64,000 nucleotides of DNA, taken from the NCBI GenBank assembly GCA_015056545.1, contig SVGE01000001.1:9129-73128 (forward strand), written 5' to 3'. Shown one piece after another: positions 1 to 64,000 of the stretch. The notes beneath the pieces were generated by a model, which saw only the letters and a list, made by a program, of their open reading frames with translations, ran no database searches and was not told the DNA's origin. The position numbers were made by a program, and so were the translations under genes. Within the stretch, counting starts at the first letter, position 1. Each line of letters opens with the position of its first letter. This DNA is from Clostridiales bacterium (GTDB lineage Bacteria; Bacillota; Clostridia; TANB77; SIG350).

Positions 1-71
1 AATATTGCTATTTTGAGTTATTTAATATATTATTTTTTTGAAAAAAGTATAGAACTAAGAGGTGAGATAGT

Positions 72-2105
72 ATGAAAAGAAAAAGTATATATTTTTTCTC
101 TATAATATTATTATTAATATCTAGTATTGTATGTATTGCTAGTTCAGTAACATATTACAAAGGTGAGGTAATATTATTAGAAAAAGGAGAAAATATTGAA
201 ATTTTATCTAATGAAATATTAATTGATACAACTAATTCAAATATATCTAATGAAATATTATTAAAAAACATTGGAAATGATAAGGTTAAAACAAAGGTCA
301 ATATACAATTAGAAGATAATGTTTTATCTACAAAGATACATAATTTAATAATTAAAACAAATGAAAATATAATTCAATATGAAAAAAATGAAAATGGAAT
401 ATATTCATTTGATATAGAAATACCTAAAAATGAGGGTAAAAAAATAGAAATAAATTATGTAACAGATAATGATTTAGCAGATGCAAAAGTAATAAAATAT
501 AGTTTAGATAATCTGCAATTAGGAGATAAAAAAATTGGTAAGGTAAAGGTAGATATAAAACTTAATGAAATTGATATACCTTTAACAAAAGCCATTTACC
601 CAGGTCATTATACAGTAGATTTTGAAACCAATACTGTAACAGTAGAGTATTATAATTTTAAAATTAATAATTTAACAAAAGATATTATTCTTGAAAAAGA
701 TACATTAAAAGATTTATTAAAAAATTCAGAGCAGCTAGAAATAGTTGACAAAAATATAACTAGTAATATTGAGTATTGGATGAAAAACGGTATTGAAGTG
801 GATTATAAAAACATTGAATACATTAACTCTAGTTTAATATATGAACAATTATTTAAACCAAAAGATTATAAAGAAAAGTATTGGAATGTAAATACACCAT
901 ATAATGAATTATTTAATTTTTATCTTAACAAACAATTAATAAAGGATGGAAAACAAGAGTATGTTGAAGATTCATACTACTATAATGAAGATATTAGACC
1001 AGTATATTATTTATATACAAAAGAACTTGTAAAAAAATATGCATTAGATGAAACAAATTCATATTTTACAGATATGTATGGAAAAAATATTTGTATAGCT
1101 TATGATGTTTTACCATTACAAGAAGAATTGTATATTTATAAAAATCATACAATGGAAGTGTATAATGAAGAATATGACGAATATTACTGTGATTATTATG
1201 TTGAAATAGAAAATAAGAGTCAAGAAGAGATTTTAAGAACAAAAGAATATACAAATGAATTATATCCTTATTCAGGAGAAAAACGTATTTTTGTTGGAAT
1301 AGATATAAATGGTAATTTTATAGATTGCACTCTTGAAGAAAAAATAGAGTATGTAAATATGATTAATGCAGATATGTTTATTATACAAAGATTGTATAAT
1401 GAAGATTTAGGTGAAGCAAATTTATATACAAACAATTTAGAGGATGGAACTCAAATTCAAATGAAATATTATAATCCACCATATGTAGGATATTATGTTG
1501 AAGAAAACGAAGAAATGGTAAGAGCATTCTATGCTATTCATTATGATATTATTTCTAAAGAAGAATTTTTAGATAGAGAATGGCTTGTAGAGGAATATAT
1601 AACATATGAAAATTATGTCGAGCAAGAAACTAATGAAAGGGAAGAATCATATAGAAATTCTGTAAAAAGAATTGATGATTCAAATTTAAGTTTAGCGCAA
1701 ATACCAACTTTCATATTATATAGGGGATATATATATGAAAATGAAGGGAAAAAATTTGTTAATTTTCAATTACCATATAATTCATATGGTACTGGAATAT
1801 CTACTACAAATCAGGTGTTAGAGACTAAAAGAGCACAAGAATTAATAAAGTCAAATAGAGAAAATAATAAAAATATAAAAAAAGAAATAGAAAATGAAAT
1901 AGCAAGTATAATCTTAACACAAGATAAAGTATATAAAAATAATACAGAAATTCATGAAAATAATGAGAATAACAATAATTTGCAACATTATATATTTTTA
2001 TCTGTAATTACTTTAGGAATTATAATATGTATAGTTATTTTAATTGTAAAAGGTATAAGAAGTACAAAAAATAAAGGAGGAAATAATAATGGAGAAGAAA
2101 AATAA
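72..2105 (+). CDS. Large secreted or surface-anchored hypothetical protein (677 aa) with an N-terminal signal/TM segment and a C-terminal TM anchor; rich in Asn, Tyr and Glu
   Basis: Long ORF with good RBS (agaggtga); hydrophobic N-terminus and a C-terminal hydrophobic stretch followed by basic residues; no recognisable catalytic motif. Confidence 0.5.
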   Translation: MKRKSIYFFSIILLLISSIVCIASSVTYYKGEVILLEKGENIEILSNEILIDTTNSNISNEILLKNIGNDKVKTKVNIQLEDNVLSTKIHNLIIKTNENIIQYEKNENGIYSFDIEIPKNEGKKIEINYVTDNDLADAKVIKYSLDNLQLGDKKIGKVKVDIKLNEIDIPLTKAIYPGHYTVDFETNTVTVEYYNFKINNLTKDIILEKDTLKDLLKNSEQLEIVDKNITSNIEYWMKNGIEVDYKNIEYINSSLIYEQLFKPKDYKEKYWNVNTPYNELFNFYLNKQLIKDGKQEYVEDSYYYNEDIRPVYYLYTKELVKKYALDETNSYFTDMYGKNICIAYDVLPLQEELYIYKNHTMEVYNEEYDEYYCDYYVEIENKSQEEILRTKEYTNELYPYSGEKRIFVGIDINGNFIDCTLEEKIEYVNMINADMFIIQRLYNEDLGEANLYTNNLEDGTQIQMKYYNPPYVGYYVEENEEMVRAFYAIHYDIISKEEFLDREWLVEEYITYENYVEQETNEREESYRNSVKRIDDSNLSLAQIPTFILYRGYIYENEGKKFVNFQLPYNSYGTGISTTNQVLETKRAQELIKSNRENNKNIKKEIENEIASIILTQDKVYKNNTEIHENNENNNNLQHYIFLSVITLGIIICIVILIVKGIRSTKNKGGNNNGEEK

Positions 2106-3066
2106 AATGAATTTATCTACTAAGATAGTAATTTGTATATTAGTTATTTTAATAATTATGGGTGGAGTATATATAGGATTTTTTATGAATAAAGAGAATA
2201 ATAAGATTGTAAATCCTTCAAATGATCCTTCAAATGTAGTTAATAATGAAGAAGGAAAAGGTATAAAACTTGATTTTACAAAAGAAACATATCCAAAAAT
2301 TGATGGTGCTACAGCAATGAGACCAATGTCAGTTGAAATTGCAAAATCAGTTTTAAATATGACAGATTTAGAGGCAGAAGAATTTATTATTCATAATACA
2401 ACAGCAAAAGCATATGAAAATTTAATAAATAAAACAGCTGATTTAATATTTGTATCTGAGCCTTCTGATGGTATTTTAAATGATGCAAAACAAGCTGGTG
2501 TTGAATTTGAAATGGTTGGTATAGGTAGAGATGGATTTGTCTTTATAATAAATCAAGAAAATCCTGTTGAATCTTTAACTATTGAGCAAATACAAAATAT
2601 ATATACTGGTAAAATAACTAATTGGAGAGAAGTTGGTGGTGTGGATGCTAAAATACTAGCTTATCAAAGAGAGCCTAATTCAGGAAGCCAAAACTTAATG
2701 GAAAAAATGGTTATGAAGGATTTAGAATTTGTAGAAGCTCCAACTGAATTAGTTATCGAAAGTATGGCAGGTTTAGTAGATAGAGTTGCTTCATATAATA
2801 ATAGTAAAAACTCAATTGGGTATTCAATTTATCTTTATGCAAAAGAACAATATGTTAAAGATAATATAAAATTTTTATCAATAAATGGTGTATATCCAAC
2901 AGATGATACAATAGCAGATGGAACATATCCACTTTCAAAAATTGTATATGCTATATATAGAAAAGATGAACCACAAGATAGCAATGTTCGTAAATTAGTA
3001 GAGTGGTTAAAAACTGAAGAAGGTCAAAAAACTGTTATTGCAGGAGGATATACAGGAATAAAATAA
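2089..3066 (+). CDS. PstS-like phosphate-binding protein (periplasmic binding protein superfamily), membrane-anchored, orphan (no pstCAB nearby)
   Basis: N-terminal TM segment; fold-typical motifs (DGATAMRP, REPNSGSQ); start overlaps the upstream gene's end. Confidence 0.5.
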   Translation: MEKKNKMNLSTKIVICILVILIIMGGVYIGFFMNKENNKIVNPSNDPSNVVNNEEGKGIKLDFTKETYPKIDGATAMRPMSVEIAKSVLNMTDLEAEEFIIHNTTAKAYENLINKTADLIFVSEPSDGILNDAKQAGVEFEMVGIGRDGFVFIINQENPVESLTIEQIQNIYTGKITNWREVGGVDAKILAYQREPNSGSQNLMEKMVMKDLEFVEAPTELVIESMAGLVDRVASYNNSKNSIGYSIYLYAKEQYVKDNIKFLSINGVYPTDDTIADGTYPLSKIVYAIYRKDEPQDSNVRKLVEWLKTEEGQKTVIAGGYTGIK

Positions 3067-3179
3067 AATATATAAAACTATTGTATAACTAAAAAGATTA
3101 ATATATAATATTAATGAAACAAAAGAAAATCTACCAGATGGTAGATTTTTTATATAATATTATTAAAATAGGGAGAATT

Positions 3180-5033
3180 ATGAATATATTAAATAAGATA
3201 AATAAATCAGAAGATATTAAGAAACTAAATAATAAAGAAAAAGGAATATTGGCAAAAGAAATAAGAGAATTAATTTTGGATGTTGTTTCCAAAAATGGTG
3301 GTCATTTAGCTTCTAATTTAGGTGTTGTAGAATTAACTATTGCTCTTCATTCTGTTTTTAATTTTCCACAAGATAAAATTGTATGGGATGTAGGTCATCA
3401 ATCATATGTACATAAAATATTAACAGGAAGAAAAGATAGAATATATACAATAAGAAAAATAAATGGATTATCTGGTTTTCCAAAAACAAATGAATCAGAA
3501 TATGATGTTTTTAATACTGGGCATAGTTCAACTTCAATATCTGCATCATTAGGTATTGCTAGAGCAAATAAACTTATGGGAAACTTAAATCATACAATAG
3601 CAGTAATAGGTGATGGTGCACTAACAGGTGGTATGGCATTGGAAGCATTAAATGATGCTGGAAACAGCAATGCTAATATAACAGTTATATTAAATGATAA
3701 TGAAATGAGTATATCTAAAAATATAGGTGGAATGAATAATTTACTAAATCTTTTAAGAACAAGAAAGTTATATACAAAATCTAATTATGTAATTAAAAAC
3801 TTGTTAAGTAAAATACCTATAATTGGACCAAGATTAGTTGTATTTTTTAGAAGAGTTAAAAGAATGTTTAAACAATTATTACTTAATACTATGTATTTTG
3901 AAGATATAGGATTTACATATTTAGGACCTGTTGATGGTCATGATATTAAAAAACTAGAAAATATATTAAAAGAAAGTAAAAATATATCTGGCCCTGTTTT
4001 AATTCATGTTAAGACAGTAAAAGGAAAAGGATATGAATTTGCAGAAAAATATCCAGATAAATTTCATAGTATTTCACCATTTAATATTGAGACAGGCGAG
4101 AAGAAACAAAATTGGGGAAAAGACTATTCAAAAGTTTTTGGTGATACATTAACTCACTTAGCAGATAAAAATGAAAAAATAGTGGCAATAACCGCTTCTA
4201 TGTGCCAAGGTACAGGATTATATGAGTTTTCAAAAAAATATCCAGAACGTTTTTTTGATATTGGAATAGCAGAGCAACATGCATTAACACTTGCTTCAGG
4301 TATGGCTTCACAAGGCTATATTCCTGTTGTTCCAATATATTCTTCTTTTTTGCAAAGAGGATTCGACCAAGTTATTCATGATATCTGTATGAATAATATT
4401 CCTGTTATTATTGGAATAGATAGAGCTGGGTTAGTTGGTAATGATGGAGAAACACATCAAGGTATTTTTGACTTGTCTTTTTTAAATCTTATACCAAATT
4501 TAAATATATTGTCACCTAAAAATTTTAAAGAGTTAGAATTAATGCTCGAATTTGCAACAAAATTAAATAAGCCTATTGCAATAAGATATCCTAGAGGAAA
4601 AGAAAAATCTTTATTTAATAAAAATGATGAAATTGAGTTAGGAAAAGCAGAAATAATTCAAGAAGGAAAAGATGTATGTATTTTTGCTATCGGAAAAATG
4701 GTAGAAAAAGCATATGAAGTAGCCCAAATTTTAAATAAAGAAAATATACAAACAGAAGTTATTAATATGAGATTTTTAAAACCAATTGATGAAGATATTA
4801 TTTTGAAAAATAAAGACAAATTATTAGTTACAATTGAAGATAACACTTTAAAAGGAGGACTTTATACAGAAGTAATAAATGTTTTAAATAAAAATAATAT
4901 TTTAAAAAAAGTATATGGTTTTGGATATAATGATAAATTTATTGAACATGGAACAATTGATGAATTAGAGAAAAAATATGGTTTAGATAGTGAAAATATA
5001 TCTAGAACAATTAAAAAATGGATTTTAAATTAA
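3180..5033 (+). CDS. dxs: 1-deoxy-D-xylulose-5-phosphate synthase
   Basis: Motifs GHLASNLGVVELTIALH and DVGHQSYVHKILTGR, plus TPP-binding and transketolase C-terminal domains; start moved to the internal ATG (MNILNK) preceded by agggag. Confidence 0.9.
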   Translation: MNILNKINKSEDIKKLNNKEKGILAKEIRELILDVVSKNGGHLASNLGVVELTIALHSVFNFPQDKIVWDVGHQSYVHKILTGRKDRIYTIRKINGLSGFPKTNESEYDVFNTGHSSTSISASLGIARANKLMGNLNHTIAVIGDGALTGGMALEALNDAGNSNANITVILNDNEMSISKNIGGMNNLLNLLRTRKLYTKSNYVIKNLLSKIPIIGPRLVVFFRRVKRMFKQLLLNTMYFEDIGFTYLGPVDGHDIKKLENILKESKNISGPVLIHVKTVKGKGYEFAEKYPDKFHSISPFNIETGEKKQNWGKDYSKVFGDTLTHLADKNEKIVAITASMCQGTGLYEFSKKYPERFFDIGIAEQHALTLASGMASQGYIPVVPIYSSFLQRGFDQVIHDICMNNIPVIIGIDRAGLVGNDGETHQGIFDLSFLNLIPNLNILSPKNFKELELMLEFATKLNKPIAIRYPRGKEKSLFNKNDEIELGKAEIIQEGKDVCIFAIGKMVEKAYEVAQILNKENIQTEVINMRFLKPIDEDIILKNKDKLLVTIEDNTLKGGLYTEVINVLNKNNILKKVYGFGYNDKFIEHGTIDELEKKYGLDSENISRTIKKWILN

Positions 5034-5122
5034 TTGTTTATTACATAATGATTAAATTTTTATGAAAAAGTTGAAATATTATTTTAGAAATAATAAAATA
5101 TAGATATAAATATTATTCTTTT

Positions 5123-6670
5123 TTGGAGGAATATATGAATAAAAAATATTTTTTTTTAGTTTCAATACTTATATATATTATATTTTTTTCAAATTTATCT
5201 TTAGCTACTGATTATGATAATCATTGGGCATCAATAACCATAAATAACTTAATAGATAAAGGAATTATTCAAGGTGATGGATATGGTAATATAAATCCTG
5301 ATAATGATTTAACTAGAGCTGAATTTGTAAAAATGATAAATAAAGTAATGAATTATTCTGAATTAACAGGGAAACAATTTAAAGATGTATATGATAATGA
5401 ATGGTATGCAAAAGAATTTCTTATTGCAAAAAATATTGGATATATTCAAGGTGATGAAAACGGAAATGTTAATCCTAATAATAATATAACTAGAGCGGAA
5501 GCATCTGTAGTTTTATCGAGAGTTTTACTTATTACAAGTGATAATAAGTTATTATTTGAAGATGAAAATGAAATACCTAAGTGGGCATATGAATCAATTT
5601 CTGGTTTAGTAGAAGAAAAAATATTAAAGGGATATACTGATAATACATTTGGAGCAAATAATAATATAACCAGAGCTGAAGGTATGACATTAATTTCAAG
5701 AATTATTGAATTTAAAGAAAAAAACGATAAATATATTGTTGTAAAAACGAAAGATTTCTATGATAATAATATTATTTTTAGTGTTAGAAAAGAAAAAGAT
5801 AAATACATTCTTGAAAATGAAAATATAAAAATTTATGCAATAGATTTGAATAATAATAATGAATTTGATTACCAATTTAATAATAAACAATATCTTTATT
5901 CTTTAGATAATTTGTGGGATAGCAAACTAAATATTGGGGAAAATATATATCAAGATAGACTAGCCAAGATGGCTGTAACAACATATTATAATGCAATAAG
6001 AATAGATAATTTTTATAAAAATATTTTGAAAGATAATAACAATAATAAGTATAATATTTGTTTAATTATAAATAATGATAATTATAGTAATATAACAAGT
6101 ACATATACTGAGCATAATACAATTTTATTAGGCAATTATTCTGAGTCAAATAATTGTATGGGGATACTAATGGATGTATTAGGACATGAAATGACACATA
6201 TAGTAGGAGAAAATATACATTCTCTTAAATATTCAGGAGAGTCTGGTACATTAGAAGAAGCATATTCAGATATATTGGCAGAATTAATTGAAATGTATTA
6301 TCAAGAAAATGTTGATACTAAATGGGTTATTGGAAATAAAAAAGACTATGTAATTAGATCATTTGAAGATCCTAATTCTTTTTATGATCCTTGTATAGTA
6401 AATGATAAATATTATAATGATAAATTTTTGGATCCGCATTTGAATATGACTATATTAACACATGTGGCGTATTTAATGTACAATAATGGAATTAATGATG
6501 AAATTAAGTTAGCGAAATTATGGTATAATTCTATGTATTATTTAAAACCAACATCTGGATTTGAAGAATGTAGAAATGCTATTTTAGAAGCGGCAAAAGA
6601 TATGAACATGACCCAAAATGAAATTTATATAATTGAAAATTCATTTGATACTGTTGGAATTACAGATTAG
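5123..6670 (+). CDS. S-layer-homology (SLH) domain protein with a C-terminal thermolysin-like (M4-type) zinc metallopeptidase motif
   Basis: Signal peptide, then three SLH-like repeats (…GYGNINPDNDLTRAEFVKMINKV, …GNVNPNNNITRAEASVVLSRV, …NNNITRAEGMTLISRI). C-terminal HEMTH (HExxH) with a downstream EEAYSD, matching thermolysin HELTH…NEAISD. Confidence 0.6.
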   Translation: MEEYMNKKYFFLVSILIYIIFFSNLSLATDYDNHWASITINNLIDKGIIQGDGYGNINPDNDLTRAEFVKMINKVMNYSELTGKQFKDVYDNEWYAKEFLIAKNIGYIQGDENGNVNPNNNITRAEASVVLSRVLLITSDNKLLFEDENEIPKWAYESISGLVEEKILKGYTDNTFGANNNITRAEGMTLISRIIEFKEKNDKYIVVKTKDFYDNNIIFSVRKEKDKYILENENIKIYAIDLNNNNEFDYQFNNKQYLYSLDNLWDSKLNIGENIYQDRLAKMAVTTYYNAIRIDNFYKNILKDNNNNKYNICLIINNDNYSNITSTYTEHNTILLGNYSESNNCMGILMDVLGHEMTHIVGENIHSLKYSGESGTLEEAYSDILAELIEMYYQENVDTKWVIGNKKDYVIRSFEDPNSFYDPCIVNDKYYNDKFLDPHLNMTILTHVAYLMYNNGINDEIKLAKLWYNSMYYLKPTSGFEECRNAILEAAKDMNMTQNEIYIIENSFDTVGITD

Positions 6671-6677
6671 TAATATA

Positions 6678-6712
6678 AAAGCATATCACTAAATAAGGTG
6701 ATATGCTTTTTA
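6678..6712. terminator. Bidirectional rho-independent terminator (aaagcatatcac / gtgatatgcttt)
   Basis: 12-bp perfect stem with an 8-nt loop, flanked by A and T runs; lies between convergent genes. Confidence 0.6.
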
Positions 6713-6715
6713 AAA

Positions 6716-7582
6716 TTATATTAAGACTCTGTCACTTATATATATATTAAATTCTATAATGTCTAAGTCTTTTAAATCTTCTTCCTCTAAATCAAAAAAC
6801 TTAAACCAATCACTACTGTCTTTTTCATCTTCAAATACAATTGCATTAATTTGATTTAGAACTGGTTTTCTTTGTTTATTACATAATACTGCAACATATT
6901 CAGTTTCTGTTGAACCTAGCCGGTAAGCTAATTTTTTATCTTTACAATAATTTTCAATATATTCAAGATCTCCAGCTTTTTCTTCAAGAAATGCGTTGCA
7001 TATGACATATGTTCCTTCTGGATACATTGAATTAAAAATCTCAATAAAAAATTCACCGATGTTGTTTATAATACTATTTGAAGTTACCTCTTTAGCAATA
7101 CTATAAAATATTATTCCAAATATGAAACGTATTGAAACAATAAATAAAATAGATTACAGGAAGTTTATTTTAGGTAAATTTAATACAAATATGTTTGGTA
7201 TTGCGTAATTCCATAATATAATAAAAGGAATAGAGGCAAACAGATAAAGAAATATTTTCAATATAATATTTAACCATAAATTATATTTTAGATATCTTAA
7301 AGTATTATATCTTCTTTCATTATCTTTTAATATATCTATATGGAAAAAACAAAATGTTGAAAATATAGATAATGTAGCTAAAGAAGAAGATAAAATATCT
7401 ATTTTTGCAATTCCTAAAACTGGTGCAATGCCGAGATTCCATAATGCAAAAAATATTAAACCTAAAACACCTGCAACGAATATAACATACATAAATATCA
7501 AAGAGATTAATCCATATAACATTCCATAAATTTCGTGTATGTTTTCTTTTATTAATTTAAATTTCATTATATAACCCTCCAA
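6716..7582 (-). pseudogene. Polytopic membrane protein gene interrupted by a single in-frame TAA (142-aa N-terminal ORF plus 42 open codons plus 103-aa C-terminal ORF, all in one frame)
   Basis: ORFs 7154..7582 and 6716..7027 share one frame (126 nt between them, no stop apart from the TAA at 7154-7156). The 103-aa ORF has no plausible RBS. The open spacer encodes another hydrophobic segment. Confidence 0.45.
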
Positions 7583-7746
7583 TAAAAAATTTTTATAGAA
7601 TTAAAAAATATATATAAATGTTTTTGTATTATATCACAAGAATACTTAATTTTAAAGTAAATATGCCTATTTTATTGATTTTTATGTGTTTATGTTATAT
7701 AATCCAATCATAAAATAATATTTATATATAGGAGGACATAGTTATT

Positions 7747-8142
7747 ATGGAACGGAGATTAAAAGTTACATTTACACTTGCTATTATTGCAACATTAGCA
7801 TTATTAGCGTTAAATTGGTGGTTTATTAAAATTAATCCAATAAGTACAATTATTTTATCTATAGTTGGACTTATGATGTTTTCAATCATATTTTTAGGTA
7901 TTGCGACTATTAGAGATAAAGAAATGGATAAACCTAAAAAGAAATTTGCTCTTTTTATGATTGCAGATGGAATTGATGGTATTGTTTTAATAAATACTTT
8001 TATGATAGTTATGGCAAAGAATCATGGTATTTTAAAAATTGAACTACATCCAATAGTTCCAATGATCGCAATGTGTTCATTTATTGGCTTTATCATAATA
8101 ACCTTTATTGGAATTAGAATTTCTAAAAAATATAATATATGA
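7747..8142 (+). CDS. Small integral membrane protein (4 TM)
   Basis: RBS aggagg; hydrophobic throughout; translationally coupled (ATGA) to the next gene. Confidence 0.4.
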   Translation: MERRLKVTFTLAIIATLALLALNWWFIKINPISTIILSIVGLMMFSIIFLGIATIRDKEMDKPKKKFALFMIADGIDGIVLINTFMIVMAKNHGILKIELHPIVPMIAMCSFIGFIIITFIGIRISKKYNI

Positions 8143-8474
8143 GGAGAGAAGGTATTATGTTTTCAAAAGGTGTAAAAGAGAGATTTTTATTATACAAAAA
8201 ACTTGTATTAATATTAACAGCAATTATATTATTGCTTAGTATAGGTTTAATATTAACAATTGCATTCATGCAAAATAGTGCAGGCAGATTTTATTTAATT
8301 TCTGTAGAAGGTATCTTTATATATGTTTGTGTGATTGGAATATACGGTCTATTATCAGAAACAGTAGCTAAAAAGATTGAATCTAAAGAACAAAGAGCAC
8401 ATCTTTCAAAAGAAGAATATGAACGTTTTCTAAAGCAAGCCAAAGAAAATGATAAATTTGCAAAAGGTGAATAA
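8139..8474 (+). CDS. Small membrane protein with a charged C-terminal tail
   Basis: Start overlaps the upstream stop; two TM helices followed by a Lys/Glu-rich tail. Confidence 0.4.
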   Translation: MRREGIMFSKGVKERFLLYKKLVLILTAIILLLSIGLILTIAFMQNSAGRFYLISVEGIFIYVCVIGIYGLLSETVAKKIESKEQRAHLSKEEYERFLKQAKENDKFAKGE

Positions 8475-8492
8475 GAGGAGGATATAGCTATT

Positions 8493-8780
8493 ATGGATTC
8501 AAGAGAAATCAAGCAAATGGAAGATATGGGATTTAATGTCCTTGATATTTCAAGAAGCGGAAGTATTAATTATCAGACTAAACAGGATGAAAGCTGGAAA
8601 TACTGCAATTCATGTCAATTCCTAAAGTTAGTACCAGATCCTGATCCATGTGATAGTTTTGGTGTTTGTGATAAAAAAGCTTTATGTGGCAAATGGAATG
8701 ACAGATTAATTGCAAGAGGATTAAATGTTTTTCAGCAAGCAAGAATTCTTGTTCCAGCATTTTGTCCAACAAGAGATTAA
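8493..8780 (+). CDS. Small Cys-rich cytoplasmic protein (6 Cys), unknown function
   Basis: Strong RBS gaggagga; cysteines fall in two CxxC-like clusters. Confidence 0.35.
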   Translation: MDSREIKQMEDMGFNVLDISRSGSINYQTKQDESWKYCNSCQFLKLVPDPDPCDSFGVCDKKALCGKWNDRLIARGLNVFQQARILVPAFCPTRD

Positions 8781-8931
8781 TTTTTATTAAAGGAGTTAGT
8801 TTTATACTAATTCCTTTAATTATTTTTCTTTTAAAATAATCATATAAAATTATTATTTTATCTTTATTTTTCTTGATAAATATAATATAATCTATTTGTA
8901 AAAATAAGTTGAAAAAGAAGGGAAGAATATA

Positions 8932-10164
8932 ATGAATAAAATTGAATTATTAGCACCAGCAGGAAGTTTAGAAAAGGCAAAAATAGCTTTTTTATATGGT
9001 GCAGATGCAATATATGCAGGGACATCTAAATTATCACTTAGAACAAGAGCTGAAATGGGAAGTGATGATTTAAAAGATACAATTGAATATGCACATAGTA
9101 TTGGTAAAAAAGCATATGTTGCAATGAATATATATGCAAGAGATGAAGAATATGATGAAATAATTGAACAAACTAAAATATTAAAAGAATTAAAGCCAGA
9201 TGCAATAATAATTGCTGATGGTGGTATTGTAGATATAGTAAAAAAATATGCACCAGAAATACCAATACATATTAGTACACAAGCTAATATTGTAAGTAGC
9301 CACAGTGCTAACTTTTGGAGAAAAAATGGAGCAAGTAGAGTAATTCTTGCACGTGAATTACATAAATCACATATTAAATCAATTATAGATAATACACCAG
9401 AAGATTTTGAAACAGAAATATTTGTACATGGTGCGATATGTTTTGGATATTCAGGAAGATGTTATTTAAGTAATTATTTAGCAAATAGAAGTTCAAATTT
9501 GGGTGATTGTGCACAAAGTTGTAGATGGGAATATAATGTATATGTTGAGGAAAATAAAAAGCCAGGTGCTTTAATGCCTGTGGAATATGATGAGAAAGGT
9601 ACATATATTTTTTCATCAAAAGATTTATGTCTAATGAATGAATTACCAGAAATAATTGATATGGGTGTAGCTAGTTTAAAAATTGAAGGTAGATTAAAAA
9701 CTACTTATTATTTAGCAACAGTTATTAATGCATATAGACATGCTATTGATGCATATTATGAAAATCCAGAAAATTGGAATGCAAAGCCATATTTTAATGA
9801 ATTATTAAAAACAAAAACAAGAGGAATTACAACATTTTATTTTAATGATAAAGATAATCAGGATATACAAGATTATTCAGGTGTTCAAAAAAATATAGAA
9901 TGGGAACATGGTGCTGTTGTAATTAATACTGATGAAAAAGGAATAACTACATTGGAAATAAAAAATAGACTTCAATTAGGAGATTTATTAGAAATTATAC
10001 TTCCAAATAAAATTAAGCCTCATGAATATATTATAGATAATATGTATGATTATGAAACTAATGAAAAAATTGAATTTGTAAACCCAGGTGTTCAAGGACA
10101 AAAAGTAAAAATTAGATTACCAATTGAAGTTGAAGAAGGATACATTATTAGACGAAAAAGATAG
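8932..10164 (+). CDS. Peptidase U32 family protein (collagenase-like / tRNA hydroxylation-associated)
   Basis: N-terminal ELLAPAGSLEKAKIAFLYGADAIY; length and C-terminal domain typical of the U32 family. Confidence 0.85.
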   Translation: MNKIELLAPAGSLEKAKIAFLYGADAIYAGTSKLSLRTRAEMGSDDLKDTIEYAHSIGKKAYVAMNIYARDEEYDEIIEQTKILKELKPDAIIIADGGIVDIVKKYAPEIPIHISTQANIVSSHSANFWRKNGASRVILARELHKSHIKSIIDNTPEDFETEIFVHGAICFGYSGRCYLSNYLANRSSNLGDCAQSCRWEYNVYVEENKKPGALMPVEYDEKGTYIFSSKDLCLMNELPEIIDMGVASLKIEGRLKTTYYLATVINAYRHAIDAYYENPENWNAKPYFNELLKTKTRGITTFYFNDKDNQDIQDYSGVQKNIEWEHGAVVINTDEKGITTLEIKNRLQLGDLLEIILPNKIKPHEYIIDNMYDYETNEKIEFVNPGVQGQKVKIRLPIEVEEGYIIRRKR

Positions 10165-10179
10165 AAACGAGGGATAAAT

Positions 10180-11121
10180 ATGGCAGAAAGATTTTTCCAT
10201 AAAATAATTAAAGAAATTTGTAGTGAAAAAGATATACGAATGAAAGTATTATCTTTTGGTATGATTATTAAATTAAAAAAAGATGATAAAATTAGATACA
10301 TTATACAAAATTGTTTTGGATTTAATAATTCAACAGCAGATAGACTTGCATCAGATAAATATTCATTATTTGAAGTTCTTGAATCAGAAGGAATTAGTGT
10401 TATAAAACATTATATGTTATTTAATCCAGTGTCAAGAGCGGGTTTTATGGATGAAGTTATGCTTTCAAATACTATTTCAAAATTTATTGATGAGTATGGA
10501 GCAATTGCAATAGTTAAATCTAATACTGGTAGAGAAGGTGTAAGTGTATATAAATGTATTGGGGAAAATGAGATATATGATACAGCATATAATCTTTTTA
10601 AAACAAATTCTTCAATATCTCTATGCCCATATTATGATATTAAAGAAGAATATAGGGTTGTATATTTAGATGGGAAATGTGAACTTATTTATTCAAAAGA
10701 AAGACCAGCAGTTATTGGTAATGGACTTCTTAGTGTTGCAGAATTATATTTAAAACAAAAAGAAAATTTAAGTCCATATATTACAATGGATAAAATAATA
10801 GATATAGATTTAAGTTATGTTCCTAAAAAAGATGAAAAGGTATATTTAACATGGAAACATAATTTATGTAATGGTGCTATTCCTTTAATAGTAGAAGATA
10901 ATAAATTGAAAAAAAAGATACAAGAATTTGCTACTTTAGTAGCTAAAAAAATCAACATAGATTTTGCGGCAATAGATATAATAGAAGATAAAGAAGGAAA
11001 TTTAAGTGTTTTGGAAGTTAATTCAGGATTAGGTTTAACAATATTTACAAAACATGTTCAAAATGGATATGAGATTACAAAAAGCATATATTCAAAAGCA
11101 ATAGATAAATTATTTGAATAA
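10180..11121 (+). CDS. ATP-grasp domain protein (RimK-like ligase fold)
   Basis: C-terminal …NLSVLEVNSGLGL (ExN Mg-binding motif); size of about 313 aa. Confidence 0.45.
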   Translation: MAERFFHKIIKEICSEKDIRMKVLSFGMIIKLKKDDKIRYIIQNCFGFNNSTADRLASDKYSLFEVLESEGISVIKHYMLFNPVSRAGFMDEVMLSNTISKFIDEYGAIAIVKSNTGREGVSVYKCIGENEIYDTAYNLFKTNSSISLCPYYDIKEEYRVVYLDGKCELIYSKERPAVIGNGLLSVAELYLKQKENLSPYITMDKIIDIDLSYVPKKDEKVYLTWKHNLCNGAIPLIVEDNKLKKKIQEFATLVAKKINIDFAAIDIIEDKEGNLSVLEVNSGLGLTIFTKHVQNGYEITKSIYSKAIDKLFE

Positions 11122-11144
11122 ATACTGCAAAAGGAAGTGGTAGT

Positions 11145-12398
11145 ATGAGAACTGTTAGAAGAAGAAATAGAAACAAAGAATTTAATGAAGGAAATTTTGA
11201 ATCAAAAAGGATTAGAAAAAGAAAAATAGTAATTTTAGCGATTATTCCAGTAATATTTATTTTAATAATTTTTGGTGTTATTAAACTAATAGGGTTTGCA
11301 ATAAATAGTATTACTGATAATTCTAATGAAGATTTATTAGCTCAAGAAACAATGGCTAATGTTGAAAATGAAAATAAAATAGAAGAATATGTATGGATAG
11401 ATCCATATGTAAATGCTGAAAAGTTAGAATATACTGGACCAATTGAAAATGTTTTTTTTCATCCATTAGTTGCATATCCTGAACTTGCTTTTGATGGAGA
11501 TTATCAAAGTCAAGGAATGGATGATTATATGGCAACTGTTCCTGAATTTAAGAGATTTATTCAAGAATTATATAATAATAATTATATATTAGTAAATATT
11601 AATGAGTTTTATGAAACAATTACTGATGAAAATGGAGTTCAAAAAGTAAAAAGAAAAAAAGTAATGTTTCCAGTAGGAAAAAAACCAGTTGTTTTATCTA
11701 TGGATGATATGAATTATTATGACTATATGAAAGAAAATGGTTGTATATACAAACTTGTTATAGGGGATAATGGAAATGTTGCAACATATTCAATTGATCC
11801 ACAAGGAAATGAAGTATATTCTTATGATAATGAAGTAATACCAATAATAGATAATTTTGTAAAAGAACATCCAGATTTCTCATTTAATGGTGCAAAAGGT
11901 TTTATTGGATTAACAGGATATAATGGAATACTTGGATATAATACAAACTGGGAAAATCCAAATTATCAAACAGAAATAGAGCAGGCGATGAAAGTAGTTG
12001 ATAGGTTAAAAGAAACTGGTTGGTTTTTTGCAAGTCACAGCTATACACACTGTAATTTTGAAAAAGCAGGTTATGATAAAATTAAATATGATACAGATAA
12101 ATGGAAACAAGAAGTAGAAAGCCTAGTAGGACCTACACAAGTATTTATCTATCCATATGGTGCTCATGAAAAGTTTGATAGCCCAGAACATGAGTATTTA
12201 ATAAATACTGGTGGATTTAAAATATTTTTAGGTGTAGGTATAAGACAATATGAAAAAATATATACAAATTATGTTTTTATGGATAGAAAAAATATTGATG
12301 GAATAACACTTAGAAATAGAAAGAAATCTGTTGAACATATGTTTAATACAGATACAGTTATTGATTTAGAAGCAAGAGATAGAATGAAAAATATGTAA
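11145..12398 (+). CDS. Membrane-anchored polysaccharide deacetylase-family (NodB-like) protein
   Basis: N-terminal TM; SMDDMNYYD (Asp-Asp motif) and FASHSYTH (HSxxH) motifs. Confidence 0.5.
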   Translation: MRTVRRRNRNKEFNEGNFESKRIRKRKIVILAIIPVIFILIIFGVIKLIGFAINSITDNSNEDLLAQETMANVENENKIEEYVWIDPYVNAEKLEYTGPIENVFFHPLVAYPELAFDGDYQSQGMDDYMATVPEFKRFIQELYNNNYILVNINEFYETITDENGVQKVKRKKVMFPVGKKPVVLSMDDMNYYDYMKENGCIYKLVIGDNGNVATYSIDPQGNEVYSYDNEVIPIIDNFVKEHPDFSFNGAKGFIGLTGYNGILGYNTNWENPNYQTEIEQAMKVVDRLKETGWFFASHSYTHCNFEKAGYDKIKYDTDKWKQEVESLVGPTQVFIYPYGAHEKFDSPEHEYLINTGGFKIFLGVGIRQYEKIYTNYVFMDRKNIDGITLRNRKKSVEHMFNTDTVIDLEARDRMKNM

Positions 12399-12411
12399 GA
12401 GAGGAAATGAA

Positions 12412-12954
12412 ATGCAAATAGAACTAGATATACTAAATTTTATACAAAAAAACATGTATTATGATATATTAACTACAATATTAAGAATTATTTCATATAT
12501 GGGCAATATAGGCTTTATTTGGATAATAATTGCAATATTATTCATATTGATTAAAAAATATAGGAAAATTGGAATTACTATGTGCATAGGACTAATATTG
12601 TGTTTAATTATTGGAAATGGAATTTTGAAGCCTTTAATTGCACGTACAAGGCCATATGATTTAGAGATAAATAGCAATATGCAAATCCAAATAGAAAAAC
12701 CAAATGATTATTCATTTCCATCTGGTCATACATTAGCAGCTTTTACAAGTGCATTAATTATATTATTATATAACAAAAAAATTGGAATATTTGCATTAAT
12801 ACTAGCAACACTTATGGCATTTTCAAGACTATATTTTTATGTACATTTTCCAACAGATGTATTAGGTGGAATTATATTTGGAATATTATTTGCATTTATT
12901 TCTAAGTGGATAGTTAAAAGATATATAGATAATGATAATAAGTATAGAAATTAA
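12412..12954 (+). CDS. PAP2-family phosphatase (undecaprenyl-diphosphate/phosphatidylglycerophosphate phosphatase-like)
   Basis: KxxxxxxRP, PSGHT and SRxxxxxHxxxD motifs (PSGHTLAAF, SRLYFYVHFPTDVLGG). Confidence 0.8.
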   Translation: MQIELDILNFIQKNMYYDILTTILRIISYMGNIGFIWIIIAILFILIKKYRKIGITMCIGLILCLIIGNGILKPLIARTRPYDLEINSNMQIQIEKPNDYSFPSGHTLAAFTSALIILLYNKKIGIFALILATLMAFSRLYFYVHFPTDVLGGIIFGILFAFISKWIVKRYIDNDNKYRN

Positions 12955-12964
12955 TATACAAAAA

Positions 12965-12992
12965 CAGGCTATGAAAACCATAGTCTGTTTTT
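12965..12992 (+). terminator. Rho-independent terminator after the PAP2 gene
   Basis: caggctatg-aaaacc-atagtctg followed by TTTTT. Confidence 0.55.
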
Positions 12993-13069
12993 GATTATTA
13001 ATTAAAGTTATTATTTTACACAATTTTACGTGTTTTGATAATTGGAACTGTATTAATACTTTTTTCATT

Positions 13070-13183
13070 TCAATTTTCAAATTTAGGTAGTGGGTTTCTT
13101 ATATCTGCAATTACAGCATCCAAACCTACATAACATGAAAAAGCAAAAAACAAAAGATATAATGCAATAATTGATATTTTCAT
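13070..13183 (-). CDS. Small hydrophobic peptide (37 aa, MKISIIALYLLFFAFSCYVGLDAVIADIRNPLPKFEN); last gene of the Panacea-domain operon
   Basis: Not in the ORF track (under 60 aa); good RBS aaggag 7 nt upstream of ATG; single predicted TM. Confidence 0.3.
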   Translation of the reverse strand: MKISIIALYLLFFAFSCYVGLDAVIADIRNPLPKFEN

Positions 13184-13201
13184 AAATAACTCCTTTCGTC
13201 T

Positions 13202-13429
13202 TTATACTTCATATTTTGGACAACCGTTTTCCTTATAATATGTAATCATTTCTGTTAAATTACAATCTTCTTGTTTAGTAAAAGAATATACAATTTTTTT
13301 ACTAATTCTATTAGTTTCTTCTTTTTTTGCATTTTCTTTATATATTGGTAATCTTTTTATAACAAGTATTGTAATAAAAAGGATGATAAAGATAACTATT
13401 ATGATTGATATTAATTCCGGTATATTCAT
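13202..13429 (-). CDS. Small membrane protein (about 75 aa from the internal ATG; N-terminal TM plus charged tail); candidate toxin partner
   Basis: RBS aagagg 8 nt before ATG at 13429 (ORF track start 13438 is GTG); lies immediately after the upstream DUF4065 gene. Confidence 0.4.
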   Translation of the reverse strand: MNIPELISIIIVIFIILFITILVIKRLPIYKENAKKEETNRISKKIVYSFTKQEDCNLTEMITYYKENGCPKYEV

Positions 13430-13430
13430 A

Positions 13431-13979
13431 TTATTCACCTCTTTTTGAAAATAAATACTCTACTAACTCATTAGCTTTTTCAAAATCAGATAAATGTAAT
13501 TTGCTAATTTTTTCAAGATTGATTGATGTATCGTTTTCAATTAAATTATCTATTTCCATTATTTTTGTAAGAGTAATTAAATCACACATAGAGTAGGAAC
13601 CAAATTTTTGGAATATTTCTTGAATTCTTAAACATATTTCTTTAGATGGATAATCACAACATTTATACTTTTGTGGAATATAACAGTAAGTATAAATTGG
13701 AATGTAGTTTATAGGTTGCTTATCATCAACATCCTTCAATATGTAGTATACATGTGTATCAATAAAAGATGTAAGGGAATCTATAGTTGTTCCGTTAGTA
13801 TGAATTATGTAGATTTTTTCTTCAAAAAGTTTTTTACCTTCACGAGCATATGAAAATGCTAAAATAGATAATAGCATTCCTAGTTTTCTACTTGAACAAG
13901 AATATTTTTTGTTTGTCCGATAAAAGAGTTCGATAAGATATTTCGTTATGTCTTTAAAACTTGCATGTAACTTTTCCAT
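13431..13979 (-). CDS. DUF4065 / Panacea-domain protein (PanA-like putative antitoxin), copy 2
   Basis: …SSRKLGMLLSILAFSYAREGKKLFEEKIYIIHTNGTTIDSL parallels the Panacea consensus (KLqKLLYyaq…plFde.ieAw.yGPVv.evY) and aligns motif for motif with the 14160..14612 protein; RBS ggaaaggtga. Confidence 0.5.
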   Translation of the reverse strand: MEKLHASFKDITKYLIELFYRTNKKYSCSSRKLGMLLSILAFSYAREGKKLFEEKIYIIHTNGTTIDSLTSFIDTHVYYILKDVDDKQPINYIPIYTYCYIPQKYKCCDYPSKEICLRIQEIFQKFGSYSMCDLITLTKIMEIDNLIENDTSINLEKISKLHLSDFEKANELVEYLFSKRGE

Positions 13980-13984
13980 TTTTT

Positions 13985-14131
13985 TCACCTTTCCTTTTTT
14001 ATTGGTTTTTTAATGTGTACAATAGCTATGATTAGTAATAGTATTAGCAAGAATAAAAAGAAAAATTTATAAAATATGCCAACAGTATTGATAAAATTAG
14101 CTGTTGATTCTAAAATTTCATATGCAATCAT
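13985..14131 (-). CDS. Small hydrophobic peptide (47 aa, MIAYEILESTANFINTVGIFYKFFFLFLLILLLIIAIVHIKKPIKKER)
   Basis: Not in the ORF track; RBS aaggag 8 nt upstream; its stop overlaps the RBS and start of the downstream DUF4065 gene (translational coupling). Confidence 0.35.
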   Translation of the reverse strand: MIAYEILESTANFINTVGIFYKFFFLFLLILLLIIAIVHIKKPIKKER

Positions 14132-14159
14132 TTTTTTACTCCTTTATAAAAAATATATT

Positions 14160-14612
14160 TTACATAAATGCTCCTATTAGAATTGGATATGTTACATATG
14201 GATATTTAGAACTTGCTGATCTTATTGCTAACCTAATGATTTTTTGAATATCTGGTAGCTCATTTAATTCGAAAGAATTTAATTCTCCATACATTCTAAT
14301 AATTCTATCTATACTTTCTTCTTCTCTTTCTAAAAGAAGAATATACGGATTTTCTTTTTCTTTAAATTCAACTAAATTTGAGCGGAAATCTTCATCAACT
14401 TCTTCAATTACAACACCACAATCCCATATATGGATTGGTTCTTTAAACACAATCTTTTTTTTATGTCTAATACAATCTACTTGAATTAAACACAGTAATT
14501 TTTGAAGTTTTTGAGTGTTAATATGAATACCTTTGTCTAAGCATTTATTAACAACATGTTTTCCTATTTCTGAAGCCATACATTTAATCATAAATTTCAT
14601 CCTTTCTATCAA
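14160..14612 (-). CDS. DUF4065 / Panacea-domain protein (PanA-like putative antitoxin), copy 1
   Basis: …GIHINTQKLQKLLCLIQVDCIRHKKKIVFKEPIHIWDCGVVIEEVDEDF matches the Panacea/DUF4065 hallmark (tnlKLQKLLY…plFdepieAWkyGPVvpevY). Confidence 0.55.
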   Translation of the reverse strand: MIERMKFMIKCMASEIGKHVVNKCLDKGIHINTQKLQKLLCLIQVDCIRHKKKIVFKEPIHIWDCGVVIEEVDEDFRSNLVEFKEKENPYILLLEREEESIDRIIRMYGELNSFELNELPDIQKIIRLAIRSASSKYPYVTYPILIGAFM

Positions 14613-14799
14613 TATAGATATAAAATATAAATAATATTAATTTGTTTTATAATATACCATAAAACTAGAATTTTGGCAAGGTTATAAGAAATTTAATTAA
14701 AATGTAAAAAATAAATTTTTACAAAACTGACTGTTCAGTCTAATGATTTTTTATTTTATTTAGTTATATAATATAAATGATAAATTTAGGAGGTTATAT

Positions 14800-16503
14800 A
14801 TGAAGGAATTAAAAGAATATAAAAATATTAGAGAAATTATAAGAGAAACAATTAGGTTATATCCGGATAATAAAGCATTTATAATAAAAAATAAAGATAT
14901 GAAAACATACACAAATATTACATACAAACAATTAGGTGAAGAAATAAATCAATTAGGTACTGCATTAATTAAAATTGGTTTTAAAAATAAAAAAATAGCA
15001 GTTATAGGTAAAAATAGATATGAATGGGCATTATCATACTATGCTGTTGTAAATGGAGTAGGGTGTGTTGTTCCACTAGATAAAGGACTTCCACAAGCAG
15101 AGATTGAATCTTCAATTGAAAGAAGCAGGGCAGATTTAATTATATGTGAAGAATCATATCTAGAAATGATAAATGAAATATATGAAAAAGGAAATACAAA
15201 ATTATCTTGTATAGTATGTATGAATGATACAAGTGAAGATAAAATTCATATAAATTTATCTACATTATTGCAAATAGGAAAAAAAGAATTAGAAAATAAT
15301 AATAGAGAATATATTGATACTGAGATAGACGATGATGCTACTAGTATATTATTATTTACATCTGGAACTACTTCATTAGCAAAAGCAGTTGAATTATCTC
15401 ATAGAAATATTGCAACTAATGTAACTGCACTTCATGAAAAAGAAAATATTTATCCAACAGATGTAAATATGGCATTTTTACCATTTCATCATACATTTGG
15501 TTCAACAGGATTATTATTTTTTGTAAGTATAGGTGCATGTACAGTATTTTGTGATGGATTAAGACATGTTCAAAATAATTTAAAAGAATATAAAGTTTCT
15601 GTATTTTTCTGTGTTCCTCTAATTATTGAGGCTATGCATAAAAAGATAATGGCAGAAGTAGATAAAAAGGGAATGACTAAAAAAGTTAAATTAGGTAAAA
15701 AACTTTGCAAAATATTATTAAAATTTGGAATAGATATACGTAGAAAAGTATTTAAAGAAATAATAGATAATTTAGGTGGAAATTTAAGATTTGTAATAAG
15801 TGGTGCAGCAGCAATAGATCCACAAGTTGCAGTAGATTTCAATGATTTTGGAATACTTACAGTACAAGGTTATGGTTTAACAGAAACATCACCAGTATTA
15901 ACAGCTGAAAACGAATATACACTTAGAAAAGGCTCTATAGGTAAACCATTATATAATGTCGAAATAAAAATAGATAATCCTAATGAAAATGGTATAGGCG
16001 AAATTATTGCAAAAGGTCCAAATGTTATGAAAGGTTATTATGAAAATGAAGAAGCAACAAATGAAGTATTAATTGATGGATGGTTCCATACAGGTGATTT
16101 AGGGTATATGGATAAAGATGGATATATATATATTTCAGGTAGAAAGAAGAATGTTATTGTACTTAAAAATGGTAAAAATATTTATCCAGAAGAATTAGAA
16201 ATAGTTGTAGCAAATCTTCCATATGTAGCTGAAAATATGGTATTTGGAATTCCAAAAGATGATGACTTATTATTAGGAGTAAAAATTGTATATAATAAAG
16301 ATTATGTTGAAAAAGAATATCCTGGAATGTCTAATGAAGATGAACTAAAACAAAAAATTTGGGAAGATATTAAAGAAATTAATAAAGGATTACCAACTTA
16401 CAAACATATTAAACAGTTAATTATTACAACAGAACCTATGATTAAAACAACTACAAATAAAGTTAAAAGAAATGAAGAAATTAAATTAATATTAAGTAAA
16501 TAA
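14800..16503 (+). CDS. AMP-dependent synthetase/ligase (long-chain fatty-acid--CoA ligase-like)
   Basis: LLFTSGTTSLAKAVELSH (AMP-binding box), GYGLTETS, GWFHTGDLGYMDKDGYIYISGRKKNVIVLKNGKNIYPEELE. Confidence 0.85.
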   Translation: MKELKEYKNIREIIRETIRLYPDNKAFIIKNKDMKTYTNITYKQLGEEINQLGTALIKIGFKNKKIAVIGKNRYEWALSYYAVVNGVGCVVPLDKGLPQAEIESSIERSRADLIICEESYLEMINEIYEKGNTKLSCIVCMNDTSEDKIHINLSTLLQIGKKELENNNREYIDTEIDDDATSILLFTSGTTSLAKAVELSHRNIATNVTALHEKENIYPTDVNMAFLPFHHTFGSTGLLFFVSIGACTVFCDGLRHVQNNLKEYKVSVFFCVPLIIEAMHKKIMAEVDKKGMTKKVKLGKKLCKILLKFGIDIRRKVFKEIIDNLGGNLRFVISGAAAIDPQVAVDFNDFGILTVQGYGLTETSPVLTAENEYTLRKGSIGKPLYNVEIKIDNPNENGIGEIIAKGPNVMKGYYENEEATNEVLIDGWFHTGDLGYMDKDGYIYISGRKKNVIVLKNGKNIYPEELEIVVANLPYVAENMVFGIPKDDDLLLGVKIVYNKDYVEKEYPGMSNEDELKQKIWEDIKEINKGLPTYKHIKQLIITTEPMIKTTTNKVKRNEEIKLILSK

Positions 16504-16516
16504 TATATAATCAATA

Positions 16517-16550
16517 AAAGGCATTCAATTAAGATTGAAATGCCTTTTTA
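16517..16550. terminator. Rho-independent terminator (aaaggcattcaa … ttgaaatgccttt)
   Basis: Hairpin plus T-run between convergent genes. Confidence 0.55.
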
Positions 16551-16567
16551 ATTTTCTTTATGAAATA

Positions 16568-17338
16568 TTATCTAATTTTATAGTAATAGTTTATAGTATT
16601 TGGATAAAGTGTTGATATTAGTATACTATTATTATTTTTATCTACTATTTGCATATTAGGATATATTTTTACCAATGCAGATACATCAATCACTTTATTA
16701 GCTATTTGTTCAAAATAAGTGTATGAAGTATTATTAGAGGTATCTATATTAAATTCATTAGCTATTTTCTTTGAAAACATATTTAAAGATATATTACTTA
16801 TATACATATCTACAAATAAAAAAGTAATTATACCTAATAGAATTGAATTACATAACTTATAATTCTTATTAAAAATATAATATATTTTTGTAAATAGAGG
16901 GTTTATTTGTTTAATAAGAAAGACTCCAAGTATTCCCCAAAAAATACAATATATTAAGCATATCCTACCATTAATATTCAAAAATAAATGTGAATAATCC
17001 CACCATTTAAAAGAATATAGTGTTTCACATATATAACTCATTAAATATTCTGCAAGTCCACATATTATTATACTTCCAATAAATAGTTTAATAATATTAT
17101 TCTTATATTTATTGAAAAATATTATAATTAATGTAGCTGATATTCCATATATAAAGCAGAAAGGGCCAATTAACAAACTTTGTCTACTTTCTAGTACTCC
17201 TTTAGTTATTAGGCCAAAGGTTGTTTCTATTAAAAAACCGATAAAACTATATATAAGGAAATAGTATAATATTTTCCAAATATTCAATTGTGTTTGTTTT
17301 TCAATAATTATTCTTTTCATATTGTATATTATTAACAA
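16568..17338 (-). CDS. Polytopic membrane protein with a WDYS motif (putative ABC-transporter-type-IV/DUF1113-like family)
   Basis: 6-7 predicted TM helices; the motif KWWDYSHLF is reminiscent of that family; assignment tentative. Confidence 0.35.
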   Translation of the reverse strand: MLIIYNMKRIIIEKQTQLNIWKILYYFLIYSFIGFLIETTFGLITKGVLESRQSLLIGPFCFIYGISATLIIIFFNKYKNNIIKLFIGSIIICGLAEYLMSYICETLYSFKWWDYSHLFLNINGRICLIYCIFWGILGVFLIKQINPLFTKIYYIFNKNYKLCNSILLGIITFLFVDMYISNISLNMFSKKIANEFNIDTSNNTSYTYFEQIANKVIDVSALVKIYPNMQIVDKNNNSILISTLYPNTINYYYKIR

Positions 17339-17387
17339 ATAAGTATTATTTATACATTTATGGGGAAAATGTTAATAGGTGATATGT

Positions 17388-18200
17388 ATGAATATAGTTA
17401 CTTTTCCTGGATTAAATCTTAAATTTGAATTAGACAGAGTTGCCTTTAAAATATTTAGAATAGATATATATTGGTATTCATTACTTATTGTAATTAGTAT
17501 TATTATTGGACTTATATTAGCAAAAAGAAAAGAAGGAATGTATGGAATTAAATTTGATAATATACTTGAAGGAATATCTATTACAATACCTGTTTCAATT
17601 ATTTTTGCTAGGTTGTATTATGTAATATTTAATTTAGATGATTATACAAATATTTGGAATATGTTTAATATACGTAATGGTGGAATTGCAATATATGGAT
17701 GTATTATAGGGGGAGTGATTTGTTTATTTGTTTATTCTATAATAAACAAATTAAATTTACTGGATTTGTTAGATTATATTATTCCATATGTTGCTTTAGG
17801 TCAATCAATTGGGAGATGGGGGAATTTTATTAATATTGAAAGTTATGGAAGCAAATATACTGGAATCTTTAGAATGGGTATAATCGAGAACGGTCAGTAT
17901 ATAGAAGTTCATCCAACATTTTTATATGAATCAATTATAACTTTGATACTTTTTATTACTTTAATAATGTGTCAAAAAAGGAGAAAATACTCAGGAGAGA
18001 TACTAATTGTGTATTTAATTATATATTCGTTTTTTAGGGCATTTATTGAAGAATTAAGAGTAGACAGTTTAATGGTAGGAAATATACGTATTTCAAAAGC
18101 TTTATCGATTTGTATTTTTATTTTTTCATTTAGTATTTATATAATTAATTTACTTAGAAATAAGATTTTAAAAAAGGAAGTTAGTTATGAAAAGATTTAA
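17388..18200 (+). CDS. lgt: Prolipoprotein diacylglyceryl transferase
   Basis: Signature GRWGNFINIESYG; polytopic; start placed at the second ATG (MNIVTF) with RBS aggtga. Confidence 0.85.
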   Translation: MNIVTFPGLNLKFELDRVAFKIFRIDIYWYSLLIVISIIIGLILAKRKEGMYGIKFDNILEGISITIPVSIIFARLYYVIFNLDDYTNIWNMFNIRNGGIAIYGCIIGGVICLFVYSIINKLNLLDLLDYIIPYVALGQSIGRWGNFINIESYGSKYTGIFRMGIIENGQYIEVHPTFLYESIITLILFITLIMCQKRRKYSGEILIVYLIIYSFFRAFIEELRVDSLMVGNIRISKALSICIFIFSFSIYIINLLRNKILKKEVSYEKI

Positions 18201-18624
18201 TTATATTTTAATAATTAGTTTGTTTATATTAGATAGAATTATTAAAGAAGCGGTTAAGTACAAAAATATTGTACTAATAGCTAATATATTAAGTATTAGC
18301 TATGTAGAAAATTCAGGTATTGCTTTTGGTTTTATGAACAGATATAATAATAATATAATATTGATTAATTTAATTTTAATTATATTATTATTTATATATC
18401 TATCTGGAATGAATATAACAAGTAGAAAAGATTTTATTTATTCAAGTTTTATACTAGCAGGAAGTATTGGAAATATAATTGATAGACTTTTTTATGGATA
18501 TGTTATTGATTATATTTCAATATTAGATTTTCCAATATTTAATTTAGCAGATATATATATTGTATTTGGTTTATTATTATTATTTATAGAAATAAATAGA
18601 GTAGGAGAATGTGCTAATATATGA
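18187..18624 (+). CDS. lspA: Lipoprotein signal peptidase II
   Basis: NSGIAFGF and FNLADIYIVFG motifs; overlaps the lgt end (lgt-lspA operon). Confidence 0.85.
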   Translation: MKRFNYILIISLFILDRIIKEAVKYKNIVLIANILSISYVENSGIAFGFMNRYNNNIILINLILIILLFIYLSGMNITSRKDFIYSSFILAGSIGNIIDRLFYGYVIDYISILDFPIFNLADIYIVFGLLLLFIEINRVGECANI

Positions 18625-19079
18625 AAATATTAATAATTGGAGCTGTTGGAAGTGGAAAAACTACATTAGCTAGAAAGCTAGCTAAAAAATATAATATAGA
18701 CCATTATGAAATTGATTCAATTGTTCATGATGATAATAATAATGGAAAAAAGAGGACAGAAACTGAGCAATATGAAATTATTATGGAAATTAATAAAAAA
18801 GAAAGTTGGATAATTGAAGGAACTCTTCGTAAGCATTTAGATTATTTATTAAAATTATCTGACAAAATAGTTTTAGTTAATACACCTTTATATAAAAGGA
18901 AAATACGAATATTTACTAGATATATAAAGCAAAAATTACATATAGAGAAATGTAATTATGCTCCTAATATGGAATTGTTAAAACAAATGTTTGAATGGAC
19001 AAGTGATTATGAAAATAATAGAGGTAAGTTAAGTAATGTTTTGGATAATTATTCAGATAAAATAGAGGTAATAAAATAA
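18621..19079 (+). CDS. P-loop NTPase (AAA/adenylate-kinase-like topology-modulation-type protein)
   Basis: Walker A IIGAVGSGKTTLARKLA at the N-terminus; about 150 aa. Confidence 0.5.
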   Translation: MKILIIGAVGSGKTTLARKLAKKYNIDHYEIDSIVHDDNNNGKKRTETEQYEIIMEINKKESWIIEGTLRKHLDYLLKLSDKIVLVNTPLYKRKIRIFTRYIKQKLHIEKCNYAPNMELLKQMFEWTSDYENNRGKLSNVLDNYSDKIEVIK

Positions 19080-19104
19080 AGAGTGGAATAACCACTCTTT
19101 ATTT
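19079..19104. terminator. Bidirectional terminator (gagtgg-aata-accactc)
   Basis: Hairpin flanked by A and T runs between convergent genes. Confidence 0.5.
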
Positions 19105-19108
19105 ATGT

Positions 19109-19615
19109 TTAAAATACATGTTTCCTTAGATCTTTTCTTAATTGTTCTTCTAAATCACTTAATTGTGAAGGACTAACTTCATCACATATGCATCGATAAG
19201 AAAAGCATATTCTACCATTTCCTAATTTCATAGGTTTCAAAAAACCATAAACTTTTATAGGAAGGTTTGTAGCTTCTTGTTTATCTACAATAATTGAAAT
19301 ACCGGTATCTTCATCAATTATCATAGCTTTAAATCGATTTTTAAAACTAAAATAATCCTCATCTGAATTAAGTAACTCAATAAAAGCTGATATACATTTC
19401 GGATTTGTATTGTCGATAAGAATACTTTTAGATGTTTCATAAGGTCCATGATCAAGATGTAATCTTATTACATTATCATAATATATTTGAATACATCTTG
19501 TATTTGTTAGTTCCTTTAAATTGAAATCTTCCAAATTAAGTCTCCGATAAATTATGGATATAGGTACTTCTCTCACTTTTTCACCGTACCAAATAAAAAT
19601 AGTTTTTTCAGACAT
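19109..19615 (-). CDS. Hypothetical cytoplasmic protein (168 aa)
   Basis: ORF with RBS ggagga; no recognisable motif. Confidence 0.35.
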   Translation of the reverse strand: MSEKTIFIWYGEKVREVPISIIYRRLNLEDFNLKELTNTRCIQIYYDNVIRLHLDHGPYETSKSILIDNTNPKCISAFIELLNSDEDYFSFKNRFKAMIIDEDTGISIIVDKQEATNLPIKVYGFLKPMKLGNGRICFSYRCICDEVSPSQLSDLEEQLRKDLRKHVF

Positions 19616-19634
19616 ATTATTTTCCTCCTAAAAA

Positions 19635-19853
19635 TTATTTTATAAATCTTTTTACAATAAAAACAATTGACAATGCTATTACTATAATCATAATACATGC
19701 TATAAAAATAGAAGTAGGATTATAATAATCATTATTTGGTAGATATAATTTAGCAGCTAAATTACCTACAAAAAAAATAATTATTGTTTCAACAATAAAT
19801 TCAATGATTTTGCCAATAGAAAGGTTCCGGATATAATCAAGTATGTCTTTCAT
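19635..19853 (-). CDS. Small membrane protein (72 aa, 2 TM)
   Basis: RBS aggag; hydrophobic. Confidence 0.3.
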   Translation of the reverse strand: MKDILDYIRNLSIGKIIEFIVETIIIFFVGNLAAKLYLPNNDYYNPTSIFIACIMIIVIALSIVFIVKRFIK

Positions 19854-19977
19854 AATTTTTACTCCTTTAAATTTAAATTAGTGTAATAATTAGCTTAAAT
19901 ATATAAACTTAATAACATATATTTTTTCAGTAGACATAATTTTAACATAAATTTTATTAAAAAGCAAATATAGTTAA

Positions 19978-20436
19978 TTATTTATTTAGTATATATACAA
20001 ATAAATTTAGATAAGTTGCGAATAATGTCCAAAGTAGATAAGGAATTTGAAGAAGTCCTGCGATTTTATTTTTTCTCCAAAACCTATATATCATTATTGC
20101 AACTAATATTGCAAGTAGAATTATCCATATAAATGAAAATAACCTAGCTTTAAATATAAAAAAGGCAATAGGCCATAATAAGTTTACTATTAATTGTAGA
20201 TAATATATTGAATCAATTTTTGGATCAACTAAATTATTAGTTTTTAATATTCCATAAGATACTCCCATTAAAATATAAAGTATAGTCCAAATTATTGGAA
20301 AAAATATACTTGGTGGTGCTAGTGCAGGCTTTTGAAGTGTATCATAATCTATAAACCCTGAAATTATAAATCCAACTATACCTCCAGCTATTACCGGCAT
20401 CAATATTGATTTAATATAAGTTTTAAAATTTGACAT
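19978..20436 (-). CDS. tspO: TspO/MBR family tryptophan-rich sensory protein
   Basis: …QKPALAPPSIFFPIIWTILYILMG… and a Trp-rich 5-TM profile; about 150 aa. Confidence 0.75.
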   Translation of the reverse strand: MSNFKTYIKSILMPVIAGGIVGFIISGFIDYDTLQKPALAPPSIFFPIIWTILYILMGVSYGILKTNNLVDPKIDSIYYLQLIVNLLWPIAFFIFKARLFSFIWIILLAILVAIMIYRFWRKNKIAGLLQIPYLLWTLFATYLNLFVYILNK

Positions 20437-20570
20437 AAAAATAACCTCCTCAATATATTGTATTTTTAATTTATATAAATATACTTTTATTTTATTATAT
20501 TTTATAGTAAAAATAGAAAATATTAACTTTTTCTGTATAGGCTATAAAAAAAATGGGATAATATAAATAG

Positions 20571-20756
20571 GTGGTGATTTTTATGACAAATAAAGAATTA
20601 TTATATATTGAGGATGCATTAGGACATGAATGTTTTATGAAATCATGTGCTCAAAAAAAAGCAAATCAATTTTCAGATCCAACTCTTGTTAGCTATGTTA
20701 AAGAGTTAGAACAAAAACATACTGATTTATTCAGTAAATTCATGAATCTATTATAG
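20571..20756 (+). CDS. Small spore-coat-associated protein (partner of the CotF-like gene)
   Basis: 61 aa; paired with the CotF-like gene, separated only by a stop and RBS. Confidence 0.3.
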   Translation: MVIFMTNKELLYIEDALGHECFMKSCAQKKANQFSDPTLVSYVKELEQKHTDLFSKFMNLL

Positions 20757-20765
20757 GAGGTAGTT

Positions 20766-21011
20766 ATGGGAGATAAAGAATTAATGGAAAGCGAATTATT
20801 AGTTATAAAAGGTGTTTGTGACCTTTATGAACATGCTACAACTGAATCAACAACTGCAGAAGTTCATAAAGCATTTAAAGATGCTTTAAATGAATCATTA
20901 AATATACAAAATAAATTATATAACATAATGGTTGAAAAAGGATGGTATCAAACTGAAATGGCTCCACAAGATAAAATTGATACATTAAAACAAAAAAATC
21001 AAAATAAATAG
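20766..21011 (+). CDS. Spore coat protein F (Coat_F domain)-like
   Basis: …HATTESTTAEVHKAFKDALNESLNIQNKLYNIMVEKGWY matches the Coat_F domain pattern. Confidence 0.45.
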   Translation: MGDKELMESELLVIKGVCDLYEHATTESTTAEVHKAFKDALNESLNIQNKLYNIMVEKGWYQTEMAPQDKIDTLKQKNQNK

Positions 21012-21016
21012 TAAAA

Positions 21017-21051
21017 AGAACTGGCTTTCTTATTTTGAAAGCCAGTTCTTG
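21017..21051. terminator. Bidirectional terminator (aagaactggctttc / gaaagccagttctt)
   Basis: 14-bp perfect stem flanked by A and T runs. Confidence 0.65.
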
Positions 21052-21056
21052 GTTGT

Positions 21057-21392
21057 TTAGAATCCAATACAAGAAATTTTTATTTTTCTCCAATATTCTT
21101 CTTTGTTTACAGGATAACCTCCCTGAGTAAAAGGTACAAATAGGGCATGGTTCGGAGTATAACCGTTTAATCTTAATGTTTTTTCTGTTCCAACAAAATT
21201 CGGAATAACGAACTGTGTTTTTTCAGATATGAAAGTTACAATTCCAGCGTTTATATTATACCTCATATCAAATTCTTCAACATCAGGTTCATATGTTTCG
21301 AATTTGTTTGCTAAACCACCGACGTAAATTTTTGTTGGTTTTGAAATAGCAACTGCCATTCCTTTTAAATCTGCCATTGTCATTGTTGTCAT
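21057..21392 (-). CDS. Hypothetical protein (111 aa)
   Basis: RBS ggaggaag; no assignable motif. Confidence 0.35.
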   Translation of the reverse strand: MTTMTMADLKGMAVAISKPTKIYVGGLANKFETYEPDVEEFDMRYNINAGIVTFISEKTQFVIPNFVGTEKTLRLNGYTPNHALFVPFTQGGYPVNKEEYWRKIKISCIGF

Positions 21393-21598
21393 AGTTATCT
21401 TCCTCCATTTGTAAAAATTTATTTAACCTACATTAAAAAATTTAATGATAGGGTAAAAGCATAAAACATAAAACTAAAAAAAGTTTTAATAAAATAAATA
21501 ATTCTTACATTAATATTATATTACAATATACAAAAATATGCAATAATTTACAATAAAATAGACAACCTAACAGTATAAAACTATTAGGTTGTCTATTT

Positions 21599-21835
21599 TT
21601 ATGAGAGAACAAGTTCATGTTTTACATGATGCCTTACAGCACGCCATTTACCATTATTAAGTTGTTCAGCATAGCCAGAAATTTCTTTCCAGCCATATTG
21701 TATAGGATGAGCTTTTCTAATTTCATCTAATACAATAAGAGCCTCGCTTTTTGTATTTTTTTCAATAGGCGATACGAATGTTTCTTCAAATACTACTTTT
21801 CCGTGCAATAACATATATTTATGCACTCCTCTCAA
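21599..21835 (-). CDS. Hypothetical small protein (78 aa)
   Basis: RBS gaggag; terminator hairpin (gacaacctaa…ttaggttgtc) just downstream. Confidence 0.35.
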   Translation of the reverse strand: MRGVHKYMLLHGKVVFEETFVSPIEKNTKSEALIVLDEIRKAHPIQYGWKEISGYAEQLNNGKWRAVRHHVKHELVLS

Positions 21836-21947
21836 AATTTATTTATATAATAATTATACCATATTTTATGCTAAAAGTCTAATTAACATGTAAATTATAA
21901 GTAACTTGCCAAGCTAAATGGCATATAAATACTAATGGAGGTGTATA

Positions 21948-22649
21948 ATGTTACAATTATTAGATTTACTAAAATATTTGTTTATATGTACTGGTTATGT
22001 TTCAAATTCAAATTTGTTTCCTGAACCTTTAACTAGTGAGGAAGAGAAAATATATGTAGAAAAATATATTAATGGGGATATAGAAGCAAAACATGTATTG
22101 ATTACAAGAAATTTAAGATTAGTTGCATATGTTGTAAAAAAATATTCTACAACACAAGTTGATCAAGATGATTTAATTTCTATAGGTACAATAGGACTTA
22201 TAAAAGGAATTGAGCGATATAATAATGAGAAAGGAACAAAATTATCTACATATGTTTCACGATGTATTGAAAATGAAATATTAATGTATCTAAGAAGTAA
22301 TAAAAAAATAAAAAATGAAACCTCAATAAATAATGTTATTGGTCAAGATAAAGAAGGAAATGAATTATCATATATTAATATACTTGAATGCGAACAAATG
22401 GATATAGAAGATAAAATTGATTTAAAAGAAAAAATTAAACTTTTATATAAGAAGATAGGAGAATGTTTAAAAGACAGAGAAAAACAAATTATTGAGTTGA
22501 GATTTGGTCTTAACGGTAAAAAAGGAAAAACACAAAGTGAAATAGGAAAGATGATGGGAATATCCCGTTCATATGTTTCAAGAATAGAAACAAAGGCGAT
22601 TAATAAATTAAAAAAAGAATTAATTAAAAATGATAATAATATTAAGTAA
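21948..22649 (+). CDS. sigK: Sporulation sigma factor SigK (pro-sigma-K), uninterrupted
   Basis: NLFPEPLTSEEEKIYVEKY…NLRLVAYVVKKY…LISIGTIGLIKGIERY…GTKLSTYVSRCIENEILMYLR…IGQDKEGNE…ISRSYVSRIE matches B. subtilis SigK almost motif for motif. Confidence 0.85.
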   Translation: MLQLLDLLKYLFICTGYVSNSNLFPEPLTSEEEKIYVEKYINGDIEAKHVLITRNLRLVAYVVKKYSTTQVDQDDLISIGTIGLIKGIERYNNEKGTKLSTYVSRCIENEILMYLRSNKKIKNETSINNVIGQDKEGNELSYINILECEQMDIEDKIDLKEKIKLLYKKIGECLKDREKQIIELRFGLNGKKGKTQSEIGKMMGISRSYVSRIETKAINKLKKELIKNDNNIK

Positions 22650-22729
22650 AATGTTGTAATTTTTACTGAAATATAATAAAATGTATATGTTAAAAATGGT
22701 TATGACTTTATAGAAAGAGGTGCAAACTT

Positions 22730-23641
22730 TTGAATAAAATTGAAATATATAATAATTTAAAAGAATTTGGGTTAGATGTTTTGATTGATGAATCAATGTC
22801 AAAACATACTTCTTTTAAAATTGGTGGAAATGCAGATATATTAGTAAAACCAACTAGTATGATTCAAATCAAACAAATAATAGATTTTTGTAAGAAAAAA
22901 AACATTAAATATATAGTAATTGGTAATGGTACAAATTTATTAGTAAAAGATGGGGGAATAAGAGAATTAGTAATAAAAATAGGACCTGATTTTAATAATA
23001 TTGAAATAAAAGAAAATTATATAACAGCAAGTTCAGGCACTTCTTTAATTGCTCTTTCACATTTAGCATATAAACATGGTTTAGGAGGCTTAGAATTTGC
23101 TTGTGGCATACCTGGAACTCTTGGTGGTGCTATAAAAATGAATGCAGGAGCATTTAAGGGTGAAATGAGTGATATTGTATATAGTACTAAATATCTTAAT
23201 GAGAATGGTGAAATATGTGAAATAAAAGAAAATCAGCATAGATTTGCATATAGAGAGAGTATTTTTGATAATAATTCTGATTTGATTATATTAGAATCAA
23301 CACTTAGATTATTTGAAAAAGATAAAACAGAAATTAAAGAGAGAATGGATTATTGTACTAATTATAGAAAAGAAAAACAACCTATAAATTATCCTAGTGC
23401 AGGAAGTTCTTTTAAAAGACCTGAAGGACATTTTCCTGGACAATTAATTGAAGAATGTGGACTTAAAGGATTTAGAGTAGGTGGAGCAGAAGTATCTACA
23501 CTTCATGCGAACTTTATAATTAATTCTAATAATGCTACAGCAAAAGATGTACTTGAATTAATGGAATATATACAAAAGAAAGTTTATGATAAATTCAATG
23601 TAAATTTAGAACCAGAAATTAAAGTAATAGGAGAAGATTAG
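22730..23641 (+). CDS. murB: UDP-N-acetylenolpyruvoylglucosamine reductase
   Basis: FAD-binding N-terminus (GGNADILVKP) and SAGSSFKRPEGHF. Confidence 0.9.
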   Translation: MNKIEIYNNLKEFGLDVLIDESMSKHTSFKIGGNADILVKPTSMIQIKQIIDFCKKKNIKYIVIGNGTNLLVKDGGIRELVIKIGPDFNNIEIKENYITASSGTSLIALSHLAYKHGLGGLEFACGIPGTLGGAIKMNAGAFKGEMSDIVYSTKYLNENGEICEIKENQHRFAYRESIFDNNSDLIILESTLRLFEKDKTEIKERMDYCTNYRKEKQPINYPSAGSSFKRPEGHFPGQLIEECGLKGFRVGGAEVSTLHANFIINSNNATAKDVLELMEYIQKKVYDKFNVNLEPEIKVIGED

Positions 23642-23642
23642 A

Positions 23643-24908
23643 ATGAAAGAAGTACTAAAATGGTTTAATCCAAATATTAAAATGAAAAGATGGTTAATTT
23701 GTATATTTATAGGAGCAATTGTATTTGCATATGCAATTAGTAATCTTATAATACAAACAGAACTAACTTTAATTTCATTATTAATAACAGCTATATTATT
23801 TGTAATAGGAGGAAGTTTAATTGTAATTGCTTTCATATTTGCACAATCAAAAACAATGCAAGTTATTACTGGGGTTAATACATTATCAGAAAATTTATCT
23901 CAAGAAGAACTTGAAAAGATCTTTAGAGATAAAACATTATATGAAAGAAATCCAAAAATATGTATAATTGGTACTGGATTAGGACTAGATGCTACTATTA
24001 AAAGTGTAAAAAAATATTCAAATAATATTTCTGTAATTACGCCATTTTATGAGAATGATATAAGAGATTCATTAATTAATTTAGCTACAAATAAACAAGT
24101 TATTAAAAAATTATTTGAAGATAATTACTTATTTTCACAAATTGAATACTTCAAAAAGGTTTATGGTGATTATGAACTAGGTATAAGTAATTTATGCAAT
24201 ATATTGAATTTAAATGGAAGTATAATCCCTGTTTCATATGATTCAATGGAATATAAAGTTATATTATCTGATGGTATTGAATTATCTAGCCAAACAGACG
24301 AAATAGCAAAAATAAATATGCAAAGAGGTACAAAAATATCTAAATTATTTTTAAATCAAGAAGTTAATATAACACAAACAAGCTTAAATGCAATAAAAAA
24401 AGCTGATTTAATAATATTTGCACCATGCAGTTTATATAGTGAACTTATTCCAATACTTAAAATAGATAATTTAGTTAAAACATTAAAAAAAGCTAAAGCT
24501 AAAAAAGTATATATAAATAATATAATGACTGTTTCAGGTGAAACAACTTTTTATGATTTATATGACCATATTAATGCAATTAATGAAATATGTGAAACTG
24601 AATTTATTGATTACATAATAGTAGATAAAGGAAACATAGCTTATAAAAAGAGAGTAGACGAATATAATAAAACAAGTTCAGAACCTGTTGAATATAATAA
24701 AGAAAAATTTAAAGGAAGTAAAATTAGAGTTATTAGAAAAGATTTAGCTATAAGTAATAGGGATAATGATTTAGTATATGATTATGATAAATTATCAGAT
24801 ATTATAGGCAATATTTTAATTAATAATATAGATGGAAATAAATCTAAACTTACTAAAAGAGCTATAATTGCTAAGATTAAAAATTTAATTAATAAATTTA
24901 GAAAATAA
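23643..24908 (+). CDS. YvcK/CofD-family (UPF0052) protein with an unusual N-terminal 3-TM membrane anchor
   Basis: CIIGTGLGL and IIFAPCSLYSELIPIL match the YvcK/CofD fold motifs, but the canonical VADDGGSSG is replaced (ITPFYEND). Confidence 0.5.
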   Translation: MKEVLKWFNPNIKMKRWLICIFIGAIVFAYAISNLIIQTELTLISLLITAILFVIGGSLIVIAFIFAQSKTMQVITGVNTLSENLSQEELEKIFRDKTLYERNPKICIIGTGLGLDATIKSVKKYSNNISVITPFYENDIRDSLINLATNKQVIKKLFEDNYLFSQIEYFKKVYGDYELGISNLCNILNLNGSIIPVSYDSMEYKVILSDGIELSSQTDEIAKINMQRGTKISKLFLNQEVNITQTSLNAIKKADLIIFAPCSLYSELIPILKIDNLVKTLKKAKAKKVYINNIMTVSGETTFYDLYDHINAINEICETEFIDYIIVDKGNIAYKKRVDEYNKTSSEPVEYNKEKFKGSKIRVIRKDLAISNRDNDLVYDYDKLSDIIGNILINNIDGNKSKLTKRAIIAKIKNLINKFRK

Positions 24909-24929
24909 TTATTTATTTACAAAGGAGAA

Positions 24930-26909
24930 ATGAAAATGATATATACTAAAAAATTTATTAGTACATTTGAAGAAGGAACAAATAAGCAATGGCTTGTCAC
25001 TAATGGAATAGGCGGTTATGCATCATCTACAATAGTAGGATGTAATACAAGAAAATATCATGCACTGCTTGTAGGACCTAAAACACCTCCATATAATAGA
25101 ACATGTTATGTTTCAAAAGTTAATGAGACAATTACCGTTAATGGAGTAAAACATGAAATATCTACAAATGAGTGTTTAGGATATGTTTCAAAGGGATTTA
25201 ATTATCAGACAAGTTTTAAGAAAGAATATTTTCCTATATTTGAATATGAAGTAAATGATATAAAAATAAAAAAACAATTAACCATGATATATGGGAAAAA
25301 TGCTACTGTTTTAAAATATGAAATTGAAACAGGGGATAAAGAATCTTTGTTTGAAATTGCTCCACTTATTAACTATAGAGATTTTCATGCAACAAATACA
25401 AGCGAAATAGAATTTGCACAAGTATTACTTGCAAACAATAATTTAAAAATTGTTTATGATACTGAAAATAGTCTATTTATTGATACTAATTTAACACATT
25501 ATGAAAGATTTGAGAAAATAAATTTTAATAATATGTATTATAGAGTAGAAAAACAACGTGGTCTTGATGCAGTTGAAAATCATTTTATACCAGGTGTATA
25601 CAGCATTAAGATTGAACCAAATACTAAAGTTGAATTATATATGACTTTTTCTACAGAATATATACCCAAAATAGACTTAGCTTTTGTAAATAGTATTTTT
25701 GAAAAAGAAATATATAGACAAAATAGAATAATTGATAAAGCTAATTTGAATGATGAATATGCAAATAAACTTGTATTAGCAGCTGACCAATTTATTATAC
25801 AAAAACCTGATGATGAATATGGTATAATTGCTGGTTATCCTTGGTTTGATGAATGGGGAAGAGATACTTTTATCTCTTTTGAAGGATTACTACTTGTGAC
25901 TAAAAGATATGAAATAGCTAGAAAAGTATTATTAAGTAATGTTAAACATATTGAAGACGGGATAATGCCAAATACATTTAATAACTATACAGGAGAAGGA
26001 TTATATAATTCAGTTGATGCTGGTTTATGGTTTTTTGAAGCTGTGAATAGATATATAGAATATACTAATGACTATAAATTTATAATAGAAAATATTTATC
26101 CATATATGAAAGAAATAGTTTTATCATATAGTGAAGGAACTTTATATAATATACATGTAGATAAGAGTGATGGTCTTTTAATTAGTGGAACACCTGAAAT
26201 TCAATTAACATGGATGGATGCAAAAGTTGGAGATAAAGTAATAACACCTAGAAATGGCAAATGTGTAGAAATAAATGCTTTATGGTATAATGCATTAAAT
26301 ATTATGATGAAATTAGCAAATGAATTAAAAGATAATATAGAATATAAGATGTATAAACATATGGCTGAAGTTTGTAAAATTTCTTTTAATGAAAAGTTTT
26401 GGAATAGTTCAAAAGATACTTTATATGATGTTATTGAGCCATATAGCCATGAAATAAGACCAAATCAAATACTTGCGTTATCTTTATCATATCCATTAAT
26501 TAGTGGTAGTAGAGCTAAAATAATACTAGATACTGTAAGTGAACATTTATATACACCATATGGTCTTAGAACTTTATCTCAATATAGTAACAATTACATT
26601 GGAAAATATTATGGTGATGTATGGCAAAGAGATAGTGCATATCATCAAGGAACAGTTTGGACATGGCTTCTTTCTGAATACATAATTGCTTTTTGCAGAA
26701 CAAATGGATATTCTTTAAAAGATAGAAAAAGATGGTTAAAATATATTAAAGTACTGCAAGAGAATATAGTTGATGATTGTATAGATAGTATATCTGAGAT
26801 TTTTGATGGAGATTATCCTCATTTACCAAATGGTACATATGCACAAGCATGGAGTGTTGGTAATATATTAAAACTATTTACAGATATAGAAATAGGAGAT
26901 GACAAATGA
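24930..26909 (+). CDS. Glycogen debranching enzyme (amylo-alpha-1,6-glucosidase family, archaeal type)
   Basis: N-terminal GDE_N-like WLVTNGIGGYASSTIVGCNTRKYHALLV; (alpha/alpha)6-barrel-type C-terminal region; 659 aa. Confidence 0.6.
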   Translation: MKMIYTKKFISTFEEGTNKQWLVTNGIGGYASSTIVGCNTRKYHALLVGPKTPPYNRTCYVSKVNETITVNGVKHEISTNECLGYVSKGFNYQTSFKKEYFPIFEYEVNDIKIKKQLTMIYGKNATVLKYEIETGDKESLFEIAPLINYRDFHATNTSEIEFAQVLLANNNLKIVYDTENSLFIDTNLTHYERFEKINFNNMYYRVEKQRGLDAVENHFIPGVYSIKIEPNTKVELYMTFSTEYIPKIDLAFVNSIFEKEIYRQNRIIDKANLNDEYANKLVLAADQFIIQKPDDEYGIIAGYPWFDEWGRDTFISFEGLLLVTKRYEIARKVLLSNVKHIEDGIMPNTFNNYTGEGLYNSVDAGLWFFEAVNRYIEYTNDYKFIIENIYPYMKEIVLSYSEGTLYNIHVDKSDGLLISGTPEIQLTWMDAKVGDKVITPRNGKCVEINALWYNALNIMMKLANELKDNIEYKMYKHMAEVCKISFNEKFWNSSKDTLYDVIEPYSHEIRPNQILALSLSYPLISGSRAKIILDTVSEHLYTPYGLRTLSQYSNNYIGKYYGDVWQRDSAYHQGTVWTWLLSEYIIAFCRTNGYSLKDRKRWLKYIKVLQENIVDDCIDSISEIFDGDYPHLPNGTYAQAWSVGNILKLFTDIEIGDDK

Positions 26910-27397
26910 AAATTTTAGGAATTGATCCTGGTTTTGCAATTACAGGTTATTCAGTAATTACATATGAAGGTAATAAATTTAAGTTAATAGAGTCAGGTGC
27001 AGTAAATACTTCAAAAGATATGCCTTTTGAAGATAGATTAGCATGTATTTATGATAAAGTAACAGATTTAATAAAAGAGTATTCACCAGACTATATTTCT
27101 GTTGAAGAACTATTCTTTAATAATAATGTTACAACTGCAATTGGTGTTGCACAAGGTAGAGGAGCTGTACTTATTGCCGCTTCTAAAAATAAAGTACCTA
27201 TATTTGAATATACACCACTTCAAGTAAAACAAGCAGTTGTAGGATATGGTAGAGCAGATAAAAAGCAAGTTAGTCAAATGGTAAAGGCAATACTTAATTT
27301 AGATGCTGTTCCCAAATTAGATGATATAACAGACTCAATGGCAGTTGGAATATGTCATGCACATTCATATAATGTTTTAAGTAGAGGTTTAAAATGA
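26906..27397 (+). CDS. ruvC: Crossover junction endodeoxyribonuclease RuvC
   Basis: MKILGIDPGFAITGYSVI … PDYISVEELFF … FEYTPLQVKQAVVGYGRADKKQV … DSMAVGICHAH (RuvC catalytic D/E/D/D residues). Confidence 0.9.
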   Translation: MKILGIDPGFAITGYSVITYEGNKFKLIESGAVNTSKDMPFEDRLACIYDKVTDLIKEYSPDYISVEELFFNNNVTTAIGVAQGRGAVLIAASKNKVPIFEYTPLQVKQAVVGYGRADKKQVSQMVKAILNLDAVPKLDDITDSMAVGICHAHSYNVLSRGLK

Positions 27398-28416
27398 AAA
27401 ATGATAAATTAGACAATGTAATTAATAATAAAGATATATTTGGCAAAGTATTTCTTTTTTATGGTGAAGAAAAATATAATAGGAATGTATATGTTAATAA
27501 AATAAAGAAAATTTATGGAGATTTGTTAAAAGGTATAAACTATATTGTTTTAGATGATACAAACGTAAATAACATCGTTTTTGAAGCAAATACACCTGCT
27601 TTTGGATACCCATCAAAATTAATTTTAGTAAATGATTCTAATATATTTAAAATAAAAAAGAAAAAATCAGATGATTCTGTTAAAGAAGAAACTGTAACAA
27701 ATAGTGGTGAAATAGACATTTTAAATTTATTAGAAAATGGTATACCAGATAATGTTACGATAATATTTAATGAAACAGATGCTGCTAAAACAAAAAAAAT
27801 ATATAAATTAATAGATAAAGTAGGAATTGTAAGTGAATTTAATAGATTATCTGAAAATGATTTAATATCGTATTCAATTACATTATGCAAAAAATATAGT
27901 GTAATAATGGATAAAAATGTTGCTACATATTTTGTTAATGTATGTAATAATAATATGGAAGATATAATAAATGAACTTAGAAAACTTATTGAATATACAG
28001 GAAGTGGTAATGAAATTAAAAAAGAATATATAGATTTAATTACAACTAAAAGTATAGATGCTGTTATTTTTGATTTAACAGATAACTTAGGATATAAGAA
28101 TATTGAAAAATCTATTAACATATTAGATGATTTATTACTTCAAAAAGAACCGTTGCAAAAAATATATATAATGCTTTATAGACATTTCAAAAATTTATAT
28201 ATTATAAAAAAAGCAAATATGCAAGGAATTAATAATATAAATGACGAATTAAAATTACATCCTTTTATGTTTTCAAAGTATTGCAAACAAGTATCTAATT
28301 ATTCATATGATGAAATTAAACAAATATATAACAATTTTATGAATATAGATATAGATAATAAACAAGGAAAAATTGATTTATATACAGGAATTATTAATTC
28401 TATGTGCTTAATGTAA
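27394..28416 (+). CDS. holA: DNA polymerase III delta subunit
   Basis: N-terminal …VFLFYGEEKY…; central …IFDLTDNLGYKNIEKSINILDDLL…; conserved holA-gpr synteny as in Bacillus. Confidence 0.6.
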   Translation: MKNDKLDNVINNKDIFGKVFLFYGEEKYNRNVYVNKIKKIYGDLLKGINYIVLDDTNVNNIVFEANTPAFGYPSKLILVNDSNIFKIKKKKSDDSVKEETVTNSGEIDILNLLENGIPDNVTIIFNETDAAKTKKIYKLIDKVGIVSEFNRLSENDLISYSITLCKKYSVIMDKNVATYFVNVCNNNMEDIINELRKLIEYTGSGNEIKKEYIDLITTKSIDAVIFDLTDNLGYKNIEKSINILDDLLLQKEPLQKIYIMLYRHFKNLYIIKKANMQGINNINDELKLHPFMFSKYCKQVSNYSYDEIKQIYNNFMNIDIDNKQGKIDLYTGIINSMCLM

Positions 28417-28482
28417 AATAAAAAGTATAAATTTCCCATAATTTAGGTATAATAAATATATACTTAGATTGGGGGATTTTTT

Positions 28483-29409
28483 ATGTATAAAAATATACGT
28501 ACAGATTTAGCTATTGAAAATAGAGAAATATATAATCAAGCTAAAAATGCTGAAGATGAAATACCTGGAGTTAAAGTAGAAACAGAACAAAAAAATAATA
28601 TAAAAATTACACGAGTAATTATTGAAACAAAAGAAGGAGAAGAAGCATTAAATAAGCCTGTTGGTAGGTATATAACATTAGATATTCCTAATATTTATGA
28701 AATGACAGCAGAAGATGAATATCTAATTTCTGAGAATATTTCTAAAGAATTAAAACTATTGTTTGATAAAAAGCCAGAAAGTGTTTTAGTAGTTGGTCTT
28801 GGTAATGAAAATATTACTGCTGACTCCTTAGGACCAAAAGTAATAGATAATATTGATGTTACAAGACATATATTAGAGTATGCTCCAGAAGAAATAGAAC
28901 CTAATTCGATAGCTGTTTCTGCAATTGCACCAGGTGTTATGGGAATGACAGGAATTGAAAGTAGTGAAATAATTAAAGGTATTGTAGATAAAATTAAACC
29001 AGATGCTTTAATTGCAATAGATGCTTTAGCTGCAAGACGAGTTGAAAGAATAAATAAAACAGTTCAAATTAGTAATTCAGGAATTCATCCAGGTTCTGGA
29101 GTAGGGAATAGAAGAAAGGGGCTAACTCAACAAACTGTAGGAATTCCTGTAATTGCTATAGGTATTCCTACAGTTGTAGAAACAGCAGTACTTGTTAATG
29201 ATTCTCTTGAATTATTTATAGATAAATTACAAAAAGAGAATAAATCTAATCAAACTTTAAATGAACTTAGACAAATGGAAAACTATGAAAAAATTAGAGA
29301 TTCTTTAATTTCAACAGAATATAATTTAATTGTTACACCAAAAGAAATAGATGATTTAATTGAAAATATGAAAGATATGGTTGCAAGAGGAATAAATTTA
29401 GCTTTTTAA
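28483..29409 (+). CDS. gpr: Germination protease (spore endopeptidase GPR)
   Basis: MYKNIRTDLAIENREIY N-terminus and the length of about 308 aa typical of GPR. Confidence 0.85.
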   Translation: MYKNIRTDLAIENREIYNQAKNAEDEIPGVKVETEQKNNIKITRVIIETKEGEEALNKPVGRYITLDIPNIYEMTAEDEYLISENISKELKLLFDKKPESVLVVGLGNENITADSLGPKVIDNIDVTRHILEYAPEEIEPNSIAVSAIAPGVMGMTGIESSEIIKGIVDKIKPDALIAIDALAARRVERINKTVQISNSGIHPGSGVGNRRKGLTQQTVGIPVIAIGIPTVVETAVLVNDSLELFIDKLQKENKSNQTLNELRQMENYEKIRDSLISTEYNLIVTPKEIDDLIENMKDMVARGINLAF

Positions 29410-29418
29410 AAAGAAAAA

Positions 29419-29460
29419 GAAAGTAGAACACAAAATTTTGTGACTACTTTCTTATATTTT
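29419..29460. terminator. Strong bidirectional terminator (gaaagtag-aa-cacaaaattttgtg-a-ctactttc)
   Basis: Nested long hairpin followed by T-run. Confidence 0.65.
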
Positions 29461-30188
29461 TATATTTCATCTATTTCTAATACAATATCTTTATTAAGTA
29501 TCCCTTTGTTTTTATTTTTGGCTGTAAATTCATGTTCATCTAGTTCTGCAGTTTCTGCTAATACTTTTAAAGCACGTTTACCTATATCTAATTTATCGCC
29601 AGATTTTTTTGCTGTTTGAAGATCTGCAACAGAATATATTACATCTTCCATTTCATCAGATAATTTTATATCTAAATCTATATCATGTATATCTTTTACA
29701 GTAATTATTTTATCAGAATCAGAACAATGAATTTTTATATCTGAAGGATCTTCTATTTCATTATACAAAAAAGATTTATCTCGAGGATTTTCTTTAATTT
29801 GTTCAACAATAATTTCTTTTACATCATTTAAAGCTATATTTTCAACTTCACTACTATAATCTGCTATTTGTAAAGTAGCAGCTCTTTTTTCACCAATATT
29901 TCCAGCATGATTATAATTATTTATCCAATAATCTAGTGTATTTTTATCATCTAAATTTTCAGTAGTTATATTATATGCAGAAATATCAGGGTAATGGTTA
30001 GCTTCATATATTTCAGCAAATCCGGCAATAGTACCAATTGCAATAGCACATGCAAGTGTAATTTTAGCTTTTTTAGATAATTTTTGCCAAAAAGATTTAT
30101 CTATTTTTTTATCCTTTGTGCGAGTACCAGATAATTGATATTTTGCACTTTTTTCTAAATGTTTTTGTGTTTTTTTTACTTTTTTCAT
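29460..30188 (-). CDS. Membrane-anchored hypothetical protein (242 aa), acidic extracytoplasmic domain
   Basis: One TM after a basic N-terminus; no motifs. Confidence 0.35.
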   Translation of the reverse strand: MKKVKKTQKHLEKSAKYQLSGTRTKDKKIDKSFWQKLSKKAKITLACAIAIGTIAGFAEIYEANHYPDISAYNITTENLDDKNTLDYWINNYNHAGNIGEKRAATLQIADYSSEVENIALNDVKEIIVEQIKENPRDKSFLYNEIEDPSDIKIHCSDSDKIITVKDIHDIDLDIKLSDEMEDVIYSVADLQTAKKSGDKLDIGKRALKVLAETAELDEHEFTAKNKNKGILNKDIVLEIDEI

Positions 30189-30306
30189 AAAATCACATCC
30201 TTAGTATAATATATCTTAATTATACAACTTTATTTAAATATTGTCAAAAATTAAAAGAATATGTTATAATTTTTTAAAATAAATTATAAGAAAGGGGGAG
30301 ATAAGT

Positions 30307-30633
30307 TTGAAAGAATATTGCGTTTTTGTACTTTTAAATCGTACAAACGAACCAATGATTTTAAAAGGATATAATAATATAGATTCTGCTAAAACAAGAT
30401 TATATCAATATATAAGAAATTGGCAGGATAATTCATGGCCATATTATGTTGATAATGATTTTTATAATAATGAATATCCAAATATTGATTGCAAAAATTT
30501 TGCTTATTTTTGTATTAAGGAAAGAGATGTTACTAAATGGGAAAAGTATTCTAATGTTAATATAAAATATGAAGATAACCATGAAAATAATAATAAATGT
30601 AAAATAATTAATTTTTTAGATTTTAATATTTAA
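30307..30633 (+). CDS. Hypothetical protein (108 aa, Asn/Tyr-rich)
   Basis: RBS gggggag; no motifs. Confidence 0.3.
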   Translation: MKEYCVFVLLNRTNEPMILKGYNNIDSAKTRLYQYIRNWQDNSWPYYVDNDFYNNEYPNIDCKNFAYFCIKERDVTKWEKYSNVNIKYEDNHENNNKCKIINFLDFNI

Positions 30634-31155
30634 ATATTGACAAGTTGAAATATTTATTATATAAAATTATTGGAGCAAAAATATTATTTTGTGTAATAGG
30701 GTGAATGTTTAGCACCTTAATTAAAAAAATATTCACGATTGCACAAAATAATATTTTTGCGAAAAACAGGTAGCGAAAATTTGCTATATAGTATGTATAT
30801 TTGTATAATGATTGATTCAACTATATAGTTTTAAGTTTTTATTGATTACATATTTTTTATATAAACTTTATATTTGATATATTTTATATATAATTTATTT
30901 TAATTGATTTATTTTTACTTTAGTTTAATTTACTTATCTATTATATATTATTTTTTAAAATTTACTAAACTATATTTATTTTATTAAACTAATTATAATA
31001 AACATATAATTTATATTAATTTTATAAAAATTACAAAAATGGCTTAAATTTGTTTTTTACCCTATTTTAAAGACAACAAACTATATGCCTTAAATGTTAA
31101 AAATCGATTTTTGCCCCCTTTTTGTGCGTCGAACTCTGGAGGTGTTGATATAGCT

Positions 31156-32142
31156 ATGTTTTACGAGGATAATCCTGAAATTTTAAACAAATTTCTTATG
31201 TATAAGTTAAATAATGAGAATTTATCATCAAAAACTGTACAAGAATATGAATATGATTTATATAATTTTTTAAAGGCTATGAAAGTTATAAAAAAATCAT
31301 ATAAAGAATTAGAAAATTTATCTAAAGAAGATTTTGATAAAATTTTAATCAAAGATTTAGATTCAGATTTTTTAAATAAAATCTCTTCTTTAGATATTGA
31401 TTATTATATTTCATATTTAAATATAAATAAAAAATATAAACCACATACTAGAGCTAGAACTGTTGCTAGTATAAAATCATTTTTTAAATGTTTATTTTTA
31501 AATTTAAAAGAAATAAATAATAATCCTGCAGAAACTGTTAAAGCTCCAAAACTTGGTAGCCGAATTCCAAAATATTTAACATTATCAGAAGCTCAAAGTT
31601 TATTAAATACAGTTAAAAATGATAATAAAAGTAAATTTAAAGAAAGAGATTATTGTATTATTACCCTATTTTTAAATTGTGGTATGCGTTTATCTGAGCT
31701 AATAAGCATTGATATAACTGGTATTAGAGATAATGATACAATTAATGTATTAGGTAAAGGAAATAAAGAAAGAACTGTATATTTGAATAATGCCTGTAAA
31801 AAAGCTTTAAATGATTATATACCTACTCGTAATACTCTGACAAATATAAAAGATAAAAATGCCTTATTTTTGAGCGAACGTGGTACAAGATTATCTAGAA
31901 GAACTGTTGAATATATAGTTGAAAAATATATTACAATGGCTGGTTTGGATCCAAACAAGTTTACACCTCATAAATTAAGACATACAGCGGCTACTTTAAT
32001 GTATGGTTCAGGTGTAGATATAAGAACCTTGCAAGAAGTATTAGGACATGAAAGTATTAAAACTACTGAAATATATACACATATAGATAATGGAGAAATT
32101 AGAAAAGCTGTAGATGTTAATCCTTTAAATACAGAGATATAG
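31156..32142 (+). CDS. Tyrosine site-specific recombinase (XerC/XerD/phage-integrase family)
   Basis: C-terminal HKLRHTAATLMYGSGVDIRTLQEVLGHESIKTTEIYTH (R…HxxR…Y catalytic signature); RBS ggagg; start placed at MFYEDNPEIL. Confidence 0.8.
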   Translation: MFYEDNPEILNKFLMYKLNNENLSSKTVQEYEYDLYNFLKAMKVIKKSYKELENLSKEDFDKILIKDLDSDFLNKISSLDIDYYISYLNINKKYKPHTRARTVASIKSFFKCLFLNLKEINNNPAETVKAPKLGSRIPKYLTLSEAQSLLNTVKNDNKSKFKERDYCIITLFLNCGMRLSELISIDITGIRDNDTINVLGKGNKERTVYLNNACKKALNDYIPTRNTLTNIKDKNALFLSERGTRLSRRTVEYIVEKYITMAGLDPNKFTPHKLRHTAATLMYGSGVDIRTLQEVLGHESIKTTEIYTHIDNGEIRKAVDVNPLNTEI

Positions 32143-32149
32143 TATTAGA

Positions 32150-32467
32150 CTATATCTCTGGTATTTTTATTACTTGATTATTATATATATCAGAATTATC
32201 TAAATTATTAATTTGTTTTAATTCATAAACAATCTCACGAACATCTTTTTTATTATAATTTATATTATTTTCCTTAACTAAAGTAGCAATATTCCATAAA
32301 CTATCATTTGAACCAATTGTAAAGTCCTCATATTTAATTTCAGTTTTAGATAATGAGTTATTATTAAAACCAAATAAAATAATTAATATAGCTAGTACTA
32401 AAAAATATCCATATCCCCCTACTTTATTCTTTTTATTTAATTTTCTATTTCTATTTTTATTTTTCAT
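32150..32467 (-). CDS. yneA: YneA-like LysM-domain membrane protein (SOS cell-division inhibitor candidate)
   Basis: 105 aa; one TM; then LysM (YEDFTIGSNDSLWNIAT…NQVIKIPEI); two LexA boxes in its promoter; strong RBS aggagg. Confidence 0.6.
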   Translation of the reverse strand: MKNKNRNRKLNKKNKVGGYGYFLVLAILIILFGFNNNSLSKTEIKYEDFTIGSNDSLWNIATLVKENNINYNKKDVREIVYELKQINNLDNSDIYNNQVIKIPEI

Positions 32468-32481
32468 AATATTACCTCCTC

Positions 32482-32527
32482 GAACAACTGTTCTTTTGAT
32501 GACTATATTCTATCAGAACAACTGTTC
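32482..32527 (-). promoter_or_regulatory. Two identical LexA/Cheo (SOS) boxes GAACAACTGTTC (32482-32493 and 32516-32527), spaced 22 bp apart, directly upstream of the LysM gene's RBS
   Basis: Perfect matches to the Firmicute LexA consensus GAAC-N4-GTTC, seen directly; placement matches yneA-type SOS operators. Confidence 0.6.
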
Positions 32528-32559
32528 GTTGTCAATAGAAAATTTAAATTTTTTTAAAT

Positions 32560-33054
32560 TTATTTTCTAAATCCTTGAATATGAATGAAACGTATATCTT
32601 TAAATATGTACTTTGATAATCTTTTATTTAAAACATCTATGGTATGTGAACAAACAAATATATTATCTAAATTATTATAATCAATTTTAGTTATTATCAA
32701 ACTATGTGAATACATTTTTTTATCGAACTTTAATTGAATTACATCCCCTACTTCAACTTTATCAATTGATGATTTCTCTGCATATGGTCCTACTCCTTTA
32801 TTATTAATTAAAAAATTATATAAAAATTCAACTCCTGTCCAAGAAGGAGACTTATCATTTGCATTTGTATAGTACCATCCATATAATTTATCTGTATAAT
32901 TCATAATTTTACAACCTTCATATATACATTGGGATATAAATGATGTGCAATCTCCTCCAACAAAATCAAAATTATAATATTGTGGATTTCTACTTAATGC
33001 CCATTTTAGAGCATAATTAATAGCTAATTCTCTATTATAAGTATATTTTTTCAT
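32560..33054 (-). CDS. Putative amidase-domain (Amidase_6 / NlpC-P60-like Cys peptidase) protein
   Basis: GGDCTSFISQC motif (catalytic Cys candidate) and a conserved His further on; 164 aa. Confidence 0.4.
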   Translation of the reverse strand: MKKYTYNRELAINYALKWALSRNPQYYNFDFVGGDCTSFISQCIYEGCKIMNYTDKLYGWYYTNANDKSPSWTGVEFLYNFLINNKGVGPYAEKSSIDKVEVGDVIQLKFDKKMYSHSLIITKIDYNNLDNIFVCSHTIDVLNKRLSKYIFKDIRFIHIQGFRK

Positions 33055-33160
33055 GAAATTATCTCCTTATACTATAAAACTAAATATAGATATGCTATAA
33101 TTATATTAATTTTTATGAATATTATTAATCTAATTAATATATTTTAAGGGAGGAAGTTTT

Positions 33161-33334
33161 ATGTTTAAACCAGTAATATTAAATTTCGAGCGAATACATT
33201 TAGAAAATGAAAAGCCAAGTTCGTTTTTAGATAACGATACGTGGTGTGAAGAAACTGAATCTAATCTTGATGAGGCACCAGTTGATAAAGAACTTTTTAC
33301 AAAAATAATGAAAAAAATGAGATATAATATTTAA
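33161..33334 (+). CDS. Possible small ORF (57 aa, MFKPVILNFERIHLENEKPSSFLDNDTWCEE…)
   Basis: Not in the ORF track; RBS gggaggaag 5-6 nt upstream; otherwise unsupported. Confidence 0.2.
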   Translation: MFKPVILNFERIHLENEKPSSFLDNDTWCEETESNLDEAPVDKELFTKIMKKMRYNI

Positions 33335-33352
33335 CTAAAGGAGGTTATTTAT

Positions 33353-34141
33353 ATGAGCAAAAAGATTGTTGCAATTGGCGGAGGTCACAATGGAAGAATA
33401 AGAGAAGATGGTACAAAAGCACCATATGAAACAGGGCCTATGGATTTAGAAATAATAAGATTAACAGAAAAACAAAATCCTAATTTCTTATTTTTAGGTC
33501 ATGCTGGTTTAGAATATGAAGATAGCTATTTTGAAACAATGGTAAGAATATACAAAGATATGTATAGCTGTGAATGTAAAATGTTAAAAGCAATAGATTT
33601 AACAAATACAGAAAAAGTAAATGAATTAATTTCTTGGGCAGATATCATATATGAAGGCGGCGGAAATACTAAAACAATGATTGAGCTTTGGGTTAAAACA
33701 GGTTTTGATAAAATATTAAAACAAGCATATGAAGATGGCAAAGTAATGTGTGGTGTTTCAGCCGGAGCAAATTGTTGGTTTAAAGCATGTTCATCTGATG
33801 CTCTTCAAATTGAAACAGGTGATCCAAATGCACCACTTATAAAGGTTGAATGTCTGGGACTTATTAATGCATTTGTTACACCACATTGTGATGAAAATGG
33901 TAGATTTATTGCTACTAGAGATTTATTAAAAGATGAAAATATTGTAGCTATCCTATTATCCAATTGTGCTGCAATTGAAATAGTAGATGATAAATATAAA
34001 ATAATCTTATCAGAGTTAGTAGAAGATCCGGAATTTTTACCTTATGTACAAAGAGCATTTTGGACATCGTCAAACAGTTATAATTGGAAAAACATTAAAG
34101 TAACCGAAGAATTTAAAAAACTTTCTGAAATTTTACTTTAA
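33353..34141 (+). CDS. Peptidase S51 family (dipeptidase E / cyanophycinase-like)
   Basis: IVAIGGG… N-terminus and a GVSAGANCW nucleophile-elbow Ser typical of S51. Confidence 0.6.
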   Translation: MSKKIVAIGGGHNGRIREDGTKAPYETGPMDLEIIRLTEKQNPNFLFLGHAGLEYEDSYFETMVRIYKDMYSCECKMLKAIDLTNTEKVNELISWADIIYEGGGNTKTMIELWVKTGFDKILKQAYEDGKVMCGVSAGANCWFKACSSDALQIETGDPNAPLIKVECLGLINAFVTPHCDENGRFIATRDLLKDENIVAILLSNCAAIEIVDDKYKIILSELVEDPEFLPYVQRAFWTSSNSYNWKNIKVTEEFKKLSEILL

Positions 34142-34153
34142 ATTACTAATAAT

Positions 34154-34194
34154 AAAGAAGACATTTTATTTATTTGAATGTCTTCTTTATTTTA
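34154..34194. terminator. Bidirectional terminator (aaagaagacatt / aatgtcttcttt)
   Basis: 12-bp perfect stem plus T-run between convergent genes. Confidence 0.6.
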
Positions 34195-34202
34195 AATACT
34201 TG

Positions 34203-34928
34203 CTATTTCTTTATTTTTATACAATCATAATCCCAAATTATTTTACCTTTTCCACACCATGGTCTACGTACATAAACACCTGTTAAAATTCCAACAAGTT
34301 TTCCATTTTGAATAATTGGTGTACCACTCATACCTTGTAAAATTCCACCAATTTTATCTAAAAGTTTTTTATCAGTAATTGTAATATCAAAACAAGTTGA
34401 CTTAAATTTTTCATTAATTTTAATATTGATTGAATAATAATTTATTTTTCCAGTTTCATCTCTTATTAATAGTTCAGCATCACCAGAAAATATTTTATCC
34501 GCTACTTTTATTTTCGAATAAGATTTATTATCCAACAATTCAGATTTAACAATTATGCCATTTCCATCTTTAGAAATAATTGTACCCATTTTTTCATTTA
34601 ATTCACTTCCTATAGTTACTTCACCTATATTATCTTTATATGAATAAGTAAAATTAGGTAATATTTTATATGCTGATAATTTTTTGGTATTATTAAATTT
34701 TGCATTATGGCCAATACCATATAAATAATCATCTATTTTAAACGATATCACACCTATTCCTTTAGAATTATCTTCTATATCTTTTATACTTGCAAATTCT
34801 GCAACAAGCTCAACCTCATCAACAATAGGATTAAAGCATTCTATATATTCCTTTGGTTTTGGGAAAAATATGTAAAGCATTGAGAAAAGTATAAAAAATA
34901 TAACTAAATAAATTAACCGTTTTTTCAA
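34203..34928 (-). CDS. Membrane-anchored SpoIVB-type (peptidase S55-like) serine peptidase domain protein, short form
   Basis: N-terminal TM; C-terminal ILQGMSGTPIIQNGKLVGILTGV resembles the S55 catalytic Ser motif (GMSGSP); lacks the PDZ-sized region. Confidence 0.4.
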   Translation of the reverse strand: MKKRLIYLVIFFILFSMLYIFFPKPKEYIECFNPIVDEVELVAEFASIKDIEDNSKGIGVISFKIDDYLYGIGHNAKFNNTKKLSAYKILPNFTYSYKDNIGEVTIGSELNEKMGTIISKDGNGIIVKSELLDNKSYSKIKVADKIFSGDAELLIRDETGKINYYSINIKINEKFKSTCFDITITDKKLLDKIGGILQGMSGTPIIQNGKLVGILTGVYVRRPWCGKGKIIWDYDCIKIKK

Positions 34929-35014
34929 TTTAAATCCTCCTTATAGAAAAATTCTTAAAAATTTTCAATGATATAATTATGTTAACAATTATATCATATC
35001 TAAAAATAGAATTC

Positions 35015-35042
35015 AACAAAAAAACGACTTTAAAAGTCGTTT
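35015..35042 (-). terminator. Terminator downstream of tRNA-Thr (aaacgac / gtcgttt)
   Basis: Hairpin followed by a T-run on the minus strand. Confidence 0.5.
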
Positions 35043-35058
35043 AAAATACATAAGTTTT

Positions 35059-35134
35059 TGGAGCTTTCAGTGAGAATTGAACTCACGACCCCTACCTTAC
35101 CATGGTAGTGCTCTACCTACTGAGCTATGAAAGC
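35059..35134 (-). tRNA. tRNA-Thr (anticodon GGT)
   Basis: Folded by hand: acceptor GCTTTCA/TGAAAGC, D stem GCTC/GAGC, anticodon stem CTACC/GGTAG with loop ATGGTAA, T stem GTGAG/CTCAC with loop TTCAATT, discriminator T, encoded CCA; 76 nt. Confidence 0.85.
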
Positions 35135-35137
35135 AAA

Positions 35138-35791
35138 CTAGTAATAATTCTCTTTATTATTTATAATATTTTTTTCCATTTTCTTTTTTATTCTTTGCAT
35201 TGCATTATCTACAGATTTAGGCTCTACTTCAAGAGATGTAGCTATTTGTGTATATGTATAACCACATAAATGTCTATCTAATACAGTTTTTTCAAAATCA
35301 CTTAATATGTTAGATATTTTATTTTTTACTGTTAAAAACATCTCTTTATTAGCAATAGTATCAGATGGGTCAGGAGCAATTTTATTTTCTAAAATATCTA
35401 CTAAAGCTTTATCACCATTTTCGTCTTCAAATGTAGAATTTAAAGATAAACAATTATTTAAAGGTAATTGTTTCTGCCTTGTAGACATCTTTATTGCAGA
35501 TATTATTTGCCTTCTTATACATAAATCCGCAAAGACTCTAAAAGAACTTTGTTTTTCATTATTAAAGCTTTTAATAGCCTTATATAAACCAATAAGTCCT
35601 TCTTGCACAATATCTTGTTTTTCAGCACCAACAATAAAATATGGTTTAGCTTTTAAATAAACAAAGTTAATATATTTATCCATTAAATATTCTAAAGCTT
35701 TTTTGTCATTATTCTTTATTTGTTCAACTAATTGTTCATCTGTCATCAATTTATATGCATCATTTGACTGTACTAAAAATCTTGAATCCAC
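35138..35791 (-). CDS. sigH: Sporulation-initiation sigma factor SigH (Spo0H)
   Basis: …YLKAKPYFIVGAEKQDIVQEGLIGLYKAIKSFNNEKQSSFRVFADLCIRRQIISAIKMSTRQKQ… aligns closely with B. subtilis SigH; GTG start with RBS ggaggg. Confidence 0.85.
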   Translation of the reverse strand: MDSRFLVQSNDAYKLMTDEQLVEQIKNNDKKALEYLMDKYINFVYLKAKPYFIVGAEKQDIVQEGLIGLYKAIKSFNNEKQSSFRVFADLCIRRQIISAIKMSTRQKQLPLNNCLSLNSTFEDENGDKALVDILENKIAPDPSDTIANKEMFLTVKNKISNILSDFEKTVLDRHLCGYTYTQIATSLEVEPKSVDNAMQRIKKKMEKNIINNKENYY

Positions 35792-36279
35792 TTTAACTGC
35801 CCTCCAACACTTGATTACATCACTATTTTAGTATTAATATTTATAGAAGTCAAGTTAAAAAGCAAAAAAATAAAAAAAAGCGCAAAAAAAATCCCATATT
35901 AGTCGTGCAATAGTTTAATTTAAGAGCCTGCGTATACAGGTGGGTACTCTGTTAGATACTCCTGGGTTTCTTAGAGATAAATTCTAAGCATACACGCCAT
36001 ATCTAAACTACCAAGCTCCCTTTAAATAGATGTTGGTTCTAAATACAATCTATTCATCACGTGCCATATAGGATTTTGTATATATATATTAGCAAATTTT
36101 ATTAGATATATCAAATTAAAATTAATTCAAAAATTACTATATAAATAATATTTTCTTTATATTTTATTATTTTTCTCTTTTTTTCATATTATATTAAATT
36201 TGCAAAGAAATTTTTCTTGTAGTATAATTATTATAAGTTGTTGAAATTCGGACAAGAGTTTTTACAACTTTTTTATTTA

Positions 36280-37803
36280 TTAAAGTAATGGGGCAAAAAT
36301 CTTTAATATACTCTCACCTATTTTCACAAATATGCTTCTTTTTTTCCATTTTTCTAATTCTATTTTTTCGGATTGTTTAAAAGTATTTATAAAATCATTT
36401 TTTATTTTATCTATTTCTTTTATTTTGTATGCTAATATTCCATTTTCCAAAAGCATATACATACTTCTAAAATCAAAATTTTGACTTCCAACAATTGCAA
36501 TTTCATCATCTATTAACATATTCTTAGCATGTATAAATCCTAATGAATATTCATAAATACTAATTCCTGCTTCTAAAAGTTTAGTATAATATGTTCTTGT
36601 TACAGTGTGAACGAAAATATTATCAGGTTTTTTAGGTGTAATAATTCTAATATCTACTCCACTTCTTGATGCTCTAATTAATGTATTAGTAAATTCTTCA
36701 TCCAAAATTAAATATGGGGTCATTATATACACATATTTTTTAGCTATATTAATACATTGAAGATATACATTTTTAGAAGTATAATACTTGTTATATAATC
36801 TATCACTATATAAAATGAGATAACCATTATCTTTAACTATTATATCATTTCTAACAATAAAATCATTTATATTTAATTTGTCATTTGTGCTTATATCATT
36901 CCAAATTTTAATAAACATATTAGTTAAATCATTAACTATTTTACCATTAAATCTAATAGCTGTATCTTTCCATTTATATTTAAATTTTCCATTGTTTATA
37001 TATTCATCAGCAATATTTATTCCGCCAATAAATCCTATTTCTCCATCTATAACAATAATTTTCCTGTGATTTCTTGAATTTATATATGGACCAATACCAC
37101 TTAATAAAGTATTATAGATTTTTAAATGAAAATTATTATGTTTTATTTTCTTTATATCTCTTGGATAAGAAGTAAAACTACCTAAATGATCAAAAATTAT
37201 ATATACTTTTACACCTGAATTCATTTTTTTAATTAAAATATCTTTTATATCTTCCCACATTACTCCTTTTGATAAAATAAAAAAATTGATAAAAATATAT
37301 TTTTTAGCATTTTTTAAATCATAAATAAAATCCGAGAAAAAGTTATTTCCTGTTGGATAATAAATATATTTATCACAAAATCTAAAATTAGTATTACATG
37401 CATTTTCTATAAATTTTCCAATATTATATATTTGCTTATCTTCTTCAAATATCTTCTCATTAATATCATTTTGTTCAACATTTGTACTAATAGAATTATT
37501 CTTTTCAAATTTTTTAATAATATTACTACGAACATATACAGAAAAAAGATATATAGGAATAAATATTATAGGAAAAACAATAATACTTATTAGCCATAAT
37601 ATATTAAATTCATTATCATACTTTTTATTTCCAATTATAAAAATACAAATAAATTGAAAAGTATATAATATACTAGTTAAATTAAGATAACTATAATCTA
37701 AATTAAATAATGGCCAAATATACATTATTTGAAGATAGACAAGAAATAATACTATAATTGTTTTTAAAATGAATTTTAAGGCATTTATGACATAATTAAA
37801 CAT
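36280..37803 (-). CDS. cls: Cardiolipin synthase
   Basis: Two PLD HKD motifs (HRKIIVIDGEIGFIGGINIADEY and HAKNMLIDDEIAIVGSQNFDFRS) plus N-terminal TM helices. Confidence 0.85.
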   Translation of the reverse strand: MFNYVINALKFILKTIIVLFLVYLQIMYIWPLFNLDYSYLNLTSILYTFQFICIFIIGNKKYDNEFNILWLISIIVFPIIFIPIYLFSVYVRSNIIKKFEKNNSISTNVEQNDINEKIFEEDKQIYNIGKFIENACNTNFRFCDKYIYYPTGNNFFSDFIYDLKNAKKYIFINFFILSKGVMWEDIKDILIKKMNSGVKVYIIFDHLGSFTSYPRDIKKIKHNNFHLKIYNTLLSGIGPYINSRNHRKIIVIDGEIGFIGGINIADEYINNGKFKYKWKDTAIRFNGKIVNDLTNMFIKIWNDISTNDKLNINDFIVRNDIIVKDNGYLILYSDRLYNKYYTSKNVYLQCINIAKKYVYIMTPYLILDEEFTNTLIRASRSGVDIRIITPKKPDNIFVHTVTRTYYTKLLEAGISIYEYSLGFIHAKNMLIDDEIAIVGSQNFDFRSMYMLLENGILAYKIKEIDKIKNDFINTFKQSEKIELEKWKKRSIFVKIGESILKIFAPLL

Positions 37804-37875
37804 AGTTTTATCCTTTCACTTTTATGTATCTTTACAATAAAAGTAGTGATACGATATTGCATCACTACCTATATG

Positions 37876-38085
37876 TTATCTGTCATGTTCTTCTTCATTA
37901 ACTTTATTGTAAAATGCTATTGAGTATATTCCGGCTATACCAACTAATATATATATTAATGTAGTTAACCATGAAAAACTACCAAATAAACTTTCAACTA
38001 AATTGAAATTAAATAAACCTATTAGTCCCCAATTTAGGCAACCAACTATGGCTAAAGTTAATATTAACATATTTAAAAATTTCAT
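37876..38085 (-). CDS. DUF378-family small membrane protein
   Basis: 69 aa, 2 TM, …IVGCLNWGLIGLF… pattern. Confidence 0.45.
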   Translation of the reverse strand: MKFLNMLILTLAIVGCLNWGLIGLFNFNLVESLFGSFSWLTTLIYILVGIAGIYSIAFYNKVNEEEHDR

Positions 38086-38295
38086 TTTTTGTACCTCCTA
38101 ATTAGTTTCCTATACATATTATGTACTTTTTGAAAAAAATATATACATTATTTTTAAGTTAAATTTTTACATTATTAACAAAATTTGATTTTTACTATAG
38201 TTTATAATAAAATATACAAACATTTAAATATTATTAATAAAATACTTTTATAGTATTTTAGAAATCTTATTATTTATATAAAGGAGAGAAAAAAC

Positions 38296-38646
38296 ATGTA
38301 CATTAAAGAACAGATTGTAACAATTCTTAATTCATTCAAATTTTGTCCGAACTATATTTGTGAGAAAGGAGAAAAATGTCCTTTTGTAAAAGAGGATTTA
38401 ATTTTGGAAACTGATACAAGAATCTTTGAAGTTGAAGATTTCTTGGCATTTCATCATTTAACACCAGATGATTTTAGATTTTTACTTTTTTCTTACAGAA
38501 GTCTCAAAAAGTGTATAGGAAAAGAATTTTATCTTTCTGATAAGGACTTATTTAAATCAATTAAATATTTCTACGATTTATTTGACTTAGATAATACAAT
38601 TCTCAAAACACTTATTTCAAATGTTTGTCCCAAAGGGCTTTTTTAA
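38296..38646 (+). CDS. Hypothetical protein (116 aa)
   Basis: RBS aaggagag; no motifs. Confidence 0.3.
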   Translation: MYIKEQIVTILNSFKFCPNYICEKGEKCPFVKEDLILETDTRIFEVEDFLAFHHLTPDDFRFLLFSYRSLKKCIGKEFYLSDKDLFKSIKYFYDLFDLDNTILKTLISNVCPKGLF

Positions 38647-38664
38647 TCTTAATAATTGAGAAAA

Positions 38665-38712
38665 AACAACAACAAAAAGCGATTTATATAATCCAATTTG
38701 TTGTTGTTTTAT
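38665..38712. terminator. Bidirectional terminator (aacaacaacaaa / tttgttgttgtt, long loop)
   Basis: 12-bp stem, 20-nt loop, flanked by A and T runs. Confidence 0.4.
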
Positions 38713-38715
38713 TTT

Positions 38716-39297
38716 TTAAATCATATTTTGTATATGATAATATATTTCTGGCCAACTATATACCCTTTTAATTAAATTATCTTCAATTTGTGTATTTTCA
38801 TTATTTAATGAATGAAATAATAATGCATTTATTCCATTATTTGAAGCTTTTTTACAAATAGAAAAAGAATTATCTATAATTAAATCTATTTTTAGTTTTT
38901 TACATACTTCTTCTTTCTCTCCAGTATTAGCATAAACTTCATCATATTTGATTTCATTTTTATCAAGCCATTTTTTTGTTATATCTAATGAATCTTTTAT
39001 AAGATTATCATTTCTAGCTGTAATAAAATAAATATTATGACCTTCATCTTTTAATTTATTTATAACATCTTTTGCTAATATTTTTGGTTGTATATGTATC
39101 ATTTTATTTGTAAAATATTCATCAAAAAAATCTTTTTCCGTTTCCATGTCCCATTCAAAAATATCCATTGCATATTCTTTATTTGCATTAATATTTTTTA
39201 TTTTATTAAATTTTTTCATAGAGTATTCTACACCATATGCTAATTTGAATTCTTGTGTATTAGCAATTGTATCATCAATATCTATTCCTATATTCAT
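38716..39297 (-). CDS. HAD-superfamily 5'(3')-deoxyribonucleotidase-like hydrolase
   Basis: N-terminal IGIDIDDTIANT (DxD HAD motif I); size of about 190 aa. Confidence 0.5.
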   Translation of the reverse strand: MNIGIDIDDTIANTQEFKLAYGVEYSMKKFNKIKNINANKEYAMDIFEWDMETEKDFFDEYFTNKMIHIQPKILAKDVINKLKDEGHNIYFITARNDNLIKDSLDITKKWLDKNEIKYDEVYANTGEKEEVCKKLKIDLIIDNSFSICKKASNNGINALLFHSLNNENTQIEDNLIKRVYSWPEIYYHIQNMI

Positions 39298-39362
39298 ATT
39301 ATCACCTCTTTTAGCAAAAAGTGACTTAACATCATCTTTTGTTAAATCACTTTTGAATATCT

Positions 39363-40799
39363 TTATTTATTTAACTCTTCTAAGAACATTTTATTAAGCA
39401 TTTGTGGATTAGCTTTACCTCTACTTTCTTTCATTGCTTGTCCAACTAAAAAGCCTAATGCTTTATCTTTACCTGCTTTGAAGTCTGCTATTGATTGAGG
39501 ATTATTTTCTAATACCTTTAATACTATCTCTTTTATAGCTCCTTCATCAGAAATTTGAACTAATCCTTTTTCTTCAACAATAACTTTTGGCTGTTTACCG
39601 CTTTCAAACATTTCTTCAAATACTTTTTTAGCTATTGCTGAACTAATTTTTCCACTATCTATTAGATTTACTAATTCACCTAAGTCTTGCGCACTAAATG
39701 GTACATTTTCTATTTCCATTTCTTTTTCACCTAATAATCTAGTAAAATCTCCCATTAACCAGTTACTTATAGATTTAGCATTTGAACATACAGTTAATGC
39801 ACCTTCAAAGAAATCTGCCATTTTTTTAGATGCTGTAATAATAGTTGCATCATATTCAGGAAGTCCTAATTCTGATACATATCTAGCTTTTCTACTATCT
39901 GGCATTTCAGGTAAATTATCTTTTAAATTATTTATATAATCTTCTGATAATTTAATTAATGATAAATCAGGTTCTGGGAAATATCTATAATCATCTGCAT
40001 TTTCTTTTGTTCTCATTGCATATCCTATACCTCTATCATCATCCCATCTTCTTGTTTCTTGATATATTTCTTCACCATTTTCAACAGCTTCAATTTGTCT
40101 TTCTATCTCAAATTCAATTGCTCTTACAATTGATCTAAATGAATTTAAATTTTTAGTTTCAGTTCTTGTACCGAATTTAGTTTCTCCTTTTTTTCTTATA
40201 GATAAGTTTACATCTGCTCTTAAAGAACCTTCTTGCATTTTACAATCAGATACTTCTAAATATTCTAAAATTGATTTTAATTTTTCAACATAAGCTTTTG
40301 CTTCTTCTGCTGAACGTATATCTGGTTCAGATACTATTTCTATTAATGGAACACAAGCTCTGTTTAAATCTACTAATGCACCACCACCATATTGGTCATG
40401 ATTTAATTTACCAGCATCTTCTTCTATATGTATTCTTGTTATTCCAATATTTTTCTTTTGGCCATCTACTTCTATTTCAACATGTCCATTTTCACAAAGT
40501 GGCATATCAAATTGAGATATTTGGTATGCTTTTGGAAGATCTGGATAAAAATAATTTTTTCTATCTTGTTTACTATCTCTGGCTATTTCACAATTCATTG
40601 CTAATCCAGCTTTTACAGCATATTCAACAACTTTTTTATTAAGTACAGGAAGCGCACCTGGCATACCAGTACATACTGGACAACAATGTGTATTTGGATC
40701 TCCACCGAATTCTGTTGAACATCCACAATATATTTTTGTTTTTGTAGCAAGTTCTGCATGAACTTCTAATCCTATAACTACTTCATAATCCATATTCAA
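39363..40799 (-). CDS. gatB: Asp-tRNA(Asn)/Glu-tRNA(Gln) amidotransferase subunit B
   Basis: MNMDYEVVIGLEVHAELATKTKIYCGCSTEFGG… canonical GatB. Confidence 0.9.
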   Translation of the reverse strand: MNMDYEVVIGLEVHAELATKTKIYCGCSTEFGGDPNTHCCPVCTGMPGALPVLNKKVVEYAVKAGLAMNCEIARDSKQDRKNYFYPDLPKAYQISQFDMPLCENGHVEIEVDGQKKNIGITRIHIEEDAGKLNHDQYGGGALVDLNRACVPLIEIVSEPDIRSAEEAKAYVEKLKSILEYLEVSDCKMQEGSLRADVNLSIRKKGETKFGTRTETKNLNSFRSIVRAIEFEIERQIEAVENGEEIYQETRRWDDDRGIGYAMRTKENADDYRYFPEPDLSLIKLSEDYINNLKDNLPEMPDSRKARYVSELGLPEYDATIITASKKMADFFEGALTVCSNAKSISNWLMGDFTRLLGEKEMEIENVPFSAQDLGELVNLIDSGKISSAIAKKVFEEMFESGKQPKVIVEEKGLVQISDEGAIKEIVLKVLENNPQSIADFKAGKDKALGFLVGQAMKESRGKANPQMLNKMFLEELNK

Positions 40800-40806
40800 T
40801 ACCTCC

Positions 40807-42267
40807 TTATATATCTGCTTTCATAGTATGCCAATTTGTATTTTGTTCATAAGTATAAGCTGCTCTTAATATAGTTTCTTCATCAAAATGTTTACCTATT
40901 AATTGCATACCTATTGGCATATTATCTTTACCAAAACCACAAGGTACTGATATTGCAGGTACACCTGCTATATTAACTGAAACAGTACATATATCTGCTA
41001 AATACATTTCAACAGGATTATTAACTTTTGAATTTAAATCATATGCTGTTGTTGGTGAAACTGGTGTTAATATTACATCATATTTTTCAAACATTTCTTT
41101 ATATTCATTTATTACTTTTGTTCTAACTTTTTGAGCTTTTTTATAATATGCATCATAATATCCAGAAGATAAAACATAAGTTCCTGTTAATATTCTTCTT
41201 TTTACTTCTTCACCAAAACCTTCACTTCTTGAATTTCTGTATATATCACTTAATGTAGAATAATTTTTTGTTCTATATCCATATCTAATTCCATCAAATC
41301 TTCCTAAATTAGAACTTGCTTCTGCACCAGAAATTATATAATATGCTGGAAGAGCATATTTAGTTACAGGTATTGAACATTCTTCGACAGTTGCTCCTAA
41401 TGATTTGTATACTTCAATAGCTTTATTTATAGCATCTTTAACATCTTCACTTATTCCTTCTCCCATATATTCTTTTGGTACACCGATTTTCAATCCTTTA
41501 ACATCATTTATTAATGCTTTTGTATAATCTTTTACTTCAACATTAGCTGAAGTTGTATCCATATTATCTTTTCCAGATATAGCGTTAAGCATTATTGCAG
41601 AATCAGTAACATCTTTAGTTAATGGTCCAATTTGATCTAAAGATGAAGCAAATGCTACTAAACCATATCTTGAAACCCTTCCATAAGTTGGTTTTAAACC
41701 AACAACACCACAGAAAGAGGCAGGTTGTCTAATTGAACCACCTGTATCGCTTCCTAATGTAGCAGTAGCCAAATTTGCTCCGACACAAGATGCACTACCA
41801 CCACTTGAACCACCTGGTACTTTGTTTAAATTCCATGGATTTTTTGTTTTAAAAAATGCTGACCTCTCATTTGAAGCTCCCATAGCAAATTCATCCATAT
41901 TTAATTTTCCTAATATAATTGCATCTTCTGCATTTAATTTCTCAATAACAGTTGCATTATATGGAGGAATAAAGTTTTCTAACATTTTAGAAGAACAAGT
42001 AGTTTTTATTCCTTTTGTACAAATATTATCTTTTATTGCTATTGGAATACCAGCTAAAGGTCCTAATTTTTCTCCTTTAGCATATTTTTCATCAATCTCT
42101 TTTGCTCTATTTAAAGCATATTCCCCGCATACTGTTACATATGCTTTTGTTTTTTCATCAACTTCTTTTATTCTATCTAAATAACATTTTGTTAATTGAA
42201 CACTTGTAATTTCTCTTTTTTCTAATTTTTCTCTTAATTCATGTATTGTTAAATCAAATAAATTCAT
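40807..42267 (-). CDS. gatA: Glutamyl-tRNA(Gln) amidotransferase subunit A
   Basis: Amidase signature [11 protein letters not shown]; 486 aa. Confidence 0.9.
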
Positions 42268-42277
42268 AACTTACCTC

Positions 42278-42565
42278 CTATTCTATTACTCTTGGTATTT
42301 TAAACATTCCATCTTGACTATCAGGAGCATTTTGTATTAATAATTCCCTATCAAAAGACTCTTTAATTTCATCTTCCCTGAATATATTATATTCCCCTAA
42401 TATTGATGTAGTAATTTCAACATCATCTGTATTTATTTCATTTAACTGATTAACAAAATCTACTATACCTGTCATATCTACTAAATATTTTTCTAATTCC
42501 TCATCGTTAAAACTTAAATTAGATAAGTTTGCAATATGTTTTAATTGTTCTTTTGTTATATTCAT
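42278..42565 (-). CDS. gatC: Glutamyl-tRNA(Gln) amidotransferase subunit C
   Basis: 95 aa, ITKEQLKHIANLSNLSFNDEELEKY… ; gatCAB operon order. Confidence 0.85.
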   Translation of the reverse strand: MNITKEQLKHIANLSNLSFNDEELEKYLVDMTGIVDFVNQLNEINTDDVEITTSILGEYNIFREDEIKESFDRELLIQNAPDSQDGMFKIPRVIE

Positions 42566-42728
42566 TAAATCATCTCCTAACCATAAAATTACTCATATAT
42601 TATATTATTAAGAAGCGGAAAAAACAAGTATTAATTATAATATTTTCTTAAAATTTGATTTTAAATTTGTATTATGCTATAATGTATAAAAATTTAATTT
42701 AAATAATTCATTAATATTTTATTAAGGA

Positions 42729-42980
42729 GTGGCTATTATGAAAAAAAGCGAAATAATGGATTTAAAAACAACAATTACAAGAAACTTAGAAATGTTTCGC
42801 AAAGAAAGAAATTTAACTTTGGAAGATGTTGCAGATATAATGAATATTGAACATTCATTATATGCTGATTATGAAAGAGGAATTAAATTTATTACAGTAC
42901 CACATTTGGTTCTTATTTCAAGACTTTACAAAGTATCTGTTGAAGATCTTTTAAAAGGTTTTGAATATGAGCCTTATTAA
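42729..42980 (+). CDS. XRE-family helix-turn-helix transcriptional regulator
   Basis: …RKERNLTLEDVADIMNIEHSLYADYERG… HTH_3 pattern. Confidence 0.7.
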   Translation: MAIMKKSEIMDLKTTITRNLEMFRKERNLTLEDVADIMNIEHSLYADYERGIKFITVPHLVLISRLYKVSVEDLLKGFEYEPY

Positions 42981-42984
42981 AAAT

Positions 42985-43022
42985 AAAGAAATGAGTGATT
43001 TTACACTCATTTCTTTATTTTT
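42985..43022. terminator. Bidirectional terminator (aaagaaatgagtg / cactcatttcttt)
   Basis: 13-bp perfect stem plus T-run. Confidence 0.6.
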
Positions 43023-43066
43023 AAATAATAACTTTAACTGTCTTTTTCATTTAAACACCACTTTTT

Positions 43067-43276
43067 TTATTCATATTTTATTGGATTTTCATTATTTTCA
43101 TTTTGATTATCAATTGCAGATGATTCACCATCATCTTCTATCATGCTACTTTTATTAACATTTTTAAATATAGCCAAAAACATTGTAAATCCTAATACAC
43201 CAAACAACATAACTATAATTAATACTATCATTATTATCATATTATCCATATTATTTCTCCCTTCCCATTTTCTCAA
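43067..43276 (-). CDS. Small membrane protein (69 aa) with an acidic C-terminal tail
   Basis: Single TM; overlaps the addB stop by 26 nt. Confidence 0.3.
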   Translation of the reverse strand: MRKWEGRNNMDNMIIMIVLIIVMLFGVLGFTMFLAIFKNVNKSSMIEDDGESSAIDNQNENNENPIKYE

Positions 43277-46200
43277 AAATTTCTTTATTATCTAAATTCC
43301 TCATAATGTTGTATGTACAGTTTTTCTCTTTACTATTAAATTTGCAGATACCATTAAAACTACAATATATACAACCATTAGATATTTTACTTTTCCAAAA
43401 TGGTTTTACATCTATTTTTCCACTCATAATTTCACTACTAATATCTGTTAATATTTTCTTAGAATATTGTTGCAATTTATTAAATTCATCTAATGATAAA
43501 GCATTTTTATTTGTAGATAATCCTTCATCATTTATTTTTACATTAACTAAATTAGATGTTTTTTCTATATTATGATCCATATGCCTAATAAGTGATTTAT
43601 CATTTAAAATAAAGCCATTAAGTTTTAATTCATTAATAAGCATTTTTTCTAGTTCTTCTTTAGACAAATCTTGTTTAGTTGAAATAATTGGATCATCTAT
43701 TTTAAAATATAGCATTCCACCAGGAATAATATCTTTATCTTCATTGGTAACAGCATCTAAATAAGTTATTAATTGAAGATTTAGTCCATTATATATATCT
43801 GAAAGTTGAGCAGATTTTTTAGAAGATTTATAATCTATTATTCTAATATATTTGCCATCTTGAGTATCTGCTAAATCAATTCTATCTATTTTACCTATTA
43901 AATGAACTTGTTTACCACCATTTAATTCAAGTAAAATTTTGTGATAATCTTTTCCATCACCAAATTCCGCTTCTGTTTTAATTGGTTTAAAACTACTGCC
44001 TCTTAATTGAAGTATCAGTACCCAAATTGATTTAAGTAACACTTTTTTTAGCTTTATTTTAAGTACATTAAAATTCTTAGCATTTTTTATCATATCACTT
44101 TTAATATTTATAAATAAATTTTGTATAATATTATTAGCAATATCCTCTACTTCATTTTCTGTAATTGTATTTAAATCTATATTATTTGAAATAATATATG
44201 AAAAAAATTCATCTAATACTTCATGGTTAAAATTACCTATATCTAAAAATCTAACTTGAAACTTCTCTCTTTCAGTTATTTTAAGTGCATATTTTAAATA
44301 AAAACTATATGGGCATTTAACATATTCTTCAAGTTTAGTAATACTTCCTTTAAAAATATCTCCATAGATTTTATCTATATTTTCTTTAGATAAAGTAATA
44401 TTCATATTTGTTGTGTATTTTAGTATATTTTCATATTTAATATAATCATCTATAGCATTTTCTTTAAAGTATTTTATATATTCAGTATTATCCTCTTCAA
44501 ATAAATTAGAAAAAGCTGTATTTGTATTATATATATAATCATTTGAAATATTATCTATAATTTGTTCATTTATATTAAATATTTTCTTTATTTTAGAAAT
44601 TATAAATGATGGGCGATATGAAACACCATCTAAATCATTCATAATGTATGAAAAATTCACTTTATCTGTTGCCATAGTAATAATCTTATATATATTAAAC
44701 TGGTCCTCTAATTCCTTCATTTTTGTTGTTTTAGCAAGTTCAATATTATTCTCATATAAAAACTCTCTATCTGCATCAGATAAAATACCTTCACTCCCAT
44801 ATACTATTGGAAACCCGCCATTTTGTACACCAATAAAAAATATTACCTTTACTTTATGTGTTCTAGTTCTTTCGATATCTCCTATCATAACTGCATCTTG
44901 ATAAAGTGGAATAAAAGCCTTTTGTGTATCAGTAAGTGCAATTTCAAGTATATTTTTAAATTCATAAATATCTATTTTACTATTACCTAAACTTAATATT
45001 AGCTGGTCAAATGTTTCTATATAGTAATTCCATATGTCTAAATATTCTTTTTCAATGTCTATTTCGCCATTTTCATGGAATAAATTTATCTTTTCTTCAA
45101 TTGCTTTTTGTATATTATTTTTATCTAAAAATTCATATATACATTTAACAATATCTTGCATATTTTTTTGTTTTAATATATTATTTTTAAATTCAATTAA
45201 AGGAACAATAACTTTTTCTCTAACAATATTTAATCTTTCTAATTTATCTAGCACTTCTTGATTATTTTCATCATATTCATATGTAAATTCTTTAAACCAT
45301 TTATGTCCTTTTATTCCCCATTTAATAACATAATTTTCAAGTAAATATATATCATCTAAATCCACATCTAAGAACCCTGTTTTTAAATATGAGAAAACAG
45401 CTTCATAACTAAAATTATTAATAACAATATCTATTAAAGAAAAAATTAAATTAGAAATTTGGTTATCTATAATATTCTTTTTTAAATCTATAAAATATGG
45501 TATTTTATATTTACTAAAAATACCCCAAATTAAATTTGCATATTTTTCACTATCTCTTGTTATAACTACAATATCGCTATACTTATATCCACTATCTATT
45601 AATTTAACAATATTTTGTGCTAAATTTTCTATTTCAATATTATCATTTAGACATGAATATATATTTATACTATATTCAACTTTATCTTTATATACTTTAT
45701 ATGGATAGCTAAATATATTATTTGCTAAATGATTAATCTCTTTTTTAGTCTTTGTAATATTATTTTCAACAATTTTTTTATTTAAATCAATTGTATTATC
45801 TAACTTAATACCATTTTCTGAGCATAATCGTAATAGCTTTTTATATGCTAATATATTTGAATTATATATATCTAATGGATTTTCTGATATATTTGTTTTA
45901 TCTATACAAAATGATATATATACATTATTGTATTTTGCAAGTTCAAGTATTGTCTGATATTCTTGATTTGTATATCCATAAAATTCATCAATATATATAT
46001 CCATATTTTTAATACTTGAATCTGAAATATAGTTGCAAAGGATATCTAAATCATTATTACTATCTACTGTAGCTTCATCTAACATATTATGATATTTCTC
46101 ATAAATATTTAATAAATCTTGCATTTTATTATTCAAATAAACATTAGAATACTCAATATTTCTAGCTTCATCAATATTTATTTTATATCTATCAAATTCA

Positions 46201-46571
46201 GAAAAAATATCTATTATATTTTCAATATTTCCTTTACTTGAACTATTAAATATATTGAATTTGTTTTTAGATAAAATATCATAAATAATTAACTTTTTAC
46301 CTACATCTGTAATATGTCTATTATCTAATCCAATTTCATTAAATACCCTATAACACATACGCTTAAAAGTTAATATCTCAACATTAAACAGACCACCTTT
46401 ATCTAAATAGTGAGTTAACTCTTTTTCAGCTGTAAGTCCAAATTGTTCAGGAACTATTAATAATGTTTTAATATTATTTTCTAGATTTTTTTCATATTTT
46501 TCTTTTATTAAGTTATATATATATGTAGTTTTTCCTATTCTACTTTTTCCTAATATGCATGAAATACTCAT
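43251..46571 (-). CDS. addB: ATP-dependent helicase/deoxyribonuclease subunit B (AddB/RexB)
   Basis: N-terminal degenerate Walker A (GKSRIGKTT); C-terminal RecB-type nuclease (GKIDRIDLADTQDGKYIRIIDYKSSKK) and 4-Cys Fe-S cluster (CPYSF…CIYCSFNGICKF). Confidence 0.8.
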   Translation of the reverse strand: MSISCILGKSRIGKTTYIYNLIKEKYEKNLENNIKTLLIVPEQFGLTAEKELTHYLDKGGLFNVEILTFKRMCYRVFNEIGLDNRHITDVGKKLIIYDILSKNKFNIFNSSSKGNIENIIDIFSEFDRYKINIDEARNIEYSNVYLNNKMQDLLNIYEKYHNMLDEATVDSNNDLDILCNYISDSSIKNMDIYIDEFYGYTNQEYQTILELAKYNNVYISFCIDKTNISENPLDIYNSNILAYKKLLRLCSENGIKLDNTIDLNKKIVENNITKTKKEINHLANNIFSYPYKVYKDKVEYSINIYSCLNDNIEIENLAQNIVKLIDSGYKYSDIVVITRDSEKYANLIWGIFSKYKIPYFIDLKKNIIDNQISNLIFSLIDIVINNFSYEAVFSYLKTGFLDVDLDDIYLLENYVIKWGIKGHKWFKEFTYEYDENNQEVLDKLERLNIVREKVIVPLIEFKNNILKQKNMQDIVKCIYEFLDKNNIQKAIEEKINLFHENGEIDIEKEYLDIWNYYIETFDQLILSLGNSKIDIYEFKNILEIALTDTQKAFIPLYQDAVMIGDIERTRTHKVKVIFFIGVQNGGFPIVYGSEGILSDADREFLYENNIELAKTTKMKELEDQFNIYKIITMATDKVNFSYIMNDLDGVSYRPSFIISKIKKIFNINEQIIDNISNDYIYNTNTAFSNLFEEDNTEYIKYFKENAIDDYIKYENILKYTTNMNITLSKENIDKIYGDIFKGSITKLEEYVKCPYSFYLKYALKITEREKFQVRFLDIGNFNHEVLDEFFSYIISNNIDLNTITENEVEDIANNIIQNLFINIKSDMIKNAKNFNVLKIKLKKVLLKSIWVLILQLRGSSFKPIKTEAEFGDGKDYHKILLELNGGKQVHLIGKIDRIDLADTQDGKYIRIIDYKSSKKSAQLSDIYNGLNLQLITYLDAVTNEDKDIIPGGMLYFKIDDPIISTKQDLSKEELEKMLINELKLNGFILNDKSLIRHMDHNIEKTSNLVNVKINDEGLSTNKNALSLDEFNKLQQYSKKILTDISSEIMSGKIDVKPFWKSKISNGCIYCSFNGICKFNSKEKNCTYNIMRNLDNKEIFEKMGREK

Positions 46572-46580
46572 TCTTCACCT

Positions 46581-47396
46581 CTAATTACCTGAATAACTAT
46601 CAAATACGAAAATGTCTCCTTGTTTTATCATATTTATATTTAAAGTTTGTCCTGTTAAATCTTCATTACTAACTGTTATTTCTTTAGCATATTCTTCAAT
46701 TTCTTCATATGATTTTTCTTCATATAGTTTATATAAATTTATTTCAGATAAAGTTACTTTATATGTATTTTTGTTAACTATATCTTGAATTGAATTAGTT
46801 ACTTTATATAAGCTATTTTCTTTTGATGCATTATCTTTTGGTACAACATATGAATCAATAGCTGAAATATAATACTTGTCCATTTCTGATACATTTTGTT
46901 TTTCTATATTAAACAATTTTGAATATGTATCATTATATTTTTCTTTTGAAATACACATATATTCATCTTTAAAGTCATCAAAATACACATAACCTATTTC
47001 TCTATATACTTCTGCATCAATTTTATCTATATATTCATCTGGTATTTTATCTAATTCATAATCTTTTTCAAAATATTTACATGTTATTTCATATTTTGCT
47101 TGTTCTTCATTTAAACTTTTACCGGAAGTTAAATTACTCATAATATATGACATTGTTTGATTTATTTGTATTTTATTATCTTCAGATAAATCAATATTAT
47201 CTCCCACAACAACATTATTACTACCTTCTACTTGTGCTAATTTTTCTTTATAATAATTATTTTCTCTAATCAAAGTAGTAATTACAACTGTAGATACAAC
47301 TAGAAGAAAACAAGTTATTATTACACAAATTAATGGTACTTTATAGTTTTTAATCATTTCAAATCTATTTCTTCTTCCTAATCTTCTATTACTCAT
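46581..47396 (-). CDS. Membrane-anchored hypothetical protein (271 aa)
   Basis: Basic N-terminus plus one TM; no motifs. Confidence 0.35.
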   Translation of the reverse strand: MSNRRLGRRNRFEMIKNYKVPLICVIITCFLLVVSTVVITTLIRENNYYKEKLAQVEGSNNVVVGDNIDLSEDNKIQINQTMSYIMSNLTSGKSLNEEQAKYEITCKYFEKDYELDKIPDEYIDKIDAEVYREIGYVYFDDFKDEYMCISKEKYNDTYSKLFNIEKQNVSEMDKYYISAIDSYVVPKDNASKENSLYKVTNSIQDIVNKNTYKVTLSEINLYKLYEEKSYEEIEEYAKEITVSNEDLTGQTLNINMIKQGDIFVFDSYSGN

Positions 47397-47411
47397 TTAT
47401 ATCCTCCGCTC

Positions 47412-48665
47412 TTATTTCTTTTCCTCTTCTCTAATAATAAGTATATATATATCAAAATTAATTATATAGCTAATAAATGCTAATACAAGTGAAACAAATA
47501 TAATATACATTAAATCTATTTTTAATAGTAATAATGATATTATTAAACTAATTCCTATTTCCCCTATTTTCTTAAATAATCCTAAATATGAAATACATCC
47601 TTGTCTTTCGTTTGGACGTGCTTTTTTTAATACTAAATCATGTATATATGTACTAAATATATCTTTAATTCCAAATATTAAACACAAGCCTAATGTCATT
47701 AATATAGCTTTAGTATTTACTAATGGTATAAGGCCACCTAAAATTACTAATAGAAAAGCTATTAAACAAACAAGTGGCATATAATATAATATCTTGTCTT
47801 TTACTCTGTTATATAATTTATAGAAAGATATATTTGCTATTACTCTTGCAATTTGTGTCATTACTAATACATATGAAAAATATATTGCTGTTTGTCCTAA
47901 CCCAAAGTAATGTTCAAATTCATGCTCTACAAATAATTTAACATTTATTTTTCCAGTAGAAATTGTTGCATAAAATACACCATAAGCTATTAATATTAAA
48001 AGAATTGCTTTTCTAAATTTAATTTTTCTTTCTTGTATTTCTTCTTCTGAAATTTCTTCTACTTGCGGCTTTTCTTCATGTAAGGCAAGTGATATTAATA
48101 CATTAATGAAAGTTAGTCCAATACATAGATACATTGGTATATATGGGTTTATTTTGAACAGATAACCTGCTATTAATGTAACAATTGTTGTATTTATTGA
48201 AAATATTATATTTGATATATTTTTGTATTTAATATATTTTCCTTTTTTATTTAAATATCCTAAATTATTTTTTAATATTACATTATCCATTGATTTAAAT
48301 AAATAAGATATAATATATATAATTTCACCTAACATTATTATATAATATGATTTAGCAAATGTAAGTATTATACTTGCTACAAGTAACATTATTGTACCCA
48401 TTCTTACTGCTTGTACATTTCCTACTTTCTTTATTATTTTCAAAAATGGTCTTTGAAGTAATATATATACTAAACCAGATATTGTAGTTAAAAATGTTAC
48501 ATTAGATGCTGTCAACCCTTTTACTGTTGTTAAAAATAATGTATTTATTGCTATATAAAACAGTAAATCATTACTTAATCCCATAAATACAGGTAATATT
48601 TTTACGGTAAATAATGCTTTAGTTTTTTTATCTAAATTTATTCCTTGTTTATTTGTTTGTTCCAT
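47412..48665 (-). CDS. Polytopic membrane transporter (MFS-like, about 12 TM)
   Basis: Two 6-TM halves separated by a charged loop (…EEKPQVEEISEEEIQERK…). Confidence 0.4.
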   Translation of the reverse strand: MEQTNKQGINLDKKTKALFTVKILPVFMGLSNDLLFYIAINTLFLTTVKGLTASNVTFLTTISGLVYILLQRPFLKIIKKVGNVQAVRMGTIMLLVASIILTFAKSYYIIMLGEIIYIISYLFKSMDNVILKNNLGYLNKKGKYIKYKNISNIIFSINTTIVTLIAGYLFKINPYIPMYLCIGLTFINVLISLALHEEKPQVEEISEEEIQERKIKFRKAILLILIAYGVFYATISTGKINVKLFVEHEFEHYFGLGQTAIYFSYVLVMTQIARVIANISFYKLYNRVKDKILYYMPLVCLIAFLLVILGGLIPLVNTKAILMTLGLCLIFGIKDIFSTYIHDLVLKKARPNERQGCISYLGLFKKIGEIGISLIISLLLLKIDLMYIIFVSLVLAFISYIINFDIYILIIREEEKK

Positions 48666-48674
48666 TAATTCTCC

Positions 48675-49523
48675 TTATTTTCTTCTGTTTTTACAAGCTA
48701 AAATAATATTATTCATAAGCATTGCAATTGTCATTGGTCCTACTCCACCAGGAACTGGTGTGATATATCCTGCAATATCTTTTACATTTTCAAAATCTAC
48801 ATCTCCGCATATTTTACCTTGCTCATTTCTATTTATACCAACATCGATTACTACTGAATTTTGTTTTATCATATCATCTGTTATTATTTTAGGTTTTCCA
48901 ACAGCAGATATAACTATATCTGAAGCAAGTAATATTTCTTTTAAGTTTTGAGTTTTTGAATTACATACAGTGACTGTACCACCTTTATTAATAAGTAGCT
49001 GTGCCATTGGTTTTCCTACTATATTACTTCTACCAATAACAGTACATCTTTTACCTTCTATTTCAATATTATGTTCTTTAAACATTCTCATTATTCCTTG
49101 TGGTGTACATGGTATAAATACTGGAAATCCCATAGATAAAAGTCCAGCATTAATTGGATTAAAACCATCAACATCTTTTTCAGGTATAATTTTATTAAAT
49201 GCTTTTAAAATATCTAAATGTCTTGGAATAGGACTTTGAAGTAATATTCCATCAACATTTTCATCATTATTGAGTTTATCTATTAAATCTAACAATTCTT
49301 GCTCAGTTGTTTCTTCTGGGAGTAGATATTCCTTAGATTCAATTCCTATTTTTTCACATGCTTTTTGTTTATTTTTTACATAAATACAAGAAGCGGTATC
49401 ACTACCGACTAGCACAACGGCTAGACATGGAGTGATACCCTTTCCCTTTAATTTATCTACTTCAACTTTTAATTCATCTAATACTTTATTTGAAATTTCT
49501 TTTCCATCAATAATTACAGCCAT
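48675..49523 (-). CDS. folD: Bifunctional methylenetetrahydrofolate dehydrogenase/cyclohydrolase
   Basis: MAVIIDGKEISNKV…, …GRSNIVGKPMAQLL…, PGGVGPMT. Confidence 0.9.
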   Translation of the reverse strand: MAVIIDGKEISNKVLDELKVEVDKLKGKGITPCLAVVLVGSDTASCIYVKNKQKACEKIGIESKEYLLPEETTEQELLDLIDKLNNDENVDGILLQSPIPRHLDILKAFNKIIPEKDVDGFNPINAGLLSMGFPVFIPCTPQGIMRMFKEHNIEIEGKRCTVIGRSNIVGKPMAQLLINKGGTVTVCNSKTQNLKEILLASDIVISAVGKPKIITDDMIKQNSVVIDVGINRNEQGKICGDVDFENVKDIAGYITPVPGGVGPMTIAMLMNNIILACKNRRK

Positions 49524-49535
49524 TTTCTTTTCCCC

Positions 49536-50312
49536 CTATATTACTAATAATACTATTGCTAATATTCCTAATATTACTCTATATATTGCAAATAATTTAA
49601 AACTACCTTTTTTCAAATAATTAAGTAAAAAGCGGATAACTACTAATCCTGTTAAGAAACTTGCCATTACACCTAATACAAAAGGTATATCAAATACAAA
49701 CTCTTTTAATTTAAATATTGTTGCTGCTAAAACTATAGGTGCAGAAAGCATAAATGAATATTTTGCACATGATTCTCTATCAACTTTCATTAATCTACCT
49801 GTTGTCATTGTAACACCACTTCTAGAAACACCTGGTATAAACGCTAATGCTTGTGATAAACCTATTAAAAATGTTTGTTTAAGTGTCATTTCTTCATATT
49901 TTGTCTCAGATTTTGCAAATCTGTCTACAACATATAATAAAATTCCCATTACAATTAATGCAATTGAAATCACTAATGTATTTTCTAATATTGATTCAGC
50001 ATATTTATCTAATATAAACCCTATAATCCCACCTGGAATTGTTGCTAATACTAGATACCAAAACATTCTGCCTTCTGCGTTTTTCTCACCTTTAACAGTT
50101 TTAAAACCACCTATTAAAAGATTAATCCAGTCTTTGAAAAAGAATATTCCTATTGCAAGTAATGTACCAAAATGTAGAGCTATATCAAAAGACTCTGTTA
50201 TTGTCCAATTAAAAAATTGTGGTAATAAATATAAATGTGCTGAACTAGATATTGGTAATAATTCAGTTAATCCCTGAACTATACCTAAAATTATTGATTG
50301 ATATATTTCCAT
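49536..50312 (-). CDS. uppP: Undecaprenyl-diphosphatase
   Basis: …GIVQGLTELLPISSSAHL… and …PGVSRSGVTMTTG…. Confidence 0.9.
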   Translation of the reverse strand: MEIYQSIILGIVQGLTELLPISSSAHLYLLPQFFNWTITESFDIALHFGTLLAIGIFFFKDWINLLIGGFKTVKGEKNAEGRMFWYLVLATIPGGIIGFILDKYAESILENTLVISIALIVMGILLYVVDRFAKSETKYEEMTLKQTFLIGLSQALAFIPGVSRSGVTMTTGRLMKVDRESCAKYSFMLSAPIVLAATIFKLKEFVFDIPFVLGVMASFLTGLVVIRFLLNYLKKGSFKLFAIYRVILGILAIVLLVI

Positions 50313-50333
50313 AATTATTATTTCTCCTTTGTT

Positions 50334-51206
50334 TTACTGTTCACCTATAATGTTATCTATAGTTTCCTTCATATGATTTGCTGCTGTAAATGGAGCAACT
50401 TTTCCTGGAAGTGATAAACCAAGAATTGTTTTAATTTGTTTTTCTTTTGCATAATCTAAATCAATACCACCTGGTTTTGATGCTAAATCAATAAATATTG
50501 CATCTTCATGCATTTTATCTATTTTATTCTTATCAAAAACTATATATGGTATAGTATTAATAAACAAATTAAACTTAGGTATGTTTTCTTCTAAATCATT
50601 TAATAGAATTGGTGTATAGCCATATGCTTTTATCCATGCTAAATCTGAAAATTTTCTAGCTTCACAATATACTTTAGCACCTATTCCATCTAACATTTTA
50701 CATAGTATTTTACCTATTCTACCAAAACCTAATACTAAAACTTCAGAATTATGTAAAGTACAATTTGTATGTTCCATGGCAATTTGAAGAGCACCTTCTG
50801 ATGTTGAAATTGCATTTAAAACTGCAAATTCTTCTCTTGATAAAATATCTATATATCTTACACTATTTTCATGAAACATTTCTTGAAGTTTAGCATCAAC
50901 TCTACCACATATTAATAATTGATTAGGTTTTGTTTCAATTAAAATATCATTTATATTAATTGTATTAGCACTAAATGGTGCATTTAAAGTTTCATAATTA
51001 CTTGTAAATGGTACAGGTCCAATTAAAATATCTGAATCAGATATAACATCAGATAACTCTTTACAAATAGTTATATTTTCCATTGATTCAAAATTGTATT
51101 TTTCAAATCCAAAAACTCTTATGTTATATTCTTCATTTGCATACATTTGTATTAAATGGACTATTCTCATATCCCCACCAATAAAACCTATATTAGTTAT
51201 TTTCAT
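50334..51206 (-). CDS. dpaA: Dipicolinate synthase subunit A (SpoVFA/DpaA)-like
   Basis: IGFIGGDMR…, EVLVLGFGRIGKILCKMLDGIGAKV…, …IDLASKPGGIDLDYAKEKQIKTILGLSLPGKVAP… parallel B. subtilis SpoVFA segment by segment. Confidence 0.7.
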   Translation of the reverse strand: MKITNIGFIGGDMRIVHLIQMYANEEYNIRVFGFEKYNFESMENITICKELSDVISDSDILIGPVPFTSNYETLNAPFSANTININDILIETKPNQLLICGRVDAKLQEMFHENSVRYIDILSREEFAVLNAISTSEGALQIAMEHTNCTLHNSEVLVLGFGRIGKILCKMLDGIGAKVYCEARKFSDLAWIKAYGYTPILLNDLEENIPKFNLFINTIPYIVFDKNKIDKMHEDAIFIDLASKPGGIDLDYAKEKQIKTILGLSLPGKVAPFTAANHMKETIDNIIGEQ

Positions 51207-51268
51207 AAAATCATCTCCTATATAATATTATTAGATTTTAATTGTAATATTACATAATTTAAACTAAC

Positions 51269-52408
51269 TTAAGAATTTTCTATTTTATTTGCTATATCTT
51301 GATTTAAAAATTCTTCTTCTGTACTTTCATCTATTTCTAGTTTAGTTGAAGTTCCATTTGTCATTTCATTTAACATATTTAATCCAATTATAAAGTCTTT
51401 TATATTAGAAAAAATTGGCTCATTTATTGCTTTTTCAGCATAAGAGCTATCCTTATCTATTGCTAATTTTAAACAACTAACAATTTTTCCTTCTTCACAT
51501 TTTAATGAATAAAGCTTTGCTAATGAGTAATATGCTTTTGCATATAAAGCCTCACTATTAGTTGCTCTAAATAGATATTTTTCTGCTTCATCTAAATTTT
51601 TATCAATTAAATATAATTGTCCTAAACCTAAATATGCATCATGTAATTGAGAATTAAGTTTTATAGCTTTTTTATAACATTCTTGTGCTTTTATATATTT
51701 ACCTAAATTTGTATATATTACTGCCATATTATAATAAATTTCATAATTATCATCTCTATATTTTAATGCATCTTCATATACTCTTAATGCATCTTCATAG
51801 TTTTCTTGTTCACACAAAATAATTGCTAATAAATTTGAAATAGGTAAATAATCTGGTTTAATTCTAAGGCCACTATTAAGAACTGTTATAGCTTCTTTTT
51901 TCTTATTTAATTCTTCATAAATATATCCCAATTGATAATAAATTTTATAATCATCTTTTTTAATTTCAACTGAACTAGCAAATGCATCAAATGCATTTCT
52001 TAAATCATTTAATTTTAAATATGTAAATCCTAATCTTTTATATCCCTTATAGCTTTCATTATAACTATCAATTGCATATTGATAATCTTTTTTTGCTAAA
52101 TCATATTTTTTTAGCAAAAAGTTTATATCACCTATTAACAAATAATATGTTTCTTTTATATTTATATCAAAGTATTTTATTAAAATATATACTACTGGCA
52201 ATAGTATTCCAAATATAAATACAAATGATTGCATAAATAAATTTAATTGATTATCATTTATATATGCTAAACATAATATTGTAAGTGATATAGTTTGTGT
52301 TAATATATTTAAAAGTCTAATATTCTTACCATATTTTACAAATAATCTTATACTGTATATTAAAAATGTAAAAATTGATATTATATAAAATATTTTTTCA
52401 AAAATCAT
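51269..52408 (-). CDS. Membrane-anchored tetratricopeptide (TPR) repeat protein
   Basis: Three N-terminal TM helices, then about 8 TPR-like repeats (AxxxYxxAL, YYxLGxxY patterns). Confidence 0.6.
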   Translation of the reverse strand: MIFEKIFYIISIFTFLIYSIRLFVKYGKNIRLLNILTQTISLTILCLAYINDNQLNLFMQSFVFIFGILLPVVYILIKYFDINIKETYYLLIGDINFLLKKYDLAKKDYQYAIDSYNESYKGYKRLGFTYLKLNDLRNAFDAFASSVEIKKDDYKIYYQLGYIYEELNKKKEAITVLNSGLRIKPDYLPISNLLAIILCEQENYEDALRVYEDALKYRDDNYEIYYNMAVIYTNLGKYIKAQECYKKAIKLNSQLHDAYLGLGQLYLIDKNLDEAEKYLFRATNSEALYAKAYYSLAKLYSLKCEEGKIVSCLKLAIDKDSSYAEKAINEPIFSNIKDFIIGLNMLNEMTNGTSTKLEIDESTEEEFLNQDIANKIENS

Positions 52409-52430
52409 TTCTCCGTCCCCTATCTTTTAA

Positions 52431-52964
52431 TTAATTTTGTCCAAATTTTTTCTCATAAGCTTCTAAGCAATTTTCAATTATTTTAATTGCTTCTTCTCTT
52501 CCACAAATTTCTTTTACTGCTGTATGTTTATCTTCTAAGAATTTATATACTTCAAAGAAATGTGCAATTTCATTAAATAAATGTGATGGTAATTCATGTA
52601 TATCATTATAATCACTTAATGATGGATCTTTTATTGGAATAGCAATAATTTTTTCATCAACATCACCATTATCTATCATTTTAATAACACCTATTGGAAA
52701 ACATTTTACTAATGTCATTGGATCAATACATTCTTGACATAATACCAATACATCTAATGGATCATTATCTTCTGCATATGTAAGTGGTATAAAACCATAA
52801 TTTGCAGGATAATGTGTTGATGTATATAATACTCTATCAAGTATAAGCATACCTGTTTGCTTGTCTAATTCATATTTATTTTTACTTCCTTTTGTAATTT
52901 CAATAACAGCCATAAATGATTCAGGCTTTATTCTTTCTTTATCTATATCATGCCAAATATTCAT
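52431..52964 (-). CDS. ppa: Inorganic pyrophosphatase (family I)
   Basis: …YPANYGFIP…DNDPLDVLVL… ; 177 aa. Confidence 0.85.
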   Translation of the reverse strand: MNIWHDIDKERIKPESFMAVIEITKGSKNKYELDKQTGMLILDRVLYTSTHYPANYGFIPLTYAEDNDPLDVLVLCQECIDPMTLVKCFPIGVIKMIDNGDVDEKIIAIPIKDPSLSDYNDIHELPSHLFNEIAHFFEVYKFLEDKHTAVKEICGREEAIKIIENCLEAYEKKFGQN

Positions 52965-53127
52965 TTTTATCTCCTTTTTTTATAAAATCTTTTGTAAAAA
53001 ACATTTCTTTTTTAACAAAAATATTTTATATTATATAGTTTAAAAAGTCAATAAAATATGTATAGAAAAAGGCATAGAAATTCAACTTTTCTATACCTTT
53101 ATTTAAAGCTAATTTTTTCTTAATATA

Positions 53128-54330
53128 TTATTTAATATTATCTATATTATTTAATAATCCTTCTAAATTTGTATACTGAGAAATTGTATATCTTTTTAAA
53201 CATTTTAAACTGTCTAAACTCCCTGTATATACATTATTTATACCCTCATCAGTTATTAAACTTACCTTTATATTTAGTTTATCTAAAGTATCTTGTGTAG
53301 AATTTGTATATTCACCGTAAGGATATGCTAAAGCATAAACTTCAGTATTTAAATATAGTTTTAAATTTTGTATTGCTATTAATGTATCATTATAAAATGG
53401 TCCATTTTCTTTTTCTATTACATGCATATCATATGTATGTGGTTGCACTTCAATTAAGCCTGAATTTATCATTTCTTTAGCTTGTAAATAATTAAAATGT
53501 GGATAATCTATTGCTTGATATTCCATATATTTTACTACTGGGAAAATACATGCTTTTACATTATATTTTTTTAAAATTTGAAATGCATATGCATAATTAC
53601 TAAAATACCCATCATCCATTGTGATAACAATAGGTTTATTAGGTAATTTAGTTCCATCTTCAACATAATTAATTAAATCTAAAAAGGAAATTGGTGTATA
53701 TCCCATATTTAAAATTGTTAATATATCATTTTCAAACTTTTGTGGTGTAATTATCATATCATTTGTTCCATCAGCATCATACTCAAAATGATGATACATT
53801 AAAATAGGTACTTTGTAACTTTCATCTATATATGAATTTAATGTATTAATATTTATATCCATTGTTATATTATCATAAATAACTCCGCAGTCAATAATTT
53901 TTAAAACATCTCTTAATTTAAAATAGTTATATCCATCTATTAAATATGTTTCAAACTCTTTTTTTACATTATCAACATATATTGAAGATTTTGTATATGT
54001 AGCATTTTTATCTTCTTTATATATATTCAAATTTTGCATTTCATTTCCTAATGGAATATAATTTTTATTTGTAATAATATCTATTCTATCTAACTTTTCA
54101 TTCCATTCTACATTAAATGCTTTTTTATTTTTATTAAACACATAAGCTAAATCTCTTAACTTAAAATAGTTATATCCATCTATTAAATATGTTTCAAAAT
54201 ACATTTGAACAGAATCTAAAAATATTTTAGATTCTGTAGGTTTTACTGTTTTCGTATTTGCAAAACATAAATTAGTATAGAAAATCAATAATATCATTAT
54301 TAAAACAATTGTTTTTATAATTTTTTTCAT
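53128..54330 (-). CDS. Secreted polysaccharide deacetylase (NodB) with two N-terminal copper-amine-oxidase-N-like 'stalk' repeats
   Basis: Signal peptide; duplicated …FETYLIDGYNYFKLRD… module; NodB motifs VITMDDGY and later His motifs. Confidence 0.6.
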   Translation of the reverse strand: MKKIIKTIVLIMILLIFYTNLCFANTKTVKPTESKIFLDSVQMYFETYLIDGYNYFKLRDLAYVFNKNKKAFNVEWNEKLDRIDIITNKNYIPLGNEMQNLNIYKEDKNATYTKSSIYVDNVKKEFETYLIDGYNYFKLRDVLKIIDCGVIYDNITMDININTLNSYIDESYKVPILMYHHFEYDADGTNDMIITPQKFENDILTILNMGYTPISFLDLINYVEDGTKLPNKPIVITMDDGYFSNYAYAFQILKKYNVKACIFPVVKYMEYQAIDYPHFNYLQAKEMINSGLIEVQPHTYDMHVIEKENGPFYNDTLIAIQNLKLYLNTEVYALAYPYGEYTNSTQDTLDKLNIKVSLITDEGINNVYTGSLDSLKCLKRYTISQYTNLEGLLNNIDNIK

Positions 54331-54351
54331 TTTTCCTCCAACAAAAGTATA

Positions 54352-56289
54352 TTAATGAATTTCAGTTCCTGCTTGAAGCTCACCATCAATTGTTAATAAT
54401 CTAACATCTTCTTCCCCTGCTGCAATTAACATTCCATTTGATTCAATTCCTCTTAATTTAACTGGTTTTAAGTTTGTAACAACAACTACTAATTTACCTG
54501 TTAAATTTTCTTCATTATACCATTTAGCAATACCAGAAACTATTGTTCTTGGATTTTCTTCACCTAAATCTACTTCTAATTTTAATAATTTATCTGCTTT
54601 TTCAACTTTTTCAACTTTTAATACTTTACCTAATTTTAATTCAACTTTATCAAATTCATCAATTGAAATTAAATTAGTTTTTTCTTCTTTAACTTCATTT
54701 TCCTTATTAGCTTCTTCAATTTGTTTTTCCATATCTTGTTTTATTTCTTCCATTAATTTTTCCTCCTCAATTCTTACAAATAATGGTTCAGCTCTTCCTA
54801 CTTCAATATTTATGTCTTTACCAAATTCTCTTATACTTTCTAGTGTTTTTTCTTGAGAATTTATTTGGTTAAATATTTTTTCAGAAGTTTGTGGCATAAA
54901 TGCTGATAACAATACAGCTATAAATCTAATACTTTCAATTAAATTAAATAAAACTGTTTTTAATCTATCTTGTTTTTCTTCATCCTTTGCTAGTGCCCAT
55001 GGCATTGTTTCATCAATATATTTATTACATCTTCTTGCAAATGTAAATATTTCAGATACAGCATCAGCTACTCTTATTTCATTCATATATTTTTCAACAT
55101 TATCCACCATAGATAAAGCATTATTAATTAAGTCTTTATCTATTTCTTCTGTAATATCCGGATTAGTAAATTTTCCATCAAAATACTTATTAGCCATAGC
55201 TACAGTTCTATTAACTAAATTTCCTAATGTATTTGCAAGTTCTGAGTTATATTTTGTAATTATATTATCATAAGTAATATTTCCATCTTGTGCAAAAGAC
55301 ATTTCAGATAAACAATAAAATCTTGTTGCATCAACACCAAATTTTTTAGCTAAATAATCTGCATATATAACATTTCCTTTTGATTTACTCATCTTATCTT
55401 CTCCAAACAAGAACCAACCATGTGCATATATGTGTTTAGGTAATTCTTCACCTAAAGCCATAAGCATAATTGGCCAATATATCATATGAAATCTTAATAT
55501 ATCTTTTCCAATTACATGTAAATCTGCTGGCCAATATTTTAAGTAATTATTTTCTTTACTATCTTCTTTATATCCTAATGCAGTTATATAATTTGAAAGA
55601 GCATCAATCCAAACATAAACAACATGTTTATTATCAAAAGATACTGGAACACCCCAGTTAAAAGATGTTCTAGATACACATAAATCTTGAAGACCTGGTT
55701 TTAAAAAATTATTAACAATTTCTTTTTTTCTTGACTCAGGGAAAACAAAATCAGGATTATCTTCTATATGTTTCATTAATCTATCTTGATATTTACTCAT
55801 TTTAAAGAAGTATGCTTCTTCTCTTGCTTGAGTTACTTCTCTACCACAATCAGGACATTTACCATCAACTAATTGTGTTTCAGTAAAAAATGATTCACAT
55901 GGTGTACAATATGCACCTTCATAATATCCTTTATATATATCTCCTTGTTCATATAATCTTTTAAATATTTTTTGAACTGTTTCTTCATGATAATCATCAG
56001 TTGTTCTAATAAATTTATCATAACTTGTATCCATCAAGTTCCATATTCCTTTAATCTCATCAGCAACTTTATCTACATATTCTTTTGGCTGAATTTTAGA
56101 ATTTTCTGCTAATTGTTGTATTTTTTCACCATGTTCATCTGTACCAGTTAAAAAATATACATCATATCCTTGAAGTCTTTTAAATCTTGCAATTGCATCA
56201 GTTAATATTATTTCATAAGTATTTCCTATATGTGGTTTTCTTGATGCATATGCAATTGCTGTTGTAATATAATATTTTGGTTTTTCCAT
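54352..56289 (-). CDS. metG: Methionine--tRNA ligase with a C-terminal tRNA-binding (EMAP/Trbp111-like) domain
   Basis: HIGN (HIGH), four Cys knuckle (CxxC…CxxC), KMSKS, long C-terminal extension. Confidence 0.9.
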   Translation of the reverse strand: MEKPKYYITTAIAYASRKPHIGNTYEIILTDAIARFKRLQGYDVYFLTGTDEHGEKIQQLAENSKIQPKEYVDKVADEIKGIWNLMDTSYDKFIRTTDDYHEETVQKIFKRLYEQGDIYKGYYEGAYCTPCESFFTETQLVDGKCPDCGREVTQAREEAYFFKMSKYQDRLMKHIEDNPDFVFPESRKKEIVNNFLKPGLQDLCVSRTSFNWGVPVSFDNKHVVYVWIDALSNYITALGYKEDSKENNYLKYWPADLHVIGKDILRFHMIYWPIMLMALGEELPKHIYAHGWFLFGEDKMSKSKGNVIYADYLAKKFGVDATRFYCLSEMSFAQDGNITYDNIITKYNSELANTLGNLVNRTVAMANKYFDGKFTNPDITEEIDKDLINNALSMVDNVEKYMNEIRVADAVSEIFTFARRCNKYIDETMPWALAKDEEKQDRLKTVLFNLIESIRFIAVLLSAFMPQTSEKIFNQINSQEKTLESIREFGKDINIEVGRAEPLFVRIEEEKLMEEIKQDMEKQIEEANKENEVKEEKTNLISIDEFDKVELKLGKVLKVEKVEKADKLLKLEVDLGEENPRTIVSGIAKWYNEENLTGKLVVVVTNLKPVKLRGIESNGMLIAAGEEDVRLLTIDGELQAGTEIH

Positions 56290-56291
56290 AA

Positions 56292-56675
56292 CTAATTCTC
56301 CTTCCAGTTAACTACTACACTTGCAATAGCAGTTTCTTTTATGTGTGATAAACTTATATCTATATTTTCAATTTTCTCTAAATATTTAGCAAGCTGACCA
56401 TCTAATCTTATAATTGGTCTTTTATTTTGTTTATTTAATGTTTCAATATCTCTCCAACTTATATTAGTAACATCTTCAATATCTAATGCCTTAAATACTG
56501 CTTCTTTTGCTGCAAATCTTACAGCATATTTTTCATATTTATGCATATTAGATTTGTTACAATAATTAATTTCATTTTGTGTAAATATTTTTTTAAGAAA
56601 AACATCCCCATGTTCTCTAATCATTTCTTCAATTCTATTTACTTCAATTATATCAATTCCTGTTGTTATTTTCAT
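56292..56675 (-). CDS. acpS: Holo-[acyl-carrier-protein] synthase
   Basis: MKITTGIDIIEVNRIEEMI… ; 127 aa. Confidence 0.85.
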   Translation of the reverse strand: MKITTGIDIIEVNRIEEMIREHGDVFLKKIFTQNEINYCNKSNMHKYEKYAVRFAAKEAVFKALDIEDVTNISWRDIETLNKQNKRPIIRLDGQLAKYLEKIENIDISLSHIKETAIASVVVNWKEN

Positions 56676-56687
56676 AAATTCCTCTTT

Positions 56688-57935
56688 CTATTTTATATAA
56701 CCTAATAAAATTAAATAAATACATAATTGAATAAATATACTTAGAAGTAACAACAAATCCTTTTTTCTATTATTTTTCTGTGACATCCATCTAGTATATT
56801 CTTGATCTAATTCATCATATAATTCATTTAATTCAAAAGCTTTCTCCCAATTTTTCCATAATGCCATACCATGTTCTGAATTACTAATTTGGGTAAATCT
56901 ATTATATATTAATTCCTGGCTTATCTTATTAAGTAATTTTGTTGTATTTTGTGTATTAGGTGATGTTAATTCTGTATTTAACATTATTAAAGCTATTCTT
57001 TCATAAAACGCAAGTAACATTATATAAAATGATACTTTTTCGTAATGAATAGGTAATTTTGTAAAATTAAAATGATCTGTTGCACTACAAAATACTACTC
57101 CACCTAATTTAGTAAAACCATATTTAGAATATTTCCATTTAGAATAAATAACATCTTGTTTTTCTTTTTCAGATAATTCAATTTCAGAATCATAATCACC
57201 TGAAAATTGGAAAACATATTTGTAGAAATTATCTTTTATATCTTCAAATGAGTTTTCACTGTTCCAGTCTGTTTCATCAATACATGCATAACCATATGCA
57301 AACATTTTGTCTGAATATATATCATCATTATTTAAAGAAATATAACCAGATGTAATGCTTTCAATAAATTCAGAAATATATGATAGATTTTCAAACTGAC
57401 TACTTTGTATATATATATTATCTTTTCCCTTAAATTGAGCATATGAAGAACTTAATTCTTTAAATTTATGGTTAAAATTAAGTAAATCTCTAAAAGATAT
57501 ATAATCATCATCTGTAATTACTGTTTTAAAACTTAAAAAACAAATTCCAGAATTAAAACAAATAATTTTTATTTCTTTTATTTCAAAAAATATTTGATTA
57601 TTACTATCTATTTTCCCTTGTACAGTATGAAAATCGTTTATATCATAAACAAACTCAACTGCACTTTGTTTAGCAAGCTCTTTTGCTAAAGCTTTTCCTT
57701 TTAAATTTTTAATTTTATCTTTGTATTTATCTGTCCAATAAAATGAAGGAAACATTACTTCTTTTGCACCTGTTAAAAAATGAGTAAAAATTTCCATATC
57801 AGTTATTTTATCGAAAATTCTTAAATTCCATTTCTTATCTTTTACAAACTTACATAAAAACTTTTCATATTTTTCATCATCAATAACAAAAGGATTTAAA
57901 AAATATGTATAATGATATTTTGTTTTTATATCCAT
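56688..57935 (-). CDS. Hypothetical protein (415 aa) with a C-terminal TM anchor
   Basis: Long ORF co-directional with acpS/metG; no motifs. Confidence 0.35.
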   Translation of the reverse strand: MDIKTKYHYTYFLNPFVIDDEKYEKFLCKFVKDKKWNLRIFDKITDMEIFTHFLTGAKEVMFPSFYWTDKYKDKIKNLKGKALAKELAKQSAVEFVYDINDFHTVQGKIDSNNQIFFEIKEIKIICFNSGICFLSFKTVITDDDYISFRDLLNFNHKFKELSSSYAQFKGKDNIYIQSSQFENLSYISEFIESITSGYISLNNDDIYSDKMFAYGYACIDETDWNSENSFEDIKDNFYKYVFQFSGDYDSEIELSEKEKQDVIYSKWKYSKYGFTKLGGVVFCSATDHFNFTKLPIHYEKVSFYIMLLAFYERIALIMLNTELTSPNTQNTTKLLNKISQELIYNRFTQISNSEHGMALWKNWEKAFELNELYDELDQEYTRWMSQKNNRKKDLLLLLSIFIQLCIYLILLGYIK

Positions 57936-58038
57936 CTATTTCACCTCGCCTAATATTTTATCATTAATACCCCATCTTGTCTACATAAAAATGTAATAAT
58001 TTTTGTAGAATTTTGAAAGAATTTTACGATGAAAAATG

Positions 58039-58068
58039 TTTGATATTGGTATATTCTGGTAATATATA
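58039..58068 (+). promoter_or_regulatory. Candidate sigma-A promoter (TTGATA-17 bp-TATATA) driving a 140-nt mini-transcript
   Basis: ttgatattggtatattctggtaatatata: -35 and -10 hexamers with 17-bp spacing, read directly. Confidence 0.3.
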
Positions 58069-58108
58069 TATGTATCCTTTTCAGGATGGAAAGGTGGTGA
58101 TTTCTATA

Positions 58109-58168
58109 ATGGAGTCAATAACGATATTTATGGTCCTTTTGTTACTTCTTGTTGTTTCAGTTAAGTGA
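58109..58168 (+). CDS. Tiny hydrophobic ORF (19 aa, MESITIFMVLLLLLVVSVK)
   Basis: RBS ggaaaggtggtga upstream; the terminator at 58189-58218 follows it. Confidence 0.25.
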   Translation: MESITIFMVLLLLLVVSVK

Positions 58169-58188
58169 AAGGGATACATAAGAAAATG

Positions 58189-58218
58189 AAAAAGGAGTAG
58201 CTACCACTACTCCTTTTT
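58189..58218 (+). terminator. Rho-independent terminator (aaggagtag-ctaccac-tactcctt plus TTTTT)
   Basis: Perfect hairpin and T-run, seen directly. Confidence 0.6.
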
Positions 58219-58360
58219 CGCGATTTCTTCTAATGGAATCATTTTGATGTATATCATCATTATATATATTATATTACCATATTTTAGTAATGTCAAGTAA
58301 ATTAAAATAATTTTCTTGATAATAAATTTTAAATATGTTAATATATTTCTAGGTGATTAC

Positions 58361-58870
58361 ATGAAAATTAATATTGAAGAGAAATTTAATAAATTTAATA
58401 AATATATGTTAAATACAAAAATATTTAAAATTCCATTATTAAATAAAATATATACTACATTTATGAATAAAGAAGTTATTCTTTATCTTATTTTTGGTGT
58501 ATTAACAACATTAATTAATTTTATATGTTTTTTTATTCTATCTGAATATATATTTACATCATTAAATCAAAATACAAATATATCTTTATCTAATTTAATA
58601 GCATTTATAATTGCAGTATTATTTGCATTTATTACAAATAAATTAATTGTATTTGGAAGCAATGATAAAAACACCAAAAAAACAATTAAAGAGTTACTAT
58701 CATTCATATGTGCACGTATATTTACTTTTTTAATCTCAACAGGTGGAATATTATTAACTGTAAATATTTTATTTATACATAAATATATTTCAAAAATTAT
58801 ATTTAACATTATTGAGATTGTTTTAAATTATTTATTTAGTAAATTATTAATATTTAGAAAAAAAGCATAA
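58361..58870 (+). CDS. GtrA-family polysaccharide-synthesis membrane protein
   Basis: 4-TM profile, …VILYLIFGVLTTLINFICFFIL… and …KLIVFG… typical of GtrA; start chosen at MKINIEEKF with RBS aggtga. Confidence 0.55.
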   Translation: MKINIEEKFNKFNKYMLNTKIFKIPLLNKIYTTFMNKEVILYLIFGVLTTLINFICFFILSEYIFTSLNQNTNISLSNLIAFIIAVLFAFITNKLIVFGSNDKNTKKTIKELLSFICARIFTFLISTGGILLTVNILFIHKYISKIIFNIIEIVLNYLFSKLLIFRKKA

Positions 58871-58923
58871 AATAAAAAGGTATATAATCTTGTTATAGAT
58901 TGTATACCTTTTTTAATTTTGTA

Positions 58924-59295
58924 TTAATTATTTTTTTCAGTTTCTCTTGCTTGTGAAAGAAAATCAACAAAAGTAGGACAAAAATCAATATAATGTGAAC
59001 ATGATAATACTTTTAATGTTGTAATAAAACTTGCTGGAAATAATACACTTATAATTATAGAAAGTAAAATAGAAATAATCATTCCAATAAAAGGTTCAAA
59101 CATTACTTTTCTCTCTAATTTTGAATATTTCTTTTTTCGTTCCCAAACTGTTATAATTATAATTGCAGATATTCCTATTGAAAAAATCACATACATAAAT
59201 ATAAATGCATTATCAGGATTATCCACTAGTTGGCTAAGGCTATTAATTATTATCCAAAATACACTTCCACATAGAATTCCTATACCCTTTTTCAA
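58924..59295 (-). CDS. Small membrane protein (123 aa)
   Basis: 3-4 TM; no motifs. Confidence 0.3.
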   Translation of the reverse strand: MKKGIGILCGSVFWIIINSLSQLVDNPDNAFIFMYVIFSIGISAIIIITVWERKKKYSKLERKVMFEPFIGMIISILLSIIISVLFPASFITTLKVLSCSHYIDFCPTFVDFLSQARETEKNN

Positions 59296-59469
59296 ACTAT
59301 AACCCCCATTTATTTGAAATAATGCTTATAATTTGTAACTGCAAAAAGTATTATAATTCCTATTACAATAATATACTTCAATCATATACATCTCCTCTAA
59401 ATAAAAAATTTATTAAGATTAAAAAAATATTTTTTACTTTTAAATTATATCAAAAAAATTAACAAATGT

Positions 59470-59507
59470 CAAAAGACTACAAGAAGCAATAGCTTCTTGC
59501 AGTCTTT
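59470..59507 (-). terminator. Terminator of the second sigma gene (aagactacaagaagc / gcttcttgcagtctt)
   Basis: 15-bp stem (one G·U pair) followed by a U-run on the minus strand. Confidence 0.55.
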
Positions 59508-59509
59508 TC

Positions 59510-60373
59510 TTATGCGAAATCTCTTAATATATTTGCCCTTACAGGAACTCTTAATTTTCTAAGAGCTTTCGCTTCAATTTGACGAATGCGTTCACGGGTT
59601 ACATCCATCATTCCACCCACTTCTTCGAGAGTTCTAATTCGACCATCTTCAAGACCGAAACGAAGTGTTAATACCTTTGCTTCACGAGGAGTTATAGTTT
59701 CAAGTACCTGTCTAAGTTTCTCTCCCATAATATGTGCTTCACCAACTTCATGAGGAGTAGGAGAAGTTATATCTTCAATAAATTCTCCCAGAGGCGTATC
59801 TTCATCTTCGCCTGTTTTTACATCAAGTGAAATTACTTCCTCTCCTGCTTTCTGAATCTCATTGAGTTTATCAAGAGATATATGCATTTCTCTTGCAAGC
59901 TCTTCATTAGAAGGCTCTCGACCTAACTCCTGAAGCATTTCTCTACTAATACGGTAAGCCTTATTAATAAGCTCAACCATATGTACAGGTACTCTTATAG
60001 TGCGTCCCTGGTCTGCAAATGCACGTGTTATCGTCTGTCTTATCCACCATGTAGCATAAGTGCTAAATTTGAAACCTTTACGGTAATCGAATTTTTCAAC
60101 TGCCTTAATAAGTCCCAAATTACCTTCCTGGATCAAATCCAGAAGCGGTATACCGAAAACACCACCTTTTTGATAGTATCTCGTTGCTATTTTAACCACA
60201 TATCTAAGATTAGAATTTACAATTTTTTGTTTAGCCTCCTCACTACCCTCTTCGTAAGCTATAAAGAGTTCAACCTCCTCTTCAGCCGTTAAAAGTGGAT
60301 ACTTGCCTATCTCTTTAAGATATTCCCGCATAATATCTGTATCACTAAAGAGATAACTATATTCGTCCATCAT
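59510..60373 (-). CDS. Second SigA-like (group 1/2) sigma-70 factor, 287 aa, lacking region 1.1 and the non-conserved spacer; atypically GC-rich
   Basis: Regions 1.2-4.2 are almost identical in motif to the adjacent rpoD (…[35 protein letters not shown]…, …RTLEEVG…[18 protein letters not shown]…). By hand count GC is 47-48% against 35-37% in rpoD, and Arg codons are CGT/CGC instead of AGA. Confidence 0.75.
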
Positions 60374-60460
60374 TTCAATAATCCTCCTTTAAAAAATTTT
60401 TAAATGGACAAAGGACAAAAATATCCTTCAATTAATTATATCAAAATTTAACATAAAAGT

Positions 60461-60498
60461 CAAAAAAGCTATAAAATCGAAATGAATTTATAGCTTTT
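60461..60498 (-). terminator. Terminator after rpoD (aaagctataaa / tttatagcttt)
   Basis: Hairpin plus U-run on the minus strand, between rpoD and the second sigma gene. Confidence 0.5.
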
Positions 60499-60514
60499 AT
60501 TATATATTTTTTTA

Positions 60515-61723
60515 TTATGAATCCATATAATCTCTTAATTTCTTACTTCTACTAGGATGTCTTAATTTTCTAAGAGCTTTAGCTTCAATTTGTCTAATTC
60601 TTTCTCTTGTTACCTCAAATTGTTTGCCAACTTCTTCAAGAGTTCTAGGTCTTCCATCTTCTAAACCAAATCTTAATTTTAATACCATTGCTTCTCTAGG
60701 AGTTAAAGTTTTTAAAACTTCTTCTAATTGTTCTCTAAGCAATGTATATGAAGCTAAGTCTTGTGGTGATGGAGAATATTCATCTTGAATAAAATCAGCT
60801 AAATGACTGTCATCTTCTTCACCAATTGGTGTTTCTAAAGATACTGGTTCTTGTGCTATTTTTTGTATTTCAGCAACTTTTTCAACAGACATTTCTAATT
60901 CTTTTGCTAATTCTTCAGGAGTAGGTTCTCTTCCTAATTGTTGAAGTAAATGTCTAGATGTACGAATTAATTTATTAATTGTTTCAACCATATGCACAGG
61001 AATTCTAATAGTTCTTGATTGATCAGCTATTGAACGAGTTATAGCTTGTCTAATCCACCATGTTGCATATGTACTAAATTTAAATCCTTTATTATAATCA
61101 AATTTTTCAACTGCTTTAATTAATCCCATATTACCTTCTTGAATTAAATCTAAGAAAAGCATTCCTCTACCAACATATTTTTTAGCAATACTTACAACTA
61201 ATCTTAAATTAGATTCAGATAATTTCTTTTTAGCATCTTCATCTCCGTCTAAAACTTTAAGAGCTAATTCCATTTCTTCTTCAGCTGAAAGTAGTGGTAT
61301 TTTACCTATTTCTTTTAAATATAATCTAACTGGATCATCAACAAATATACCTTCTGGAACAGACATATCTGTTAAATTTAATTTCATTTCTTTTTCTACT
61401 TTTTCTAATTCTTCAAAATCTGGTTCATCTAAATCAATTATCACATCATCATCAGAAACTTCTTCTATTAAATCGGTTTCTGTTAATTCAGCTAAATCTG
61501 GTTCATCTTTTTCATTAATAACTTCTACACCCATTTTTTCTAATTGTTCATATAAGTTTTCAATTTCTTGTGGAGTAATTTGAAGTTTGTATAATTTGCT
61601 CATTATTTCATTTTGATTAATCTCACCTTTTTCTTTAGCTTCTGCAACTAATTTTAAAATTGTTTCTTCTTTTAATTTTTGAATATCATTTTTAATTTTT
61701 TCTTCATTGACTTTTTTAGCCAT
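60515..61723 (-). CDS. rpoD: RNA polymerase principal sigma factor SigA
   Basis: Region 1.1 acidic N-terminus; region 2-4 motifs; ends …[20 protein letters not shown]; downstream of dnaG as in Bacillus. Confidence 0.9.
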
Positions 61724-61737
61724 AAAATAACCACTCC

Positions 61738-63543
61738 TTAAAATTTATTTAAGTCTATTAATATTTTGCTTAATTCTAACTCTAATTCTTGTTTATTTTC
61801 AGTATTTTCTTCTTTTAATTTATTTAATATTTCATATTTTTGTTTTTCTAATTTATTTTTCTTTAATGTTTTATATATATCATTAACAATTTTTTCAACA
61901 CCTTTAGTATTATAATCTAAGCATATAGTTGAACTAATAATATTAATATCTTCTTCTTCAGAAAAAATTGTAACAATATCTTTTACTTTATTATTTGTTT
62001 CATAATAATCAAATAATTTTTTTATTATATTCCTAAATTTTTCAGTTTGAATATAATCTAATGAAATTTTTTCTTTTATTTGATTATATATATCACTATT
62101 GTTTTCTAATAATAGATAAATTATGTATTTTTCTGTTTTTTCAATAACAGTTTCATCTTTTTTTATTGTTTTTTGATTAAGTAATACTCTATTATCTGTA
62201 ACATTTTTTAAATCTGTTGTAAATTTTAATTTTAATTTATTTATTTCTGCATAAATAGGGTCTTTTCCAATTCCAGTTGTTTTAGATATGTTATCTACAT
62301 AAACATCTCTTTCAATTTCATTAGTAATACTTGCAAGAACTACAGCCATCTCATTTAAGAATTTAATTTTTTCATCAATTTTATTAATATCATATTTTTT
62401 TAGTAATAATTGAAGTTTAAATTCAACTAATGTAATAGCATTTTCAACTAAATTTTCAAATCTGCCTGAACCATATTTTATTATATATTCATCTGGATCT
62501 TTTACATCATCCTTATCTAATTGTAATACTTTAACTTCACATCCTGCTTTTGTAAGAATATCTAATCCTCTAAGTGTAGCTGCTTGTCCAGCTCCATCAG
62601 CATCATATCCTATAACTACATTACTAGAATATTTTCTAAGTAATTTAGCTTGTTCCTCTGTTAAAGCTGTACCTAATGATGCAACAACATAAGGTATTTT
62701 TCTTTGATGTAAAGAAATTGTATCCATATATCCTTCAACAATAAGAATTCTGTCTAATTTTTCTTTTTTTGCAATATTTAAACCAAAAAGATTTCGAGCC
62801 TTACTATATATAATTGATTCTGGTGAATTAATATATTTAGGTTTAGAATCATTTAAAACTCTTCCTCCAAATGCAATTATTCTTCCTCTAACATCAATTA
62901 TAGGAAACATTAACCTATCTCTAAATTTATCAACATATCTAGTGTCTTTTTTTTCAACCAAAGAGCTTTTTAATATTTCTTCTTCAGTAAATCCTTTAGA
63001 TTTTAAATAATTGTACATTTCAGTAGCATTATTACAATAACCTAACCCAAATTTTTTAATTGTATTATCGTCTAGTTTTCTGTTATATAAATAATCTAAA
63101 GCTACTTTTCCAGTTGGCTTGTATAAATTAGTATACCAATAATTTGCCGCTTCTAAATTTATACTATAAAGTCTTTCTCTTAAATCTTTATTTCTATCTA
63201 TATAACCTGTATCAACTGCTTTTAATTCCATCCCTGCTCTGTTTGCTAAATGTTGAAGCGCATCGACAAACTCTAAATTTTCAATATCCATTACAAAACT
63301 TAGAACATTTCCGCCTTTTCCACATCCAAAACAATGATATATTTGTTTATCTGGTGATACAACAAAAGAAGGTGTTTTTTCACGATGAAAAGGACATAAT
63401 CCTGTATAATTCCTACCTGCTCTTTTTAATTGAACATATTCAGAAACAACATCGACTATGTCATTACTATTTATTACTTCTTGAATCATTTCTTCTGAAT
63501 AAATTGCCACTTTATCACCTACTACCCTTTTTGTCAAATACAA
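61738..63543 (-). CDS. dnaG: DNA primase
   Basis: Zinc ribbon [30 protein letters not shown]; TOPRIM (…EGYMD…); 601 aa. Confidence 0.9.
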
Positions 63544-63641
63544 TAATTATTAATTCGACAAAAAGAAAAAAATTCCTTCCAAATATACAAATTTATTTTA
63601 CATAATTTTGTAATATTAGAAGAAATCAGTGTATAAATAGT

Positions 63642-63881
63642 TTATATTAATTTAAAAACTAAATATAAAATTAACATGTGCAAAGGATAAAACACATAAA
63701 ATAAATATTTTGCATTTATCCCCTTTTTTTCATTATATAATAATATAATTGCTATTACAGATAATAATGATATTCCCTGTTGCCATATAGGCATTATATA
63801 ATAATATGCTAAAAAATTTACTAATTGAGCAATTAAAAGTAATACTTTATTATTCTTAAATATATAAAATATTACTATCAT
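63642..63881 (-). CDS. Hydrophobic ORF fragment/small membrane protein at the window edge
   Basis: ORF track only; may extend beyond the window end. Confidence 0.2.
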   Translation of the reverse strand: MIVIFYIFKNNKVLLLIAQLVNFLAYYYIMPIWQQGISLLSVIAIILLYNEKKGINAKYLFYVFYPLHMLILYLVFKLI

Positions 63882-64000
63882 TAATATTCCATACCATCCA
63901 TATTCTATATTAATCTTTTCTGCTATAAATGCAATTATAATTGTAATTGTGATTCCTAGTTTAATATCTTTTTTTAATGCAATTATACAAATTAACCCTA

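Follow-up and report, generated by a model that had tools for sequence, protein, structure and literature searches.

A chromosomal operon with two Panacea-fold genes and three single-helix peptide genes in a Clostridiales bacterium: a candidate toxin-antitoxin cassette

PanA/PanT pairs are type II toxin-antitoxin (TA) systems with membrane-targeting toxins (Kurata et al., 2022, PMC8832971; Ernits et al., 2023, PMC10440598), and the question treated here is whether five small minus-strand genes (A to E) of a low-GC gut/rumen Clostridiales genome form a system of this kind. The window, i.e., the whole stretch of DNA analysed, comprises 64 kb (positions 9,129-73,128 of contig SVGE01000001.1, assembly GCA_015056545.1), and coordinates are counted within it. 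A first-pass annotation had proposed that the genes constitute a Panacea (DUF4065) antitoxin module with small membrane peptides as toxins. Its appeal to the literature is borne out, as membrane-acting PanT toxins have been documented and small transmembrane (TM) proteins are found among the predicted PanTs (PMC8832971). The features of the locus are as follows, L002 being the syntenic locus of a second species with the same flanking genes.

12412-12954, plus strand: PAP2 gene, convergent neighbour of the operon
12959-12993, no strand: hairpin terminator, 15-bp stem between an A-run and a T-run, kept in L002
13016-13069, minus strand: reading frame of E continued in phase behind the TGA, corresponding to the additional part of E in L002
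13070-13183, minus strand: gene E, single-TM peptide, 37 aa, conserved ...GL(D/E)AVI.D.RNPLPKF motif
13202-13429, minus strand: gene D, N-terminal TM helix (residues 6-24) and conserved basic/polar tail of ~50 aa, 75 aa, ortholog in L002
13431-13979, minus strand: gene C, divergent Panacea-fold protein, 182 aa, of a family not captured by Pfam
13985-14131, minus strand: gene B, single-TM peptide, 48 aa, with a strong ribosome-binding site (RBS), only in the window species
14160-14591, minus strand: gene A, standalone Panacea/DUF4065 (PanA-like) protein, 143 aa with the ATG that an RBS precedes, 150 aa with a TTG further upstream
14651-14679, minus strand: putative operon promoter, TTGCCA, 17-nt spacer, TATATT with TG extension (consensus scan, 10/12 matches plus TG)
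14729-14740, no strand: palindrome GACTG-TT-CAGTC, GC-containing, in the divergent intergenic region
14800-16503, plus strand: AMP-binding (acyl-CoA) ligase gene, divergent neighbour of the operon

The ORF map agrees with the first-pass annotation in placing five minus-strand genes between the PAP2 and ligase genes, and a GGAG/AGGA-type RBS has been found, as proposed, 6-9 nt before each of the five start codons (AAAGGAG for B). The sizes given earlier hold for C, D and E, whereas B has 48 instead of 47 aa and A reaches 150 aa only from the TTG. Stop/start overlaps, which had also been suggested, are obtained with alternative GTG starts only; with ATG starts the A-B, B-C, C-D and D-E gaps amount to 28, 5, 1 and 18 nt, D beginning 1 nt past the stop of C. 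The five genes are putatively transcribed as a single operon from the promoter listed above, a pure consensus match that has an equivalent in L002 (TTGCTA-N17-TATATT), and the hairpin terminator is common to the operon and the convergent PAP2 gene.

An origin of the locus from a mobile element or other foreign DNA has been rejected, since its GC content equals that of the surroundings and the flanking genes identified by Pfam are of housekeeping types only (PAP2, polysaccharide deacetylase, acyl-CoA ligase, LGT), phage or mobile-element families being absent among them. The A-E arrangement has been found identical in 24/24 contigs of the window species that were read (three places shown, the others listed as similar). 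Scans of the locus with PADLOC, NCBIfam and Rfam have returned no meaningful matches.

A is a Panacea protein by sequence, matching PF13274 SocA_Panacea (DUF4065) with 26.8 bits (gathering cut-off 25.7, E 1e-5, profile positions 1-105 of 113). Its NCBI record (MBE5820980.1) reads DUF4065 domain-containing, most of its 45 homologues are already annotated as PF13274, and it also matches phrog_1281 (E 8e-14). For Panacea domains a conserved GPV motif in strand beta-2 is reported to be the signature and to matter for neutralisation (PMC8832971). The corresponding residues in A are C58-G59-V60-V61, of which C, G and V are invariant across the family.

The Panacea hallmark, which had been read in both large proteins, thus stands for A; for C it does not stand at the level of Pfam, where no match has been obtained and the PF13274 cut-off is not reached, although in a profile-profile comparison the region of C that aligns to Panacea is the very motif spotted in the first pass (it includes N62-G63-T64-T65; CGT in the consensus of the C family). 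The glycine of GPV is therefore kept in both A and C and the proline in neither. Judged by the features that define the fold (a conserved central helix, a small sheet with a G-containing motif and surrounding helices) together with remote homology, C belongs to the Panacea fold and superfamily; its AlphaFold2 model, with a pLDDT of 36 from a two-sequence alignment, became usable only with an alignment of 128 sequences. As the best-scoring member of the C family attains 23.6 bits against PF13274, below the 25.7-bit cut-off, C is filed as a remote Panacea-fold homologue and not as a PF13274 member. Sequence-profile searches have found no relevant PDB matches for either family, and neither A nor C contains a DNA-binding domain. 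Recent duplication of A and C has been rejected because BLASTP detects no similarity between them; they represent two sister families that separated long ago.

All three small ORFs have turned out, as predicted, to encode one strong hydrophobic helix each in Kyte-Doolittle windows: residues 19-37 in B (score 2.94), flanked by a polar N-terminus and a basic C-terminus, 6-24 in D (3.63) and 3-21 in E (2.25). Their comparison with L002 also bears out the expectation that the locus varies among close relatives, as L002 carries A-D-E only and lacks B and C, an insertion/deletion difference with its junction at the stop of A and in the last ~17 nt of C. Loci anchored on PAP2 in 48 further species share no synteny with the window. 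Between the window species and L002, A, D and E are under purifying selection. The dN/dS of A is 0.28; the ortholog of D, which directly follows A in L002 after 18 nt (1 nt separates C and D in the window), shows 52% identity and a dN/dS of 0.36, and the D family is limited to these two species. The E ortholog has 61 aa, with 65% identity and a dN/dS of 0.37 over the common 37 aa, in which RNPLPKF is invariant. Where E of the window stops at TGA, L002 reads CGT, and the tail beyond this position is NEKSINTVPIIKTRKIV in the window versus NEKIINNLPILKTRKIV in L002. For B no ortholog is present in L002; B has been found in the window species only.

Whether B and E are genes at all has to be considered, as one or both could be chance hydrophobic ORFs in AT-rich DNA that are not translated, leaving A, C and D as the only genes. 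Short ORFs rich in Ile, Leu, Phe and Lys are indeed frequent in all frames at 25% GC, B has no ortholog, and both ORFs end in TGA, which terminates only 2 of the 48 long ORFs of the window. Both are also absent from the NCBI annotation, and to this extent the remark that standard ORF cut-offs miss them is correct; however, the ENA, Logan and JGI pipelines, three independent ones, call them. Their near-consensus RBSs with correct spacing, their exact fit into the intergenic gaps of the coding strand and the constraint on E seen against L002 speak for translation, and the chance-ORF explanation is accordingly held to be very improbable. On identical DNA the JGI product of E has 55 aa, and its B call is longer as well. 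Recoding of TGA as a cause has been rejected, since long genes show no disruption under code 11 and each of the codons TAA, TAG and TGA is found at the end of long ORFs; the metagenome gene caller, faced with a contig of 25% GC, probably chose a code-4 model, which would account for the longer calls.

The partners of both Panacea-fold families in other genomes are of a different type. A-family genes in seven other contexts are followed by a protein of 276-332 aa, named TA here, mostly with overlapping start and stop, and C-family genes in three contexts by one of 342-380 aa, named TC. In both, a soluble N-terminal part is followed by 3-4 TM helices at the C-terminus. By hhalign (94%, E 1.4e-7) they show homology across a two-TM hairpin, which carries ILGIF ... 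YNLLLLL ... KLSRP, and both are presumably membrane-depolarising PanT toxins. One clade of the A family adjoins SMODS and SLATT_4 instead, an effector pair of conflict systems. These results contradict the first-pass view of a module duplicated head-to-tail (A-B and C-D, with E as an extra): the sole syntenic relative is arranged A-D-E, A and C share no BLAST similarity, and the usual partners are multi-TM proteins of 276-380 aa, which the locus lacks. A is followed by B in the window and by D in L002, and C precedes D only in the window species.

With tblastn no remnants of TA or TC have been detected in the window. The similarity of D to TA and to TC is not significant, and D has been rejected as a relic of TC, as the score reached by 2-3 of 2000-3000 full shuffles was reached by 738/3000 block shuffles, the signal disappearing in hhalign too. 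For B, the profile HMM of the second TM helix of TA (TM2) gives 5.1-5.7 bits, a score attained by 22-26 of 2000-3000 full shuffles, 70/3000 block shuffles and 0/332 natural TM windows; hhalign assigns a probability of 21%, a seven-sequence TA profile yields 4.6 bits (208/3000 block shuffles), and composition-corrected tblastn between B and TA finds no match. That B is a relic of TA TM2 would be consistent with these sequence comparisons, and we keep it as a weak lead only.

The absence of the large partners invites the explanation that the locus is a decayed TA remnant. TA and TC would have disappeared, A and C would remain as orphan antitoxins (e.g., to counter related toxins brought in by phages or plasmids), and B, D and E would be lineage-specific small membrane proteins or relics that do no harm. 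All A-family relatives examined (43-57% identity, readable downstream, same-strand neighbour) carry TA or SMODS with SLATT, and only the window and L002 do not; further points for decay are the lack of detectable TA and TC remnants in the window, the stop codon in E where the L002 gene runs on, with an in-frame tail behind it that can still be recognised, the dispensability of B and C in L002, and the marginal likeness of B to TA TM2, which would fit a relic. In contrast, TA is missing from both species whose comparison shows purifying selection on A, D and E, all five ORFs have retained strong RBSs and tight spacing, the arrangement does not vary among the 24 contigs of the window species read (again, three places shown and the rest listed as similar), and the B-TA similarity weakens with the better profile. 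We regard decay as rather unlikely.

The preferred reading, to which we give a probability of about one half, is that the locus is a chromosomal, lineage-restricted TA cassette of the PanA/PanT (Panacea) type, organised as a single operon, in which the canonical toxins have been swapped or lost. A and C would be two anciently diverged, Panacea-fold, antitoxin-like proteins; the large TA and TC partners would be gone in this clade and the toxin slots filled by lineage-specific single-pass mini-proteins. Among these D is the likeliest candidate toxin, possibly together with E and B. D would insert in the membrane and be toxic when free, and the cytosolic Panacea proteins may keep it inactive by binding to its juxtamembrane or cytoplasmic part, in the manner described for Panacea antitoxins that stand alone; if the antitoxin were lost or titrated, e.g., under stress or phage infection, the peptide would be set free. 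This reading is supported by the operon anatomy (putative promoter, closely spaced genes each with an RBS, terminator), by the PF13274 match of A, by the homologous TA and TC partners of other genomes, by the dN/dS values of A, D and E, and by the position of D, which fills the toxin slot behind A in L002 and behind C in the window. Against it stand the lack of a conserved PanA-D pairing across lineages with D homologues confined to two species, the lack of significant similarity between D and TA or TC, the missing comparative support for B, the lack of a PADLOC match, the degenerate GPV and the lack of a DNA-binding domain in A and C; a cassette from which the canonical toxins of the two families are gone is also as compatible with decay as with partner swapping. 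Kurata et al. required a partner gene within 100 nt and a two- or three-gene architecture, three genes being the limit, conserved in at least two species (PMC8832971). The A-family/TA and C-family/TC pairs of other genomes conform to this; the A-E operon does so in its gaps of 1-28 nt, but it has five genes, the neighbour of A differs in L002, and C is followed by D in the window species only.

A further possibility is an abortive-infection or phage-defence module with the Panacea proteins mainly as sensors of a phage cue and the small membrane peptides as effectors, which would elaborate the cassette reading and depart from classical addiction. A sensory role has been hypothesised for Panacea, and TA systems with membrane-disrupting toxins have been linked to phage defence (Ernits et al., PMC10440598); the clade beside SMODS and SLATT_4 and the matches of A to phage protein families point in the same direction. 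PADLOC, however, matches none of its models, the flanks are housekeeping genes and not a defence island, and the GC content does not set the locus apart. Searches of viral contigs and of phages and plasmids with A, C and TA have yielded little or nothing, with no A-family relative in IMG/VR viral contigs by family patterns and no tblastn match of C in the phage record collection. We consider a defence function of this sort quite improbable.

Compared with described PanA/PanT systems, the cassette shares a standalone Panacea gene immediately upstream of a membrane-protein gene, in a family known for partner swapping, and the TA and TC proteins of other genomes resemble the Helicobacter PanT architecture (soluble N-terminus, C-terminal TM). 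It differs by joining two anciently diverged Panacea-fold genes and three single-TM ORFs of 37-75 aa in one operon without the usual multi-TM partners, by a C protein below the Pfam threshold, by a degenerate GPV (CGVV in A, NGTT in C) and by a partner pairing that is not conserved across species. C shares the fold of the C-terminal antitoxin domain of DarG (PDB 7YK3) with 4% identity in the structural alignment, whereas none of the five proteins is a DarT ADP-ribosyltransferase or contains a DarG macrodomain, which sets the locus apart from DarTG. Type I toxins of the Hok, Fst, TxpA and TisB type are small hydrophobic peptides, and B and E, with 37-48 aa and a single helix, are like them in size and shape. 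Unlike those, B and E are parts of an operon of protein-coding genes, have strong RBSs and adjoin candidate antitoxins that are proteins, and an Rfam search of 12700-15000 on both strands (E<=1) found no antisense or sRNA family, so that the locus is not assigned to type I, a novel antisense RNA being conceivable. The SocA/SocB system (type VI) has the same antitoxin domain family, PF13274 being named after SocA; its Panacea protein is a ClpXP adaptor, and the A-E locus has no SocB-like gene.

In a bolder, rather doubtful version of the cassette reading, a Panacea lineage would be observed in the course of exchanging its partners, with the paralogous A and C having lost TA and TC and jointly controlling lineage-born single-helix peptides of 37-75 aa. 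The C family with TC would be a widespread Panacea clade that escapes current domain models. If true, the locus would combine two antitoxins with as many as three mini-toxins, and proteins would neutralise peptides resembling those of type I. Should D, B or E be toxic and rescued by A or C, it would provide a natural example of hyperpromiscuous Panacea gaining minimal membrane toxins, the superfamily would gain the C family of ~140 clusters missed by Pfam, and a conserved, unannotated TA/TC membrane-toxin family would be defined for TA and defence catalogues; for comparison, such an example would offer a known ancestral partner and the simpler A-D-E version of the sister species. Should the peptides prove harmless, what is left is a decayed TA remnant of an ordinary kind.

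The palindrome reported in the first pass is present where described, ~90 nt upstream of the putative start site of the operon near 14644. Only three GC-containing 5-2-5 palindromes of this type occur in the window, and shuffles of the surrounding spacer (19% GC; contig ~25%) give p ~0.001. It lies within a block of ~60 nt that is almost identical in L002, where two arm positions differ and are uncompensated, so that the palindromic symmetry is not kept there, and it overlaps a weak plus-strand promoter-like site for the ligase gene.

A PAP2 gene and an AMP-binding acyl-CoA ligase gene flank a cassette of five minus-strand ORFs (A to E in 5'→3' order), a variant of a kind of system already known. 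PanA antitoxins, which carry the Panacea domain (PF13274/DUF4065), directly bind and so neutralise a wide range of unrelated toxins; small TM peptides account for many of the predicted toxins (PanTs), and three membrane-depolarising PanTs have been validated (PMC8832971). With a probability of roughly one half, we read the cassette as being of PanA/PanT type, with the canonical multi-TM toxins replaced by mini single-pass proteins. What the first-pass annotation observed has turned out largely right, and so has its family assignment, which is solid for A and remote for C. What makes the locus of interest is that two old Panacea paralogues stand together without their canonical toxins, and that lineage-specific mini-membrane proteins occupy the toxin slots.

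Features of the cassette and its flanks
12412-12954, plus strand: PAP2 gene
12959-12993: 15-bp hairpin terminator with A- and T-runs at its sides, ending the operon and common to the convergent PAP2 gene
13070-13183, minus strand: E, 37 aa
13202-13429, minus strand: D, 75 aa
13431-13979, minus strand: C, 182 aa
13985-14131, minus strand: B, 48 aa
14160-14591, minus strand: A, 143 aa with the RBS-backed ATG, 150 aa with an upstream TTG
14679-14651, minus strand: putative sigma-70-like promoter 5' of A, TTGCCA-17-TATATT with a TG extension
14729-14740: palindrome GACTG-TT-CAGTC, ~90 nt 5' of the operon's putative start site
14800-16503, plus strand: AMP-binding acyl-CoA ligase gene

All five starts are preceded by Shine-Dalgarno sequences of GGAG/AGGA type at normal spacing. 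The overlap of stops and starts described earlier is found with alternative GTG starts only, as the ATG starts leave gaps of 28, 5, 1 and 18 nt from A-B to D-E. The GC content equals that of the surroundings (~25% throughout), and the gene order is the same in 24 of 24 contigs of the species that were read (three places displayed, the remainder listed as similar).

A is a genuine Panacea protein, as had been proposed: it reaches 26.8 bits against the PF13274 HMM (gathering cut-off 25.7), matches phrog_1281 (E 8e-14), and has 45 homologues, the majority already annotated with PF13274, while NCBI names it a DUF4065 domain-containing protein (MBE5820980.1). The same assignment for C has held only as a remote one, with no match in Pfam, NCBIfam or PADLOC and a chance-level match in PHROG (E 0.59). 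A word-indexed search returned one relative of C, and exhaustive phmmer 143 representative clusters. Compared profile to profile, the C and A families align with 92.3% probability (E 5.6e-7) over RKLGMLLSILAFSYA...GTTI against QKLQKLLCLIQVDCI...CGVVI, exactly the stretch picked out by the first-pass annotation, and over FGSYS against YGELN. The C-family HMM, run over all window ORFs, has A as its sole match (E 6.9e-7), and 5 of 128 C-family members give sub-threshold PF13274 matches (best 23.6 bits). AlphaFold2, given the alignment of 128 sequences, models C with confidence (pLDDT 94.3, pTM 0.91); the predicted order, two helices, short strands ending at G63-T65 and further helices, matches the published description of Panacea, in which a small sheet bearing the GPV motif accompanies a conserved central helix. 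Neither protein keeps an intact form of that signature, A having CGVV and C NGTT. On the strength of the profile comparison, the family HMM, the sub-threshold matches and the model, C is a remote Panacea-fold homologue, from a sister family uncaptured by Pfam. BLASTP finds no similarity between A and C, which do not stem from a recent duplication. In most database members of the C family, a stretch of ~25-90 aa with little conservation precedes the methionine that aligns with the start of C (alignment A4, P0048-P0070); this N-terminal extension reflects either a mis-called start or an additional region that varies. An HTH_19 domain occurs in one member.

Elsewhere, an A-family gene is followed in seven distinct contexts (L003, L056, L060-64, L075, L076/77, L078), including those of the next-closest relatives (55-56% identity), by a gene, usually overlapping by 1-14 nt, for a 276-332-aa protein (TA) whose N-terminus is soluble and whose C-terminal part has 3-4 TM helices. 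C-family genes are followed by a 342-380-aa protein of the same build (TC) in three of the five other contexts examined, and by other neighbours in L067 and L068.

Partner genes of the A and C families
L003 4428-5258: TA
L056 3431-4429: TA
L060 476-1321: TA
L076 905-1777: TA
L078 921-1784: TA
L001 1012-2064: TC
L055 3741-4883: TC
L066 3596-4624: TC

TA and TC match no Pfam family and are homologous across a hairpin of two TM helices (hhalign 94%, E 1.4e-7). They form an unannotated family that is the usual 3' partner of both Panacea families. Given this homology, antitoxins and partners look like co-diverged paralogous pairs, which lends independent support to the relationship of A and C. As a by-product, an unannotated Panacea sister family has been defined together with its partner family. 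The TA/TC N-terminus is soluble or coiled-coil, and the hairpin conserves ILGIF ... YNLLLLL ... KLSRP. In L003 (GCA_965343245.1), the PanA-TA pair lies directly 3' of a large RHS/YD-shell protein gene and adjoins dockerin-domain genes (L003 1-3235, 5390-7548). The viral-contig collection yielded a single C-family/TC pair, on a 156-kb contig (L066, IMGVR_UViG_3300031555_002371), whose metagenome, 3300031555, also holds a contig of the window species (L005).

One A-family clade has SMODS and SLATT_4 in place of TA. There (L071-L074; e.g. L071 2501-4497) the Panacea protein has 143 aa and ~50% identity to A, the SMODS nucleotidyltransferase gene lies ~140 nt 3' of its gene, and a SLATT_4 membrane-effector gene overlaps SMODS, a different partner set for A's antitoxin family. 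A role of our cassette in defence or abortive infection, a functional variant of the PanA/PanT reading, finds little specific support; its neighbourhood is a housekeeping one, and PADLOC gives no match.

The locus varies among relatives, a point raised for checking by the first-pass annotation. L002, the locus of a related species, is flanked by the same genes (amino-acid identity 89% for the ligase, 85% for PAP2); its A ortholog (71%) is followed after 18 nt by D and then E, without B and C, which speaks against the head-to-tail duplicated module (A-B and C-D, E extra) once proposed. In the DNA alignment, one breakpoint falls at A's stop codon and the other at the last ~17 nt of C, a stretch resembling the spacer and RBS between A and D in L002.

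A single strong hydrophobic helix is present in each small protein (B 19-37, D 6-24, E 3-21), in line with the single TM segments expected. D and E are real genes under purifying selection, as their L002 orthologs show (D, 52% identity, dN/dS 0.36; E, 65% over 37 aa, dN/dS 0.37, RNPLPKF motif invariant), and they evolve faster than the flanking genes (dN/dS 0.11-0.21). Beyond that ortholog, D has no homologue among 5.8 billion proteins, and B is confined to the window species. E has 61 aa in L002; a TGA replaces its CGT in the window, beyond which the in-frame continuation is still recognisable. B and E, said to be missed by standard ORF cut-offs, are unannotated by NCBI and called by ENA, Logan and JGI. 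On identical DNA, the JGI calls pass through the TGA codons at 13985-13987 (B) and 13070-13072 (E), giving 61 and 55 aa (L005 3461-3646, 4409-4576). TGA terminates only 2 of 48 long window ORFs, yet both B and E. Code 11 leaves the long genes intact, so the longer calls probably reflect a code-4 model that the gene caller picked for a contig of 25% GC, and not true recoding.

TA and TC are absent from the window and L002, and tblastn finds no remnants. B shows marginal similarity to TM2 of TA, unimproved by a larger profile; D has no real similarity to TC. D sits in the toxin slot, after A in L002 and after C in the window, and its conserved ~50-aa tail, cytoplasmic by positive-inside reasoning, would offer the Panacea protein something to bind; a standalone Panacea touches the stretch ahead of the TM region of its toxin (PMC10440598). 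Because of this position and tail, D is the likeliest toxin candidate; we infer its toxicity and antitoxin pairing, as we do the trigger. E and B may be additional effectors or modulators. That both canonical toxins are lost, that E is cut short and that L002 does without B-C would also suit a decayed system, in which A and C would be orphan antitoxins retained because they cross-protect, and the peptides would be relics or harmless. We hold this main rival to be less likely; simple decay is countered by the intact translation signals and by the purifying selection that acts on A, D and E.

The palindrome is present as first described and is unlikely by chance in a 19%-GC spacer. It lies within a ~60-nt block nearly identical in L002, where two arm positions are changed, uncompensated, and a weak promoter-like site on the ligase-gene strand overlaps with it. 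It may equally be assigned to the ligase gene, whose promoter or operator the block may hold. Between window and L002, this block (within 14700-14790) is almost invariant, and the neighbouring genes have ~80% DNA identity.
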